Source: a virus (taxonomy: Duplodnaviria > Caudoviricetes). From it: a stretch of DNA of 44,692 bases. The stretch lies in IMG/VR virus record IMGVR_UViG_3300046786_000935, positions 1 to 44,692 of that record; one strand, written 5' to 3'. A program made the position numbers and the translations under genes. This document shows, one piece after another, positions 1 to 44,692 of this stretch (position 1 is the first letter of the stretch; each line of letters opens with the position of its first letter). The notes beneath the pieces were generated by a model that saw only the letters and a program-made list of their open reading frames with translations, was not told where the DNA came from and did not search any database.

Positions 1-73
1 CCCCTATACCCCGGTCCCCGGCCAACATGTGTAGGGGGTCCGGCACGAGATTTGCAGGCTTGACCCCCATGCA

Positions 74-139
74 GCCATTCAGAAATTTCTGGGGAATTTT
101 TGGGACTTGAAAGGGGAAGTGCCATTCAGAAATTTCTGG
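74..139. repeat. 19-bp direct repeat GCCATTCAGAAATTTCTGG (74-92, 121-139), each copy containing the palindrome CAGAAATTTCTG
   Basis: Exact copies 47 bp apart in non-coding DNA; partial AAATTTC cores also occur near 190 and 204. Confidence 0.85.
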
Positions 140-208
140 AAGTTTCCTGGGATGGGAGAGGGGGGTGGGAAAGCAAAATGGGGCTCCAAAAATTTCCGGG
201 GAGAAATT

Positions 209-826
209 TCAAGGGCATACCTGGAGGGTGATATGGGGTGGTGGTTGGTTGGTGGATGATGACTCCATGTAAGCGACCACGGCTTTGAGTTCTTGGAGTT
301 CGGCGTCAGATTTGAGGCGATTGGCTCTGTAGGAGATGATCCTGATATTGTCGGGGGTATAGCCCTTGGAGTTATCGAAGCGGTCGATGGAGGGGGAGTT
401 ATCGACTTGATCTCTCCCGCCACCAATTTCCAACTTGATTCCCAGGACGGGGCAATGGGAGGGGCAGTGGAGGTCTTTCTTGGAGATGGTGAAGGGGATG
501 CCCTTGGCTTTGGCACGGATGCGAGCTGCACGGAGCATTCTATCGAAGTAGTTGGTGATGTAGTCCTCTTGGGCACGGAGGATCATACAGGACTTGCACC
601 AGGACTTGTTGTGGTAGTAGAAGTCATGGTAGGCGTCCTTCTCTGTGTTACAGCGGACGCAGGTTCTTCTCTCCCCGATCATTGGGGGATTGAGTTTAGC
701 TTCCAGGCGGTGGTTGACCAACTGTTCTTTCCTGCACTTCTTGCAGGTAGATTTGTCGGCACCGTAGAAGTTTGAGGGATTGGATTCCTGGCAGATTTTG
801 CAGAGGTAGTTTTTTCTTGGTCTCAT
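209..826 (-). CDS. HNH homing endonuclease with N-terminal CxxC zinc-ribbon repeats
   Basis: CKIC/CKKC/CVRC/CKSC pairs, then CPVLG...SPSIDRFDNSKGYTPDNIRIISYRANRLK, typical of phage HNH nucleases. Confidence 0.8.
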   Translation of the reverse strand: MRPRKNYLCKICQESNPSNFYGADKSTCKKCRKEQLVNHRLEAKLNPPMIGERRTCVRCNTEKDAYHDFYYHNKSWCKSCMILRAQEDYITNYFDRMLRAARIRAKAKGIPFTISKKDLHCPSHCPVLGIKLEIGGGRDQVDNSPSIDRFDNSKGYTPDNIRIISYRANRLKSDAELQELKAVVAYMESSSTNQPPPHITLQVCP

Positions 827-858
827 ACCTCTGAGTCTAGCACACCTGGGAATACCAG

Positions 859-1371
859 TTAATTGAGTTTCTTGTCTGTGGGAGGACGAGAAGGGGGAGG
901 TGTTGGCTCTTCTTCCTCTTCTTCTGTGTCATCATGGATGACTTCCTTCTTCTGCGTCCCCATGTTGGTGGGGCGATTGGGGACGAAGTCGTAGATTTCC
1001 TCTCCACCATCTGGCCGACCGTCGTCATTGGCTGGCTTGGCGTCAAGTTTGATCTTGGTGATCTTCCTTGCCATGTTCCTGATTTCCTGGTAGCGATCCA
1101 GGCCGTGTTCAGCTTCGGAGATGGTCTGCTGGATGCTCTGGAAGAGGAGTCTGATGGCTGGGATGTCGAGCCCTTGGGGGGAGCTCATGAGGTTCTTCTT
1201 GAGGACTTCGAGGAAGTAGGTTGCTTGCTCGATGAACCCGAGGGTTGTCATCTTGCTTGCGAGGACTTCTGGAGCTGCCTCGGCGAGGATGTCTTCTCGC
1301 CTCATTCCCATTTGCTCAAGAATGTCGAAAAGTTGTGGTGGTGGTCCTGGTCGGTCTTTCCTGTCTGTCAC
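859..1371 (-). CDS. hypothetical protein (helical, acidic/Pro-rich C-terminus)
   Basis: 170-aa ORF, co-oriented with neighbours, AAGGA upstream of start. Confidence 0.6.
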   Translation of the reverse strand: MTDRKDRPGPPPQLFDILEQMGMRREDILAEAAPEVLASKMTTLGFIEQATYFLEVLKKNLMSSPQGLDIPAIRLLFQSIQQTISEAEHGLDRYQEIRNMARKITKIKLDAKPANDDGRPDGGEEIYDFVPNRPTNMGTQKKEVIHDDTEEEEEEPTPPPSRPPTDKKLN

Positions 1372-1374
1372 GGT

Positions 1375-1662
1375 TCAGTCCTTTTCTCTGGAGAGGATGA
1401 TGTTGTCGGTTGTGGTGTAGATGATCTCACTTGTGTTGAGACTTACAGCCTTCCAGAAACTAAAAGGCTGGTTGGGGAGAAAGTCAAGTAGGAGAATGGC
1501 ATCTTTGTCTTGAAGGCGAGAGAACTCCACTACACCATCAAAGGAGGAGGGGGGATTTCTCCAGAAGACCATTCCTCTATCAACCGGGTGACACTGTCCT
1601 GGGCGTGGGGAGAAGCGTTGCTTGTTCTTGGATTTCTTGGGGGATGGTGAGCAGGGTGCCAT
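1375..1662 (-). CDS. hypothetical protein (start uncertain, possibly 1572)
   Basis: Stop abuts the next gene; no recognisable motif. Confidence 0.35.
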   Translation of the reverse strand: MAPCSPSPKKSKNKQRFSPRPGQCHPVDRGMVFWRNPPSSFDGVVEFSRLQDKDAILLLDFLPNQPFSFWKAVSLNTSEIIYTTTDNIILSREKD

Positions 1663-1713
1663 TTCTTTTTTCTGTCTTGTCTTTTACGGGTCCCAGCAAC
1701 ATGATTACAGGTA

Positions 1714-2076
1714 ATGCAGCGCATTCCAGTTTATCCGCCAGGAACTATCGTTCAAGCCAAGGTGAGTGACATTGTAACCACCCCTAGCGACTTCGCCATT
1801 GGGTACAGAAATCCAATTTCCCCCTGGCTCGATCCCACCCTTGCCGTTGAGATGGTATTTCTCAATCATTTCAAGGGGATAATCACCGAGGTTGAGGACG
1901 CAAGAAATCGTCTCAAGGAAGTTCCGTTGGTCTACAAAGAGCTTTCACATCTCACCTCCTATCGGGTGAGGGTTGGCAATCACCAGTTTTGGTTTAGGTG
2001 GACCGAGCTTGAGGAAAGCAAGAATCCAAGGTGGAGTGAAGCTGTCAAAATGAGGGAAAAGGAAGTAAGGAAGTAA
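1714..2076 (+). CDS. hypothetical protein
   Basis: 120-aa ORF with TAATG coupling to the next ORF. Confidence 0.6.
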   Translation: MQRIPVYPPGTIVQAKVSDIVTTPSDFAIGYRNPISPWLDPTLAVEMVFLNHFKGIITEVEDARNRLKEVPLVYKELSHLTSYRVRVGNHQFWFRWTELEESKNPRWSEAVKMREKEVRK

Positions 2077-2348
2077 TGACTCTCCCACGTACACTTGGAA
2101 GGATGACAACCTGCGTTGACCGTGTTTTCCGGCCCATTGGGAATGGATTGTTCCAAGAGGTCTACATGCACTTCATCAAGTTCATGAACGAGGACGGAAC
2201 GACCAAGAACATGAAGCTCGAAAAGGAAGAGCTCAGAGGCATCTGGAGGGAGCCAAAGGCTGGCGAACGATCCAGGGAGGGTGAAACCACCTTCGTGTTC
2301 CCTGGGGACGCAAAGCCGCGCAGGCTCATCTGCATTCAGAGGGGATAG
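2076..2348 (+). CDS. hypothetical protein
   Basis: Coupled start; converges on the gene ending at 2350. Confidence 0.55.
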   Translation: MTLPRTLGRMTTCVDRVFRPIGNGLFQEVYMHFIKFMNEDGTTKNMKLEKEELRGIWREPKAGERSREGETTFVFPGDAKPRRLICIQRG

Positions 2349-2349
2349 C

Positions 2350-2670
2350 TCAACCTCTATCCAACTTCTTCTTGATGGACTTCCCAGCCACCTCGACACC
2401 CTCTGGAAGGGCGAGCTTGGGGCCAAGGGGGACGTTCTTCCGTTGTTCTCCAACGGACTTTACGATTGCTCGCATCACCTCTCCGTTTTCGAGCTCTAGC
2501 GCAAGCAAGCGGATCAGGAAGAGAATTTGGCGTTGACTAACGCCAAAGTTCTTGATCTCCATGAGGATGTTCCGGCATTCCTGCCGCTTCTCCTTTGGGA
2601 GCTCAAATTCGATGTTCGGTTCAATGTAGGTGGCGTTCTCGTCGTCTTCGCTGTTGTTACTCTGACTCAT
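2350..2670 (-). CDS. hypothetical protein (MSQSNNSEDD...)
   Basis: ATG at 2670 overlaps the end of the upstream gene and has an AGAGGA RBS; helical core GVSQRQILFLIRLLALELEN. Confidence 0.7.
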   Translation of the reverse strand: MSQSNNSEDDENATYIEPNIEFELPKEKRQECRNILMEIKNFGVSQRQILFLIRLLALELENGEVMRAIVKSVGEQRKNVPLGPKLALPEGVEVAGKSIKKKLDRG

Positions 2671-3133
2671 TGCCCATTTCCTCTTGAAAAGACTGGAATC
2701 TCCAAAGGGAAGTTCCAATGATCTGGACCATCTTCCCCACCAGGAACTCCTCAACCTGTTCCTTTTGGAGGATGACTGTTCTTCCCCAAAGTTGATGTTG
2801 AAAGATGAAGGCAAGCTCCTGATAGGTTGTGAGGTCCAGCTCATACCCACTCAACTCCTTCTGGAGTTTCTCTGGAAGGGAGCTCTTGATCTCCTCTGCT
2901 GTTGGGAGAGATGGAAGGGTATCTCTCTTCATGGTTGAAGAGATACCAACCTCCGTTACCTTGTGGATCATCCCGCAGTTGTTACACTGGGCAAAGGAGG
3001 GGATGATGTTGCCAACTTCGTCGATCTCCGAGAAGACCACGAAGTGGTGCCATACTGGCGGATCACTGTGCTTGAACTGCGGAAGTACGCAATTGCACTC
3101 AACGAGGTGTTTGGTGTATTCAACTGCTGGCAT
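2657..3133 (-). CDS. hypothetical Zn-binding protein
   Basis: HLVECNC ... QCNNCGMIH motifs; GAGGT RBS upstream. Confidence 0.7.
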   Translation of the reverse strand: MPAVEYTKHLVECNCVLPQFKHSDPPVWHHFVVFSEIDEVGNIIPSFAQCNNCGMIHKVTEVGISSTMKRDTLPSLPTAEEIKSSLPEKLQKELSGYELDLTTYQELAFIFQHQLWGRTVILQKEQVEEFLVGKMVQIIGTSLWRFQSFQEEMGNESE

Positions 3134-3240
3134 GTCTTACCTCAAGAAGTTCATGGCAGTAACAAAGCCGCCAAGCAAAAAAAGCGTCAAGGAAACGTCA
3201 AGGACAAGCTCCTTAAACTTCCGCTTCCTCTCGTCTTCCC

Positions 3241-3531
3241 TTACTTTTTCGACGACTTTCCACGGGGCAAAGGGTTTTCTTGCCCTGAGAACTCCGTGAT
3301 GGCCTTGTCCATGTCTTTCATGAACATGTCCAGGTGGCTGTACATGGCATCCATGGCAGCTCCCTTGGCAATGGCCAGGAGCCGGTCGGCAACCTGTCGA
3401 TCAATGTCGATCTGATTGCGACCGAGGTAAATCATCGTGCCGTCGTACATCTGCTCGGTGAGCATCTCCACGAACTTGTAGACACGGCTCTCGATTGCCG
3501 TCTCAAGCTTTTTGCGATCCATTTCGTCCAT
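3241..3531 (-). CDS. hypothetical protein
   Basis: 96-aa ORF within the minus-strand run. Confidence 0.65.
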   Translation of the reverse strand: MDEMDRKKLETAIESRVYKFVEMLTEQMYDGTMIYLGRNQIDIDRQVADRLLAIAKGAAMDAMYSHLDMFMKDMDKAITEFSGQENPLPRGKSSKK

Positions 3532-3570
3532 TTTCTTCTGAAACCCTTTCGGATTCCCAAGTGTATGAAC

Positions 3571-3837
3571 TTACCTTTCGAAATGGATGGATGAATCCTG
3601 ATATTCCTCAAAAGGCTTGAGGTGCATGGAATCCGCATAGTCGTCCAGCGCGATGATCTCCCCCTCGAAAAGAAAGTACAACCAACCATCGTCGTGCTCG
3701 ACGTACAAAAGAGGCGTCTTTGGTGGGATTGGTTGGACTAGATGCGGTTTTCCCGTGTAATGATAGACTTTTATGTCCGCAAAGTACAGTCGCCCTGGTT
3801 TAAGGTGCGGTGGCAGATAATGCGGTTTGGCTGTCAT
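3571..3837 (-). CDS. hypothetical protein
   Basis: ATGA overlap with the upstream endonuclease stop. Confidence 0.6.
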   Translation of the reverse strand: MTAKPHYLPPHLKPGRLYFADIKVYHYTGKPHLVQPIPPKTPLLYVEHDDGWLYFLFEGEIIALDDYADSMHLKPFEEYQDSSIHFER

Positions 3838-4661
3838 TTCGTGTGACGGTCAGCCACAGCATTGCTTTGCAAATACGAAATCATGCTCGAACATCTCATA
3901 TGGTCATCTTTCAAAAGGCCAATTGCCTTATTGCAAGCGTTGCAGAGTAAACCTCGAACCTTTCCAGTTTTATGACAATGGTCTACAACTATCTCAGATA
4001 GTGACACGCCTTCCTTGCAGACTGCACAGGCTTTATTCTGATTTTTGTACATTTTCACTTTATCAGCTTTAGTAAGCCCGTACTTGGAGATTAGATGTCG
4101 TTCCGCCGAGCAGTCTTTGCAGTATGGATGAATGCCAAGATAAGCAGTCCCACCATTGTGTTTCGCGTACTGTGTTAATGGGAGCATTTGCTGACACCTA
4201 GAACACTCACGGTGAGTAGGGTTACCTTCATCATCCGTAAGAATTGGAACCTTCCGTTGAGGACGAATACCTTTACCCCGACGATACAGTTCACTTCGGC
4301 GTCGTTTGCACTCCTTGCATTCACTATCATGTCCGAGAAAGCCAGAGGGAGAAATGTCATATTCATTTAGCGGTTTCAGGTAATTGCACTTTGAACACGC
4401 GCGACAAACAACATCTCCATCCAGAACAACTGGCTTTACAGGTGGTTTCACTCCCTTAGAACGCCTGATGGTTTCTGCCCTTTTAGCCTCACAGGCATTA
4501 CAATGATTATGCTTGCCAAGAAACGCACCGCGAAGATTTGGGAAGTTGTCAATCGCCTCCCAGCTTGAACATGCTGTGCAGCGCTTTTCGACAACCTTGC
4601 CATCTTCTTCGCGGTACTCGATTATGAGTTTTTTCTTGGTTGTGTAAGTGCGGTGCTCCAT
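3834..4661 (-). CDS. Endonuclease VII-type (HNH) homing endonuclease with repeated CxxC zinc ribbons
   Basis: C-terminal KYGLT...QNKACAVC...VVDHCHKTGKVRGLLCNACNKAIGLLKDD is the EndoVII signature; three N-terminal Zn-ribbon repeats; ATG 4661 lies 6 nt after TACTTA. Confidence 0.85.
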   Translation of the reverse strand: MEHRTYTTKKKLIIEYREEDGKVVEKRCTACSSWEAIDNFPNLRGAFLGKHNHCNACEAKRAETIRRSKGVKPPVKPVVLDGDVVCRACSKCNYLKPLNEYDISPSGFLGHDSECKECKRRRSELYRRGKGIRPQRKVPILTDDEGNPTHRECSRCQQMLPLTQYAKHNGGTAYLGIHPYCKDCSAERHLISKYGLTKADKVKMYKNQNKACAVCKEGVSLSEIVVDHCHKTGKVRGLLCNACNKAIGLLKDDHMRCSSMISYLQSNAVADRHTK

Positions 4662-4697
4662 ACTAAGTAAGTATGGAATTGCAGACACAAAAACAAA

Positions 4698-5246
4698 CTA
4701 TTTCGTGTGCCTATCTGCCACAGCATTAGCGACCCACGACTCCGGCTTGAGTACGCACTCGAAACCGCAAGCCTTGACCATGCCAGCAAGCTCGTCGGAG
4801 AACTCGGAGGTGAATTCCTTCTTGTCCTTGGTACTTGCGTCGATGTGGACCACCGGCAGGAGCCCCGTCTTCTCGAAGATGTCCATTGCTACCGTGATGG
4901 ATCGCTCCACCTCAGCGTACATCCTGAGCTTCTGGTTGCCCTTGACTCGCTTGCCCTTCCCGGCCTGAACGAAGTTTGTCCTGGGGACAAAGTGTTCGTT
5001 GTACCGGTAGTTGCCACCCTTGCCGATCTTACGAAGACAGACAACGGTGATGAAGCAGAACTGGCGTCCACGCATTTGCGAGTCCGAGCCGACAATCAGC
5101 TCGTAGCTGTTGTCCTTGTCGGCATTGGCTGCTGTGATCCACTCCAACATCTCTGCTGCTGTGGTGCGCTTGCCGTCTGCATTTTTCCAAACGCCCTCGA
5201 CTACCGAGGTTGGATCTGTCGTCACTTCTGTCGTTGCCGTGTCCAT
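4698..5246 (-). CDS. RNase H-like protein, YkuK (DUF458) family
   Basis: IVGSDSQ ... KGG ... LRMYAEVERS ... VHID ... KPESWVANAVADRHTK. Confidence 0.85.
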   Translation of the reverse strand: MDTATTEVTTDPTSVVEGVWKNADGKRTTAAEMLEWITAANADKDNSYELIVGSDSQMRGRQFCFITVVCLRKIGKGGNYRYNEHFVPRTNFVQAGKGKRVKGNQKLRMYAEVERSITVAMDIFEKTGLLPVVHIDASTKDKKEFTSEFSDELAGMVKACGFECVLKPESWVANAVADRHTK

Positions 5247-5328
5247 GTTCTCTCTTCTCTTTCTCTATTCAGGCTAAGGTATTCATCTGACTTTACTGTA
5301 GGTATTGGGATGATTTGTGGGGTCGGTC

Positions 5329-6135
5329 TTAACTAGGAAGTTGGCCTTGTAGAGTACCTGCGAGCTTCCAACCTTTGTGAGAAGCTCTTTTCCCGGTAAT
5401 AACGAACCTCAATCCTGCCACAGACAGGCCATGTGTTTTGGCAAAATCTGCTAGACCAACTATTTCAGTGTATAGCACACCATCAGGAGAAATCAAGCTC
5501 GTTTGATAGGTTTTGCACAATTTCAAACGAACTGCTTCAGGCATTGGATGTGACTTGCCCATCTTGGCTTCAGCTATTTTCCTGCCAATTTCAGGTGCGC
5601 GCTTGATACCTTTTCCGCGTCCTTTGGACGCTACCCCGATTTTCTCCTTGTGTGCCGCAGAAAGTTTCTTCCCTTTGTGACTTTCACTGATTCGAGCATT
5701 CCACTCAGGTGAGTGTTTTTTGCCTTTGGCTGCTTTTGACTTTTTGTCAAATGTGACAAACGGGTTCTTTGATGGAACGTCCTCTCTTGAGAGGATAGCT
5801 TTCCGCTGTAGATTATAGCACTGATTCCCACCATCAAAGTAGCGGTCAATCCACTCCTGTTCCGCAATCTTGCGCTCTTCCTTGGTTGCGTTTTCCATTA
5901 ATTGGATCACATGGAACTCAAGGAAGTCGTCGTGCCCAAGCTCCTCCTTGCACTTATTGAAGTCAGCTTGGAGAAACTTGTTTTTATGCTTCCCAGCTTC
6001 CAAAGATCGTGCATGTCCATGCTGCCATCTGGTTTTGAATCTCGCTGCCGAACCAATGTAGATTCGGCCACTGTGGCAGTTGACAATCTTGTAGATGCCA
6101 CCTTTGAGCGAATTGCCTTCATAGTTCAACTTCAC
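5329..6135 (-). CDS. GIY-YIG homing endonuclease with NUMOD3-like repeats
   Basis: GGIYKIVN...RIYIGSA...RW..H; KKHSPEWNARISESHKGKKLSAAHKEKI repeats; GTG 6135 lies 5 nt after TACTTA. Confidence 0.85.
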   Translation of the reverse strand: MKLNYEGNSLKGGIYKIVNCHSGRIYIGSAARFKTRWQHGHARSLEAGKHKNKFLQADFNKCKEELGHDDFLEFHVIQLMENATKEERKIAEQEWIDRYFDGGNQCYNLQRKAILSREDVPSKNPFVTFDKKSKAAKGKKHSPEWNARISESHKGKKLSAAHKEKIGVASKGRGKGIKRAPEIGRKIAEAKMGKSHPMPEAVRLKLCKTYQTSLISPDGVLYTEIVGLADFAKTHGLSVAGLRFVITGKRASHKGWKLAGTLQGQLPS

Positions 6136-6164
6136 CAAAGTAAGTATGAAACAGAGGGCACGTT

Positions 6165-6827
6165 TCACCTGACTTTGACGTAAGTATTTGGGTGTCCGGG
6201 GACTCTAACCAAAAAATTGGAGCGGACGTACTGACACAAATAGCCGCGGCACATTCCGGGCCTCTGTTCGTAAATCTGGCACTTCCCGTTGACTGTGTTC
6301 AAGAACTTGCAGGCGAATCTAGGTCCGTTGATCTGGAAGCGCAAGATGGGGTAGGTATCTTTTGAGAAGAAAACTTGCTTTCTGGCACCCTCAAAGAACT
6401 TTTCCCCAATCAGCTTGCCCTCTTCGAAGTCAATGACAAGGTCCGCCCTGGTGGTTGGAATCCCCTTTTTGGCAAACCAAGCTATGGTGCTCTCGATCCA
6501 CTTCTCATCCACGGGACCCAGGACGTGCTCCATGTCCTCCATGTCCATTTGACAACAGGCAGAGTAGACACCCTCCACCCCACAGCAGTTCCCAAGGCAC
6601 ACATTGTGAGCTACTGTATCCGTGAATTGTGGTCTGGAATCTGCAACGGGCCACTGGGTTGGATCGTTGAGGTGCAAGACAGGGAGGTAGAAGCGGTTCC
6701 GCTTCAAGGTCTGCCTTTTTTTGAGCCCTCCGATGTGGCTCATGAACTTCTTCTTTTCCTCCACAACTTTAGAGCCCTGAAGTTCCTCCAGGTCTTTCAG
6801 CGACAAGGTTTTCGGTTTGATTTCCAT
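6165..6827 (-). CDS. YkgJ/UPF0153-family cysteine-cluster (Fe-S/Zn) protein
   Basis: CLGNCC...ACC and CKFL...KCQIYEQRPGMCRGYLC. Confidence 0.75.
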   Translation of the reverse strand: MEIKPKTLSLKDLEELQGSKVVEEKKKFMSHIGGLKKRQTLKRNRFYLPVLHLNDPTQWPVADSRPQFTDTVAHNVCLGNCCGVEGVYSACCQMDMEDMEHVLGPVDEKWIESTIAWFAKKGIPTTRADLVIDFEEGKLIGEKFFEGARKQVFFSKDTYPILRFQINGPRFACKFLNTVNGKCQIYEQRPGMCRGYLCQYVRSNFLVRVPGHPNTYVKVR

Positions 6828-6878
6828 ACAGTGCCTCTAATCCGTCCTATTTACCATCGTATCACGACTGGAGCAGAA

Positions 6879-7670
6879 ATGAGCAGCGAAACATCCTTGT
6901 CCCTCAAAGAAGAGTATGCCATGAGAAAGGCCGAAGAAACAGCCAAGGCTTTCTCTGAGGCTAAGCAGCTCTTGGAGAGTTACTACCTCATTTTTGAGCG
7001 CCTTGATACTGCTACCATCGCACAAATCGTGGACTCCATGGCAGCAGTCGAGGATTCCCTGGCTCCTTTCCTTCCAAAGCTCCCAAGCGTGAAGTCTGGC
7101 CTGGATGCCGCCGAGGCTGAGCTCACAAAGCTTATTTCTGGAGCAGCCGGTGGCGATCCCAGGAAGCTTTCTCCGATGCTCGGCAAGGCATTGGGCTTCT
7201 ACCAGCACCTTTCCTCTTTCCTTCGCCAGGACCTTCCAGTTCTCCTGCGATCGAGATTGGTTGCTCAAGCAAAGAGCAACCCGGAGAATTCAGTTGGGCC
7301 AAAGTTGATCCCTGTCTTCAAGCAAGCCTTGGCTCAAGAGAAGACCGGTGGCTTCCTCAAGAGGCTGTTCTCCAGCTCGAACATTCCATACATCAACAAC
7401 GACTCCCTTGCCTCTGAGCTTGCAACGCTGACCTTCAATGAGCTGACCCAGCTTTCTCAGGTTGGCAAGACACCAGCGGTTATGCCACAGGCAACCATCG
7501 ACAAGATGGCAGCCCAAGCAGCAGGTGAGCCTTCTGGCGGACAAGCCCCAGCAGCCCCTCCAGCAGCCCCAGGAAAGGGAGATGTGAGGACCAAGGTACA
7601 GAAAGCCTTGGCTCCTTGGATCACGGCTCCTGAAGCCATTGACGCCGTTGTGAAGGCAGTCAGTCAGTAA
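6879..7670 (+). CDS. hypothetical helical protein, probably late/virion-associated
   Basis: GGAG RBS before ATG 6879; TATTTA at 6848-6853; LKEE near the N-terminus. Confidence 0.7.
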   Translation: MSSETSLSLKEEYAMRKAEETAKAFSEAKQLLESYYLIFERLDTATIAQIVDSMAAVEDSLAPFLPKLPSVKSGLDAAEAELTKLISGAAGGDPRKLSPMLGKALGFYQHLSSFLRQDLPVLLRSRLVAQAKSNPENSVGPKLIPVFKQALAQEKTGGFLKRLFSSSNIPYINNDSLASELATLTFNELTQLSQVGKTPAVMPQATIDKMAAQAAGEPSGGQAPAAPPAAPGKGDVRTKVQKALAPWITAPEAIDAVVKAVSQ

Positions 7671-9081
7671 GTACCACAAGCCCGCCAGTTGTCATCAAGC
7701 TGATGACAGCTTTCCCTGCCAAGTAGATGCTTGCCCAAAGGGACAAAGCTGGGAGGGTTCCAAACTCTTCGTCAAAGGAAAGCAGGGTGCGGTAGAAAGC
7801 TGCTTCCAGCTCGTCACCGAGCTCTTTGGCGAATGTCTCCTCTTTGGTATAACCAAAGGAAAGCATGTCGCTATAGTCAACGACCCCATGGGTAAGCAAG
7901 GTTTTGGCGTGACGGAGAGCAACGTCAATTCGGACCTTGGTGCTTTCCCGTTTTGATGGGGTCATGTTGGGAAGGCGAAGTGCAACGGAGGCTGCGATCA
8001 GTCCTTGAATTCTCTTGTCTGTGAGATCGGACAGGTCAGATACACTTTGCTGGTCCCTCCTTTTCTCCAGGAGCATCCTGATTTGGTTGGAAACGCCTCT
8101 TCGAGTTTTTGCGTTCTCAACGTTCAATTCCCTGGGAGTGAGTTTGACCTTTTCCACGGTTGGGAGAGAGTCAAAGGACTTGAGATAAACCAAATCACCC
8201 TTGAGCGTAGAGATCACCTCAGCGCCGCAAACCACGGCAATGTCATTCAAGACGTTCAGGGAGTCAAGTTCCGTTGTCAAGCGGACAGGCATGATGTTGA
8301 ACTTACCGTGGTCAACGTTCACCTTGATCGTTGAGATCACCTCTTCACTGAATCCATGAGCCAAAAGGAGAACAGGAATCTTGGTCTCCATGGCTCCATT
8401 GAGGATTTTGTCAATTTCGCTCACCTGTTCAAGGACTCCGTCGACCAGCATGACCTTGGGATTGGAGACTTCCCAAACTCCTGACTGGGGAATGAAGAAC
8501 TTGAATGGCTTCACGGCACTGAAGAAGTAACCTGACTTCTGCTCCACAACGTAGGAGTTCGAGATGCTGTCCTCAATGTGAATCTTCCCCTCAAGTCCAC
8601 AAACAGTGATCGCTTGCAGAATAGCCTCGCAAAGCTCCTTGTCGTCGGAGATTCTCCTGATGTCCCCCTTGAGAGCTTCTTCGCTGATATGCTTGCTGTG
8701 CTCGGCAATGGCTTTGTTCAACCGGAGTGTTGCCCTCTCGAACACCTTCATCAAGTCAACCTCATTTCTCTGAGAAAGGTTCGGCACCTTCATGAGCTGG
8801 CTGATGAACTCGTTGGCGAACCTCACAGCAAGGTAAGCGCTCCCTGCTGAGAGCATCTCACTTTGGTAGGCAGCCTGGAAAAGCAACATGTAAAGTGTCC
8901 GCTCTACCCTGTTACTCGGCTCAAGCACTTTTGTAAGGAAGTGATACGTCTCTTTGTTCAGGGGATAACCCTGCGAACTGAGAGCTACCTTGATCCTCCC
9001 CAGGGTATTTTTCATTTTTTCATTGGCCTGTTGGATGCTGGGGAGCAAGGTCGGACCATCGAGAAAGGAAGACGTTGTCAT
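7660..9081 (-). CDS. divergent GroEL/cpn60-like chaperonin
   Basis: Apical-domain match: KVMLVDGVLEQVSEIDKIL...PVLLLAHGFSEEVISTIKVN...LNDIAVVCGAEVIS; canonical GDGTTT motif absent. Confidence 0.75.
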   Translation of the reverse strand: MTTSSFLDGPTLLPSIQQANEKMKNTLGRIKVALSSQGYPLNKETYHFLTKVLEPSNRVERTLYMLLFQAAYQSEMLSAGSAYLAVRFANEFISQLMKVPNLSQRNEVDLMKVFERATLRLNKAIAEHSKHISEEALKGDIRRISDDKELCEAILQAITVCGLEGKIHIEDSISNSYVVEQKSGYFFSAVKPFKFFIPQSGVWEVSNPKVMLVDGVLEQVSEIDKILNGAMETKIPVLLLAHGFSEEVISTIKVNVDHGKFNIMPVRLTTELDSLNVLNDIAVVCGAEVISTLKGDLVYLKSFDSLPTVEKVKLTPRELNVENAKTRRGVSNQIRMLLEKRRDQQSVSDLSDLTDKRIQGLIAASVALRLPNMTPSKRESTKVRIDVALRHAKTLLTHGVVDYSDMLSFGYTKEETFAKELGDELEAAFYRTLLSFDEEFGTLPALSLWASIYLAGKAVISLMTTGGLVVLTD

Positions 9082-9155
9082 TTTATCCTTAGTTTCCTAC
9101 TTATTCAAAGTTGGCTCCTGAGCCAACAGCGTGATTTTTACGCGGGGAGAGAAGC

Positions 9156-9656
9156 ATGTCTGGAACGAAATCTGATAAGGACCTCCAAACCATCTTGGAA
9201 GGCATTTCGGTTAAAATCAACTCCTCGCCGGTCCTCAATGGCGGGTTCGACAAGATGCTGGTCATCGTCGAAACCATCAAAGAGAGGCAGAACGAGACCT
9301 CCAAGAAGGTGGACGAGATCCACAAGGGTCTCTACGAGCCTGACACAGGACTGTACGCAAGAGTTAAGTCAGTGGAAAGTGATTTCAAGGAACACGCTGA
9401 CAACGACGACAAGAACATGGCAGGGATTCGCAACTCCCTGGAAAAGCTTGTTGACAAGGACAAGGACCTTGAGAAGAAGGTTGAGCACACCACCAAGCTC
9501 AAGAAGATCGCTGGAGATGACCTGGAGAAACTTGAGTCGGTCATCCAAGCCAAGGGAAAAGCAGGAGAGTGGTTTGGCAAGATCATTTGGGCAATTCTCC
9601 TTGCTATCCTCGGCGGACTTGGAAAAGCTCTTTGGGACGCTGTAAACCACAAGTGA
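9156..9656 (+). CDS. coiled-coil protein with C-terminal transmembrane helix
   Basis: Heptad-rich body and WFGKIIWAILLAILGGLGKALW; TACTTA at 9098-9103. Confidence 0.7.
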   Translation: MSGTKSDKDLQTILEGISVKINSSPVLNGGFDKMLVIVETIKERQNETSKKVDEIHKGLYEPDTGLYARVKSVESDFKEHADNDDKNMAGIRNSLEKLVDKDKDLEKKVEHTTKLKKIAGDDLEKLESVIQAKGKAGEWFGKIIWAILLAILGGLGKALWDAVNHK

Positions 9657-9735
9657 GTTTCCTATTTGCCGATACAACCCGGCAAACCAGCACAAGTATA
9701 CTCCTTGCATAACGCAAAGAAGGAGTATCAAACAA

Positions 9736-10002
9736 ATGAGTGACGAGAGTGAGTCGAAGGTTGCAGTGCTTTGGAAGGCTATGGAACAGAGCCTTGCGGA
9801 CCTTCAGAAGGACCTTGCGAAGAATACAGTGAAGCACAACGTCTCCGCAGGAGTTCGCTTGCGTGCTGGTCTTCGTGATGTCAGGAAGCAAATCTCCGAG
9901 ATCATCAAGGAGACCTTGGAAGCTGACAAGGCTGTTACCCAATCCCGTGCTGATCGCAAGGCAAAGGGTGAGGAAGCAGGAGAATCGGAAGTCTCGGCTT
10001 GA
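9736..10002 (+). CDS. Hc1-type histone H1-like DNA-binding protein
   Basis: KHNVSAGVRLRAGLRDVRK resembles the Hc1 core (GNKAAGTRARK); strong AAGGAG RBS. Confidence 0.6.
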   Translation: MSDESESKVAVLWKAMEQSLADLQKDLAKNTVKHNVSAGVRLRAGLRDVRKQISEIIKETLEADKAVTQSRADRKAKGEEAGESEVSA

Positions 10003-10030
10003 AAAGGTGGTCCGTACCCTATCTAAGGGT

Positions 10031-10426
10031 ATGAAGATCATTATGGCTTCCGAGGTTATCCTCAAAGGTTTGGACCCAACCAAGCCTTACAGAGCCCTTG
10101 ATAGTAGCGGTAGGCTGGCAGCTCCACCCTCGAAAGAGGTAGCCCAACCTGCCGCTGTTGCATTTCTGCCAGCGCCTATCGAAGTCGAGAAAGCGGAGCA
10201 GAATGTGGCAGTAGCGCCTGAAATCGTCCCAACGGTGGAAGAAGCTTCACTTCGTGTTGAGTTGTCGCCAGTGACCGTAGTCCTTGAGACTTCGGAACCT
10301 CCAAAGGAAGACCTCTCTGTGAACGTGAATGTTTCTGTCAGTCCGGACGAGAAGCAGTTGGAAAACAGCCTTGAGGCTGTTCGACCAAAGGGTCGACCAA
10401 AGGGTCCTTCCAAGAAGACTGCTTGA
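10031..10426 (+). CDS. hypothetical low-complexity protein with AT-hook-like C-terminus
   Basis: Ends RPKGRPKGPSKK; start at 10031 or 10043. Confidence 0.55.
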   Translation: MKIIMASEVILKGLDPTKPYRALDSSGRLAAPPSKEVAQPAAVAFLPAPIEVEKAEQNVAVAPEIVPTVEEASLRVELSPVTVVLETSEPPKEDLSVNVNVSVSPDEKQLENSLEAVRPKGRPKGPSKKTA

Positions 10427-10496
10427 GCAGTTCTTGTTGAAAAGGCATTCACGTATAATCCAAGTTCGCTTGGAGGAACCACCGTAGAACTGAGAT

Positions 10497-11843
10497 ATGG
10501 AAACGAAAACCTACATTCTGGACACCAACGTTCTCCTCTCTGACCCCATGGCGCTGTTCTCGTTCAAAGAGCACGATCTGGTTATCCCAATGATCGTTCT
10601 TGAAGAACTTGACCGGCACAAGGATCGCCAAGATGAGGTCGGGCGCAACGCACGAGAGACTTCGAGGAAGCTCACTGAGATCACCAAGGAACACAAGGCT
10701 TTCAAGGACCCTGTTCCCCTTGGAGACAATCTCGGCAAGCTCTACATCATGTCGATCAGTTCCCTTGGATTCAATGATGTCAAGGAGCTCTTGCCATCTG
10801 AGTTGGAAGGTAAGTCTGGAGACAACCAAATTCTTGCTCTGTGCTTGGCACTGAAAAAGAAGTTGGAGAAGTCGGAGAAGGAAACCGTCCTGATTTCCAG
10901 GGATATTCTTCTTCGTCTGAAGGCCAATGCCCTCGGTGTTGCGTCCGATGACTACAAGAAGCTTCATGTTGCGAAGTCGGCTGCTGGTCTTTACAGCGGT
11001 TCTGCTGAGCTCGTTGGGTCATTTGACTTGGATTCCTTCTTCGAACAAGGAAAACTGGAATTCCCGAAGGAATTGGTGAGTGAGTACCACGAGAACCAAT
11101 ACCTCAATGTGTCGAACCCAGAAACAAGCCAGCATGCTCTGATGAGGCTCAAGGGCAATGTCGGGCACAAGATCACCGAATTCGCTCCATGCAAGATCAA
11201 CGGGAAGAATGCTGGACAGAGGTGCGCAATTGACGCCCTTCTGGACCCGCAGCTTCCTTTGGTGACTGTGGTTGGACAGGCTGGAACAGGAAAGACCCTT
11301 CTTGCTATTGCGGCTGGTTTGCACCAAGTTATGGAGCGCAAGCAGTACAAGAGCTTGATCGTTTGCCGTCCAATCCAACCTCTTGGAAAGGATATTGGTT
11401 ACCTCCCAGGAACGATGGAAGAGAAGATGGAACCTTGGGTTGCTCCAATCAAGGACAACCTCCGGTACCTTCTTTCTGCTGATGGAAAGAAGGGCAGGCG
11501 TGGAGAGGAAACTCTTCAGATGCTCTTTGACAACGGCACCATTGAGGTTGAAGCAATGACGTTCATCCGTGGACGCTCGATTGCCAATGCCTACATCATC
11601 ATTGATGAAGCTCAGAACTTGAATGCCCATGAGCTCAAGACCATCATCACCCGCGTTGGAGAAGGCACCAAGATCGTCCTCACAGGCGATATTGAGCAGA
11701 TTGACAACATGTACGTCGATTCCGTTTCCAACGGTTTGACCATCGCCATCGAGAAGTTCAAGAGCTACTCCATCTCCGGGCACGTCACCTTGACAAAGGG
11801 TGAGAGATCGGCTCTTGCCACACTTGCAGCCAGCATTCTCTGA
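10497..11843 (+). CDS. phoH: PIN-domain PhoH-family ATPase (PhoH2/YlaK type)
   Basis: N-terminal PIN (YILDTNVLL...VLEELD...DNQIL...SRD), Walker A GQAGTGKT, GYLPG, RGRS, IIIDEAQN, GDIEQID. Confidence 0.93.
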   Translation: METKTYILDTNVLLSDPMALFSFKEHDLVIPMIVLEELDRHKDRQDEVGRNARETSRKLTEITKEHKAFKDPVPLGDNLGKLYIMSISSLGFNDVKELLPSELEGKSGDNQILALCLALKKKLEKSEKETVLISRDILLRLKANALGVASDDYKKLHVAKSAAGLYSGSAELVGSFDLDSFFEQGKLEFPKELVSEYHENQYLNVSNPETSQHALMRLKGNVGHKITEFAPCKINGKNAGQRCAIDALLDPQLPLVTVVGQAGTGKTLLAIAAGLHQVMERKQYKSLIVCRPIQPLGKDIGYLPGTMEEKMEPWVAPIKDNLRYLLSADGKKGRRGEETLQMLFDNGTIEVEAMTFIRGRSIANAYIIIDEAQNLNAHELKTIITRVGEGTKIVLTGDIEQIDNMYVDSVSNGLTIAIEKFKSYSISGHVTLTKGERSALATLAASIL

Positions 11844-11887
11844 TAATCGTTTGAGCCGCCAAACTGTAAGTAAACCTACTTACAGGA

Positions 11888-13408
11888 GTGAGTCTCGACG
11901 ATAAGGTTGGCAGGCACCGAGCAAGGTTTCGCAAGGTATATCCGTACGGCAACACACGCCGCCCGGATGTTCGCTCATTTGTTGATGCGATCACCAATAC
12001 CACGAAGTCATTTGACTTCCAGAAGATCCAGCACGACTACCCGTACTACTCAGTCCCAACCTACCTGAGCACCTCTTGGGCTGTGTCTGGTGCCATCTCA
12101 TACGCTACCTTCCTGGAAGCCACAGAGACCTTCACCAACCAAACCTCCTACGAGGTCATCTTTTCCTCTCCCTTCGCCGGAACGCCCTATCTAGCTTTCG
12201 CACCTTCGCAAAGCCAATTCTCGGGCTCTGATGGTCAGGAAACACCAAACGTTGCTTGGTGGGTAACTGGGTTGACGAGCGGTGGGTTCACAGCAAACTT
12301 CTCAGCCCCATTCACTGGTAAGATCACCTATAGGGGTGTCTACACGACAGGGTCATACCCAATTTACGTCAACAGGAGCACGGACCTTTCTGGTTCCTAC
12401 GCCTGGGTGTCAGCAGGGTCGAGCTCTTTGACGAACCAGTCGAGCTTGAGCATGTCCTTTGCGGCTCTTCCAAGCTTGCCGGAATACCTGAACTATAACC
12501 CAGTCGGTAGCACAACCGATGAACTCAACATTGGCCAAACAATTTGGGCTGTCTCCACCAGCTATGCCGTCAACGAGCTCTCAGCTCCTTTTACGGGAAT
12601 TATCCACTTCCTTGCAATGGATACAACTGGCTCCGACACGAACCCATTCACAGCGAACCCGGATACAAACTACCCTCCAACAGGTTCGTTTTCGCCAGCG
12701 GACATCACCAACCTCTACGCTTGGTACAAGTACGACAATCTCTTGCTCAGCGGTTCCACGAACGTCTCTGCTGCCTTGGATAAGTCTGGAAACAGCAGGC
12801 ACGCTGTCATGCCAACCGCTGGTCAGCAGCCGACCTACTCTGCAACAGGCGGAGCAAACAACCTCCCATACTGGACAGGTACGGATGCTGTCTCTGGTGG
12901 ACGATACCTGCTTGCTGGCGTTGCAGCAGACTGGACGTTCTTGCATAACGGAAGTGGACACACAGTCTTCATCATCTCCAAGACGGCTTCGACTCAACAG
13001 AACTACATCTTCGGCACCCAAACTGGAACTGCAGCGTCGTTGGGTGATTCTATCGTCAGAATCAACAACACAACCGCAAACTTGACTATTGGAACCGCTG
13101 CGATCCCCATCATTTTCCAAAACTTTGCCTGGACCCAAACCTCTTGGGGTAAGTTGGCATTCTCTGGTTCGACAGGCGGCAACCCGGACTACTCTGTCCG
13201 AGTTAATGGAGTAGATGTGGTTTCCGTCAATGAGTCAGCAGTTCCGGCTGCAACAACTTCCACCCAAAAACTTGGAATCGGTTCGGGCGGTGGTGGAGCT
13301 TACTCTTCCGCCGTGAGTTTCCACGAGGTGATCATCTACAACAGAGAGCTGACTTCTTCTGAAGTATCCCAGGTTGAAAGCTATCTGAGTTCTTCATACG
13401 GAGTGTGA
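11888..13408 (+). CDS. virion structural protein with C-terminal LamG/concanavalin-like domain
   Basis: Ser/Thr/Gly-rich beta protein; LYAWY...DKSGNSRHA...EVIIYNRELTSSEVSQVESYL; TACTTA 5 nt before GTG. Confidence 0.7.
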   Translation: MSLDDKVGRHRARFRKVYPYGNTRRPDVRSFVDAITNTTKSFDFQKIQHDYPYYSVPTYLSTSWAVSGAISYATFLEATETFTNQTSYEVIFSSPFAGTPYLAFAPSQSQFSGSDGQETPNVAWWVTGLTSGGFTANFSAPFTGKITYRGVYTTGSYPIYVNRSTDLSGSYAWVSAGSSSLTNQSSLSMSFAALPSLPEYLNYNPVGSTTDELNIGQTIWAVSTSYAVNELSAPFTGIIHFLAMDTTGSDTNPFTANPDTNYPPTGSFSPADITNLYAWYKYDNLLLSGSTNVSAALDKSGNSRHAVMPTAGQQPTYSATGGANNLPYWTGTDAVSGGRYLLAGVAADWTFLHNGSGHTVFIISKTASTQQNYIFGTQTGTAASLGDSIVRINNTTANLTIGTAAIPIIFQNFAWTQTSWGKLAFSGSTGGNPDYSVRVNGVDVVSVNESAVPAATTSTQKLGIGSGGGGAYSSAVSFHEVIIYNRELTSSEVSQVESYLSSSYGV

Positions 13409-13451
13409 CTCAGCTAATTCAGCATTTCCCTAGTTACTCCAAGGACAATCC

Positions 13452-14774
13452 ATGACCTACGATTTTCGCGCAAGCCAAGTGAGAACGAACAAGATCATTT
13501 CCTCGGGTTCCACCGGGACAAATGCAGCTCTCCTCATTTACCCATTTGCTTCAGCTCTTAGCCAAAGCGGTTCCATCAATACCGCCGTGTTTGCGACTGG
13601 TTCAATCGGTAGCGATGTTTTCCTGTTTGTTTCCGGTGCGGTAAACAGCATGGGAACTTCCACACAAGGAACGACGCTTTTTGGAGGTGACTTGAAAGTT
13701 TCAGGAGCTTTCATGACACTGAACTCCATTCAGTCCTATGGTTCCGTGATCGCCTACAGCACCTTCTCGGCCTTTCAGTCGGCAAGCTTCTTGAGTGACG
13801 CTACGATCTTTGGTGGAAACTATGTGAGCGGACCATTCATTGCCTATAGCACTTCCAGGCTGGTCGGGGCAACCACAATCTCTGGCGCTATCACCTCCAT
13901 CAACACAGCTTCCTTTAGCGGTCCTGTAACAGCATCAAACACAGCTCTGTTCAGTGGAGCAACCACTTTCTCCTCCACTTTGAATGCAGTTTCGACAGCC
14001 TCTTTTGCAGGACCGGTAACTGGTTCCAACACTTTCCTATGGACAGGAGCAACCACTTTCTCTGGAACGATGGCCTCTGTCAACTCAGCTTCTTTCAGCG
14101 GAGTTGCAACGTTTTCCAACAATCTTGTGGTTACAGGCAAGCTTTCCGGTTCTCTTCAAACACTTTCGAACGGAAATCCCTACCTGAAAGCTGGCCCAAA
14201 TATCACGATTGTGACTGAGTCCAATGGTGCCGTCGCTATTTCAGCCAGCGCTGGAACGACGTATACCATGAACTCCTGGCTCGACTTCCTGAGACAGCGA
14301 TTCGCCACGTACCCTGCTGAGTTTTCTGGAGACATTACGGCTGGAGTCAAGTTCTACACCACTGTGAGCGGTGCTTCTGTATCGGGATTTAGAATGGCTT
14401 GGAGCGGATCGGGCAACAAGACATTTACGATCACAGTGTGGTCTGGCTCCTCAGCCGTCGCCACTGCAAGCTTGGTCGTGAGCTCGGCTTCGCCTGGAGT
14501 CTTCACTGGGTCGTTTAGCAGCCCTCCAACACTGGCTCCCTACAGGGACTATTACATCTCTTACAGGGACCAAGCTGGTGCAAACTACTACGTTTATGCA
14601 GCCAGCACTGATTTCTACCACTTTGCAGGCTATTCAGCAAACAAGTCGGTCAGGGTTCTGCCGAACTTGGTTATTGGCTGGTTCTACTGCTCTGCTGGAG
14701 GTAATGCTGCTCCTACATCGGTGGGTACAGACAGCTATTCCAGTGCCATTGAACCAGTTATGACCTTCGCCTGA
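13452..14774 (+). CDS. tail-fibre/virion protein with internal beta repeats and DUF4082-like C-terminus
   Basis: ~30-aa repeats (GATTFSG...TASFSGPVTASNT); C-terminal GVKFYTT...VSGFR...FSSPPTLAPYRDYYISY; TAGTTA at 13431. Confidence 0.65.
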   Translation: MTYDFRASQVRTNKIISSGSTGTNAALLIYPFASALSQSGSINTAVFATGSIGSDVFLFVSGAVNSMGTSTQGTTLFGGDLKVSGAFMTLNSIQSYGSVIAYSTFSAFQSASFLSDATIFGGNYVSGPFIAYSTSRLVGATTISGAITSINTASFSGPVTASNTALFSGATTFSSTLNAVSTASFAGPVTGSNTFLWTGATTFSGTMASVNSASFSGVATFSNNLVVTGKLSGSLQTLSNGNPYLKAGPNITIVTESNGAVAISASAGTTYTMNSWLDFLRQRFATYPAEFSGDITAGVKFYTTVSGASVSGFRMAWSGSGNKTFTITVWSGSSAVATASLVVSSASPGVFTGSFSSPPTLAPYRDYYISYRDQAGANYYVYAASTDFYHFAGYSANKSVRVLPNLVIGWFYCSAGGNAAPTSVGTDSYSSAIEPVMTFA

Positions 14775-14860
14775 TTTTGGTCTTACTCCATAGTGGAAGA
14801 TAACCAAGAAGAGAGAAGAAGGGGGTATATCTACTACTCTCTTGTGGTAAGAAGGTTGGG

Positions 14861-16711
14861 ATGAGTCCACTGCACGACGCAATCAAGTTCTTCTCCAGAG
14901 AGCAAGTACCAATGATCCCCTGTCATGGATTGGAGGATGGGGTATGCACCTGTCGGAAAGGTAGAAACTGTCCCAGTCCTGGGAAGCATCCTTTGATGGC
15001 TAACTGGCAAGGGGTAGCAAGCACAGATGAAGCCAAGGTTTTGTCGTGGTTTTCCTCGGCAAGGCCGGTAAATCTTGCCATTGTTACTGGAAGAAAGAAC
15101 TCAAGCGGAAAGCATCTACTTGCCGTTGACGCAGACATGGTCGACCATCCGTTTATTGCTCAACTAAGAGAACACGGGACGACGGTAACACAAAGGAGCG
15201 GTTCTGGAGGTTCCCACGCCTTGTATTGGTCTGATGTGCCTGTGAGGAACTCGTGTCAACTCCTCGATGAGAAGGTTGACATCCGTGGTTCTGGTGGAAT
15301 CCTGGTGATTGCTCCAAGCACCCACAAGAGCGGCCGACAGTACGAGTTCACCTGCGACCTCAAGAGCATCAAGATCCAGCAAATTCCCGCCTTTCTTGAA
15401 GCAAAGTTGGTGTCCTCGGCAAATGCAGTCAAGGAACGGAAAAAGAGAAAAGCCGCCTCGACTATCAAGGTTGAGAAGGCTGAGCGCGAAAGACTCTCCC
15501 AGGATTGGTCGTCTCGCTCCATCTCGGAAATCAGGGGATGGCTTTCGGTTGAGGGACAAAATGTTCCACAAGGGATCAGGAACACCACGATGCACCGTCT
15601 TCTATCTTCAGACAGGGCAAAGGGTGCTGGGAAGTTCGAGCTTGAGTCCTATGCTTTGAACTACCTTTCCAACTTTCAGGATGCCGAAGAGTTCCTGGAC
15701 GAGGTTGTGGAGATCGTTGAATCCACAATGAAATATCAGCCTTACAACAACTCCCACGAGAAGGTGAATGAAATCTACTTCAAGTGGTTGAAGAAACACA
15801 AGATTGTCTCTGATTGCACTCTTGAAACCCTCAATTCCCTTGACAGTGAGTTCTTTTCCCAGGTGAAGCCCGTAAAGGGAGAGGAGACGGTGTTGCTTTC
15901 GCTCAAGGAGGTTTCGGACCTCCGAGGTAGATTCTTCTTTTCCAAGGGACTCACGAGATTCTCCACCTACAAGTCCCAGCTCCTTGCAAAGAAGCTCCTA
16001 GAACTTGGGGCTGTCAAACGCCGCCGAGCGAAAAACAACCTTTGGGAAGTCAGCAAACGCATTTTGCCACTTGAAGCACCTCGACAAGTGGATTACTCTG
16101 CACCAAAGGAAAGCACCATGTCCGAGAAAGAAAAGAACATCGTCAATGATGGCGACATCATTGAGCGCAATGGCCAAAAGCTCCGCGTTGAGATCCTCAA
16201 GCGGGATACCCCTGCCGAGGAACACTCCAAGGAACACCTCTTCAATGGAAGGTTCGGCATCGACTACAACACCTCCTTGATCAAGTTCCTTGCTACCCTG
16301 ACCGAAGCTCAAACTGAGGAGCTGGAAGCCGAGACGCTGGTAGTTGACAGACAAGCCACCTTGGAGCTCGTGGGAAGCATGCTCCCAGGCGATATCATCG
16401 GTTTCGGGTGCGATACCTACCGTGTTGTCCAAAGGGACGAGCTCAAGCTTCTCCTGGAGCCGGTGGTGAAGATCAGGGTGAAGAACAAGGTGGGGCAGTT
16501 TGAAGGCTCAGGCGATGAGTCTGACTTCGTTACACCATCCGAGCACGAGCTGGATAAGTTCCGAGCTCTTGGGTTCTTGCGCATCCTATGGCGGGACGGA
16601 GCACCGTTCGGTGAGAGTTCCACCAAAAACATCAAGATCGTTCTCTTCCATCCTGTCGAGGAACAGGATAGCGGAGTAAACGAAAATGAGCGTAGCACAG
16701 AGTCCGTTTGA
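14861..16711 (+). CDS. bifunctional DNA primase/polymerase (prim-pol) with PriCT-like region and unknown C-terminal domain
   Basis: CTC...CPSPGKHP, NLAIVTG, LLAVDAD, SGSGGSH, DIRGSGGILVIAPSTHKSG..Y; GIRNTTM. Confidence 0.85.
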   Translation: MSPLHDAIKFFSREQVPMIPCHGLEDGVCTCRKGRNCPSPGKHPLMANWQGVASTDEAKVLSWFSSARPVNLAIVTGRKNSSGKHLLAVDADMVDHPFIAQLREHGTTVTQRSGSGGSHALYWSDVPVRNSCQLLDEKVDIRGSGGILVIAPSTHKSGRQYEFTCDLKSIKIQQIPAFLEAKLVSSANAVKERKKRKAASTIKVEKAERERLSQDWSSRSISEIRGWLSVEGQNVPQGIRNTTMHRLLSSDRAKGAGKFELESYALNYLSNFQDAEEFLDEVVEIVESTMKYQPYNNSHEKVNEIYFKWLKKHKIVSDCTLETLNSLDSEFFSQVKPVKGEETVLLSLKEVSDLRGRFFFSKGLTRFSTYKSQLLAKKLLELGAVKRRRAKNNLWEVSKRILPLEAPRQVDYSAPKESTMSEKEKNIVNDGDIIERNGQKLRVEILKRDTPAEEHSKEHLFNGRFGIDYNTSLIKFLATLTEAQTEELEAETLVVDRQATLELVGSMLPGDIIGFGCDTYRVVQRDELKLLLEPVVKIRVKNKVGQFEGSGDESDFVTPSEHELDKFRALGFLRILWRDGAPFGESSTKNIKIVLFHPVEEQDSGVNENERSTESV

Positions 16712-17618
16712 CGGAATCCCAATTGAGTACGTGATCCCAAAGTCGGCAAAGATTGTCTTTGTCAGCGATTTCTTTGTCAGAGACGTGCAAGGCGGAGCAG
16801 AGCTAACCTCCGAGGCTTTGATCAAGAAGGCACCGGAGAAGCTCTTCAAGCTTCACGCCAAGTCTCTCACCAAGAAGATGCTTGATTCCAACAAGGACAA
16901 GTATTGGGTGTTCGGCAACTTTGCCACCCTCAGCGAGTACATGCTTCAGTACATCCCCAGGACAGACCTGAATTACTCCATCGTGGAGTACGACTTCAAG
17001 TTCTGTTCCTATCGCTCCACCAACCGACACATCCAAGTCAGCGGTGATCCATGCAATTGTGCCAAGGATCACCATGGCCTCCTGGTTGCACACTTCTTTG
17101 AGAAAGCCCAGCGCATCTTCTGGATGTCCTCTGGACAGCGCGATAGCTGGCTGGCTCATGTCCCTGCCCTGAAGACACATCCGGGCCACGTCATTCTCTC
17201 CTCTGTCTTCGATGATGAGACGCTCGACCTTCTCTCCTCTTACCGACAGGTATCAAAGGAGAAGAAGAAGGTTTGGGCAGTTCTTGGATCGGGTTCTTGG
17301 ATCAAGGGAGTGGAGGAAACCCACAAGTGGTGCAACCTCAAGAAGATCAAGCATGAGCCCATTCCTAACCTCCCCTACAAGGAGTTCCTGGACAAGCTTA
17401 GCGAGTACGAGGGTTTCATCTTTCTCCCTCTTGACAAGGATACCTGCCCAAGGGTAACCCTGGAAGCCCGTGTGATGGGCTTGAACGTCATGACCAATGA
17501 CAACGTCCTCCAGAAGAGAGATGAGTGGTATGCTTCCTCTGCCGAGGACTGTGAAGCTTATCTCCGCTCCAGGGCTTCGTTCTTTTGGGAACAGATCAAT
17601 CAAGCCAAGTCGGCGTAG
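16686..17618 (+). CDS. glycosyltransferase (GT-B-like)
   Basis: KIVFVSDFF...GGAELT at the N-terminus and DTCPRVTLEARVMG near the C-terminus. Confidence 0.7.
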   Translation: MSVAQSPFDGIPIEYVIPKSAKIVFVSDFFVRDVQGGAELTSEALIKKAPEKLFKLHAKSLTKKMLDSNKDKYWVFGNFATLSEYMLQYIPRTDLNYSIVEYDFKFCSYRSTNRHIQVSGDPCNCAKDHHGLLVAHFFEKAQRIFWMSSGQRDSWLAHVPALKTHPGHVILSSVFDDETLDLLSSYRQVSKEKKKVWAVLGSGSWIKGVEETHKWCNLKKIKHEPIPNLPYKEFLDKLSEYEGFIFLPLDKDTCPRVTLEARVMGLNVMTNDNVLQKRDEWYASSAEDCEAYLRSRASFFWEQINQAKSA

Positions 17619-17965
17619 ATTTCCTTGTTCTCTCTTCCAAACCACCTGACAAGCCTACCGGCATAGACGTTCGCTTGATCCTCAAGCATCTGGTTGTCGG
17701 TATCCTCCGGCCCAATCATCCCAAGCTCGAATTGCCTGTGATGCGTTAGTTCATGAGCAAGGGTTCGCATGATGTCGGCAATGGCCCTGTTCTTTGCTGC
17801 CACAATCACCTTCCCAGCTTGCGGGAGATAGCCCCCGGCACTGGGATAGTTTGGATCGTGCCCAAACAAGAACACGATTTCGGCATTGCGTTGGATCTTG
17901 AGGGACTCCACCACGTAGGCAGTGAACTTCTTGATCAGAGCTAGGTTTTGTGGCGTTTTTTCCAT
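17600..17965 (-). CDS. zincin-like metallopeptidase (HExxH), probably late
   Basis: IMRTLAHELTHHRQ...EDQAN; TATTTA 9 nt upstream of ATG 17965. Confidence 0.75.
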   Translation of the reverse strand: MEKTPQNLALIKKFTAYVVESLKIQRNAEIVFLFGHDPNYPSAGGYLPQAGKVIVAAKNRAIADIMRTLAHELTHHRQFELGMIGPEDTDNQMLEDQANVYAGRLVRWFGRENKEIYADLA

Positions 17966-18016
17966 TGCTAGGTCTAAATAGCACACAAAGATAGTCTCCA
18001 AGCCCAATCTAGGCTC

Positions 18017-18901
18017 ATGACTGTTCATCTCCCGCTCTTCAAAGACGAAACTAGGCTGCCAACAGGGAAGAATCACGTTTCTTTTTCCGAGGTTTCCACT
18101 GCTCTTGAGTGCGGGTGGAGTCACAAGCTCAAGTACGTCCACAAGCTGGAAGATCCTGGATCAGAGCATACTGTGTACGGATCTTGCATCCACGACTCAG
18201 CAGAGAATTGGCTCCTGAACAAGGATAGTGCTTGGTACGACTTGGAGGAGAGCATCGAGAGTTGCGTTGCCAAGGTCAAGGAAGAGTTCGCAAGGATTGG
18301 CTTCGACGCTGATGGCAACCCGAAGAAGCTGGAAAAGGAGTGGATTACTCCTGTTGGTGGAATCCTCACCAAGATCCCATCTTGGATGGATGAGACCTTC
18401 CCAGGGTATAGTGTGGTCGCAGCAGAACTTGAACTCTTTGAGCCATTGGACGGTCAGAAGAACAAGTGGTACAAGGGCTTCGTTGACTGTGTGATCAAGG
18501 TTCCGAAGAAGGCAAGGAAGGGAGCAAAGAAGGCTGCAAGTGGTTTCACCTACTGGATTCTTGACTGGAAGACGACTTCCTGGGGCTGGGACAAGAAGAA
18601 GCAAACTGACCCTGTCAAGAAGATGCAGCTCGCTCTCTACAAGCATTTCGTCGCCAGGAAGCTTGACATTCCCCTCGCAGACATTAAGTGTGGGTTCGTT
18701 CTGCTCAAGAGAACCGTGAAGTCTGGCGACCACTGCGAACTCCTTGAGGTGTCTGTTGGCGATCAAACAAGGCTTGCAACCTTGAAGATCGTCTCCAACA
18801 CCGTGAACATGATCAAAAGGGAAATGTGGATCAAGGAACGTGGAGACGCCTGTCGCTATTGCAAGTTCTTTGTCACTGAGCACTGCAAATGGGAGAAATA
18901 A
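18017..18901 (+). CDS. PD-(D/E)XK nuclease, Cas4/RecB(AddB)-like with 4-Cys Fe-S motif
   Basis: SFSEV...EC, YGSCIH, ELEL, GFVD, ILDWKT, QLALY, CRYC...C. Confidence 0.85.
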   Translation: MTVHLPLFKDETRLPTGKNHVSFSEVSTALECGWSHKLKYVHKLEDPGSEHTVYGSCIHDSAENWLLNKDSAWYDLEESIESCVAKVKEEFARIGFDADGNPKKLEKEWITPVGGILTKIPSWMDETFPGYSVVAAELELFEPLDGQKNKWYKGFVDCVIKVPKKARKGAKKAASGFTYWILDWKTTSWGWDKKKQTDPVKKMQLALYKHFVARKLDIPLADIKCGFVLLKRTVKSGDHCELLEVSVGDQTRLATLKIVSNTVNMIKREMWIKERGDACRYCKFFVTEHCKWEK

Positions 18902-18908
18902 CGAGAAA

Positions 18909-19973
18909 ATGAAGATCACTGGCAACTCAATCCTGTTCGAAAACGGTTTTTCGCTTGTCCTGCACCGCACAATCCGTTTGCCCGAGGATGGAAAGGCTCA
19001 TGCCCTTCCCCCTTCTCGTGGCAGCTTCCCGATGAAGCGGATCGAGGACTACAAGGACAAGATTCCCGAGGCATGGCGTGACCACGGTGGTGTGTTCATT
19101 CCGATGTATGCCCGTGAGGCTATGTGGCTTGGTTTCAATGGAGCAACCTCGGCTGTCAAGGTTGCTACCGGCAAGGTGAACGCTGTCTCCGGTGGCAAGT
19201 GGACCCAAGAGCTCCAGCCTCCTACTGGGGTTGATGGCAAGGACCCTGAGCAAGACTACATGGTCGCTCCCCGTCCCCAGCCCTGGTTGGACGGATTCAA
19301 TGTTGGTGGCGGACAGATTCGTCAGTTTGTTGCCATGCAGATGGGTCAGGGTTACACCGTCGAAGGATAGGTGACTGGCAAGGAAGATGTTGGAGGAATC
19401 CAGGTCCTCGTTGTTCCTGCGAAGCCTGGGAAGATTTCTGCCTCAAGCGCTTGCATTCTGGAGTCTTTTGCGATGCCAGCCAGCACTGGTTACTACATGT
19501 CGGGTGAAGATGCCGTGGTGGCATCGCCTGCTTCTGCCACGCTTGGTGGAGCATTGCGGTCGGCAACAAGGTCGGCTCTTCCGAAGGCTGCTGAGATGGG
19601 CCTTGCTCAGGGTGGAAGGATGAGGCAGGATATCTACGCTGACCCTCACGGTATCGACGTTTGGGATCAGACGAAGGCAGAGCGCATTTTCATTCACATC
19701 GTGAATGCTGAGTTGTGGGAGAAGATCACAGGAGAGAAGTGCCCGCCAAGCCCAATCGACGCTTCGGAGTACAACGGCCCGTGGTTTGACTACAACAGCG
19801 GCGAGAAAGCTCTCCAGGGCTCTGGAACGCTCGCAAACGTCAAGCCAGTGTCTCAGAAGGACAAGGAGCACGGCTTCGTCGGACAGCAGAACGACGAACC
19901 TCTGAACGAGGCCCCAAAGGTTGTAAACCTGACACCAACGCCAAAGAACGCGATTTCTGACGGCAACTGGTGA
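18909..19973 (+). pseudogene. conserved hypothetical protein interrupted by a single in-frame TAG (19368-19370); nonsense allele or readthrough gene
   Basis: Both halves are in one frame; RTIRLPEDG..LPP, PMYAREAMW, QPWLDG, IRQFVAM, GYTVEG*VTGKEDVGGIQ, MGLAQGGRMRQDIYADP form one recognisable family. Confidence 0.75.
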
Positions 19974-19981
19974 CAAACACC

Positions 19982-20037
19982 ACTCCAGGGGGGTAATATG
20001 AAAGGCGGCGAAAGTCGCCTTTCGTCATTTCTGGAGT
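19982..20037 (+). terminator. strong stem-loop after 19973, likely terminator or processing hairpin
   Basis: ATGAAAGGCGGC-GAAA-GTCGCCTTTCGT (19998-20025), flanked by an outer ACTCCAG/CTGGAGT pair. Confidence 0.65.
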
Positions 20038-20042
20038 AACAG

Positions 20043-20345
20043 ATGAAAAAGAATCCCCGCTCTTCAACAAAAAAGAACTCAGCCTTCAAGCAAGCTGCAC
20101 CAAGGAGGTCGGTTGACCTTGCCGAACAACGCTTGTTGATTCTTGGGCTCATTTCCGAGCTTCGCAGCCTAGCGAAGTCCATGAAGAAAGCCAAGCCTGC
20201 AAATATCAGACAAATGAGCTTCCTTCGGGAGGAGATTCGTCGAGCCTTTCGCAGCATGTACCTCCTTGACAACAGCCTCTTTCTTGCGACGATTCAAAGC
20301 ACCAAGAAGGCAATCTCCATCGCCAAGAGCGACGAGGAAGAGTGA
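20043..20345 (+). CDS. hypothetical basic protein
   Basis: GGAG RBS; overlaps the start of the next gene. Confidence 0.6.
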   Translation: MKKNPRSSTKKNSAFKQAAPRRSVDLAEQRLLILGLISELRSLAKSMKKAKPANIRQMSFLREEIRRAFRSMYLLDNSLFLATIQSTKKAISIAKSDEEE

Positions 20346-21361
20346 TGAAGATTTCAGCCTACACGACCACTCGAAACTGCGAGGAGATGGACTATCCCTT
20401 TGTGGAGTCTATTCGGTCCATGCTTCAGTTCGCAGACGAGGTCGTTGTCCTTGATACCAGCGATGGGGAGGATGGAACTCCAGAGCAGTTGGCTTCCTTG
20501 GCCAAGGAGGATTCCAGGGTGAAGGTTCTCCATGGGAACAAGCTCTTCGACTGGACAGCTCCAAACCACGGTATCTTCGACGGGCAAACCAAGGCTATGG
20601 CTCGTGCATCTTGCACTGGTCAATTCCTTTGGCAGTTTGACGTGGATGAGCTTGTTCATGAGAAGGACGCTCCCAACATCAGGAAGATCATCGAAGGCAG
20701 CAAGTACCTTCAAGGAGCACCGATTCTTGCCCTCCCAGTGGTCGAGTATTGGGGTAGACAGGGCAAGGTGAGGGTGGACATCAATCCATGGAAGCCTCGC
20801 CTCTCCAAGAACCTTCCTGACATTACCCATGGCATCCCGAAGCACCTTCGAAGGAAGTTCGATGGATTGGATTATGCTTCCCCTGGGACCGATACATGCG
20901 ACTACATCTCAAAGGCCAGCGGCAACCCGCTTCCGGTCATTGGCTTTGTCCCTGAGCAGATTGAACAGCTTCGTCGAGGAAGCTTTACCAACCCAAAGCT
21001 CGCGGAGCCTTACGGACGTTGGTACAACTCAGTGATCAACCAACTCCCAGGTGTCTTCCATTACTCTTGGTTCAACATTGAACGCAAGATCAGGCAGTAC
21101 AAGCTCTTCTGGACCGATTTCTGGAAGGCAATGTACGGTCCCGACTCCGCTCAGAACAAAGACCCAAATTGGAATCCCTTCTTCGAGGTCCCTTGGTCTG
21201 AAGTCACCGATGAGATGATCAAAGCCAAGGCGGAAGAACTGGAGACCAAGACTGGAGGTCACATCTTCCACACAAGGTGGGCTGGTCAGGTAATTCCGCA
21301 CGTCAAGATTAACCGAGAGCACCCGGCTTTGATCAAGGAGTGGGTGAAAGCACATGGATGA
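20342..21361 (+). CDS. glycosyltransferase family 2 (GT-A)
   Basis: KISAYTTTRN, DEVVVLD..DGT, WQFDVDE (DxD), FHYSW. Confidence 0.85.
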   Translation: MMKISAYTTTRNCEEMDYPFVESIRSMLQFADEVVVLDTSDGEDGTPEQLASLAKEDSRVKVLHGNKLFDWTAPNHGIFDGQTKAMARASCTGQFLWQFDVDELVHEKDAPNIRKIIEGSKYLQGAPILALPVVEYWGRQGKVRVDINPWKPRLSKNLPDITHGIPKHLRRKFDGLDYASPGTDTCDYISKASGNPLPVIGFVPEQIEQLRRGSFTNPKLAEPYGRWYNSVINQLPGVFHYSWFNIERKIRQYKLFWTDFWKAMYGPDSAQNKDPNWNPFFEVPWSEVTDEMIKAKAEELETKTGGHIFHTRWAGQVIPHVKINREHPALIKEWVKAHG

Positions 21362-21527
21362 GAACATCCCGGAAGTGAACATCGTTTTCGAGGGCCCCCC
21401 AGTTCCCAAAAAGTTGAAAATTAAGCGGTCTGGCCTTCTTGAAAAAAGAAATCCGTTCCGTCGCACTCTGTTGGCCTACTCGGTCTGGCTGAGATATGCA
21501 CAAAACAATTTCGGAGATCACCATTGA
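21354..21527 (+). CDS. mini-ORF A (57 aa), capsid-like segment plus PFRxT tag
   Basis: Manual translation MDENIPEVNIVFEGPPVPKKLKIKRSGLLEKRNPFRRTLLAYSVWLRYAQNNFGDHH; overlaps the GT stop. Confidence 0.65.
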   Translation: MDENIPEVNIVFEGPPVPKKLKIKRSGLLEKRNPFRRTLLAYSVWLRYAQNNFGDHH

Positions 21528-21815
21528 CCTTACCACCGAAGAGGAAAATCAGGGCTATATGGACAGTCGAAATGCAGCAGGATGTCAAAGCTTATCATTC
21601 TCTCATGTTCGGAAAAGGCAGTCCATTCCGTCGTACTGCATTGTCCTATCAATTCTGGCTGAGATATGTACGAAGCGATCCCTGAAATCACCATTGATCT
21701 TGCCACTGTAGAAGCCCCGAAGAGGAAAATCAGGGCTATATGGGGACCTCGACTGCTTGATGACCGATATTGGATTTGGCGTGCTTGGCTAGCAGGTCCA
21801 TTCCGTCGTACTGTC
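21453..21815 (+). repeat. imperfect tandem repeat, period ~170-175 bp (two units plus the start of a third)
   Basis: CC(G/A)TTCCGTCG(C/T)ACT at 21453, 21623 and 21798; TCTGGCTGAGATATG, ATCACCATTGA and CCGAAGAGGAAAATCAGGGCTATATGG each present twice. Confidence 0.85.
21524..21685 (+). CDS. mini-ORF B (53 aa), capsid-like segment plus PFRxT tag
   Basis: TTG start with GGAG 7 nt upstream; MTLPPKRKIRAIWTVEMQQDVKAYHSLMFGKGSPFRRTALSYQFWLRYVRSDP. Confidence 0.65.
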   Translation: MTLPPKRKIRAIWTVEMQQDVKAYHSLMFGKGSPFRRTALSYQFWLRYVRSDP

Positions 21816-21884
21816 TTAGTTCCAAGGCTCAAAGATGAAAAACCCATTTCGCATGACCTGCATTCGGATCAAGACGGTGTATAG
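21666..21884 (+). CDS. mini-ORF C (72 aa), capsid-like segment plus PFRxT tag
   Basis: MYEAIPEITIDLATVEAPKRKIRAIWGPRLLDD...GPFRRTVL. Confidence 0.65.
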   Translation: MYEAIPEITIDLATVEAPKRKIRAIWGPRLLDDRYWIWRAWLAGPFRRTVLVPRLKDEKPISHDLHSDQDGV

Positions 21885-22029
21885 TCATATGAGCAACCTT
21901 CTGATGAAGTCCAGAAGCATCGGCATAAGCGCCACCCTCGCTAGGTTGATGATGTTGCAGTCGTCGGGGTCACGAAGAGAACGCAGGTTGTGGCTCAAGC
22001 AAGTAAGAAGACGAAGAAGGCTGAAATGA
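21835..22029 (+). CDS. mini-ORF D (64 aa), N-terminal PFRxT tag, very basic
   Basis: MKNPFRMTCIR...; ATGA coupling to the next ORF. Confidence 0.55.
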   Translation: MKNPFRMTCIRIKTVYSHMSNLLMKSRSIGISATLARLMMLQSSGSRRERRLWLKQVRRRRRLK

Positions 22030-22238
22030 CAAACAACAACAGCTTCACGAAACTCCAGTTCCCGATTGTTCGGAGGACCTTTCCATCTCTCGGCGGTTTG
22101 TATACCAGAAAGGCCAAAAACCCCTTTCGATTCACCTGCTTGAGACCTGACGCGTCTGTGTTCCTTCACCGTGATGAACCAGCCATACTTCTCACAAAAG
22201 ACATGTTCCAACTTCTGAAGTGTGAGATTTCCCTGTGA
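22026..22238 (+). CDS. mini-ORF E (70 aa), Gol-like capsid segment plus PFRFTCL
   Basis: MTNNNSFTKLQFPIVRRTFPSLGGLYTRKAKNPFRFTCLR. Confidence 0.65.
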   Translation: MTNNNSFTKLQFPIVRRTFPSLGGLYTRKAKNPFRFTCLRPDASVFLHRDEPAILLTKDMFQLLKCEISL

Positions 22239-22450
22239 AAACTCTTTCAGTGGAGACGCTAAGGGAAATGGCTGTTCACCTCTATGGTTCAAATTTGGCT
22301 ATAGCTGAAACTGAAGTCCCAGTGTTCGTTGAGAGACACGAGGAGTTTCTTCCGGTCATTCGCCCTTTTCGCTTTACGTGTCTTGGTAGATTGTCGAAGG
22401 AGTTTTGGACAAAGCACCTCCTCGCCGAACTAGGAAAGGGTGCGTCATGA
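22235..22450 (+). CDS. mini-ORF F (71 aa) with PFRFTCL tag
   Basis: GTGA/ATGA coupled at both ends; FLPVIRPFRFTCLG. Confidence 0.6.
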   Translation: MKTLSVETLREMAVHLYGSNLAIAETEVPVFVERHEEFLPVIRPFRFTCLGRLSKEFWTKHLLAELGKGAS

Positions 22451-22662
22451 TTGAGAAGGAAACGGTCAAGCTGGCAATTGCGAGGATTTGCGAGCACCTC
22501 GACCAAGCGGCTGCGGAGGAGTATGTGCGCAATCTGATTGAGGTCAAGGTTCCGGCTGCTTTTCGCTTTACATGTCTCAGTAATTCCATCAAGGAGAACG
22601 CCGTTGGTGAGTTCCTGGAATTCGTTCGGTCCAACTACCGAACCAAGGATGGAAGTGCCTGA
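22447..22662 (+). CDS. mini-ORF G (71 aa) with AFRFTCL tag
   Basis: ATGA-coupled start; VPAAFRFTCLS. Confidence 0.6.
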   Translation: MIEKETVKLAIARICEHLDQAAAEEYVRNLIEVKVPAAFRFTCLSNSIKENAVGEFLEFVRSNYRTKDGSA

Positions 22663-22733
22663 AGAGGGAGCTATCCAAATATGTCGCCCCAAGAAATTCT
22701 CAAGCGTCGCATAGGAAAGACGAAGATAAAGGT

Positions 22734-23501
22734 ATGTCAGAAACAACCTCCCCGGCCGAAGAGGCTACTGATTCAGTTGTCACAAGTCCTCGGATCACTG
22801 TTGTGGTGCCTTGCTACAATCATGGACGGTATCTCCGAGAAGCTACGGAAAGTCTGATCGCTCAGACCTACAAGAACCTGGAGATCATCATTGTCAACGA
22901 CGGCTCATCGGACAATACTGCTGAGGTTGCCCAAGAGCTGGTCAAGGAAGATCCAAGAGTCAGGTTCATCAACTTCCCCGAGAACAAGGGGAAGTGGTTC
23001 TGCTTGAACACAGCGATCGAGCAGAGCACCGGTTTGATCATCACCTCCCAGGACGCCGATGACATTGCTCTTCCCAATAGGATTGAGCGCCAGTTCATGG
23101 CGATGCAGTTCACAGAGAGCGTCCACAATCTCTGTGGGTTCCATCACTGCCGTTCCGAGGCCGAAGTTGAGGCTCTCAAGAGTACAGTGGTTGAAGGGGA
23201 GCTCAAGGGAATTGACTCCGAGAACGTGGCCAAGATGGTTGAATACGGATTCTCCACAAAGGGAATCAACCACTACTTCACCGCCGAGTTTGAAACGGCG
23301 GGAACATCTGCTATGTTCCTGAAGGCGATCTGGAACATTGGTTTCCGTTTCAACCCACCTGGAGTGGGCTTGAGGGTTACAAATTCCGAGGATTCGGACT
23401 TCAACATCCGAGTTACCTTGGCTTTGAGGAATACCAGCGTTCTCGCTGAGCAGCTCTACCTCTACAGAAGATGGACGGGCACAAACAACGAGAGTAAGTG
23501 A
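22734..23501 (+). CDS. glycosyltransferase family 2
   Basis: ITVVVPCYNHGRYL, EIIIVNDGSSD, QDADD, EDSDFNIR. Confidence 0.92.
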   Translation: MSETTSPAEEATDSVVTSPRITVVVPCYNHGRYLREATESLIAQTYKNLEIIIVNDGSSDNTAEVAQELVKEDPRVRFINFPENKGKWFCLNTAIEQSTGLIITSQDADDIALPNRIERQFMAMQFTESVHNLCGFHHCRSEAEVEALKSTVVEGELKGIDSENVAKMVEYGFSTKGINHYFTAEFETAGTSAMFLKAIWNIGFRFNPPGVGLRVTNSEDSDFNIRVTLALRNTSVLAEQLYLYRRWTGTNNESK

Positions 23502-23502
23502 A

Positions 23503-23784
23503 ATGCTACAATACGACGAGCAAACTCTAACGTCTTACGGATGGGCACCCTTTGCTCAGGTCTTCGGTGAACTCCCTGGCTTGGAGCAGGAACTACAGCA
23601 GTTCGTGCATGAACGACTGACACAAGAAACTGCTCGCAGGATCACTGAGGTCACTCAGAACTACCTCGATAGAGCAATGCTAAGCATGCACCTCCATCCT
23701 AGCGGTCCTCGTCCCAAACTGGAGTTCTGGAATCCACCCGGCACCAATTCGATGATTTTGGTTGTGAAAACAGGGAGAAAATGA
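23503..23784 (+). CDS. hypothetical protein
   Basis: 93-aa ORF packed between coupled genes. Confidence 0.6.
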   Translation: MLQYDEQTLTSYGWAPFAQVFGELPGLEQELQQFVHERLTQETARRITEVTQNYLDRAMLSMHLHPSGPRPKLEFWNPPGTNSMILVVKTGRK

Positions 23785-24023
23785 GCAATTCAACTCTCCC
23801 CCCTGTACCAACCCATCCACCCTTGCGTAGCTGCTGGAGACACTTCAAGGGCAACGTCTACATCGTATCGGACATTGCTCGGGACTGTGAGGAGCCTGGG
23901 AGGTTCCTCGTGGTTTACCGAAGCATGAAGGGGGACGTTTGGGTTCGTCCTCTCCCTGACTTCCTCGGAACTCACGAAAGCGGCGTTCCGAGATTTGAAC
24001 AGATCACGCAGCCGCAGCTCTAG
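23781..24023 (+). CDS. DUF1653-family protein
   Basis: WRHFKGNVYIV...A...E...LVVYR...VWVRPLPDF...PRF. Confidence 0.85.
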   Translation: MSNSTLPPVPTHPPLRSCWRHFKGNVYIVSDIARDCEEPGRFLVVYRSMKGDVWVRPLPDFLGTHESGVPRFEQITQPQL

Positions 24024-24055
24024 TTTCGAACCACCAAGTGACATAATTACGGTGT

Positions 24056-25762
24056 ATGCCAAGTCTATCGAAATTCTTCGAGTGGTACTCGAACCAAGAG
24101 CTCCAGGAACGCCAGCGTGGGGAAAAGTTTGGCTTGCCCAAAGTCGATCGAGCAGCAAGAATCAAATCGTACGCCAAGTACGGGTATCTTGCTCATTTTG
24201 GCAACCTTGGGGATAGTGGCGACCGCTTTTCGAACGACCGCTACGTTTCGAAGCATGAGTTTAGGTGGGAAACACCATCTGGCGTTTATGGTTACCCACT
24301 TGACTTGATGGCTGACAATGTCATCAAGAATGCCGTTCCATTCGCAGCAGAGTCCCCGTACATCTACATCCTCAAGGTTCACCACCCCGAGAAGCTTTTG
24401 AACTTGCGGGAGTATGACGACCCAGAACTTGCTGCTGACTTGGAAAAGCTCAAGGGCATGTTTGATCCGGCAATTTTTGCTGATACCCTCAAGCGATATC
24501 GCAATTACAACGCCCCCGAGCAGATCGTGTACATGACCAACACCCTAAGCGGAAGGAATCCGCATAAGTGGTCCTCCATTCTGAGGAAGCTTGGGTATGT
24601 CGGAATCTACGATCCAGAGTACGGCATCATCCACGAAAACGAACCAACTCAGGTGGTTCTCTTTGGACCTGACGTGTTTGAAGTGGTTGACAAAATTGAA
24701 AACAACCCCGGAAGTCAAGAAAGGAACTACGAGCTGGCATCTTCCCCCGGCACTGATGCACGCACACTAGGGAAGCTAGCAGCGCTCCAGGATGGGGAAT
24801 TGAGCAGTGTGATTGCCAAGAATCCGAACGCCAACGAGCGAACTCTCAGGAAGATTTTCTCCGACTTCGCTTGGCCTGGGGTGGCCATGAGTCTTTTGAT
24901 TAACCCGAAGCTGCCAGCAGACATGATCGAACCTGCTATAGCTGTGTTGGAAAAACGCCCTGATTTGCTTTCTGGTGTTGCCAGAAATGCAGTTTCTCAA
25001 AAGGTAATCCAAGCCTTGCTTGCTAGGAACAACCACAACATCAATTCCGGTCTGGTAGGAAATTTGAATGTCCCGGACGCTACAGTCGCAGGCTTGTTTC
25101 AAGTCGGGCCTATCACTTGGGACTTTATGGCAGAATTGTCTTCCAGACCAAAAATCTCACCACAGTTGTATCAGATGGTGTGGCCGTCACTATCCCCCAA
25201 GAACAAGATAAACATTGCCTTCCGAGATGATTTTCCTGTTCTTGCAGATGATCAGAAAACGCTGAGCACGTACTTTCATGATGTACTTGCCGCTGCAACT
25301 GAACCTGTTGACTACGTGAACATTCTCCGAAGGGAAAAGTTGCCGCCAGAGGCTCTTATGCAAATTGCAGCCAAAGTGCAAAGCAATACCTCGTGGAACG
25401 TTCACCAACTCAAACAAGTTTACGAACCAATGTTCGAGCAGGAGAACGCCACCGAGCTCATTCGAGCTCTTGTTCAGTCTGCGCCTGAAATCGTGAAAAT
25501 CCTCATGGCTTCTTCCGACCAAACACCAGTGGACGTGTTGGAGCAACTTGTTGCAGAGAACAGCATGGATTTGCTTTACGCGCTCGTGTACAACTCAAAG
25601 TCAACTCCTAAGATTTTCCAAGCAATTCTGGCGAAACAGCCGCCAGAGAACCCAGACGATCAAAGCGTCTTGAAAATTGCCAAAAAGGCTGCGGCTCGCA
25701 AGTTGGGTGTCGCTCCTCCGCTTACGGAGAGCTTGGTGAACTTCTACGCCAGACTCTACTAG
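24056..25762 (+). CDS. late/virion-associated protein: possible ADP-ribosyltransferase-like N-domain plus helical (LRV/HEAT-like) repeats
   Basis: TPSGVYGYP...LRKLGYVGIYD...IHENEPTQVVLF; repeats such as IAKNPNANERTL and LINPKLPADMI; TAATTA 6 nt before ATG. Confidence 0.55.
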   Translation: MPSLSKFFEWYSNQELQERQRGEKFGLPKVDRAARIKSYAKYGYLAHFGNLGDSGDRFSNDRYVSKHEFRWETPSGVYGYPLDLMADNVIKNAVPFAAESPYIYILKVHHPEKLLNLREYDDPELAADLEKLKGMFDPAIFADTLKRYRNYNAPEQIVYMTNTLSGRNPHKWSSILRKLGYVGIYDPEYGIIHENEPTQVVLFGPDVFEVVDKIENNPGSQERNYELASSPGTDARTLGKLAALQDGELSSVIAKNPNANERTLRKIFSDFAWPGVAMSLLINPKLPADMIEPAIAVLEKRPDLLSGVARNAVSQKVIQALLARNNHNINSGLVGNLNVPDATVAGLFQVGPITWDFMAELSSRPKISPQLYQMVWPSLSPKNKINIAFRDDFPVLADDQKTLSTYFHDVLAAATEPVDYVNILRREKLPPEALMQIAAKVQSNTSWNVHQLKQVYEPMFEQENATELIRALVQSAPEIVKILMASSDQTPVDVLEQLVAENSMDLLYALVYNSKSTPKIFQAILAKQPPENPDDQSVLKIAKKAAARKLGVAPPLTESLVNFYARLY

Positions 25763-26445
25763 AAGGACTTAGCAACGAAGTCCTTGATCTTCTGGACGTG
25801 CTCACCGCTTACGTTGCCAAGGATCGTTCTCACAGACTGAGTTCCAGCGTAATCCTTGGAATACCAGCCTTCACCTGGGAAGTTCTTCTTGGTTGGGTGG
25901 TGACCATGCCACTCGAAGTTCGAGTTGAATACCCTGCGTCCAAGGAGCATGAGAACCGCTTCTTGGCTGGAAACCACCGGAACCCCTCTGGAGATGAAAA
26001 AGGCAGCGGCTTGGTCAGGAAGTTCTGCCCACCAGTTTGGCCTTCCCAGGATGTCTTTGATTGCCTTCATCAGGAAGCCCTTGCCAGCAGGGGAGCCATC
26101 GGAAGCAAAGACGGAAACCTTGACGCTTCCATTCCTTGTTGTTGAAGCAAAAGCAGCACTCCTGATCTTACCTTCTTTGTCAAGGGCGGGGTTGTTGAAA
26201 AACCAGTAGTCGTAGTTGTCCAACGCTCCAGGGGATGATACGTTCATGTGCCCGCCAACATCTCCGTAAGCGGAGTTGATGAGCTTGAACAGTTCAGATC
26301 GAACTTCATCAGCAAGCTCTGAATCGGGAGAGATTTCGATCATCTCCGGTTTTCCCTCAAAGGGGCTTGGTGTTGTATTGAGCTCAGGTTCAACTGGCTC
26401 ATTTTCGAGCAACAACCAAGAGTAGTATTCGTACAATGTCCGCAT
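25759..26445 (-). CDS. hypothetical late/virion-associated protein
   Basis: ATG 26445 lies 5 nt after TATTTA; N-terminus MRTLYEYYSWLLLENE. Confidence 0.65.
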   Translation of the reverse strand: MRTLYEYYSWLLLENEPVEPELNTTPSPFEGKPEMIEISPDSELADEVRSELFKLINSAYGDVGGHMNVSSPGALDNYDYWFFNNPALDKEGKIRSAAFASTTRNGSVKVSVFASDGSPAGKGFLMKAIKDILGRPNWWAELPDQAAAFFISRGVPVVSSQEAVLMLLGRRVFNSNFEWHGHHPTKKNFPGEGWYSKDYAGTQSVRTILGNVSGEHVQKIKDFVAKSF

Positions 26446-26491
26446 AGGGCTAAATAGCTCAAAGCGATCAACAAGAAAGAAGATCAGCAAT

Positions 26492-27193
26492 ATGAAGATT
26501 TCACTTTTGTGTCCAACACGTTCTCGTCCCCATGCAATGCAGCGCCTTTGGGAGTCTGCATGGGAGACAGCCGACGACAAGGCAAACCTGGAGATCGTCT
26601 TCTACATGGACAAGGATGACTTCCACTCCCACCGCCAGTTTGAGAAGATGGACTCTCCTCGACACTACGGTATCATTGGGGAACGAATCGTCCTCTCCGA
26701 GATGTGGAACGAGTGCCAGAAGATCGCCACGGGCGAGGTCTACATGCACTGCGGGGATGATATCATCTTCCGTTCCAAGGGTTGGGACACCTTGGTTCGT
26801 GAACACATGAATCGCTACCCCGACAAGATTGTCTTCGTCCACGGAATGGACGGCATCCAGAATGAGCGTCTTGGAACCCACGGCTTCCTTCACAAGAACT
26901 GGGTGGAGACGATCGGTTACTTCGTTCCTCCGTACTTCTCCTGCGACTACAACGATACGTGGCTGACAGATGTGAGCTCGATGATTGGCCGTAGGATCTA
27001 CGAGCCCAAGATTTACACCGAGCACATGCACTGGGCAGTTGGGAAGCAGCCAAGGGATCAAACCTACACAGATACCATCGCCAGGGGTCAGAGAGACGGT
27101 GTGACGGCCATGTACGAGTCCATGCTTCCCAAGCGTCAGGAAGACGCCAGGAAGCTCCAGGAGTTCATCAAGAGTTGCGAGGGAACCAAATGA
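26492..27193 (+). CDS. glycosyltransferase family 2
   Basis: KISLLCPTRSRP, EIVFYMDKDD, WNEC, CGDDIIFR, YNDTWL. Confidence 0.85.
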   Translation: MKISLLCPTRSRPHAMQRLWESAWETADDKANLEIVFYMDKDDFHSHRQFEKMDSPRHYGIIGERIVLSEMWNECQKIATGEVYMHCGDDIIFRSKGWDTLVREHMNRYPDKIVFVHGMDGIQNERLGTHGFLHKNWVETIGYFVPPYFSCDYNDTWLTDVSSMIGRRIYEPKIYTEHMHWAVGKQPRDQTYTDTIARGQRDGVTAMYESMLPKRQEDARKLQEFIKSCEGTK

Positions 27194-27279
27194 CTTGGCT
27201 TGAACTCTACCGCCTCAATCACCCTCAGAACGCCATGAAGTACGGCATCCTATGCCCGTACATCCCATTGGTGATGTGA
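27190..27279 (+). CDS. mini-ORF H (29 aa) ending in capsid-like CPYIPL
   Basis: MTWLELYRLNHPQNAMKYGILCPYIPLVM; ATGA-coupled start and TGATG-coupled end fill the gap exactly. Confidence 0.55.
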   Translation: MTWLELYRLNHPQNAMKYGILCPYIPLVM

Positions 27280-27602
27280 TGTTGAAACACTACACCCTGA
27301 TCTATTCCCGTGGGGAACCGAAAATTGCTCTAGACCTCTTTGAAGAGGAGCTCAAGCGCAAGGGGTCAATTTTCGAGACCGACACGGAGTTCCATGTTTG
27401 GGTCGATAACGACGACCATGCTACAGCAAAGGAGTTCTACTCCTTTCGGAAGTACATTCGGAAGGGGTTGAGGATCAAGCTCTACATCAACCCACCTCTG
27501 CTTTACCGGAAGGTTTGGGACTTTTTGGTCAGCCAGCTTGGTGCAAACATTCAGATCAACAACGTTTCCCGTGAAGTTATCTACGCCTCGGAGAGTGCAT
27601 GA
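27279..27602 (+). CDS. hypothetical protein
   Basis: Coupled at both ends (MLKHYTL...). Confidence 0.6.
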   Translation: MLKHYTLIYSRGEPKIALDLFEEELKRKGSIFETDTEFHVWVDNDDHATAKEFYSFRKYIRKGLRIKLYINPPLLYRKVWDFLVSQLGANIQINNVSREVIYASESA

Positions 27603-28654
27603 AACGCCTGACAGTCATCCAAGAAGGTGCTCCAGCACCCACAAAGCCAGTGAGCTACGAGAAGCAGACGCAAGCCTACTCCACCTGGGGAGGTAAGCTT
27701 CTGCAACACACAGACGTGCTGCACTCCATCCAGGCAAAGAAGGAGTTCAAGCCAATCACCATCCAACTTGCTCCAACGGAAGCCTGCGACTCCAACTGTC
27801 CGTTTTGCTCGGTTGCCTGGAGACCTGTGGACAAGAAGATTCCTTGGGACACCCTTGAGAAGGGTCTGAGGGAGTTTAGGGAGCTTGGAGCCAAGTCCGT
27901 GGAGATCACAGGCGGTGGAAACCCCCTTCTCTACAAGGATGGTTCCAGGAACATCAACGATGTGATCGAGCTGGCCCATTCCCTTGGGTACGAGATTGGT
28001 GTGATTACCAACTCCGAGAAGCTCTCTCGGCACATCAAGCCAGAGAATGCCAGCAAGCTCTCTTGGATCAGGATTTCCTTGATCAAGCTCGACGAAGGAA
28101 AGAGCCCGGAAGATTACGACTTTTCAGGTTTCCCTGTGGAGAAGCTTGGATTTTCCTACATCATCTATGAGGGAACTACCAAGAAGTCCATCGAGAGCAT
28201 CGCACGGCTTGTGGAACTGAACCCCGAGATCAAGTTCGTTCGTATTGCTTCGGACTGCCTTACCGAGCAATCCCTGACAATCAAGGGGGATTGGGGCGAC
28301 ATTGTTCAGGCAATGGACACCCACAAGAAGTTCTTCATCAAGGAGATCGGGGAGACCTTCCACCCCTATGAAGGTGGCTGCTGGGTTGGCATGGTAAGGC
28401 CGTATTGGGTTTGGGACGGGGTGTACATGTGTACCTCCCACGTCCTCAAGCACAGGGGCTACCATGACACCTGGAAGCTCTGTAAGGGCGATGAGATCAA
28501 GGAAGCCTGGGGCAAGATGAACCAGCGCTTCCAGGCCGGTCAGAACCCTTATGACATCGACATCCAGAAGGAGTGCTGGCACTGTTACTACTACAACAAT
28601 AACCGGCTCCTGTCCGATGTGATCACGGAACTGCCAGACAGGAATTTCGCATGA
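27599..28654 (+). CDS. radical SAM enzyme with C-terminal Cys (SPASM/twitch-like) region
   Basis: CDSNCPFC (CxxxCxxC), ITGGGNP, ITN, C-terminal CWVG...C...CWHC. Confidence 0.9.
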   Translation: MKRLTVIQEGAPAPTKPVSYEKQTQAYSTWGGKLLQHTDVLHSIQAKKEFKPITIQLAPTEACDSNCPFCSVAWRPVDKKIPWDTLEKGLREFRELGAKSVEITGGGNPLLYKDGSRNINDVIELAHSLGYEIGVITNSEKLSRHIKPENASKLSWIRISLIKLDEGKSPEDYDFSGFPVEKLGFSYIIYEGTTKKSIESIARLVELNPEIKFVRIASDCLTEQSLTIKGDWGDIVQAMDTHKKFFIKEIGETFHPYEGGCWVGMVRPYWVWDGVYMCTSHVLKHRGYHDTWKLCKGDEIKEAWGKMNQRFQAGQNPYDIDIQKECWHCYYYNNNRLLSDVITELPDRNFA

Positions 28655-28833
28655 TGGATTCCTCCGAGACTTCGTCTGTGGGAGAGCAGCTCGCCAGAAT
28701 ATTGGAGGCTGAAATTTCCAAGTCGATCGACGACGAGATCCTTGCGTACTATAGGTACCATTTTGAAGGAAGAAGCAAATCACCATTTAGGATGACTCGG
28801 GTCAAGATCCGGGAATGCCAACATACCCGTTGA
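28651..28833 (+). CDS. mini-ORF I (60 aa), capsid-like helix plus PFRxT tag
   Basis: EQLARILEAEISKSIDDEIL...SPFRMTRV. Confidence 0.65.
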   Translation: MMDSSETSSVGEQLARILEAEISKSIDDEILAYYRYHFEGRSKSPFRMTRVKIRECQHTR

Positions 28834-29045
28834 CCACAACCATCCCAACGAACGTGGAGTCGATCGCTACAACATCAAGCCTTCCTAAGTTCGACGCGTC
28901 GGGCTCGCTTTACACACCGTACGTGCCCATGCAAGTCACGCCACTTTTTCCTGCGAAGAAGGCTGGCTCTCCCTTTAGGTTTACTAACCTAAAGCTGATT
29001 CCTGTTTTCTCTGTAAGAAAGGCGTTTCGGCATGCACAGGGTTAA
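28815..29045 (+). CDS. mini-ORF J (76 aa), capsid-like PYVP segment plus PFRxT tag
   Basis: DASGSLYTPYVPMQVTPLF...SPFRFTNL. Confidence 0.65.
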   Translation: MPTYPLTTTIPTNVESIATTSSLPKFDASGSLYTPYVPMQVTPLFPAKKAGSPFRFTNLKLIPVFSVRKAFRHAQG

Positions 29046-29166
29046 AGGATCGCCCTTTCTTGAATCTGGGTACGTGTTCGCTCCGTACATTCCCAAGCTC
29101 GGCTTGATGAGCCCCTTTCGATTCACTTGCCTGAAGATCAAGGAGAAAGAGAAGGCGGTTTGGTGA
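29032..29166 (+). CDS. mini-ORF K (44 aa), capsid-like APYIP segment plus PFRFTCL
   Basis: Manual translation MHRVKGSPFLESGYVFAPYIPKLGLMSPFRFTCLKIKEKEKAVW. Confidence 0.7.
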   Translation: MHRVKGSPFLESGYVFAPYIPKLGLMSPFRFTCLKIKEKEKAVW

Positions 29167-29318
29167 TAAGCACGGGAAGCGGATTTGGCATTTGCTTGAC
29201 AATCAGCGAAAGCGTGACTATCCCAATTCCTTCGTGGCCCAAGGGCAGTCCGTTTAGGCGGACGTGTTTAACGATCAAGAGGAACAATGAGCTCTACTGC
29301 AAACCCATACACCGCTGA
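29163..29318 (+). CDS. mini-ORF L (51 aa) with PFRRTCL tag
   Basis: GTGA-coupled start; KGSPFRRTCLT. Confidence 0.55.
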   Translation: MISTGSGFGICLTISESVTIPIPSWPKGSPFRRTCLTIKRNNELYCKPIHR

Positions 29319-29907
29319 CTACTACAAGTCCAGCAACTACGCTGACTACCTGGAGCGAGCTGACCGCTACAAGAAGACAGCCTACGAGCTGGTTGACCTT
29401 CTTCGGAAGCTTGGTTTGATCGACAAGGAGAGCTGGATCGTCGACTTTGGCTGTGCCGTTGGTTTTCTCCTGGAGGGGTTTGACGACCTTGGTTACCGGC
29501 AGATCGGCGGCTATGATGTGTCCGACTGGGCCATTGCCGAAGGCAGGGCGAGGGGGAATGACATCTACAAGTGGGATGACACTGTTCAGCACACTGTGGG
29601 TACAGACATCCTGACGGCGCTTGATGTGTTCGAGCACATGGAGGATGACGAGATCAGGAGAGTTCTCAAGGTTCTCAGTCCCAAGTGCATGGTCCTCAGA
29701 ATCCCCACTTCTGTGGATGGCGGCAAGACCTTTGCTCTGGAGGTCTCTCGCCAGGACCCAACCCACATCAACTGCAAGACGAAGGAACAGTGGATCGAGT
29801 TCTTCCAAAAGGAAGGGTTCGGAACCTTCCTTCGTTTGAACCTCTTCACGATCTACGACACTCCAGGGGTAACCTGTCTACTTTGCTTGCCTTCTGAGTA
29901 TCGTTGA
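29287..29907 (+). CDS. class I SAM-dependent methyltransferase
   Basis: IVDFGCAVG, GYDVS, DVFEH, DPTHIN; GAGG RBS. Confidence 0.88.
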   Translation: MSSTANPYTADYYKSSNYADYLERADRYKKTAYELVDLLRKLGLIDKESWIVDFGCAVGFLLEGFDDLGYRQIGGYDVSDWAIAEGRARGNDIYKWDDTVQHTVGTDILTALDVFEHMEDDEIRRVLKVLSPKCMVLRIPTSVDGGKTFALEVSRQDPTHINCKTKEQWIEFFQKEGFGTFLRLNLFTIYDTPGVTCLLCLPSEYR

Positions 29908-29943
29908 ATTTGGTACACAATATCTGCTTTCTGCTCTCAGAAG

Positions 29944-30291
29944 ATGGGACAAGAAAAGCAGATGTTCTACAGGTCCAACCCATATAGCCCTATCGCTAAC
30001 ACCGATAGCAAGACAGTTGGCGAACTGATCATTGAGTTGGGGGAGAAACTCAAGGATGGTTCGGTAACGTACAAGCAAGCTGTGGAGTTCTTCCAGGCCC
30101 ACAAGATTTGCTTCCCCAACGAACGCACTGGAATGCTTTCCAGCGATTGGCGGGAGCCAGAGGCGGACTACAACAAAGCCGTCTTCACTTGTGTGATTAG
30201 CTGCTCGTGCGGCTGTGGCCCAATGGACGAGGATTGCAACCAGCTTGGTCCTGGTTCCAAGCCAAAGTACGATTTCACCTTCAAGGAGTGA
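29944..30291 (+). CDS. hypothetical Cys-rich protein
   Basis: CVISCSCGCG motif; fills the gap between two genes. Confidence 0.55.
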   Translation: MGQEKQMFYRSNPYSPIANTDSKTVGELIIELGEKLKDGSVTYKQAVEFFQAHKICFPNERTGMLSSDWREPEADYNKAVFTCVISCSCGCGPMDEDCNQLGPGSKPKYDFTFKE

Positions 30292-30303
30292 GGAGACAAG
30301 AGA

Positions 30304-31626
30304 ATGAAGATCGGTTTCATGGGACTCGGAAAGCTCGGCCTTCCGTGCGCATTGGCATCGGAGCATGCAGGTCACGAAGTTGTGGGTTATGACCCAAACC
30401 CTGCGGTCAAGGATTACATCCGGAACAAGAAGATCCCCTACCGTGAGGAAGGTACGCCAGAGCTGCTTCAGAACACCAAGATCAGGGTGGTTTCCGTCCA
30501 AGAGATGGTTGACTTCTCGGACTTGATCTTTGTGGCTGTTCAGACACCGCACAACCCACGTTTCGAGGGAACGACAAGGATTCCAGAGGAGAGGGTCGAC
30601 TTTGACTACTCCTACCTCATTGGAGCTTGCAAGGAGCTGAATGCAGCGATCGAGAAGAAGGGCAAGGATACCCCTGTTGTGGTCATCTCCACGGTCCTTC
30701 CTGGGACAATGGACTCCCAGGTGATCCCTCACCTCGGATCGCACTTCAAGCTTTGCTACAACCCATTCTTCATTGCAATGGGTACAACGAGATACGACTT
30801 CACCCACCCTGAGTTCGTTCTCTTTGGGATGAGTGATCCGGCGACTGCGGATCTTGCTGAGTCATTCTACAAGACGATTCACAACGCTCCGTTCTATCGT
30901 TGCTCGATCAAGTCCGCCGAGTTGGTCAAGGTGGCCTACAACACCTTCATCAGCACGAAGATTGCCTTTGTCAACAACCTCATGGAGATTTGCCATCACA
31001 CGGGCGCAGATGTTGACGAAGTCACCAATGCTTTGAAGCTCGCCAACGAGCGCCTTATCTCTCCGAAGTATCTCACCGCAGGTATGGGAGACGGCGGAGG
31101 TTGTCACCCTCGTGACAACATTGCCCTTTCCTGGCTCTCCAGGAAGCTTGGAATGACCTTCGATTTCCACGAGGCCATTATGATGGCAAGGGAGAAGCAA
31201 ACGGACTTCTTGGCTAATTTGGTTGAGGAATACCGAAAGGTTGCCGTTTACTCGCCGGAGGACTTCTCGTTTCGAGAGTTCAAGACTCTTCCTGTGGTGA
31301 TTCTCGGAAAGGCATTCAAGGAACAGACCAACCTTGAAGTTGGTTCACCTTCAATTCTTCTGAAGAATATCCTTGCCGAGAAAGGCATCTCGGCAGAGAT
31401 GTACGATCCATGGGTTGATGGAGCAGAGGACATGGCAGTGAATCCTTATGAGAAGGGAGAACCCAAGCTGTTCTTTATTGGAACTCGCCATGCTGTCTTC
31501 AAGGACTACAAGTTCCCGGCTGGATCAACGGTTCTCGATCCCTGGAGAATGATCCCAGAGCAGCCAGGAGTTCGAGTGATTGGAATTGGCCAAGCCCATA
31601 AGCCAGTCCAAGTTTTCAAGCTGTGA
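30304..31626 (+). CDS. ugd: UDP-glucose/GDP-mannose 6-dehydrogenase
   Basis: GLGKLG Rossmann motif, AVQTP, STVLPGT, AELVKVAYN, GDGGGCHPRD (catalytic Cys), LGKAFK. Confidence 0.93.
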   Translation: MKIGFMGLGKLGLPCALASEHAGHEVVGYDPNPAVKDYIRNKKIPYREEGTPELLQNTKIRVVSVQEMVDFSDLIFVAVQTPHNPRFEGTTRIPEERVDFDYSYLIGACKELNAAIEKKGKDTPVVVISTVLPGTMDSQVIPHLGSHFKLCYNPFFIAMGTTRYDFTHPEFVLFGMSDPATADLAESFYKTIHNAPFYRCSIKSAELVKVAYNTFISTKIAFVNNLMEICHHTGADVDEVTNALKLANERLISPKYLTAGMGDGGGCHPRDNIALSWLSRKLGMTFDFHEAIMMAREKQTDFLANLVEEYRKVAVYSPEDFSFREFKTLPVVILGKAFKEQTNLEVGSPSILLKNILAEKGISAEMYDPWVDGAEDMAVNPYEKGEPKLFFIGTRHAVFKDYKFPAGSTVLDPWRMIPEQPGVRVIGIGQAHKPVQVFKL

Positions 31627-31645
31627 CAAAGCGATACTTACTTCC

Positions 31646-32449
31646 ATGAAACTGGCAAAGTTCTGGAAGTGGTACCTCAAGGAATCCAACACCCAACTTG
31701 GGTATTTCGGGTTAGATGAGTTCGTAAAAGGAAGTCCCGTTGTTCTCTACCATGGAACAACGACTTCCTTTTCGTCATTTGACATCGGCAAATCCAGAAA
31801 AGACCTCGTTGACAAATACACCGGAATTGGCATCTTTCTCACCCCATCCAAGAAGATCGCTTGGAAGTACGCGACGTCTTCGAGGAACAAGGGTTTGCCT
31901 GTCGAAGTAATCAACGACGTAAAAAAAGCCAACCCACACGCGGGGGAGTTCCTGGAAGTGCTCTACAAGCATGGACAGCCAGGGTGGGAGCTCTTTTGGA
32001 AAGAGAAGGGGTTCCTAAGAGACAACCCAGGCGAAGGGGAGGGAGAGTTGGACACGGAGGCGTTTCGGGCTTATCTGAACGCTGATGCCAACTCCTTGAT
32101 GGATGTGGCAACCTTCATCGAAGGAAGCTCTTATGAGGCTTCTGGTGGCGAGGAAAGCAGCTTGCTTGACCTTTTCTCTGGAGCGCCACAAGGAGCACCA
32201 GATTGGCTTTTTGATGTGCTTGATTCCCTGGGAGTTGATTCCACCAAGTACAGGCCGAAGGTTTACAAGGTAAGCGCACAAGCAAGCCATGTTCTTGTAA
32301 CAGCAGACAAAGAAGAGGCAAAGAGGGCTTTCTCTCTTGGTTATGATGCCTTTGTGTTCACTGGTGAGGATTTGGTTGATGGTGTGCCGGAAGTGGCAAT
32401 TCGAGATGGTTCACAGGTGAACATTTTGGATGTTGAGGTAGACTCATAG
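31646..32449 (+). CDS. ADP-ribosyltransferase-like protein (ART-PolyVal type), late
   Basis: VLYHGT...FSSFD...GIGIFLT....AWKYA ... GYDAFVF...EVAIRDGSQV; TACTTA 5 nt before ATG. Confidence 0.7.
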   Translation: MKLAKFWKWYLKESNTQLGYFGLDEFVKGSPVVLYHGTTTSFSSFDIGKSRKDLVDKYTGIGIFLTPSKKIAWKYATSSRNKGLPVEVINDVKKANPHAGEFLEVLYKHGQPGWELFWKEKGFLRDNPGEGEGELDTEAFRAYLNADANSLMDVATFIEGSSYEASGGEESSLLDLFSGAPQGAPDWLFDVLDSLGVDSTKYRPKVYKVSAQASHVLVTADKEEAKRAFSLGYDAFVFTGEDLVDGVPEVAIRDGSQVNILDVEVDS

Positions 32450-32452
32450 CTC

Positions 32453-33262
32453 ATGTCAATTGTTGCAGTCTACAGAGTCCTCTATGGCGAGGATTTCATC
32501 AAAGAATCCATCGAATCAATCCTCCCCCACGTTGATCAGGTTTTCGTTGTTAAAGCTGAAAAACCTTGGGGCCAGACGCTTGGGGTTACCTACAAGGGGA
32601 AATGGATTGACTGGCCAGAGAAGTTCGACAACACAAGAGAAAAAATCGCCGAACTGAACTCACCGAAAGTCACAATCATTGATGACTACTGGCCAACACC
32701 AAGAAACCAGCTTACTCACATTGTGAATGACCTCATCCTCCCTCGATGCAAACCGGAGACTGTCGTCTTCATCGAGCCGGATCACGTGTTCACCAAAGAG
32801 CAAGCTGAAAAGGCTTTCACGCAGTGGAACCTATACTCTGGTGTGCAAGCTGGAACCCGGCAGGTTGAACTTTGGAAGACACCAGCCTTTGCTGTGCCTG
32901 AGAGGCCCAGGAGGACTTCTGTGGTCTTTCATAGGATCTTTGGTCAACCCATGGGGGAGACAGGCTTCAATGGGGCTTCCGAGGGCATCCATAGGCTTCC
33001 TGCCACGGTGCACAACCTTGGCTTCTGCCTTTCCGAGAAGACGATGTACTGGAAGCACCTGACAGCCTTGGCCTTCTCCAGGATTGTTGGGGATTCACCT
33101 CCAAACGAGGGTTGGTACGAGTCGAAGTGGTTGAACTGGGACTTCAAGACCAACAACCAAAACTTGGAAATCTCTCTTGGTTACGAGTGGATGATCCCCC
33201 ACGCTGAGCCTTACGACACCTCCAAGCTGCCAGAAAGCATTCGGAAGCGCTACGGCTACTAG
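32453..33262 (+). CDS. glycosyltransferase (GT-A-like)
   Basis: YGEDFIKESIESILPHVDQVFVV, DNT, FIEPDHV, VHNLGF. Confidence 0.7.
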   Translation: MSIVAVYRVLYGEDFIKESIESILPHVDQVFVVKAEKPWGQTLGVTYKGKWIDWPEKFDNTREKIAELNSPKVTIIDDYWPTPRNQLTHIVNDLILPRCKPETVVFIEPDHVFTKEQAEKAFTQWNLYSGVQAGTRQVELWKTPAFAVPERPRRTSVVFHRIFGQPMGETGFNGASEGIHRLPATVHNLGFCLSEKTMYWKHLTALAFSRIVGDSPPNEGWYESKWLNWDFKTNNQNLEISLGYEWMIPHAEPYDTSKLPESIRKRYGY

Positions 33263-33270
33263 TTAGCTAT

Positions 33271-34272
33271 ATGGCGGAAGACTTGACTAAGTTCCTAGAG
33301 GACGTTGCGCGAGCGGAAGTTGACAAACTCAAGCCGCTTTACGGAAGCAACTTTCGTTACGACCTTGATCGCTTCACTCAAGAAGAAAATGGGTTGTCGC
33401 TGTACGGGGTGCACTACTCGGAAAATGAAAATTTTGCCATCTTCCCACAAACTGTATATTACCCAAAAGGCGTCTACTTCTACTTCCTTTCCAATACCTG
33501 CGAGGCTGGGAAGGGAACTGGATTTGCAACTGATCGAAAGTGGGCAAATATCGGCAAGATCAACAATGATCGGATGCTGATTATCAAGTCGGGGCACCCG
33601 CGAAACTTCTCCGAGGCTGACTACAAAAAAGCAGTCTCCAAATTGAAACGTATTGTGCGGAAACTTCCAGAACCAACGATCAAACCTGGAGAGCATAGGG
33701 AGCAATCGGTTCCAGCAGTACAACTCTTCAACCTCCTACACGCGATTGAGGCCAGCGGAAAGGGGTTGACAAACAAGATGCTCCATTCTCTCGGGTATGA
33801 TGGGGTCGTCGACTACGACGGCTCTTTGCTGCCAGTTGAGAGTTGCCAAGGAGTGATGACGTGGCCTGGAAGCTTCTCTTTTGTTCATGCCATTCCTACT
33901 CCGCGCGCATCAAACAATCCAGGATATGATCCAATGAAAAGGATCGCACGGATGCAGGCCGGATTGAAGGCTATGAAGCCCGGAACATTGAAGCTGTCCT
34001 TTGATGAGCTAGAAAGCTGGAAGATGATGAAGCCGAAAACAAGCGGAAATCCGTATGCGTTCGGTGATTTGCTACAGTATTTGCTAACAGCTTTGGATTT
34101 CCGCAGTGGGGATGCTTGGAAGTGGGTTGAATGGTATGAATACGGCGAAAGAAACTATGACAGCCTAGAACAGAACCCAACAACACCGAAAGAGTTCTGG
34201 GAGAGAAACATCTACGCCACCGATCCAGGACTAAGAATGGCAGCTCGCGACCACACTGGTTTCAATAAGTAG
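33271..34272 (+). CDS. late protein related to the N-domain of 24056-25762 (possible ART-like)
   Basis: PKGVYFY...LHSLGYDGVVD...ESCQGV parallels PSGVYGY...LRKLGYVGIYD...EPTQVV; TAGTTA 5 nt before ATG. Confidence 0.55.
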   Translation: MAEDLTKFLEDVARAEVDKLKPLYGSNFRYDLDRFTQEENGLSLYGVHYSENENFAIFPQTVYYPKGVYFYFLSNTCEAGKGTGFATDRKWANIGKINNDRMLIIKSGHPRNFSEADYKKAVSKLKRIVRKLPEPTIKPGEHREQSVPAVQLFNLLHAIEASGKGLTNKMLHSLGYDGVVDYDGSLLPVESCQGVMTWPGSFSFVHAIPTPRASNNPGYDPMKRIARMQAGLKAMKPGTLKLSFDELESWKMMKPKTSGNPYAFGDLLQYLLTALDFRSGDAWKWVEWYEYGERNYDSLEQNPTTPKEFWERNIYATDPGLRMAARDHTGFNK

Positions 34273-34325
34273 CGATCATACATTCCCCCTTTTGACCATG
34301 AGACTTGGCCGAAAAGGATCAAAGA

Positions 34326-35756
34326 ATGCCGATCGTCAAAAAGGTTGAACCAGTTGTCGAGCCGCTTGAGAAGAAGACCATTCTCTTCTTGTCCGACCAC
34401 CCCCTTGCACCTTCTGGAGTTGGTGTCCAGGCAAGGATGTTGATTGAAGGCTTGCTGAAGACTGGCAAGTACCGTTTCCTTTGCTTTGGTGGAGCTCTGA
34501 AGCACCACCACTACGGAATCGGTCAGGTTACCCCCGACTTCATCATCAAGCCTGTTGACGGCTTCGGAGACAGGGAGACGGTTCGCAAGGTTCTGATGAC
34601 CGAGCGCCCTGATGCTGTTTTGATCTTCACCGATCCGCGTCAGTTCATTTGGCTTTGGGAAGCTGAGGACGAGATTCACCAGCTTTGCCCAATCACCTAC
34701 TGGCACGTTTGGGACAACGATCCATTTCCAGTTTACAACCGGGTTTGGTATGAGTCGACTGAGTTGGTGAACTGCCTTTCTCACAAGACCTACGAGATGG
34801 CAAAGCCACACTTCCCGGAAGAAGGCAAGGTGAACTACATCCCTCACGCCTTCCCGAAGTCGATGTACTTCCCTATTCCAGAGAAGGATAGGGCTGAGCT
34901 TCGCCGTGGAAACTTTGGAGCTCGTGCAGATTGGTTTACTGCTCTTTGGGTAAACCGAAATGCAACGAGGAAGCTCCCTTCCGACGTGCTTGAATCCTGG
35001 AAGTTGTTCCTGGACAAGCTGGAGAAGGAAGAGGGGCACCGCAAGGCTCTCTTGGTGATGCACACCGATCCAGAGGACCAGGAAGGCCCAAATCTTTACA
35101 TGGTTCAGGAGCTTCTCGGGCTCCAGAATAACGTTGTGTTCTCGACGAACAAGGTCGAATTCCAGCAGATGAACCTGCTTCACAACATGGTTGACTGCAC
35201 CATCAACATTGCAAAGAATGAAGGGTTTGGACTTTCCACCCTCATCTCCTTGCAGTGTGGCAAACCAATTGTCGCCTTGAAAACGGGCGGATTGACTCGT
35301 CAGGTGATCGACCACCGGGACGGGACAGAACTTGGAGCTGCCATTGAGCCGGTCACCCGCAAGCTGGTTGGTTCCCAGATGGTTCCGTACATCTACGAGG
35401 ACTTTGCTTCTCAGGAAGATGTGGCAAACGGTTTGATGAAAATCTACCGGATGACCCCAGAGGAAAAGGTTGCCTTCCGAGAGAAGGCTGTTGCCTACGT
35501 GGACGCTGAGTTCAACTACGAAAAGATGATTTCCGAGTGGGATAGGACACTTACGGAAACCATTTCTTCCTGGGAGACGAAGAAGAAGGAGAAGAAGTGG
35601 GCCTTGATCCCATTGAATGTGACGGTGCCGAACATCCCGGCAAACATCGTCAAGGAAGCTCCTCCATCTCCTCAAGTCAAGCCATTGGGCAAGCCACTGA
35701 AGAAGATGGACCCGGCCATTCTCGCTCGTTTGAGCAACGTCAAAGGAAAGAAGTGA
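34326..35756 (+). CDS. glycosyltransferase family 4 (GT-B)
   Basis: ILFLSDHPLAPSGVG, VNRNATRK, NEGFGLSTLISLQCGKPIV...TGG. Confidence 0.9.
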   Translation: MPIVKKVEPVVEPLEKKTILFLSDHPLAPSGVGVQARMLIEGLLKTGKYRFLCFGGALKHHHYGIGQVTPDFIIKPVDGFGDRETVRKVLMTERPDAVLIFTDPRQFIWLWEAEDEIHQLCPITYWHVWDNDPFPVYNRVWYESTELVNCLSHKTYEMAKPHFPEEGKVNYIPHAFPKSMYFPIPEKDRAELRRGNFGARADWFTALWVNRNATRKLPSDVLESWKLFLDKLEKEEGHRKALLVMHTDPEDQEGPNLYMVQELLGLQNNVVFSTNKVEFQQMNLLHNMVDCTINIAKNEGFGLSTLISLQCGKPIVALKTGGLTRQVIDHRDGTELGAAIEPVTRKLVGSQMVPYIYEDFASQEDVANGLMKIYRMTPEEKVAFREKAVAYVDAEFNYEKMISEWDRTLTETISSWETKKKEKKWALIPLNVTVPNIPANIVKEAPPSPQVKPLGKPLKKMDPAILARLSNVKGKK

Positions 35757-35758
35757 TC

Positions 35759-36928
35759 ATGAAATCAGTGTTGTTTCGTGCCCCAGTGCTGTCGAAGTCC
35801 GGTTACGGTGTTCACGCCCGTCAGGTTGCCAAGTGGCTCTTTTCCAAGGAAGAGGAGTTGGACCTTGACATCACCGTCGAAGCCTTGAATTGGGGCGGCA
35901 CTGGTTGGATCACAGACGTTGAAGCTGAGGATGGATTGGTTGGGCGCGTTCTCCAAGCAACAACCAACGTCAAGCCTTTCTACGATGTGACGATTCAACT
36001 CCAGCTTCCGAACGAGTGGAACCCAATGCTTGGGGCATTCAACATTGGAATCACCGCAGGTGTTGAGACGGATCTCTGCTACCCAGGCTGGGTCGACGCT
36101 GTCAACAACATGAACTTGGTTATCGTCCCGTCCGAGTTCACAAAGGAAACCTTCCTTCGTTCTGGTGATGTTGGCACCCCAATCGTGGTTGTCCCGGAGT
36201 CCTTTGTCGATGAGGTTGTTACGAGCGACAAGCCTCTTGACCTTGATCTCCCAACGAAGTTCAACTTCCTTGTTTTCGGTCAGGTTACAGGCAACAGCCC
36301 GGAGACGGATCGAAAGAACATCCCTTACACCCTCAAGTGGTTGGCTGAAACCTTTGCCAATCGTCCTGACATTGGGGTGATCCTCAAGACGAACATGATG
36401 CGCAACACGAAGCTGGACCGCCACGCTTCCACTGGCATCTTTTCGCAGTTGCTCATGAACATCGTAAAGGGGCCGGGACCTCGGTTCTATCTCCTCCATG
36501 GAGACATGAGCAACGAGGAAGTTGTCGGGCTCTACAAGCACCCCAGCGTGAAGGCATTGGTCACTCTTACCCATGGTGAAGGCTACGGACTTCCAATCTT
36601 GGAAGCGGCTGCCTGTGGTCTGCCTGTGATTGCTCCAGCTTGGTCCGGTCACATGGAGTTCATGAAGCACGGGAAGTTCATCCAGGTTGCCCATGAGGTG
36701 AAAGAGATTGATCCGGGTCGGGTCGACCAAACCATCTTCAGAAAAGAAGCCAAGTGGGCTTACCCCATTGAGGCAGATGCCAAGCACAGGCTGGCGAAGT
36801 TCGTTGAGAGTTCAGAGCTTCCAAGGCAATGGGCCCAGGAGCTCAAGAGCAAGCTTTTGCCTCTTTACAGCTTCGAGGCTGTTTCCGCGATCTACGACAA
36901 CGTGCTCACGGAAGCACTCAAGGGCTGA
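35759..36928 (+). CDS. glycosyltransferase family 4 (GT-B)
   Basis: SGYGVHAR, RKNI, GEGYGLPILEAAACGLPVIAPAWSGH. Confidence 0.9.
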   Translation: MKSVLFRAPVLSKSGYGVHARQVAKWLFSKEEELDLDITVEALNWGGTGWITDVEAEDGLVGRVLQATTNVKPFYDVTIQLQLPNEWNPMLGAFNIGITAGVETDLCYPGWVDAVNNMNLVIVPSEFTKETFLRSGDVGTPIVVVPESFVDEVVTSDKPLDLDLPTKFNFLVFGQVTGNSPETDRKNIPYTLKWLAETFANRPDIGVILKTNMMRNTKLDRHASTGIFSQLLMNIVKGPGPRFYLLHGDMSNEEVVGLYKHPSVKALVTLTHGEGYGLPILEAAACGLPVIAPAWSGHMEFMKHGKFIQVAHEVKEIDPGRVDQTIFRKEAKWAYPIEADAKHRLAKFVESSELPRQWAQELKSKLLPLYSFEAVSAIYDNVLTEALKG

Positions 36929-36931
36929 TCC

Positions 36932-37273
36932 ATGGTTGGGTTTCTGATTTTTCTGTTAATTCTGTCTTTGCTGCTCGTAACTGGGCTTGTAGTTGCGCTA
37001 TTTTACCTATGGCGCTTTGCAAACATCATTCTGGTGTTGGAAGACGACATCTCGGATGCACGGGAAGTTTTCCTTAGTGCCGAGGAGAGCTTGGAAAGCT
37101 GCCTTTCGCAGCCGATGTTTTTTGATTCCCCACAAGTTCAAATGGCGACAATGGAAGCTTTGCTAGGCGTTCGTGCATCGAAAGTAGCGATTGGTAAGCT
37201 GATCCATAAGTTCACCTTGCGCAGCAAGCAAAAGTTTGACGTTGTGGAGGAGAGAGAGGATGACGACGAATGA
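36932..37273 (+). CDS. membrane-anchored hypothetical protein
   Basis: N-terminal hydrophobic helix FLIFLLILSLLLVTGLVVALFYLW. Confidence 0.65.
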   Translation: MVGFLIFLLILSLLLVTGLVVALFYLWRFANIILVLEDDISDAREVFLSAEESLESCLSQPMFFDSPQVQMATMEALLGVRASKVAIGKLIHKFTLRSKQKFDVVEEREDDDE

Positions 37274-38040
37274 CTCAATCCCCGCCACCACCACCAAGAA
37301 AGAAGATCACCAGGAGAAAGCCTGGGGAGAAGAGCTCGAAGTATTACTTCGATGACAAGACGCAGGATGCGATCATTCGCTTCCAGGAAGCAGTTATTGT
37401 CCAGCCTGACGGCTCAACAAAGCCGGATAGCAAGGCAAGGGATAAGATTTACGCTACGGAAATCCTCCCTGCCTTCTCGACTTTGATTGAGAACCTGATC
37501 AACGTCTACGGCTACCATGCGATCTTTGAAAGTCGAGATGACCTCAAGAATGAGTGTCTTGAGTTCCTCTATGGGGTAATCGACAAGTGGAAGAAGGAGC
37601 GTGGGTCAAAGGCTTTCGCTTACTTCAACATCGTGGCAAAGCACTGGCTCACGATCAAGAGCAAGCAGGCTGCAAAGATCGTACAGAACTACGTGTCGAT
37701 CGACAACCGGGACGCCCTGTCCAGGCAGGATGTGCAAGCGATTGAGGACTACAACGTCCTTCCTTCGCCAGAAGACGTGATGACCAACCAGGACTATGCC
37801 AAGAACCTGAAGGCGCTTCTTGCGGCTCTCCAGGACAAGGTGAAGACCGACAATGAAAAGCTCTGCCTGAAGGCCATCAACACAATCGCCGACAACATCG
37901 ACGAAATTGAGATTCTCAGCAAAAGGGCAGTAATGCTCTACATCCGGGAAATTACCGGAATGACTGGCAAGCAGCTATCCATGGTCTTGTCCTCCTTGAA
38001 GAAGCAGTACAAGGTTGTGAAGGAAGAGGTGTTGAAATGA
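37270..38040 (+). CDS. phage RNA polymerase sigma factor (gp55-like, late)
   Basis: Region-2-like DDLKNECLEFLYGVIDKWKKERGSKAFAYFNIVAKH; lies directly upstream of the baseplate genes. Confidence 0.7.
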   Translation: MTQSPPPPPRKKITRRKPGEKSSKYYFDDKTQDAIIRFQEAVIVQPDGSTKPDSKARDKIYATEILPAFSTLIENLINVYGYHAIFESRDDLKNECLEFLYGVIDKWKKERGSKAFAYFNIVAKHWLTIKSKQAAKIVQNYVSIDNRDALSRQDVQAIEDYNVLPSPEDVMTNQDYAKNLKALLAALQDKVKTDNEKLCLKAINTIADNIDEIEILSKRAVMLYIREITGMTGKQLSMVLSSLKKQYKVVKEEVLK

Positions 38041-38468
38041 GAGAAGTTGACGTGGATGAAACGAAGTTTGATGGACCAACACCAACGGAGTTGCACAAGC
38101 AAGCTTCTCAACAAATGAACGACTTCTCGTCCTTGCTTGATAGCTTGAACAAGTTGAAGGACAAGAAGAAGCGTCTCTGGCAACTGATCTTCGAGAACGC
38201 TGTGACGGACCGCAGAAATGCGTATGTTGCATTCGTTGACCTCTATTCCCAGGTCCACTCCTCTCACGAGAAGCACGCAATCCACGGCCAGAACCTTTCA
38301 AAGTACCTGGAGCGTATGGGCAAGGCAACGGACCAGCTCTTGAAGTTGGCCGAGCTTGTTGCTGCCGCCGAGGAGAAAGAGGTTCCCGAGGAAAGCGATG
38401 AGGGGCTGCCTGAAGACTCAAACGGCGATATTTACTCGCAAATCCAAAACCGCAAAGGCAAGAACTGA
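38037..38468 (+). CDS. hypothetical helical protein
   Basis: ATGA-coupled to the sigma gene. Confidence 0.7.
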   Translation: MREVDVDETKFDGPTPTELHKQASQQMNDFSSLLDSLNKLKDKKKRLWQLIFENAVTDRRNAYVAFVDLYSQVHSSHEKHAIHGQNLSKYLERMGKATDQLLKLAELVAAAEEKEVPEESDEGLPEDSNGDIYSQIQNRKGKN

Positions 38469-38495
38469 CTTTCAGTTCATCCTCTACCTATTCGC

Positions 38496-40160
38496 ATGGG
38501 ATCAAGAGGAGAAAACATTGGTCGCCGCCTAACTGGTGGTGTAAGCCCAAACGACACGACACAACGCACGAGGGAATGGCTCCAGGGTGGGGCTGCTCCA
38601 TTCCTACAACGTGCTGTTGTGGTTGAGGTTTTCTACGATCCAACTTCCTTGACACAGGAAGAGCTGGAGCGTCTCCAGGACACTGTAGCAAACCCAGAGC
38701 TCGTTGAGGGAATGCCGGTAAATTCCATTCTTGCCAGGATGGTTACAAACAGCCAAGACCTCGGCACTCCAAGCCTGTTCATCTTCTTCCCCTTGTTCTC
38801 CTCTCACTTCCAGTTGCCAGCAAAAGCTGGCGAGCAAGTGGTGGTCCTTTTTGAGGACTATTCGAGGATGGGTGGAACTGTTGGATACTGGCTGACTCGT
38901 CCTATGGCAGTCCGTCAGGTTGAGGATGTGAACTACACCCACGCTGACCGTGTATACGATCCTTACAACCACCCTATGGCAATCCCAAGGGGAATGGTAA
39001 GCTCCCTGACAGCCTCAGCTCCAACATTCCCAAATGGAGCTGGGACGCCAGAGTCTTTCTCCTTGCAGCCATCGGGTTCTGGAAACCCGTATGACGCCAT
39101 TGTGAACACTTCCAAGGCGATGAAGCAGTTCACCTTCGAGCCCGTTCCTCGCTTCAGGAAGCGCCCTGGAGACCTTCTCCTCCAAGGTTCGAACAATTCC
39201 ATGGTTCTCCTTGGAAGCGACCGTACAGGACCTTCCACGAAGGTCTCAGGGTCCCAAGGAAAGGACATCGTCGAGCTTGCTGGGGTAGTGGACATTGTCA
39301 CCGGCTTCGGTTCCGTTCGCAAGTTTCCAACCGATCACAGGTCTGATCCAAACCAGTACAGCCCAACGGCCCCCAGGGTCATTGAGAATGTGCGAGGCAA
39401 GAAGGAAGTCTACAAGACCCCATACAAGAGCCAGAAGGTTGATAACCCAAAAGAAGGCGACCCGGACTTTCTGAGGGACCTATCTCGCTTGTATCTTGCC
39501 ATGAAGACCAAGGGCGACCTGAACTTTGGCATTCAGTTTGGTGGGAATAGCGGGATTCTCCCAAACTCCCAGAACTACTTTGGCACTGCTGTTGCTGACT
39601 TGCCATCTCAAAATCAAGATGGACAGCCATTTGCTGTCTTGAAGTCCGAGCAAGTTCGCTTGATCGCCAAAGGCAAGGACGCAGATAATGGCCCTTCCGA
39701 GAGCGGAGAAATTCGCCTTATCAAAGAGGGGACAGTTGACGACAAAGACCTCTCTGTCTTTGTGATGTCGAAAGATGGACGTGTCCTGATGATGGGAAAG
39801 GATGTCCAAATCCAAACCCACCAGGACGGGAAGGTGCTGCTGAAGTGTAAGACCGCTGAGGCATCTGACGCTGATCCTATTGTCCTTTACTCCAAGTTCA
39901 AGGAGTGCGTCGAGGACATCTACTCCAAACTGAACGAGCTTAGGAACGAAACAGCAAATCAGCTTGCCAATGTCGCGAACACAGGTCTTTCCGTTGTGAA
40001 TGCAGCCGGTCCATTCAGCCCAATTCCTGGATTGATTGGAGCAAAGGCATCGCTTTTGGCAGCTCGTGGCAGTTTGCAAGCTCTGAACTTGGATTTCAGA
40101 CCAAAGATCGCCCCATGCCGTTCCAAGTGGGTATTTGTGAACAAGGAGAACCAGTCATGA
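38496..40160 (+). CDS. baseplate hub/spike protein (gp5/VgrG-like)
   Basis: OB-fold-like PAKAGEQVVVLF...GYW and GDLLLQGSNNSMVLLG; lies just before the gp25- and gp6-like genes. Confidence 0.6.
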   Translation: MGSRGENIGRRLTGGVSPNDTTQRTREWLQGGAAPFLQRAVVVEVFYDPTSLTQEELERLQDTVANPELVEGMPVNSILARMVTNSQDLGTPSLFIFFPLFSSHFQLPAKAGEQVVVLFEDYSRMGGTVGYWLTRPMAVRQVEDVNYTHADRVYDPYNHPMAIPRGMVSSLTASAPTFPNGAGTPESFSLQPSGSGNPYDAIVNTSKAMKQFTFEPVPRFRKRPGDLLLQGSNNSMVLLGSDRTGPSTKVSGSQGKDIVELAGVVDIVTGFGSVRKFPTDHRSDPNQYSPTAPRVIENVRGKKEVYKTPYKSQKVDNPKEGDPDFLRDLSRLYLAMKTKGDLNFGIQFGGNSGILPNSQNYFGTAVADLPSQNQDGQPFAVLKSEQVRLIAKGKDADNGPSESGEIRLIKEGTVDDKDLSVFVMSKDGRVLMMGKDVQIQTHQDGKVLLKCKTAEASDADPIVLYSKFKECVEDIYSKLNELRNETANQLANVANTGLSVVNAAGPFSPIPGLIGAKASLLAARGSLQALNLDFRPKIAPCRSKWVFVNKENQS

Positions 40161-40483
40161 GTGTCACGAAGAAGCAATTTGAAGAAGCCATGAAGCAGGC
40201 CCAGTTGAACATCGCCGACTTTGAACCGACTTCCTCGCTACCAGCTTCTTCCAATGGATCATCCCAAGGGGAGGTTACGGTTGACATTCAAGCTGCAAAG
40301 GGGGAATTCGCATCCAAGGCTGCCTCGGAGCTAACAGCCGCCCTATTTGATCACATCAAGGAAATGGCAAAGGATGGGGCCAAGAGCGAGATTGATACCC
40401 AGCAGATCATTCAGAAGCTCTCTAACCTTGAAACGCAGCTTCAGGCCATTCAAGCAATTCTCGCGAGAAACAGCCTTTCGTGA
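40157..40483 (+). CDS. hypothetical protein in the baseplate module
   Basis: AAGGAG RBS and ATGA coupling. Confidence 0.65.
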   Translation: MSVTKKQFEEAMKQAQLNIADFEPTSSLPASSNGSSQGEVTVDIQAAKGEFASKAASELTAALFDHIKEMAKDGAKSEIDTQQIIQKLSNLETQLQAIQAILARNSLS

Positions 40484-40490
40484 TCCTGAA

Positions 40491-40496
40491 TAGTTA
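40491..40496 (+). promoter_or_regulatory. TANTTA putative late promoter element (representative copy, gp25-like gene)
   Basis: TAGTTA 5 nt before ATG 40502; other copies on + at 6848, 9098, 11877, 13431, 24044, 31635, 33260, 42853 and on - at 4668-4673, 6141-6146, 17975-17980, 26451-26456. Confidence 0.65.
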
Positions 40497-40501
40497 AGCG
40501 C

Positions 40502-40975
40502 ATGGCTCTTCAAGACTTCAAGAACGTCGGAATCCGTGAGTTTCAGATTCAGAACGTCCGCACTACCACACAAAGCGTACTGCCAATTGGAATCAAGACC
40601 CCAGTTGAATTTGGTGGTAATGGCGAAGGTCTCTTTGCCATGCACACCAATGTCCAGGATGCCGTTCATGACAACTTGAGGAACCTCTTGTTGACCAACT
40701 TTGGCGATCGGTTGGTTCACTACGACTTCGGAGCTGACCTTCGACCTCTGGTGGCTGACTTCTCTTCCAAGGATGATTTCGACAAAGAAGCGATGATCCG
40801 CATTAACACTGCTGTGGCGAAGTGGATGCCGTTCATCTCCCTTGTTGGCTTTGATTCAAGACCAGAGTTCATTGACAACAGATACACCGGGAAAATTGTT
40901 CTCCTGGTAGTCTACAGCGTTCCACAGTTGGGTGTCACGGAAAAGGCACTGGAAGTGCTCCTCTACGTTATTTAA
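40502..40975 (+). CDS. baseplate wedge protein, gp25/GPW-like
   Basis: NLRNLLLTNFGDRLVHYDFGADL...INTAVAKWMPFI. Confidence 0.85.
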   Translation: MALQDFKNVGIREFQIQNVRTTTQSVLPIGIKTPVEFGGNGEGLFAMHTNVQDAVHDNLRNLLLTNFGDRLVHYDFGADLRPLVADFSSKDDFDKEAMIRINTAVAKWMPFISLVGFDSRPEFIDNRYTGKIVLLVVYSVPQLGVTEKALEVLLYVI

Positions 40976-40983
40976 GGTGAATC

Positions 40984-42828
40984 ATGCCAGTCGATAGTCG
41001 CAACCCAGTCATCAAGGCAGTCAAGCAACGCAAGTACCTCAACAAGGACTTCGATGGCTTCCGTTCCGATCTCTACGAATACGCCAAGATCCACTTCCCT
41101 GACCGCATCCGTGACTTTTCGGAAGCTAGCTTGGGCGGAATGCTCCTGGAGTTGGCCGCATATGTCGGGGACGTGCAGTCCTTCTACCTGGATCACCAGT
41201 TCCATGAACTCAACCCAGAAACCGCTGTTGAAGCCAGGAACATCCAATCCCACCTCCGCAATGCTGGAGTGGAAATTGTCGGAGCTTCACCTGCTGTTGT
41301 CGATGTGACCTTCTCAGTTGAGGTGCCAGCGGATTCGTCTGTAAGCCCTCCAACTCCTCTCAGGAGTGCCATGCCTCTGATCTACGCCGGAACAAGAGTG
41401 CAGGCTCAGAATGGTGTGCAATTCGAACTGACAGAAGACCTGGACTTTGCTGACCTCAACAGCGACGGGAGCTTGAAGGCAACAGTACGCATCTCCCAGA
41501 GGGATGCAAACAACCTCCCAACCTACTTCACCATGGAGAGGACTGGGATTTGCATTTCGGGTTTCAGGGCAACGGAATCGTTCTCTGTTGGCTCTTTTGA
41601 ACCATTCAAGAAGTACACCTTGGCACAAGAGAACGTCACACAGGTTGTCTACGTTCAGGACTCCCTTGGAAACGACTACTACGAGGTTGGATACCTCGCT
41701 CAGAACGTGATCTACAAGGCCCTCACCAACCAAAATGAAGATGGGGATTTGGTGCCTGACAATCTCCAAATCATCCCTTGCCCTTACCGTTTTTTGAAGG
41801 AAATGGCAATCGACACAAGGTTGACAACCCTGACCTTTGGTGGTGGAAATGCTGATTCCCTGGATGATGATGCAATCCCAGATCCATCGGAGTTTGCTCT
41901 TCCCCTCTATGGGAAAACAACCTTTTCCAGGTACACCCTGAACCCCTCCAACCTTCTCCAGACAACCACCTTGGGTGTCATTGGAGCCAACACCACGATT
42001 ACCGTGGAATATCGGTATGGAGGAGGATTGAGCCACAACGTTGACCGTGGAGCTATCAACAGCACCGTAAACCTTGTGATTGCCTTCCCTCGCTCCCCAA
42101 GTGCTGATGTGGCCGCCAGGGTTCGCCAGAGCTTGTTTGTCAGGAATGACGAAAAGGCTTCGGGTGGTGAGGACGCTCCAAACCTTGATGAGCTCAAGCT
42201 CAGGGTGGGTGGAGCCCGAGGAGCTCAGTCCAGGATTGTCACGAAGGAAGACCTCTTGGCAAGGGTCTACACCATGCCAGCCAACTTTGGTAGGGTGTTC
42301 AGGGCTTCGATTCGATCCAACCCAAACAACCCCCTTTCTTCCTTGCTGTACATCATCTCCAGGGATTCATCGAGCCAGTTGATCACCTCGCCAGATTCCC
42401 TGAAGAAGAACTTGGCGAAGTACCTCAATGAGTACAGGATGATCTCCGACGCCATCGACATCCTGGATGCCCAGGTGATCAACCTTCAGGTAGATTTCAC
42501 AATCGTTGCCGACCCAACTTACAACCGAGCTCAGGTCCTCAACAACGTTCTCGTGAAACTGAAGCAGTATTTCGACATCAAGCACTACGAAATCGACCAA
42601 CCGATCGTCCTTGATGACATTCGGAACATCATCTACAACAACCCAGGTGTCCTTTCCCTTCAAAGCCTAAACCTGCGAAACGTCACAGGAACAAGCGGAA
42701 CCAGGACGTACAGCGATGTGCAATTTGACGTAAATGGCAACACAAATCGTGGTTTTGTGATGGGTCCTCCAGGTTCGATCTTTGAAGTCCGCTACAAAGA
42801 GGATGACCTGATCGGTACAGTGGTATAG
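40984..42828 (+). CDS. baseplate wedge protein, gp6/baseplate J-like
   Basis: YLNKDFDGFRSDL...DFSEASLGGMLLELAAYVGD...ASGGED...QSRIVTKEDL. Confidence 0.88.
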   Translation: MPVDSRNPVIKAVKQRKYLNKDFDGFRSDLYEYAKIHFPDRIRDFSEASLGGMLLELAAYVGDVQSFYLDHQFHELNPETAVEARNIQSHLRNAGVEIVGASPAVVDVTFSVEVPADSSVSPPTPLRSAMPLIYAGTRVQAQNGVQFELTEDLDFADLNSDGSLKATVRISQRDANNLPTYFTMERTGICISGFRATESFSVGSFEPFKKYTLAQENVTQVVYVQDSLGNDYYEVGYLAQNVIYKALTNQNEDGDLVPDNLQIIPCPYRFLKEMAIDTRLTTLTFGGGNADSLDDDAIPDPSEFALPLYGKTTFSRYTLNPSNLLQTTTLGVIGANTTITVEYRYGGGLSHNVDRGAINSTVNLVIAFPRSPSADVAARVRQSLFVRNDEKASGGEDAPNLDELKLRVGGARGAQSRIVTKEDLLARVYTMPANFGRVFRASIRSNPNNPLSSLLYIISRDSSSQLITSPDSLKKNLAKYLNEYRMISDAIDILDAQVINLQVDFTIVADPTYNRAQVLNNVLVKLKQYFDIKHYEIDQPIVLDDIRNIIYNNPGVLSLQSLNLRNVTGTSGTRTYSDVQFDVNGNTNRGFVMGPPGSIFEVRYKEDDLIGTVV

Positions 42829-42867
42829 CCACCTCAAAGAAGAAGGGCTGGATAATTACCTCCAGCC

Positions 42868-44400
42868 ATGTACCGCATCCTGCCAATCTCCAAAGACACC
42901 TACCTGACCAACAAGATCATTGCTGGCTCCGGTTCAACTTCTTCGAACGTTGGACAGGCTGGCACCTTGGATCTTTACAAGATTTGGACGTTGGTAACAT
43001 CCGGCAGCACCCCAACAGTCGAGACCTCCCGACTCCTGGTGCAGCCCGACCTTGATCCGCTTCGCTCTTTGACAGGTTCCCTGCTCAACATCGCGGATTC
43101 ATCCTTCAAGTGCTACCTCTCCCTCAAGGATGTCTATGGAGGACAGACCACTCCGTCCAACTTTGCTATTGTCCTCAACCCGCTTTCAAAGTCCTGGGAT
43201 GAGGGTCGAGGACGAGATGTGAGGCTCTACAGAGACTTGGACTCGGCCAATTGGGTGACTGCCTCGGTTGACAACGGAACGCCCTCTACTTGGGCTGTTA
43301 CGGGCGCTGCGGGCAGCGGTACAGATTACCTCCCTGCCTACGAGGTGAAGCAAACCTTTGCGAGGGGTGACGAGAACCTCTTGATGGATGTGACTTCCAT
43401 CGTCTCTGCGACCCTTGCTGGAGTTATCTCGGACTATGGCTGGAGGCTTGCATACAGCTCCTCCTACGAGAACGACGAGAGCACCTACTTCGTGAAGAGA
43501 TTTGGTTCGAGACATACCTCCAACCTGAATCTTCACCCAAAGCTGATCGTGACCTACGGGGACACCCTTGAGGATAGCGGAAGTCAAGCTGTTTTTGGTC
43601 AAACCAACAAGATCCGCACCTACAACAAGGTGAATGGAGCTTACAGCTACTTCTACTCGGGCTCCCAGGCTGTTACGGGTTCGGACTCCTTGATGCTGGT
43701 GATGGTTGCTTCCAAGAGCGTCAACATCACGACCTCATCCTACGAGACCAACTTCTCTGCTTCGATCACCTACACGACGAGCAGCTACTCCTATTTCTCT
43801 TCTTCTTTCTCCGCCTCTCTCTCCTCTATTGGTAATCTTCCACTGGTAGGGTACTACGAGGCAGCGGTTGGAATGAACCCGCAGCTTACATCGTCCCTTG
43901 CAACCTTCCTGGGATCGGACAAGTCAGCGGTATTCCAGACCTATTGGAAGAGCCTGGACGGGACAGTTCTCTATAGCTCTGGTTCTTGGATGACCTTCAC
44001 CCTCCCACAATCAGGGGAAACAGTGAGCTCGGAGAGGAACTTTGTGGTCAACGTGACCAATCTCAAGGAGGAGTACGTTCAGGACCAAACTGTTCGCTTC
44101 CGCGTATTCGTCCAGGACAGGAACACTGAACAGCCAGCGCTCAGGCTTCCAACACCAGCCAAGTCCTTCCTTTTTGGAGCAATGTACTGGAGGTTGCTAA
44201 ATGCCTTCTCCCGTGAGGTTGTTATCCCATTTCACAGCACAGGAACTAAGATGTCCTCTGATGGGTTCGGCAGGTACTTCGACATGTACATGGAAGACCT
44301 TGACCCTCAAGTGGTCTATGAGCTCGAATTCCAGATCACTGAAGCTGGTAGGGATTACTTTATCACCAACCAGGGATTCCGCTTCAAGGTAGTGCCATAA
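42868..44400 (+). CDS. virion/baseplate-associated structural protein
   Basis: SKDTYL, LSKSWDEGRG, MDVTSIV, KRFGSRH...PKL pattern; TAATTA upstream; baseplate context. Confidence 0.65.
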   Translation: MYRILPISKDTYLTNKIIAGSGSTSSNVGQAGTLDLYKIWTLVTSGSTPTVETSRLLVQPDLDPLRSLTGSLLNIADSSFKCYLSLKDVYGGQTTPSNFAIVLNPLSKSWDEGRGRDVRLYRDLDSANWVTASVDNGTPSTWAVTGAAGSGTDYLPAYEVKQTFARGDENLLMDVTSIVSATLAGVISDYGWRLAYSSSYENDESTYFVKRFGSRHTSNLNLHPKLIVTYGDTLEDSGSQAVFGQTNKIRTYNKVNGAYSYFYSGSQAVTGSDSLMLVMVASKSVNITTSSYETNFSASITYTTSSYSYFSSSFSASLSSIGNLPLVGYYEAAVGMNPQLTSSLATFLGSDKSAVFQTYWKSLDGTVLYSSGSWMTFTLPQSGETVSSERNFVVNVTNLKEEYVQDQTVRFRVFVQDRNTEQPALRLPTPAKSFLFGAMYWRLLNAFSREVVIPFHSTGTKMSSDGFGRYFDMYMEDLDPQVVYELEFQITEAGRDYFITNQGFRFKVVP

Positions 44401-44692
44401 TGCCAAGTCCACGAAATCTGAGACTCAACAGACCACCTCTGTTTTCGCCTTCTGTTATCCGTCAAGTTGGAGATGGAGGATCGGGTGGCAGTGGATTCTA
44501 CGAAACCACCTTGACTGCTATGTCCGGGACAGCTCTGGACAGCTCCGGTTCGTTTCGCTATTCCTTGCAAAAGGAAGGAATGAAGTCCACCCAGCAACTC
44601 AATGTGGATTGGTCTGCCTTCGAGAATCACACCTTCTTCAACTCCGCTTATGTGAAATCGAACGTTGCCTTCAGGAAGATTTTCGATCAATT
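44400..44692 (+). CDS. structural protein, 5' part (runs off the window)
   Basis: TAATG-coupled start; open frame MPSPRNLRLNRPPLFSP...KSTQQLNVDWSAFENHTFFNSA. Confidence 0.7.
   Translation, partial: MPSPRNLRLNRPPLFSPSVIRQVGDGGSGGSGFYETTLTAMSGTALDSSGSFRYSLQKEGMKSTQQLNVDWSAFENHTFFNSAYVKSNVAFRKIFDQ

What the first reader, a model, noticed from the sequence alone, without database searches (positions are those of the whole stretch)
21354..29318. Family of mini-genes encoding fragments of a major capsid protein: candidate capsid-mimic/decoy system
Seen: about 12 short (29-76 aa) ORFs, mostly coupled by overlapping stop/start codons, in three spots of the glycosylation region; four are below the ORF-track cutoff and one more has a later start than the track shows. 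Their variable parts resemble the most conserved blocks of T4 gp23-type capsid proteins (T4 sequences recalled from memory). B KRKIRAIWTVEMQQDVKAYHSL matches SRQLKAAYSIELAQDLRAVHGM. A and C (IPEVNI/IPEITI...KKLK/KRKIR) match the strand just before that block. I EQLARILEAEISKSIDDEIL matches AELSGILATEIMLEINREVV. K KGSPFLESGYVFAPYIP, J GSLYTPYVPMQVTP and H GILCPYIPLVM match YKG....DAGIYYAPYV. E FPIVRRTFPSL matches MGMVRRAIPNL. Hits to four separate conserved capsid blocks are unlikely by chance. The pieces are out of order, partly redundant and have their own starts and stops, so this is not simply a decayed capsid gene. Inference: the peptides may titrate capsid-sensing defences (CapRel and Lit are established examples of capsid-triggered systems), poison a competing phage's head assembly, or modulate the phage's own assembly.
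Basis: partly seen in the sequence, partly recalled or inferred. Interest (0 to 1): 0.92.

Follow-up and report, generated by a model that had tools for sequence, protein, structure and literature searches.

The report
Tagged capsid-fragment mini-genes, large phage
An uncultured large T4-like phage packs twelve tiny genes into the junctions of a sugar-modification operon; eight carry short diverged copies of conserved pieces of its lineage's head-shell protein and eleven share one short peptide tag, a gene design that I found in no paper and that likely makes decoys against host sensors of newly made phage proteins.

Summary
Confirmed, with corrections. The window is a 44.7-kb fragment of a large myophage and holds no intact capsid gene, but relatives do. 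Six mini-ORFs (B, C, E, H, J, K) match that capsid protein individually; A and I match only as families; D, F, G and L do not. D likely copies the terminase Walker A region.

The finding did not describe a second part: 11 of 12 ORFs share a tag (PFRxTxL) conserved as protein, not DNA. Sister lineages keep capsid pieces in the same operon slots with an in-register variant (LRKAGLK), so the tag appears to have changed in all copies of a lineage together.

The frames are under purifying selection (strain dN/dS about 0.4). Strains lose whole units and recombine at or near the tag. B lacks 11 nt against its sister copy C. The capsid piece is the fastest-changing part. Translation, partner and host are unknown.

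Most likely the products are two-part decoys for short-motif sensors (0.4). Nine literature searches found no description. This scan noted the same design before in at least 27 other genomes.

The parts
21354..21527 (+). A, 57 aa: weak copy of capsid strand 377-389, tag at 21453
   Evidence: Alone 1697/3000; family 97.8%; G001 counterpart scores 12 bits on the capsid profile
21524..21685 (+). B, 53 aa, TTG start: capsid 394-414, tag at 21623; tandem copy of C lacking 11 nt near 21535
   Evidence: 0/3000; Pfam Gp23 E=0.012; DNA alignment; no indel listed there in runs X9 and X12
21666..21884 (+). C, 72 aa: capsid 377-407, tag at 21798
   Evidence: 0/3000; E=6.6e-4; three strain homologues
21835..22029 (+). 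D, 64 aa: tag at 21844, then a likely copy of the large-terminase Walker A region (terminase 49-85); basic tail
   Evidence: Best hit among 418 long segments is terminase; ranks 3rd of 33,461 segments on a terminase profile at 11.3 bits, reversed-control maximum 12.9
22026..22238 (+). E, 70 aa (82 from GTG 21990): capsid 80-95, the first half of the Gol-equivalent region; tag at 22122
   Evidence: 2/3000; family 90.6%; alignment to T4 gp23; Gol position recalled
22235..22450 (+). F, 71 aa: tag at 22364, cargo not recognised
   Evidence: unit dropped start-to-start in run X12
22447..22662 (+). G, 71 aa: tag at 22558, cargo not recognised
   Evidence: F/G chimera P0133
27190..27279 (+). H, 29 aa: ends in capsid 587-596; no tag
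   Evidence: 13/3000; 93% identical in G001, pN 0.03, pS 0.25; ATG to GTG in three runs
28651..28833 (+). I, 60 aa: weak copy of the long capsid helix 419-437, tag at 28783
   Evidence: Alone 102/3000; family 91.5%
28815..29045 (+). J, 76 aa: capsid 581-608, tag at 28971
   Evidence: 0/3000; E=2e-4
29032..29166 (+). K, 44 aa: capsid 576-593, tag at 29113
   Evidence: 0/3000; E=1.2e-6
29163..29318 (+). L, 51 aa, GTG start: tag at 29250, cargo not recognised
20342..21361 (+). Family-2 glycosyltransferase; upstream border of slot 1
   Evidence: Pfam PF00535; conserved order in L001, L002, L004, L005
26492..27193 (+). Glycosyltransferase; upstream border of slot 2
   Evidence: phrog_14945
27599..28654 (+). 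Radical SAM protein; upstream border of slot 3
   Evidence: PF04055; conserved in L001-L005

Best explanation
The array encodes two-part peptides, a shared tag joined to an exchangeable copy of a conserved piece of the lineage's capsid or (likely) terminase protein, which likely act as competitive decoys at host proteins that recognise newly made, unassembled phage proteins by short motifs. Shown: the anatomy, the capsid likeness of 8 of 12 ORFs, purifying selection on the frames, protein-level conservation of the tag, and unit loss and exchange among strains. Inferred: the genes are translated by coupling along the glycosylation operon; the pieces occupy a sensor without switching it on; the tag binds one common partner, which would explain why all copies in a lineage change together; recombination between copies renews the set of mimics.
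For: The copied segments are a long strand, the following helices and a C-terminal strand of the T4-type fold. By general knowledge of the HK97 fold these are the P-domain sheet and spine helix, the region that CapRel is predicted to contact (PMC9712102). E copies part of the Gol-equivalent region. Capsid and terminase are both established triggers, and Lit and CapRel read short motifs (PMC13581612). A phage protein that competes with a trigger has a precedent in DSAD1. Selection. Tag identity by codon position is 0.61/0.84/0.29. The capsid block is the most variable part among strains, 166/213 identical against 97/99 for the tag, which would fit an arms race.
Against: No binding, translation or host is shown. 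Three prevalent capsid sensors (Avs7, 8, 10) wrap the folded protein, which 10-30-residue pieces cannot imitate. A free trigger peptide may activate rather than block, as Gol does with Lit. The fast drift of the cargo also fits weak constraint, and strain P0132 has largely lost the helix likeness (8/19 identical) while keeping tag and tail. F, G and L carry the tag without a recognisable mimic. B is frameshifted against its upstream ATG. The terminase match does not exceed the best reversed control genome-wide.
Confidence: 0.4

Rival explanations
1. The tag is the working part (an address or docking label, or a peptide that titrates one partner), and the capsid pieces are passengers captured from highly expressed genes and only weakly kept.
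For: Tag 97/99 identical among strains against 166/213 for the block (the homologues were found with a tag-dominated profile, which favours this). Three tagged ORFs in the window, and several in G004, G005 and L072, have no capsid piece. Cargo is replaced in P0132.
Against: The same blocks persist in the same slots across lineages whose tags differ. H keeps a block with no tag (93% identical in G001). The same C-terminal block recurs with other handles, such as twin-arginine-like leaders in 9 of 99 short hits.
Confidence: 0.22
2. The peptides act on head assembly or packaging: they bind capsid subunits, the phage chaperonin or the terminase to pace the phage's own assembly or to poison a related co-infecting phage.
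For: The pieces are core structural segments of the capsid fold. The counterparts in the closest relative score best against the clade's own capsid. A GroEL-like gene lies in the window.
Against: Pieces like the phage's own capsid would harm its own heads unless discriminated. The window's B and J score higher against other capsid groups than against the clade, so the target is unclear. Unit number varies freely among strains, which is unlike an essential assembly factor.
Confidence: 0.18
3. The peptides serve the surrounding glycosylation operon as acceptor mimics or adaptors that bring its enzymes to virion proteins.
For: All 16 hits of the sister tag in short frames, and 17 of 18 hits of the relaxed window-type tag, lie in this operon's junctions, including across the whole 189-kb and 129-kb contigs. 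Virion glycosylation by phage enzymes is reported (cited in PMC12619734).
Against: Related glycosyltransferase loci L006-L024 and L063-L071 show no tag and no capsid piece above the reversed-control range. Unchecked notes of this scan place similar genes in other operons.
Confidence: 0.1
4. The ORFs are decaying debris of illegitimate recombination, kept open only to preserve translational coupling through the operon.
For: B's 11-nt loss, a 1-nt deletion in A in run X5, frequent unit loss, and divergence from G001 far above that of neighbouring genes.
Against: Neutral simulations never kept all 7 frames open (0/300 at each of 5 distances) and did not reach the observed codon contrast at distances up to 0.8. 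Strain variants are 15 synonymous to 14 non-synonymous, p=0.005. Coupling alone would not keep a peptide motif with randomised third positions.
Confidence: 0.08

Closest known systems
T4 gp23 major capsid protein family (Pfam PF07068; PDB 8t9r, 6uzc, 7vrt)
   Same: Source of the copied segments; the relatives' full protein matches gp23 by sequence (E about 6e-29) and by fold.
   Different: The mini-proteins hold 10-31 residues of it, cannot form the HK97 fold, and add a tag not matched to the capsid.
Gol peptide of T4 gp23 (Gol / Lit / EF-Tu exclusion; PMC3014915, passages seen)
   Same: A short conserved capsid segment with activity of its own; E copies part of the equivalent region.
   Different: Gol is a region of the real capsid protein and activates a defence. 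E is a separate gene with about 16 matching residues and a tag; EF-Tu binding is untested.
DSAD1, inhibitor of DSR2 (PMC11087589, passages seen)
   Same: A small phage protein that competes with a structural trigger (tail tube) for the sensor; this is the mode of action proposed here.
   Different: The passages read describe competition for an overlapping site, not a gene copied from the trigger, and no array or shared tag.
Segmental amplification of tifA in T4 (10.1101/2022.04.14.488369, abstract and outline seen)
   Same: Recombination changes the copy number of a small counter-defence gene.
   Different: TifA is one gene that inhibits a toxin; here the units differ in cargo and exchange halves.

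Membership tests
gp23-type major capsid or vertex protein | Full HK97 fold, Pfam PF07068 above cut-off | tested here: not met
   29-76 aa; best Pfam score 15.5 against cut-off 24.4
gp23-type major capsid or vertex protein | Homology of segments to the family | tested here: met
   6 ORFs individually and 2 by family
Pseudogene or split capsid gene | Collinear, non-redundant pieces with neutral decay | tested here: not met
   Pieces are redundant, out of order and in three slots; pN is below pS
Gol-type activating peptide | 29-residue region that binds EF-Tu and activates Lit | tested here: inconclusive
   E matches 16 residues of the equivalent region; binding not tested
Trigger-competing anti-defence protein (DSAD1 type) | Binds the sensor at the trigger site and lowers defence | not testable with these tools
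   Host and sensor unknown
Large terminase (PF03237) | Homology to the Walker A region | tested here: inconclusive
   D and its G001 counterpart rank 3rd and 4th of 33,461 segments but within the reversed-control range; E=1.6e-4 among the 12 ORFs; G001 copy 10/5000 and D 55/5000 shuffles against G003 terminase
DNA repeat or cassette array with a recombination site | Repeat conserved as DNA | tested here: not met
   Third-position identity 0.29; same codon in 83 of 277 same-residue pairs; no Rfam match

The most novel reading that the evidence does not exclude
Large T4-like phages carry a recombining library of 'handle plus epitope' peptides cut from the very proteins that bacterial immunity watches (capsid, terminase). 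The epitope engages the sensor and the lineage-specific handle recruits one common partner that disables or removes it. This would be an undescribed, modular class of counter-defence, and its cargo would list the phage surfaces that hosts recognise.
Probability: 0.25. Interest if true: 0.93.

Novelty: categorically new. Interest (0 to 1): 0.72.

Why it matters
Capsid and terminase are established immune triggers that phages cannot easily mutate. Selected mini-genes that copy their conserved segments suggest another route: keep the protein and supply look-alikes. Whatever the function, a tag that changes in all copies of a lineage while its codons are randomised points to an unknown binding partner and gives a direct pull-down bait. 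These genes fall below usual annotation cut-offs. The design appears in uncultured large phages but was not seen in the two nearest cultured ones, which may explain why I found no description.

Tried and rejected
1. Tag derived from the terminase PFQxxC motif: attractive from D's alignment, but that site ranks only 154th of 152,012 windows, and the tag is in register with the sister tag; set aside as weak.
2. Sister tag derived from a baseplate-wedge helix: it takes ranks 1, 3, 4 and 5 (orthologues, one observation), but it is a common helix-end pattern (general knowledge); left open.
3. Capture from foreign capsids: mixed. The G001 B- and K-type copies score best against the clade, the window's B and J against other groups. 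The phage's own capsid gene is outside the contig (12% complete).
4. Cargo of F, G and L: no significant match in Pfam, PHROGs or 418 long segments of G000-G005; no usable ESM Atlas hit for F and G.
5. Expression: contigs of RNA runs X15 and X16 cover most of the ORFs, but contigs cannot show transcription and may be DNA.
6. Promoter-like sites 6 against 5.9 expected; terminator-like sites 18 against 11.6 +/- 3.9; no Rfam match.
7. DNA pattern scans of viral contigs found nothing or only G001.
8. The single-sequence fold failed (pLDDT 30); the alignment-based model was used.
9. No complex prediction was sent: the partner is unknown, and pieces of one fold would tend to pass by likeness.
10. 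One search used a miscount of strain variants (16:14); one search gives the corrected 15:14.
Full report
Setting. The window is the whole record G000, one 44,692-nt contig, estimated 12% complete. It is part of a large myophage: GroEL-like, PhoH, primase-polymerase, glycosyltransferases, radical SAM, UDP-glucose dehydrogenase and baseplate genes. The nearest named phages match the baseplate at only 30-32%. No intact capsid gene lies in the contig. Relatives found through the radical SAM gene supplied one: G002 and G004 each encode a 637-aa gp23-type protein, which matches T4 gp23 by sequence and by predicted fold.

The observation. Twelve ORFs of 29-76 aa sit in three junctions: seven after the first glycosyltransferase, one after the third, four after the radical SAM gene. 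Each overlaps the preceding stop by 1-50 nt. Against the G002 capsid protein with 3000 shuffles, B, C, J and K were reached by 0, E by 2, H by 13, I by 102 and A by 1697; D, F, G, L and 8 control ORFs were not significant. A profile of the capsid's C-terminal half (122 sequences) run on 33,461 six-frame segments (1.16 Mb) gave 18 hits of 8 bits or more against 1 in the reversed set: 2 full capsids, 3 stretches of partial paralogues and 13 mini-ORFs, all in these operon slots of G000-G004 and L072. On the own contig, all 6 profile matches are mini-ORFs. A and I are supported only as families, and those alignments are partly circular. The copied segments are capsid 80-95, 377-414, 419-437 and 576-608. 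In the model these last three are a long strand, two helices and a C-terminal strand at pLDDT about 75-88; 60-106 is unreliable. Calling them P-domain sheet and spine helix rests on general knowledge of the fold.

The tag. Eleven of 12 ORFs contain [PA]FR.T.[LIV], and the pattern occurs nowhere else in six frames of the window. Among these 11 copies, identity by codon position is 0.61, 0.84 and 0.29, and only 83 of 277 same-residue pairs share the codon, so it is kept as protein. G001 has six copies of a variant with W at the variable position, plus one of the sister type. G002, G004, G005 and L072 carry L[RK]KAGL[KR] instead (16 hits in short frames against 4 reversed), as does L088. G003 matches neither pattern. 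The two tags fall at the same place in counterpart ORFs and score against each other in register in the top 0.3% and 0.8% (medians) of 154,097 background windows. I infer one tag that changed across all copies of a lineage, which suggests each copy is held to a common partner. In L072 and L088 the tag interrupts an otherwise continuous 60-85-residue copy of the capsid C-terminus.

A likely terminase piece. D's best match among 418 long segments is the G004 large terminase, over its Walker A region (motif name recalled). In G001 the E-type and D-type pieces form one ORF with the tag between them. On a 120-sequence terminase profile, D and that ORF rank 3rd and 4th of 33,461 segments, behind the two real terminases, at 11.3 and 10.0 bits; reversed segments reach 12.9. 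Among the 12 ORFs alone D has E=1.6e-4. I call it likely, not proven.

Selection. Seven ORFs against their G001 counterparts give pooled pN 0.33 and pS 0.73. Local alignment biases this, so I simulated neutral change: all 7 frames never stayed open (0/300 at each of 5 distances), and the observed codon contrast was not reached at distances 0.3-0.8. It was reached in 35 and 175 of 300 runs at 1.2 and 2.0, where only 122 and 67 codons aligned against 267 observed. The simulation had no indels, and the ORFs' pS exceeds that of the core genes (0.24-0.61) in every pair but H, so some pairs may be older paralogues. For strains, one search listed 40 of 212 variant places; I used 27 in the ORFs plus 2 for H, and dropped 5 rows in A's indel region and H's start-codon change. 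The result is 15 synonymous to 14 non-synonymous, p=0.005, dN/dS 0.36; with the 5 rows counted as non-synonymous, p=0.03 and 0.48. B alone is not significant.

Turnover. P0128 is A's front joined to B's tail (31/32 and 14/15 identical) and P0133 is F's front joined to G's tail (42/42 and 29/29), both switching at the tag. Contigs from three of four runs, each a different study, skip whole units: B (X15, X5), D with E's front (X5) and F start-to-start (X12). These are single contigs laid at 80% likeness. B and C are tandem copies; B lacks 11 nt, which puts its upstream ATG out of frame, and runs X9 and X12 list no indel there. A has 6-nt insertions in two runs and a 1-nt deletion in one. Over 11 strain homologues the capsid block is 166/213 identical, the tag 97/99 and the rest 356/409; the search profile favoured the tag. 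This fits either diversifying selection on the mimic or weak constraint on it.

Breadth. A profile of the H/J/K family against 1.84 billion representatives gave 127 hits. Of 99 short ones, 24 score like pieces of real capsids and 75 are diverged. Of those 75, 15 carry the sister tag, 2 the window's tag and 9 a twin-arginine-like leader; none of the 24 has either. Some of these hits are the alignment's own members. The window's tag itself was found only in close strains and G001 (14 hits among 209 candidates). Among named phages the C-terminal block gave 1164 places in 1163 records. The cultured relatives immuto 3-5A and Mel-JY01 show only their capsid gene, while LR756511 has a 99-aa ORF with the block.

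Mechanism. I favour two-part decoys (0.4). The copied regions overlap what short-motif sensors read: CapRel is predicted to contact the P-domain sheet and spine helix (PMC9712102, passages), Gol is a 29-residue active segment (PMC3014915, passages), and terminase is sensed by Avs1-3 (PMC13581612, abstract, passages and sections 8 and 13). The same paper says Avs7, 8 and 10 wrap the folded capsid protein, which these peptides cannot imitate, and Gol shows that a free segment can activate a defence. DSAD1 is the nearest functional precedent (PMC11087589, passages). Rivals are tag-only function (0.22), assembly interference (0.18), a role in glycosylation (0.1) and debris (0.08). Translation, partner and host are all untested.

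Novelty. Nine searches listed no paper on tagged capsid-fragment genes. Term searches in a 2026 review (PMC13728456), a jumbo-phage survey (PMC7824862) and a lineage paper (PMC12619734) showed no such passage; I saw passages only and no supplements, and most subscription papers are not held. The scan's own unchecked notes report the design in at least 27 other genomes and none for this sequence or genome. I had seen both tags and the terminase likeness before those look-ups. What this locus adds is the in-register change of tag between sister lineages, strain chimeras that switch at the tag, and a measure of which part drifts fastest.

Noticed in passing
L025 180-749 (-); L026 609-1403 (-): A 189-264-aa partial capsid paralogue covering capsid 445-572 lies directly downstream of the capsid gene in G002 and G004; it covers a region that the mini-ORFs do not copy. 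Weak matches to a similar region occur in LR756508, LR756511 and G010.
   Followed up: partly
window 27784-27787: Runs X7 and X19 carry about 1.2 kb of extra DNA inside the radical SAM gene at this point (table 8); possibly an intron, intein or homing-endonuclease insert. The UDP-glucose dehydrogenase gene is similarly interrupted in L004 and L005.
   Followed up: no
L088 13918-14757 (+): A 279-aa ORF joins tag, capsid helix, a linker that overlaps another tagged ORF in a second frame, and a capsid C-terminal copy with the tag inserted; it may be a fusion of several units.
   Followed up: partly
P0326, P0356: Small proteins with a twin-arginine-like leader and two capsid blocks, in opposite order in the two proteins.
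   Followed up: no
window 24056-25762 (+) and 25759-26580 (-): A 568-aa ORF with a weak LRV-repeat match and a convergent 273-aa ORF interrupt the operon; they are absent, apart from the first 30-35 codons of the latter, from L001-L005.
   Followed up: no
window 31580-32449 (+): ADP-ribosyltransferase domain of the polyvalent-protein type (PF18760, E=1e-9) inside the sugar operon; present in L004, not in L001, L002, L003 or L005.
   Followed up: no
window 28566-29335, run X16 contig 1: A more distant relative (about 80% identical) has 988 other bases in slot 3, so a different cassette occupies the same junction.
   Followed up: no
window 7660-9081 (-) and 9736-10002 (+): GroEL-like chaperonin (phrog_5725) and a small histone H1-like protein (PF07432).
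   Followed up: no
L128 1339-1638 (+), LR756511.1: A 99-aa ORF with two CxxC pairs followed by a diverged capsid C-terminal block, far from that phage's capsid gene.
   Followed up: partly
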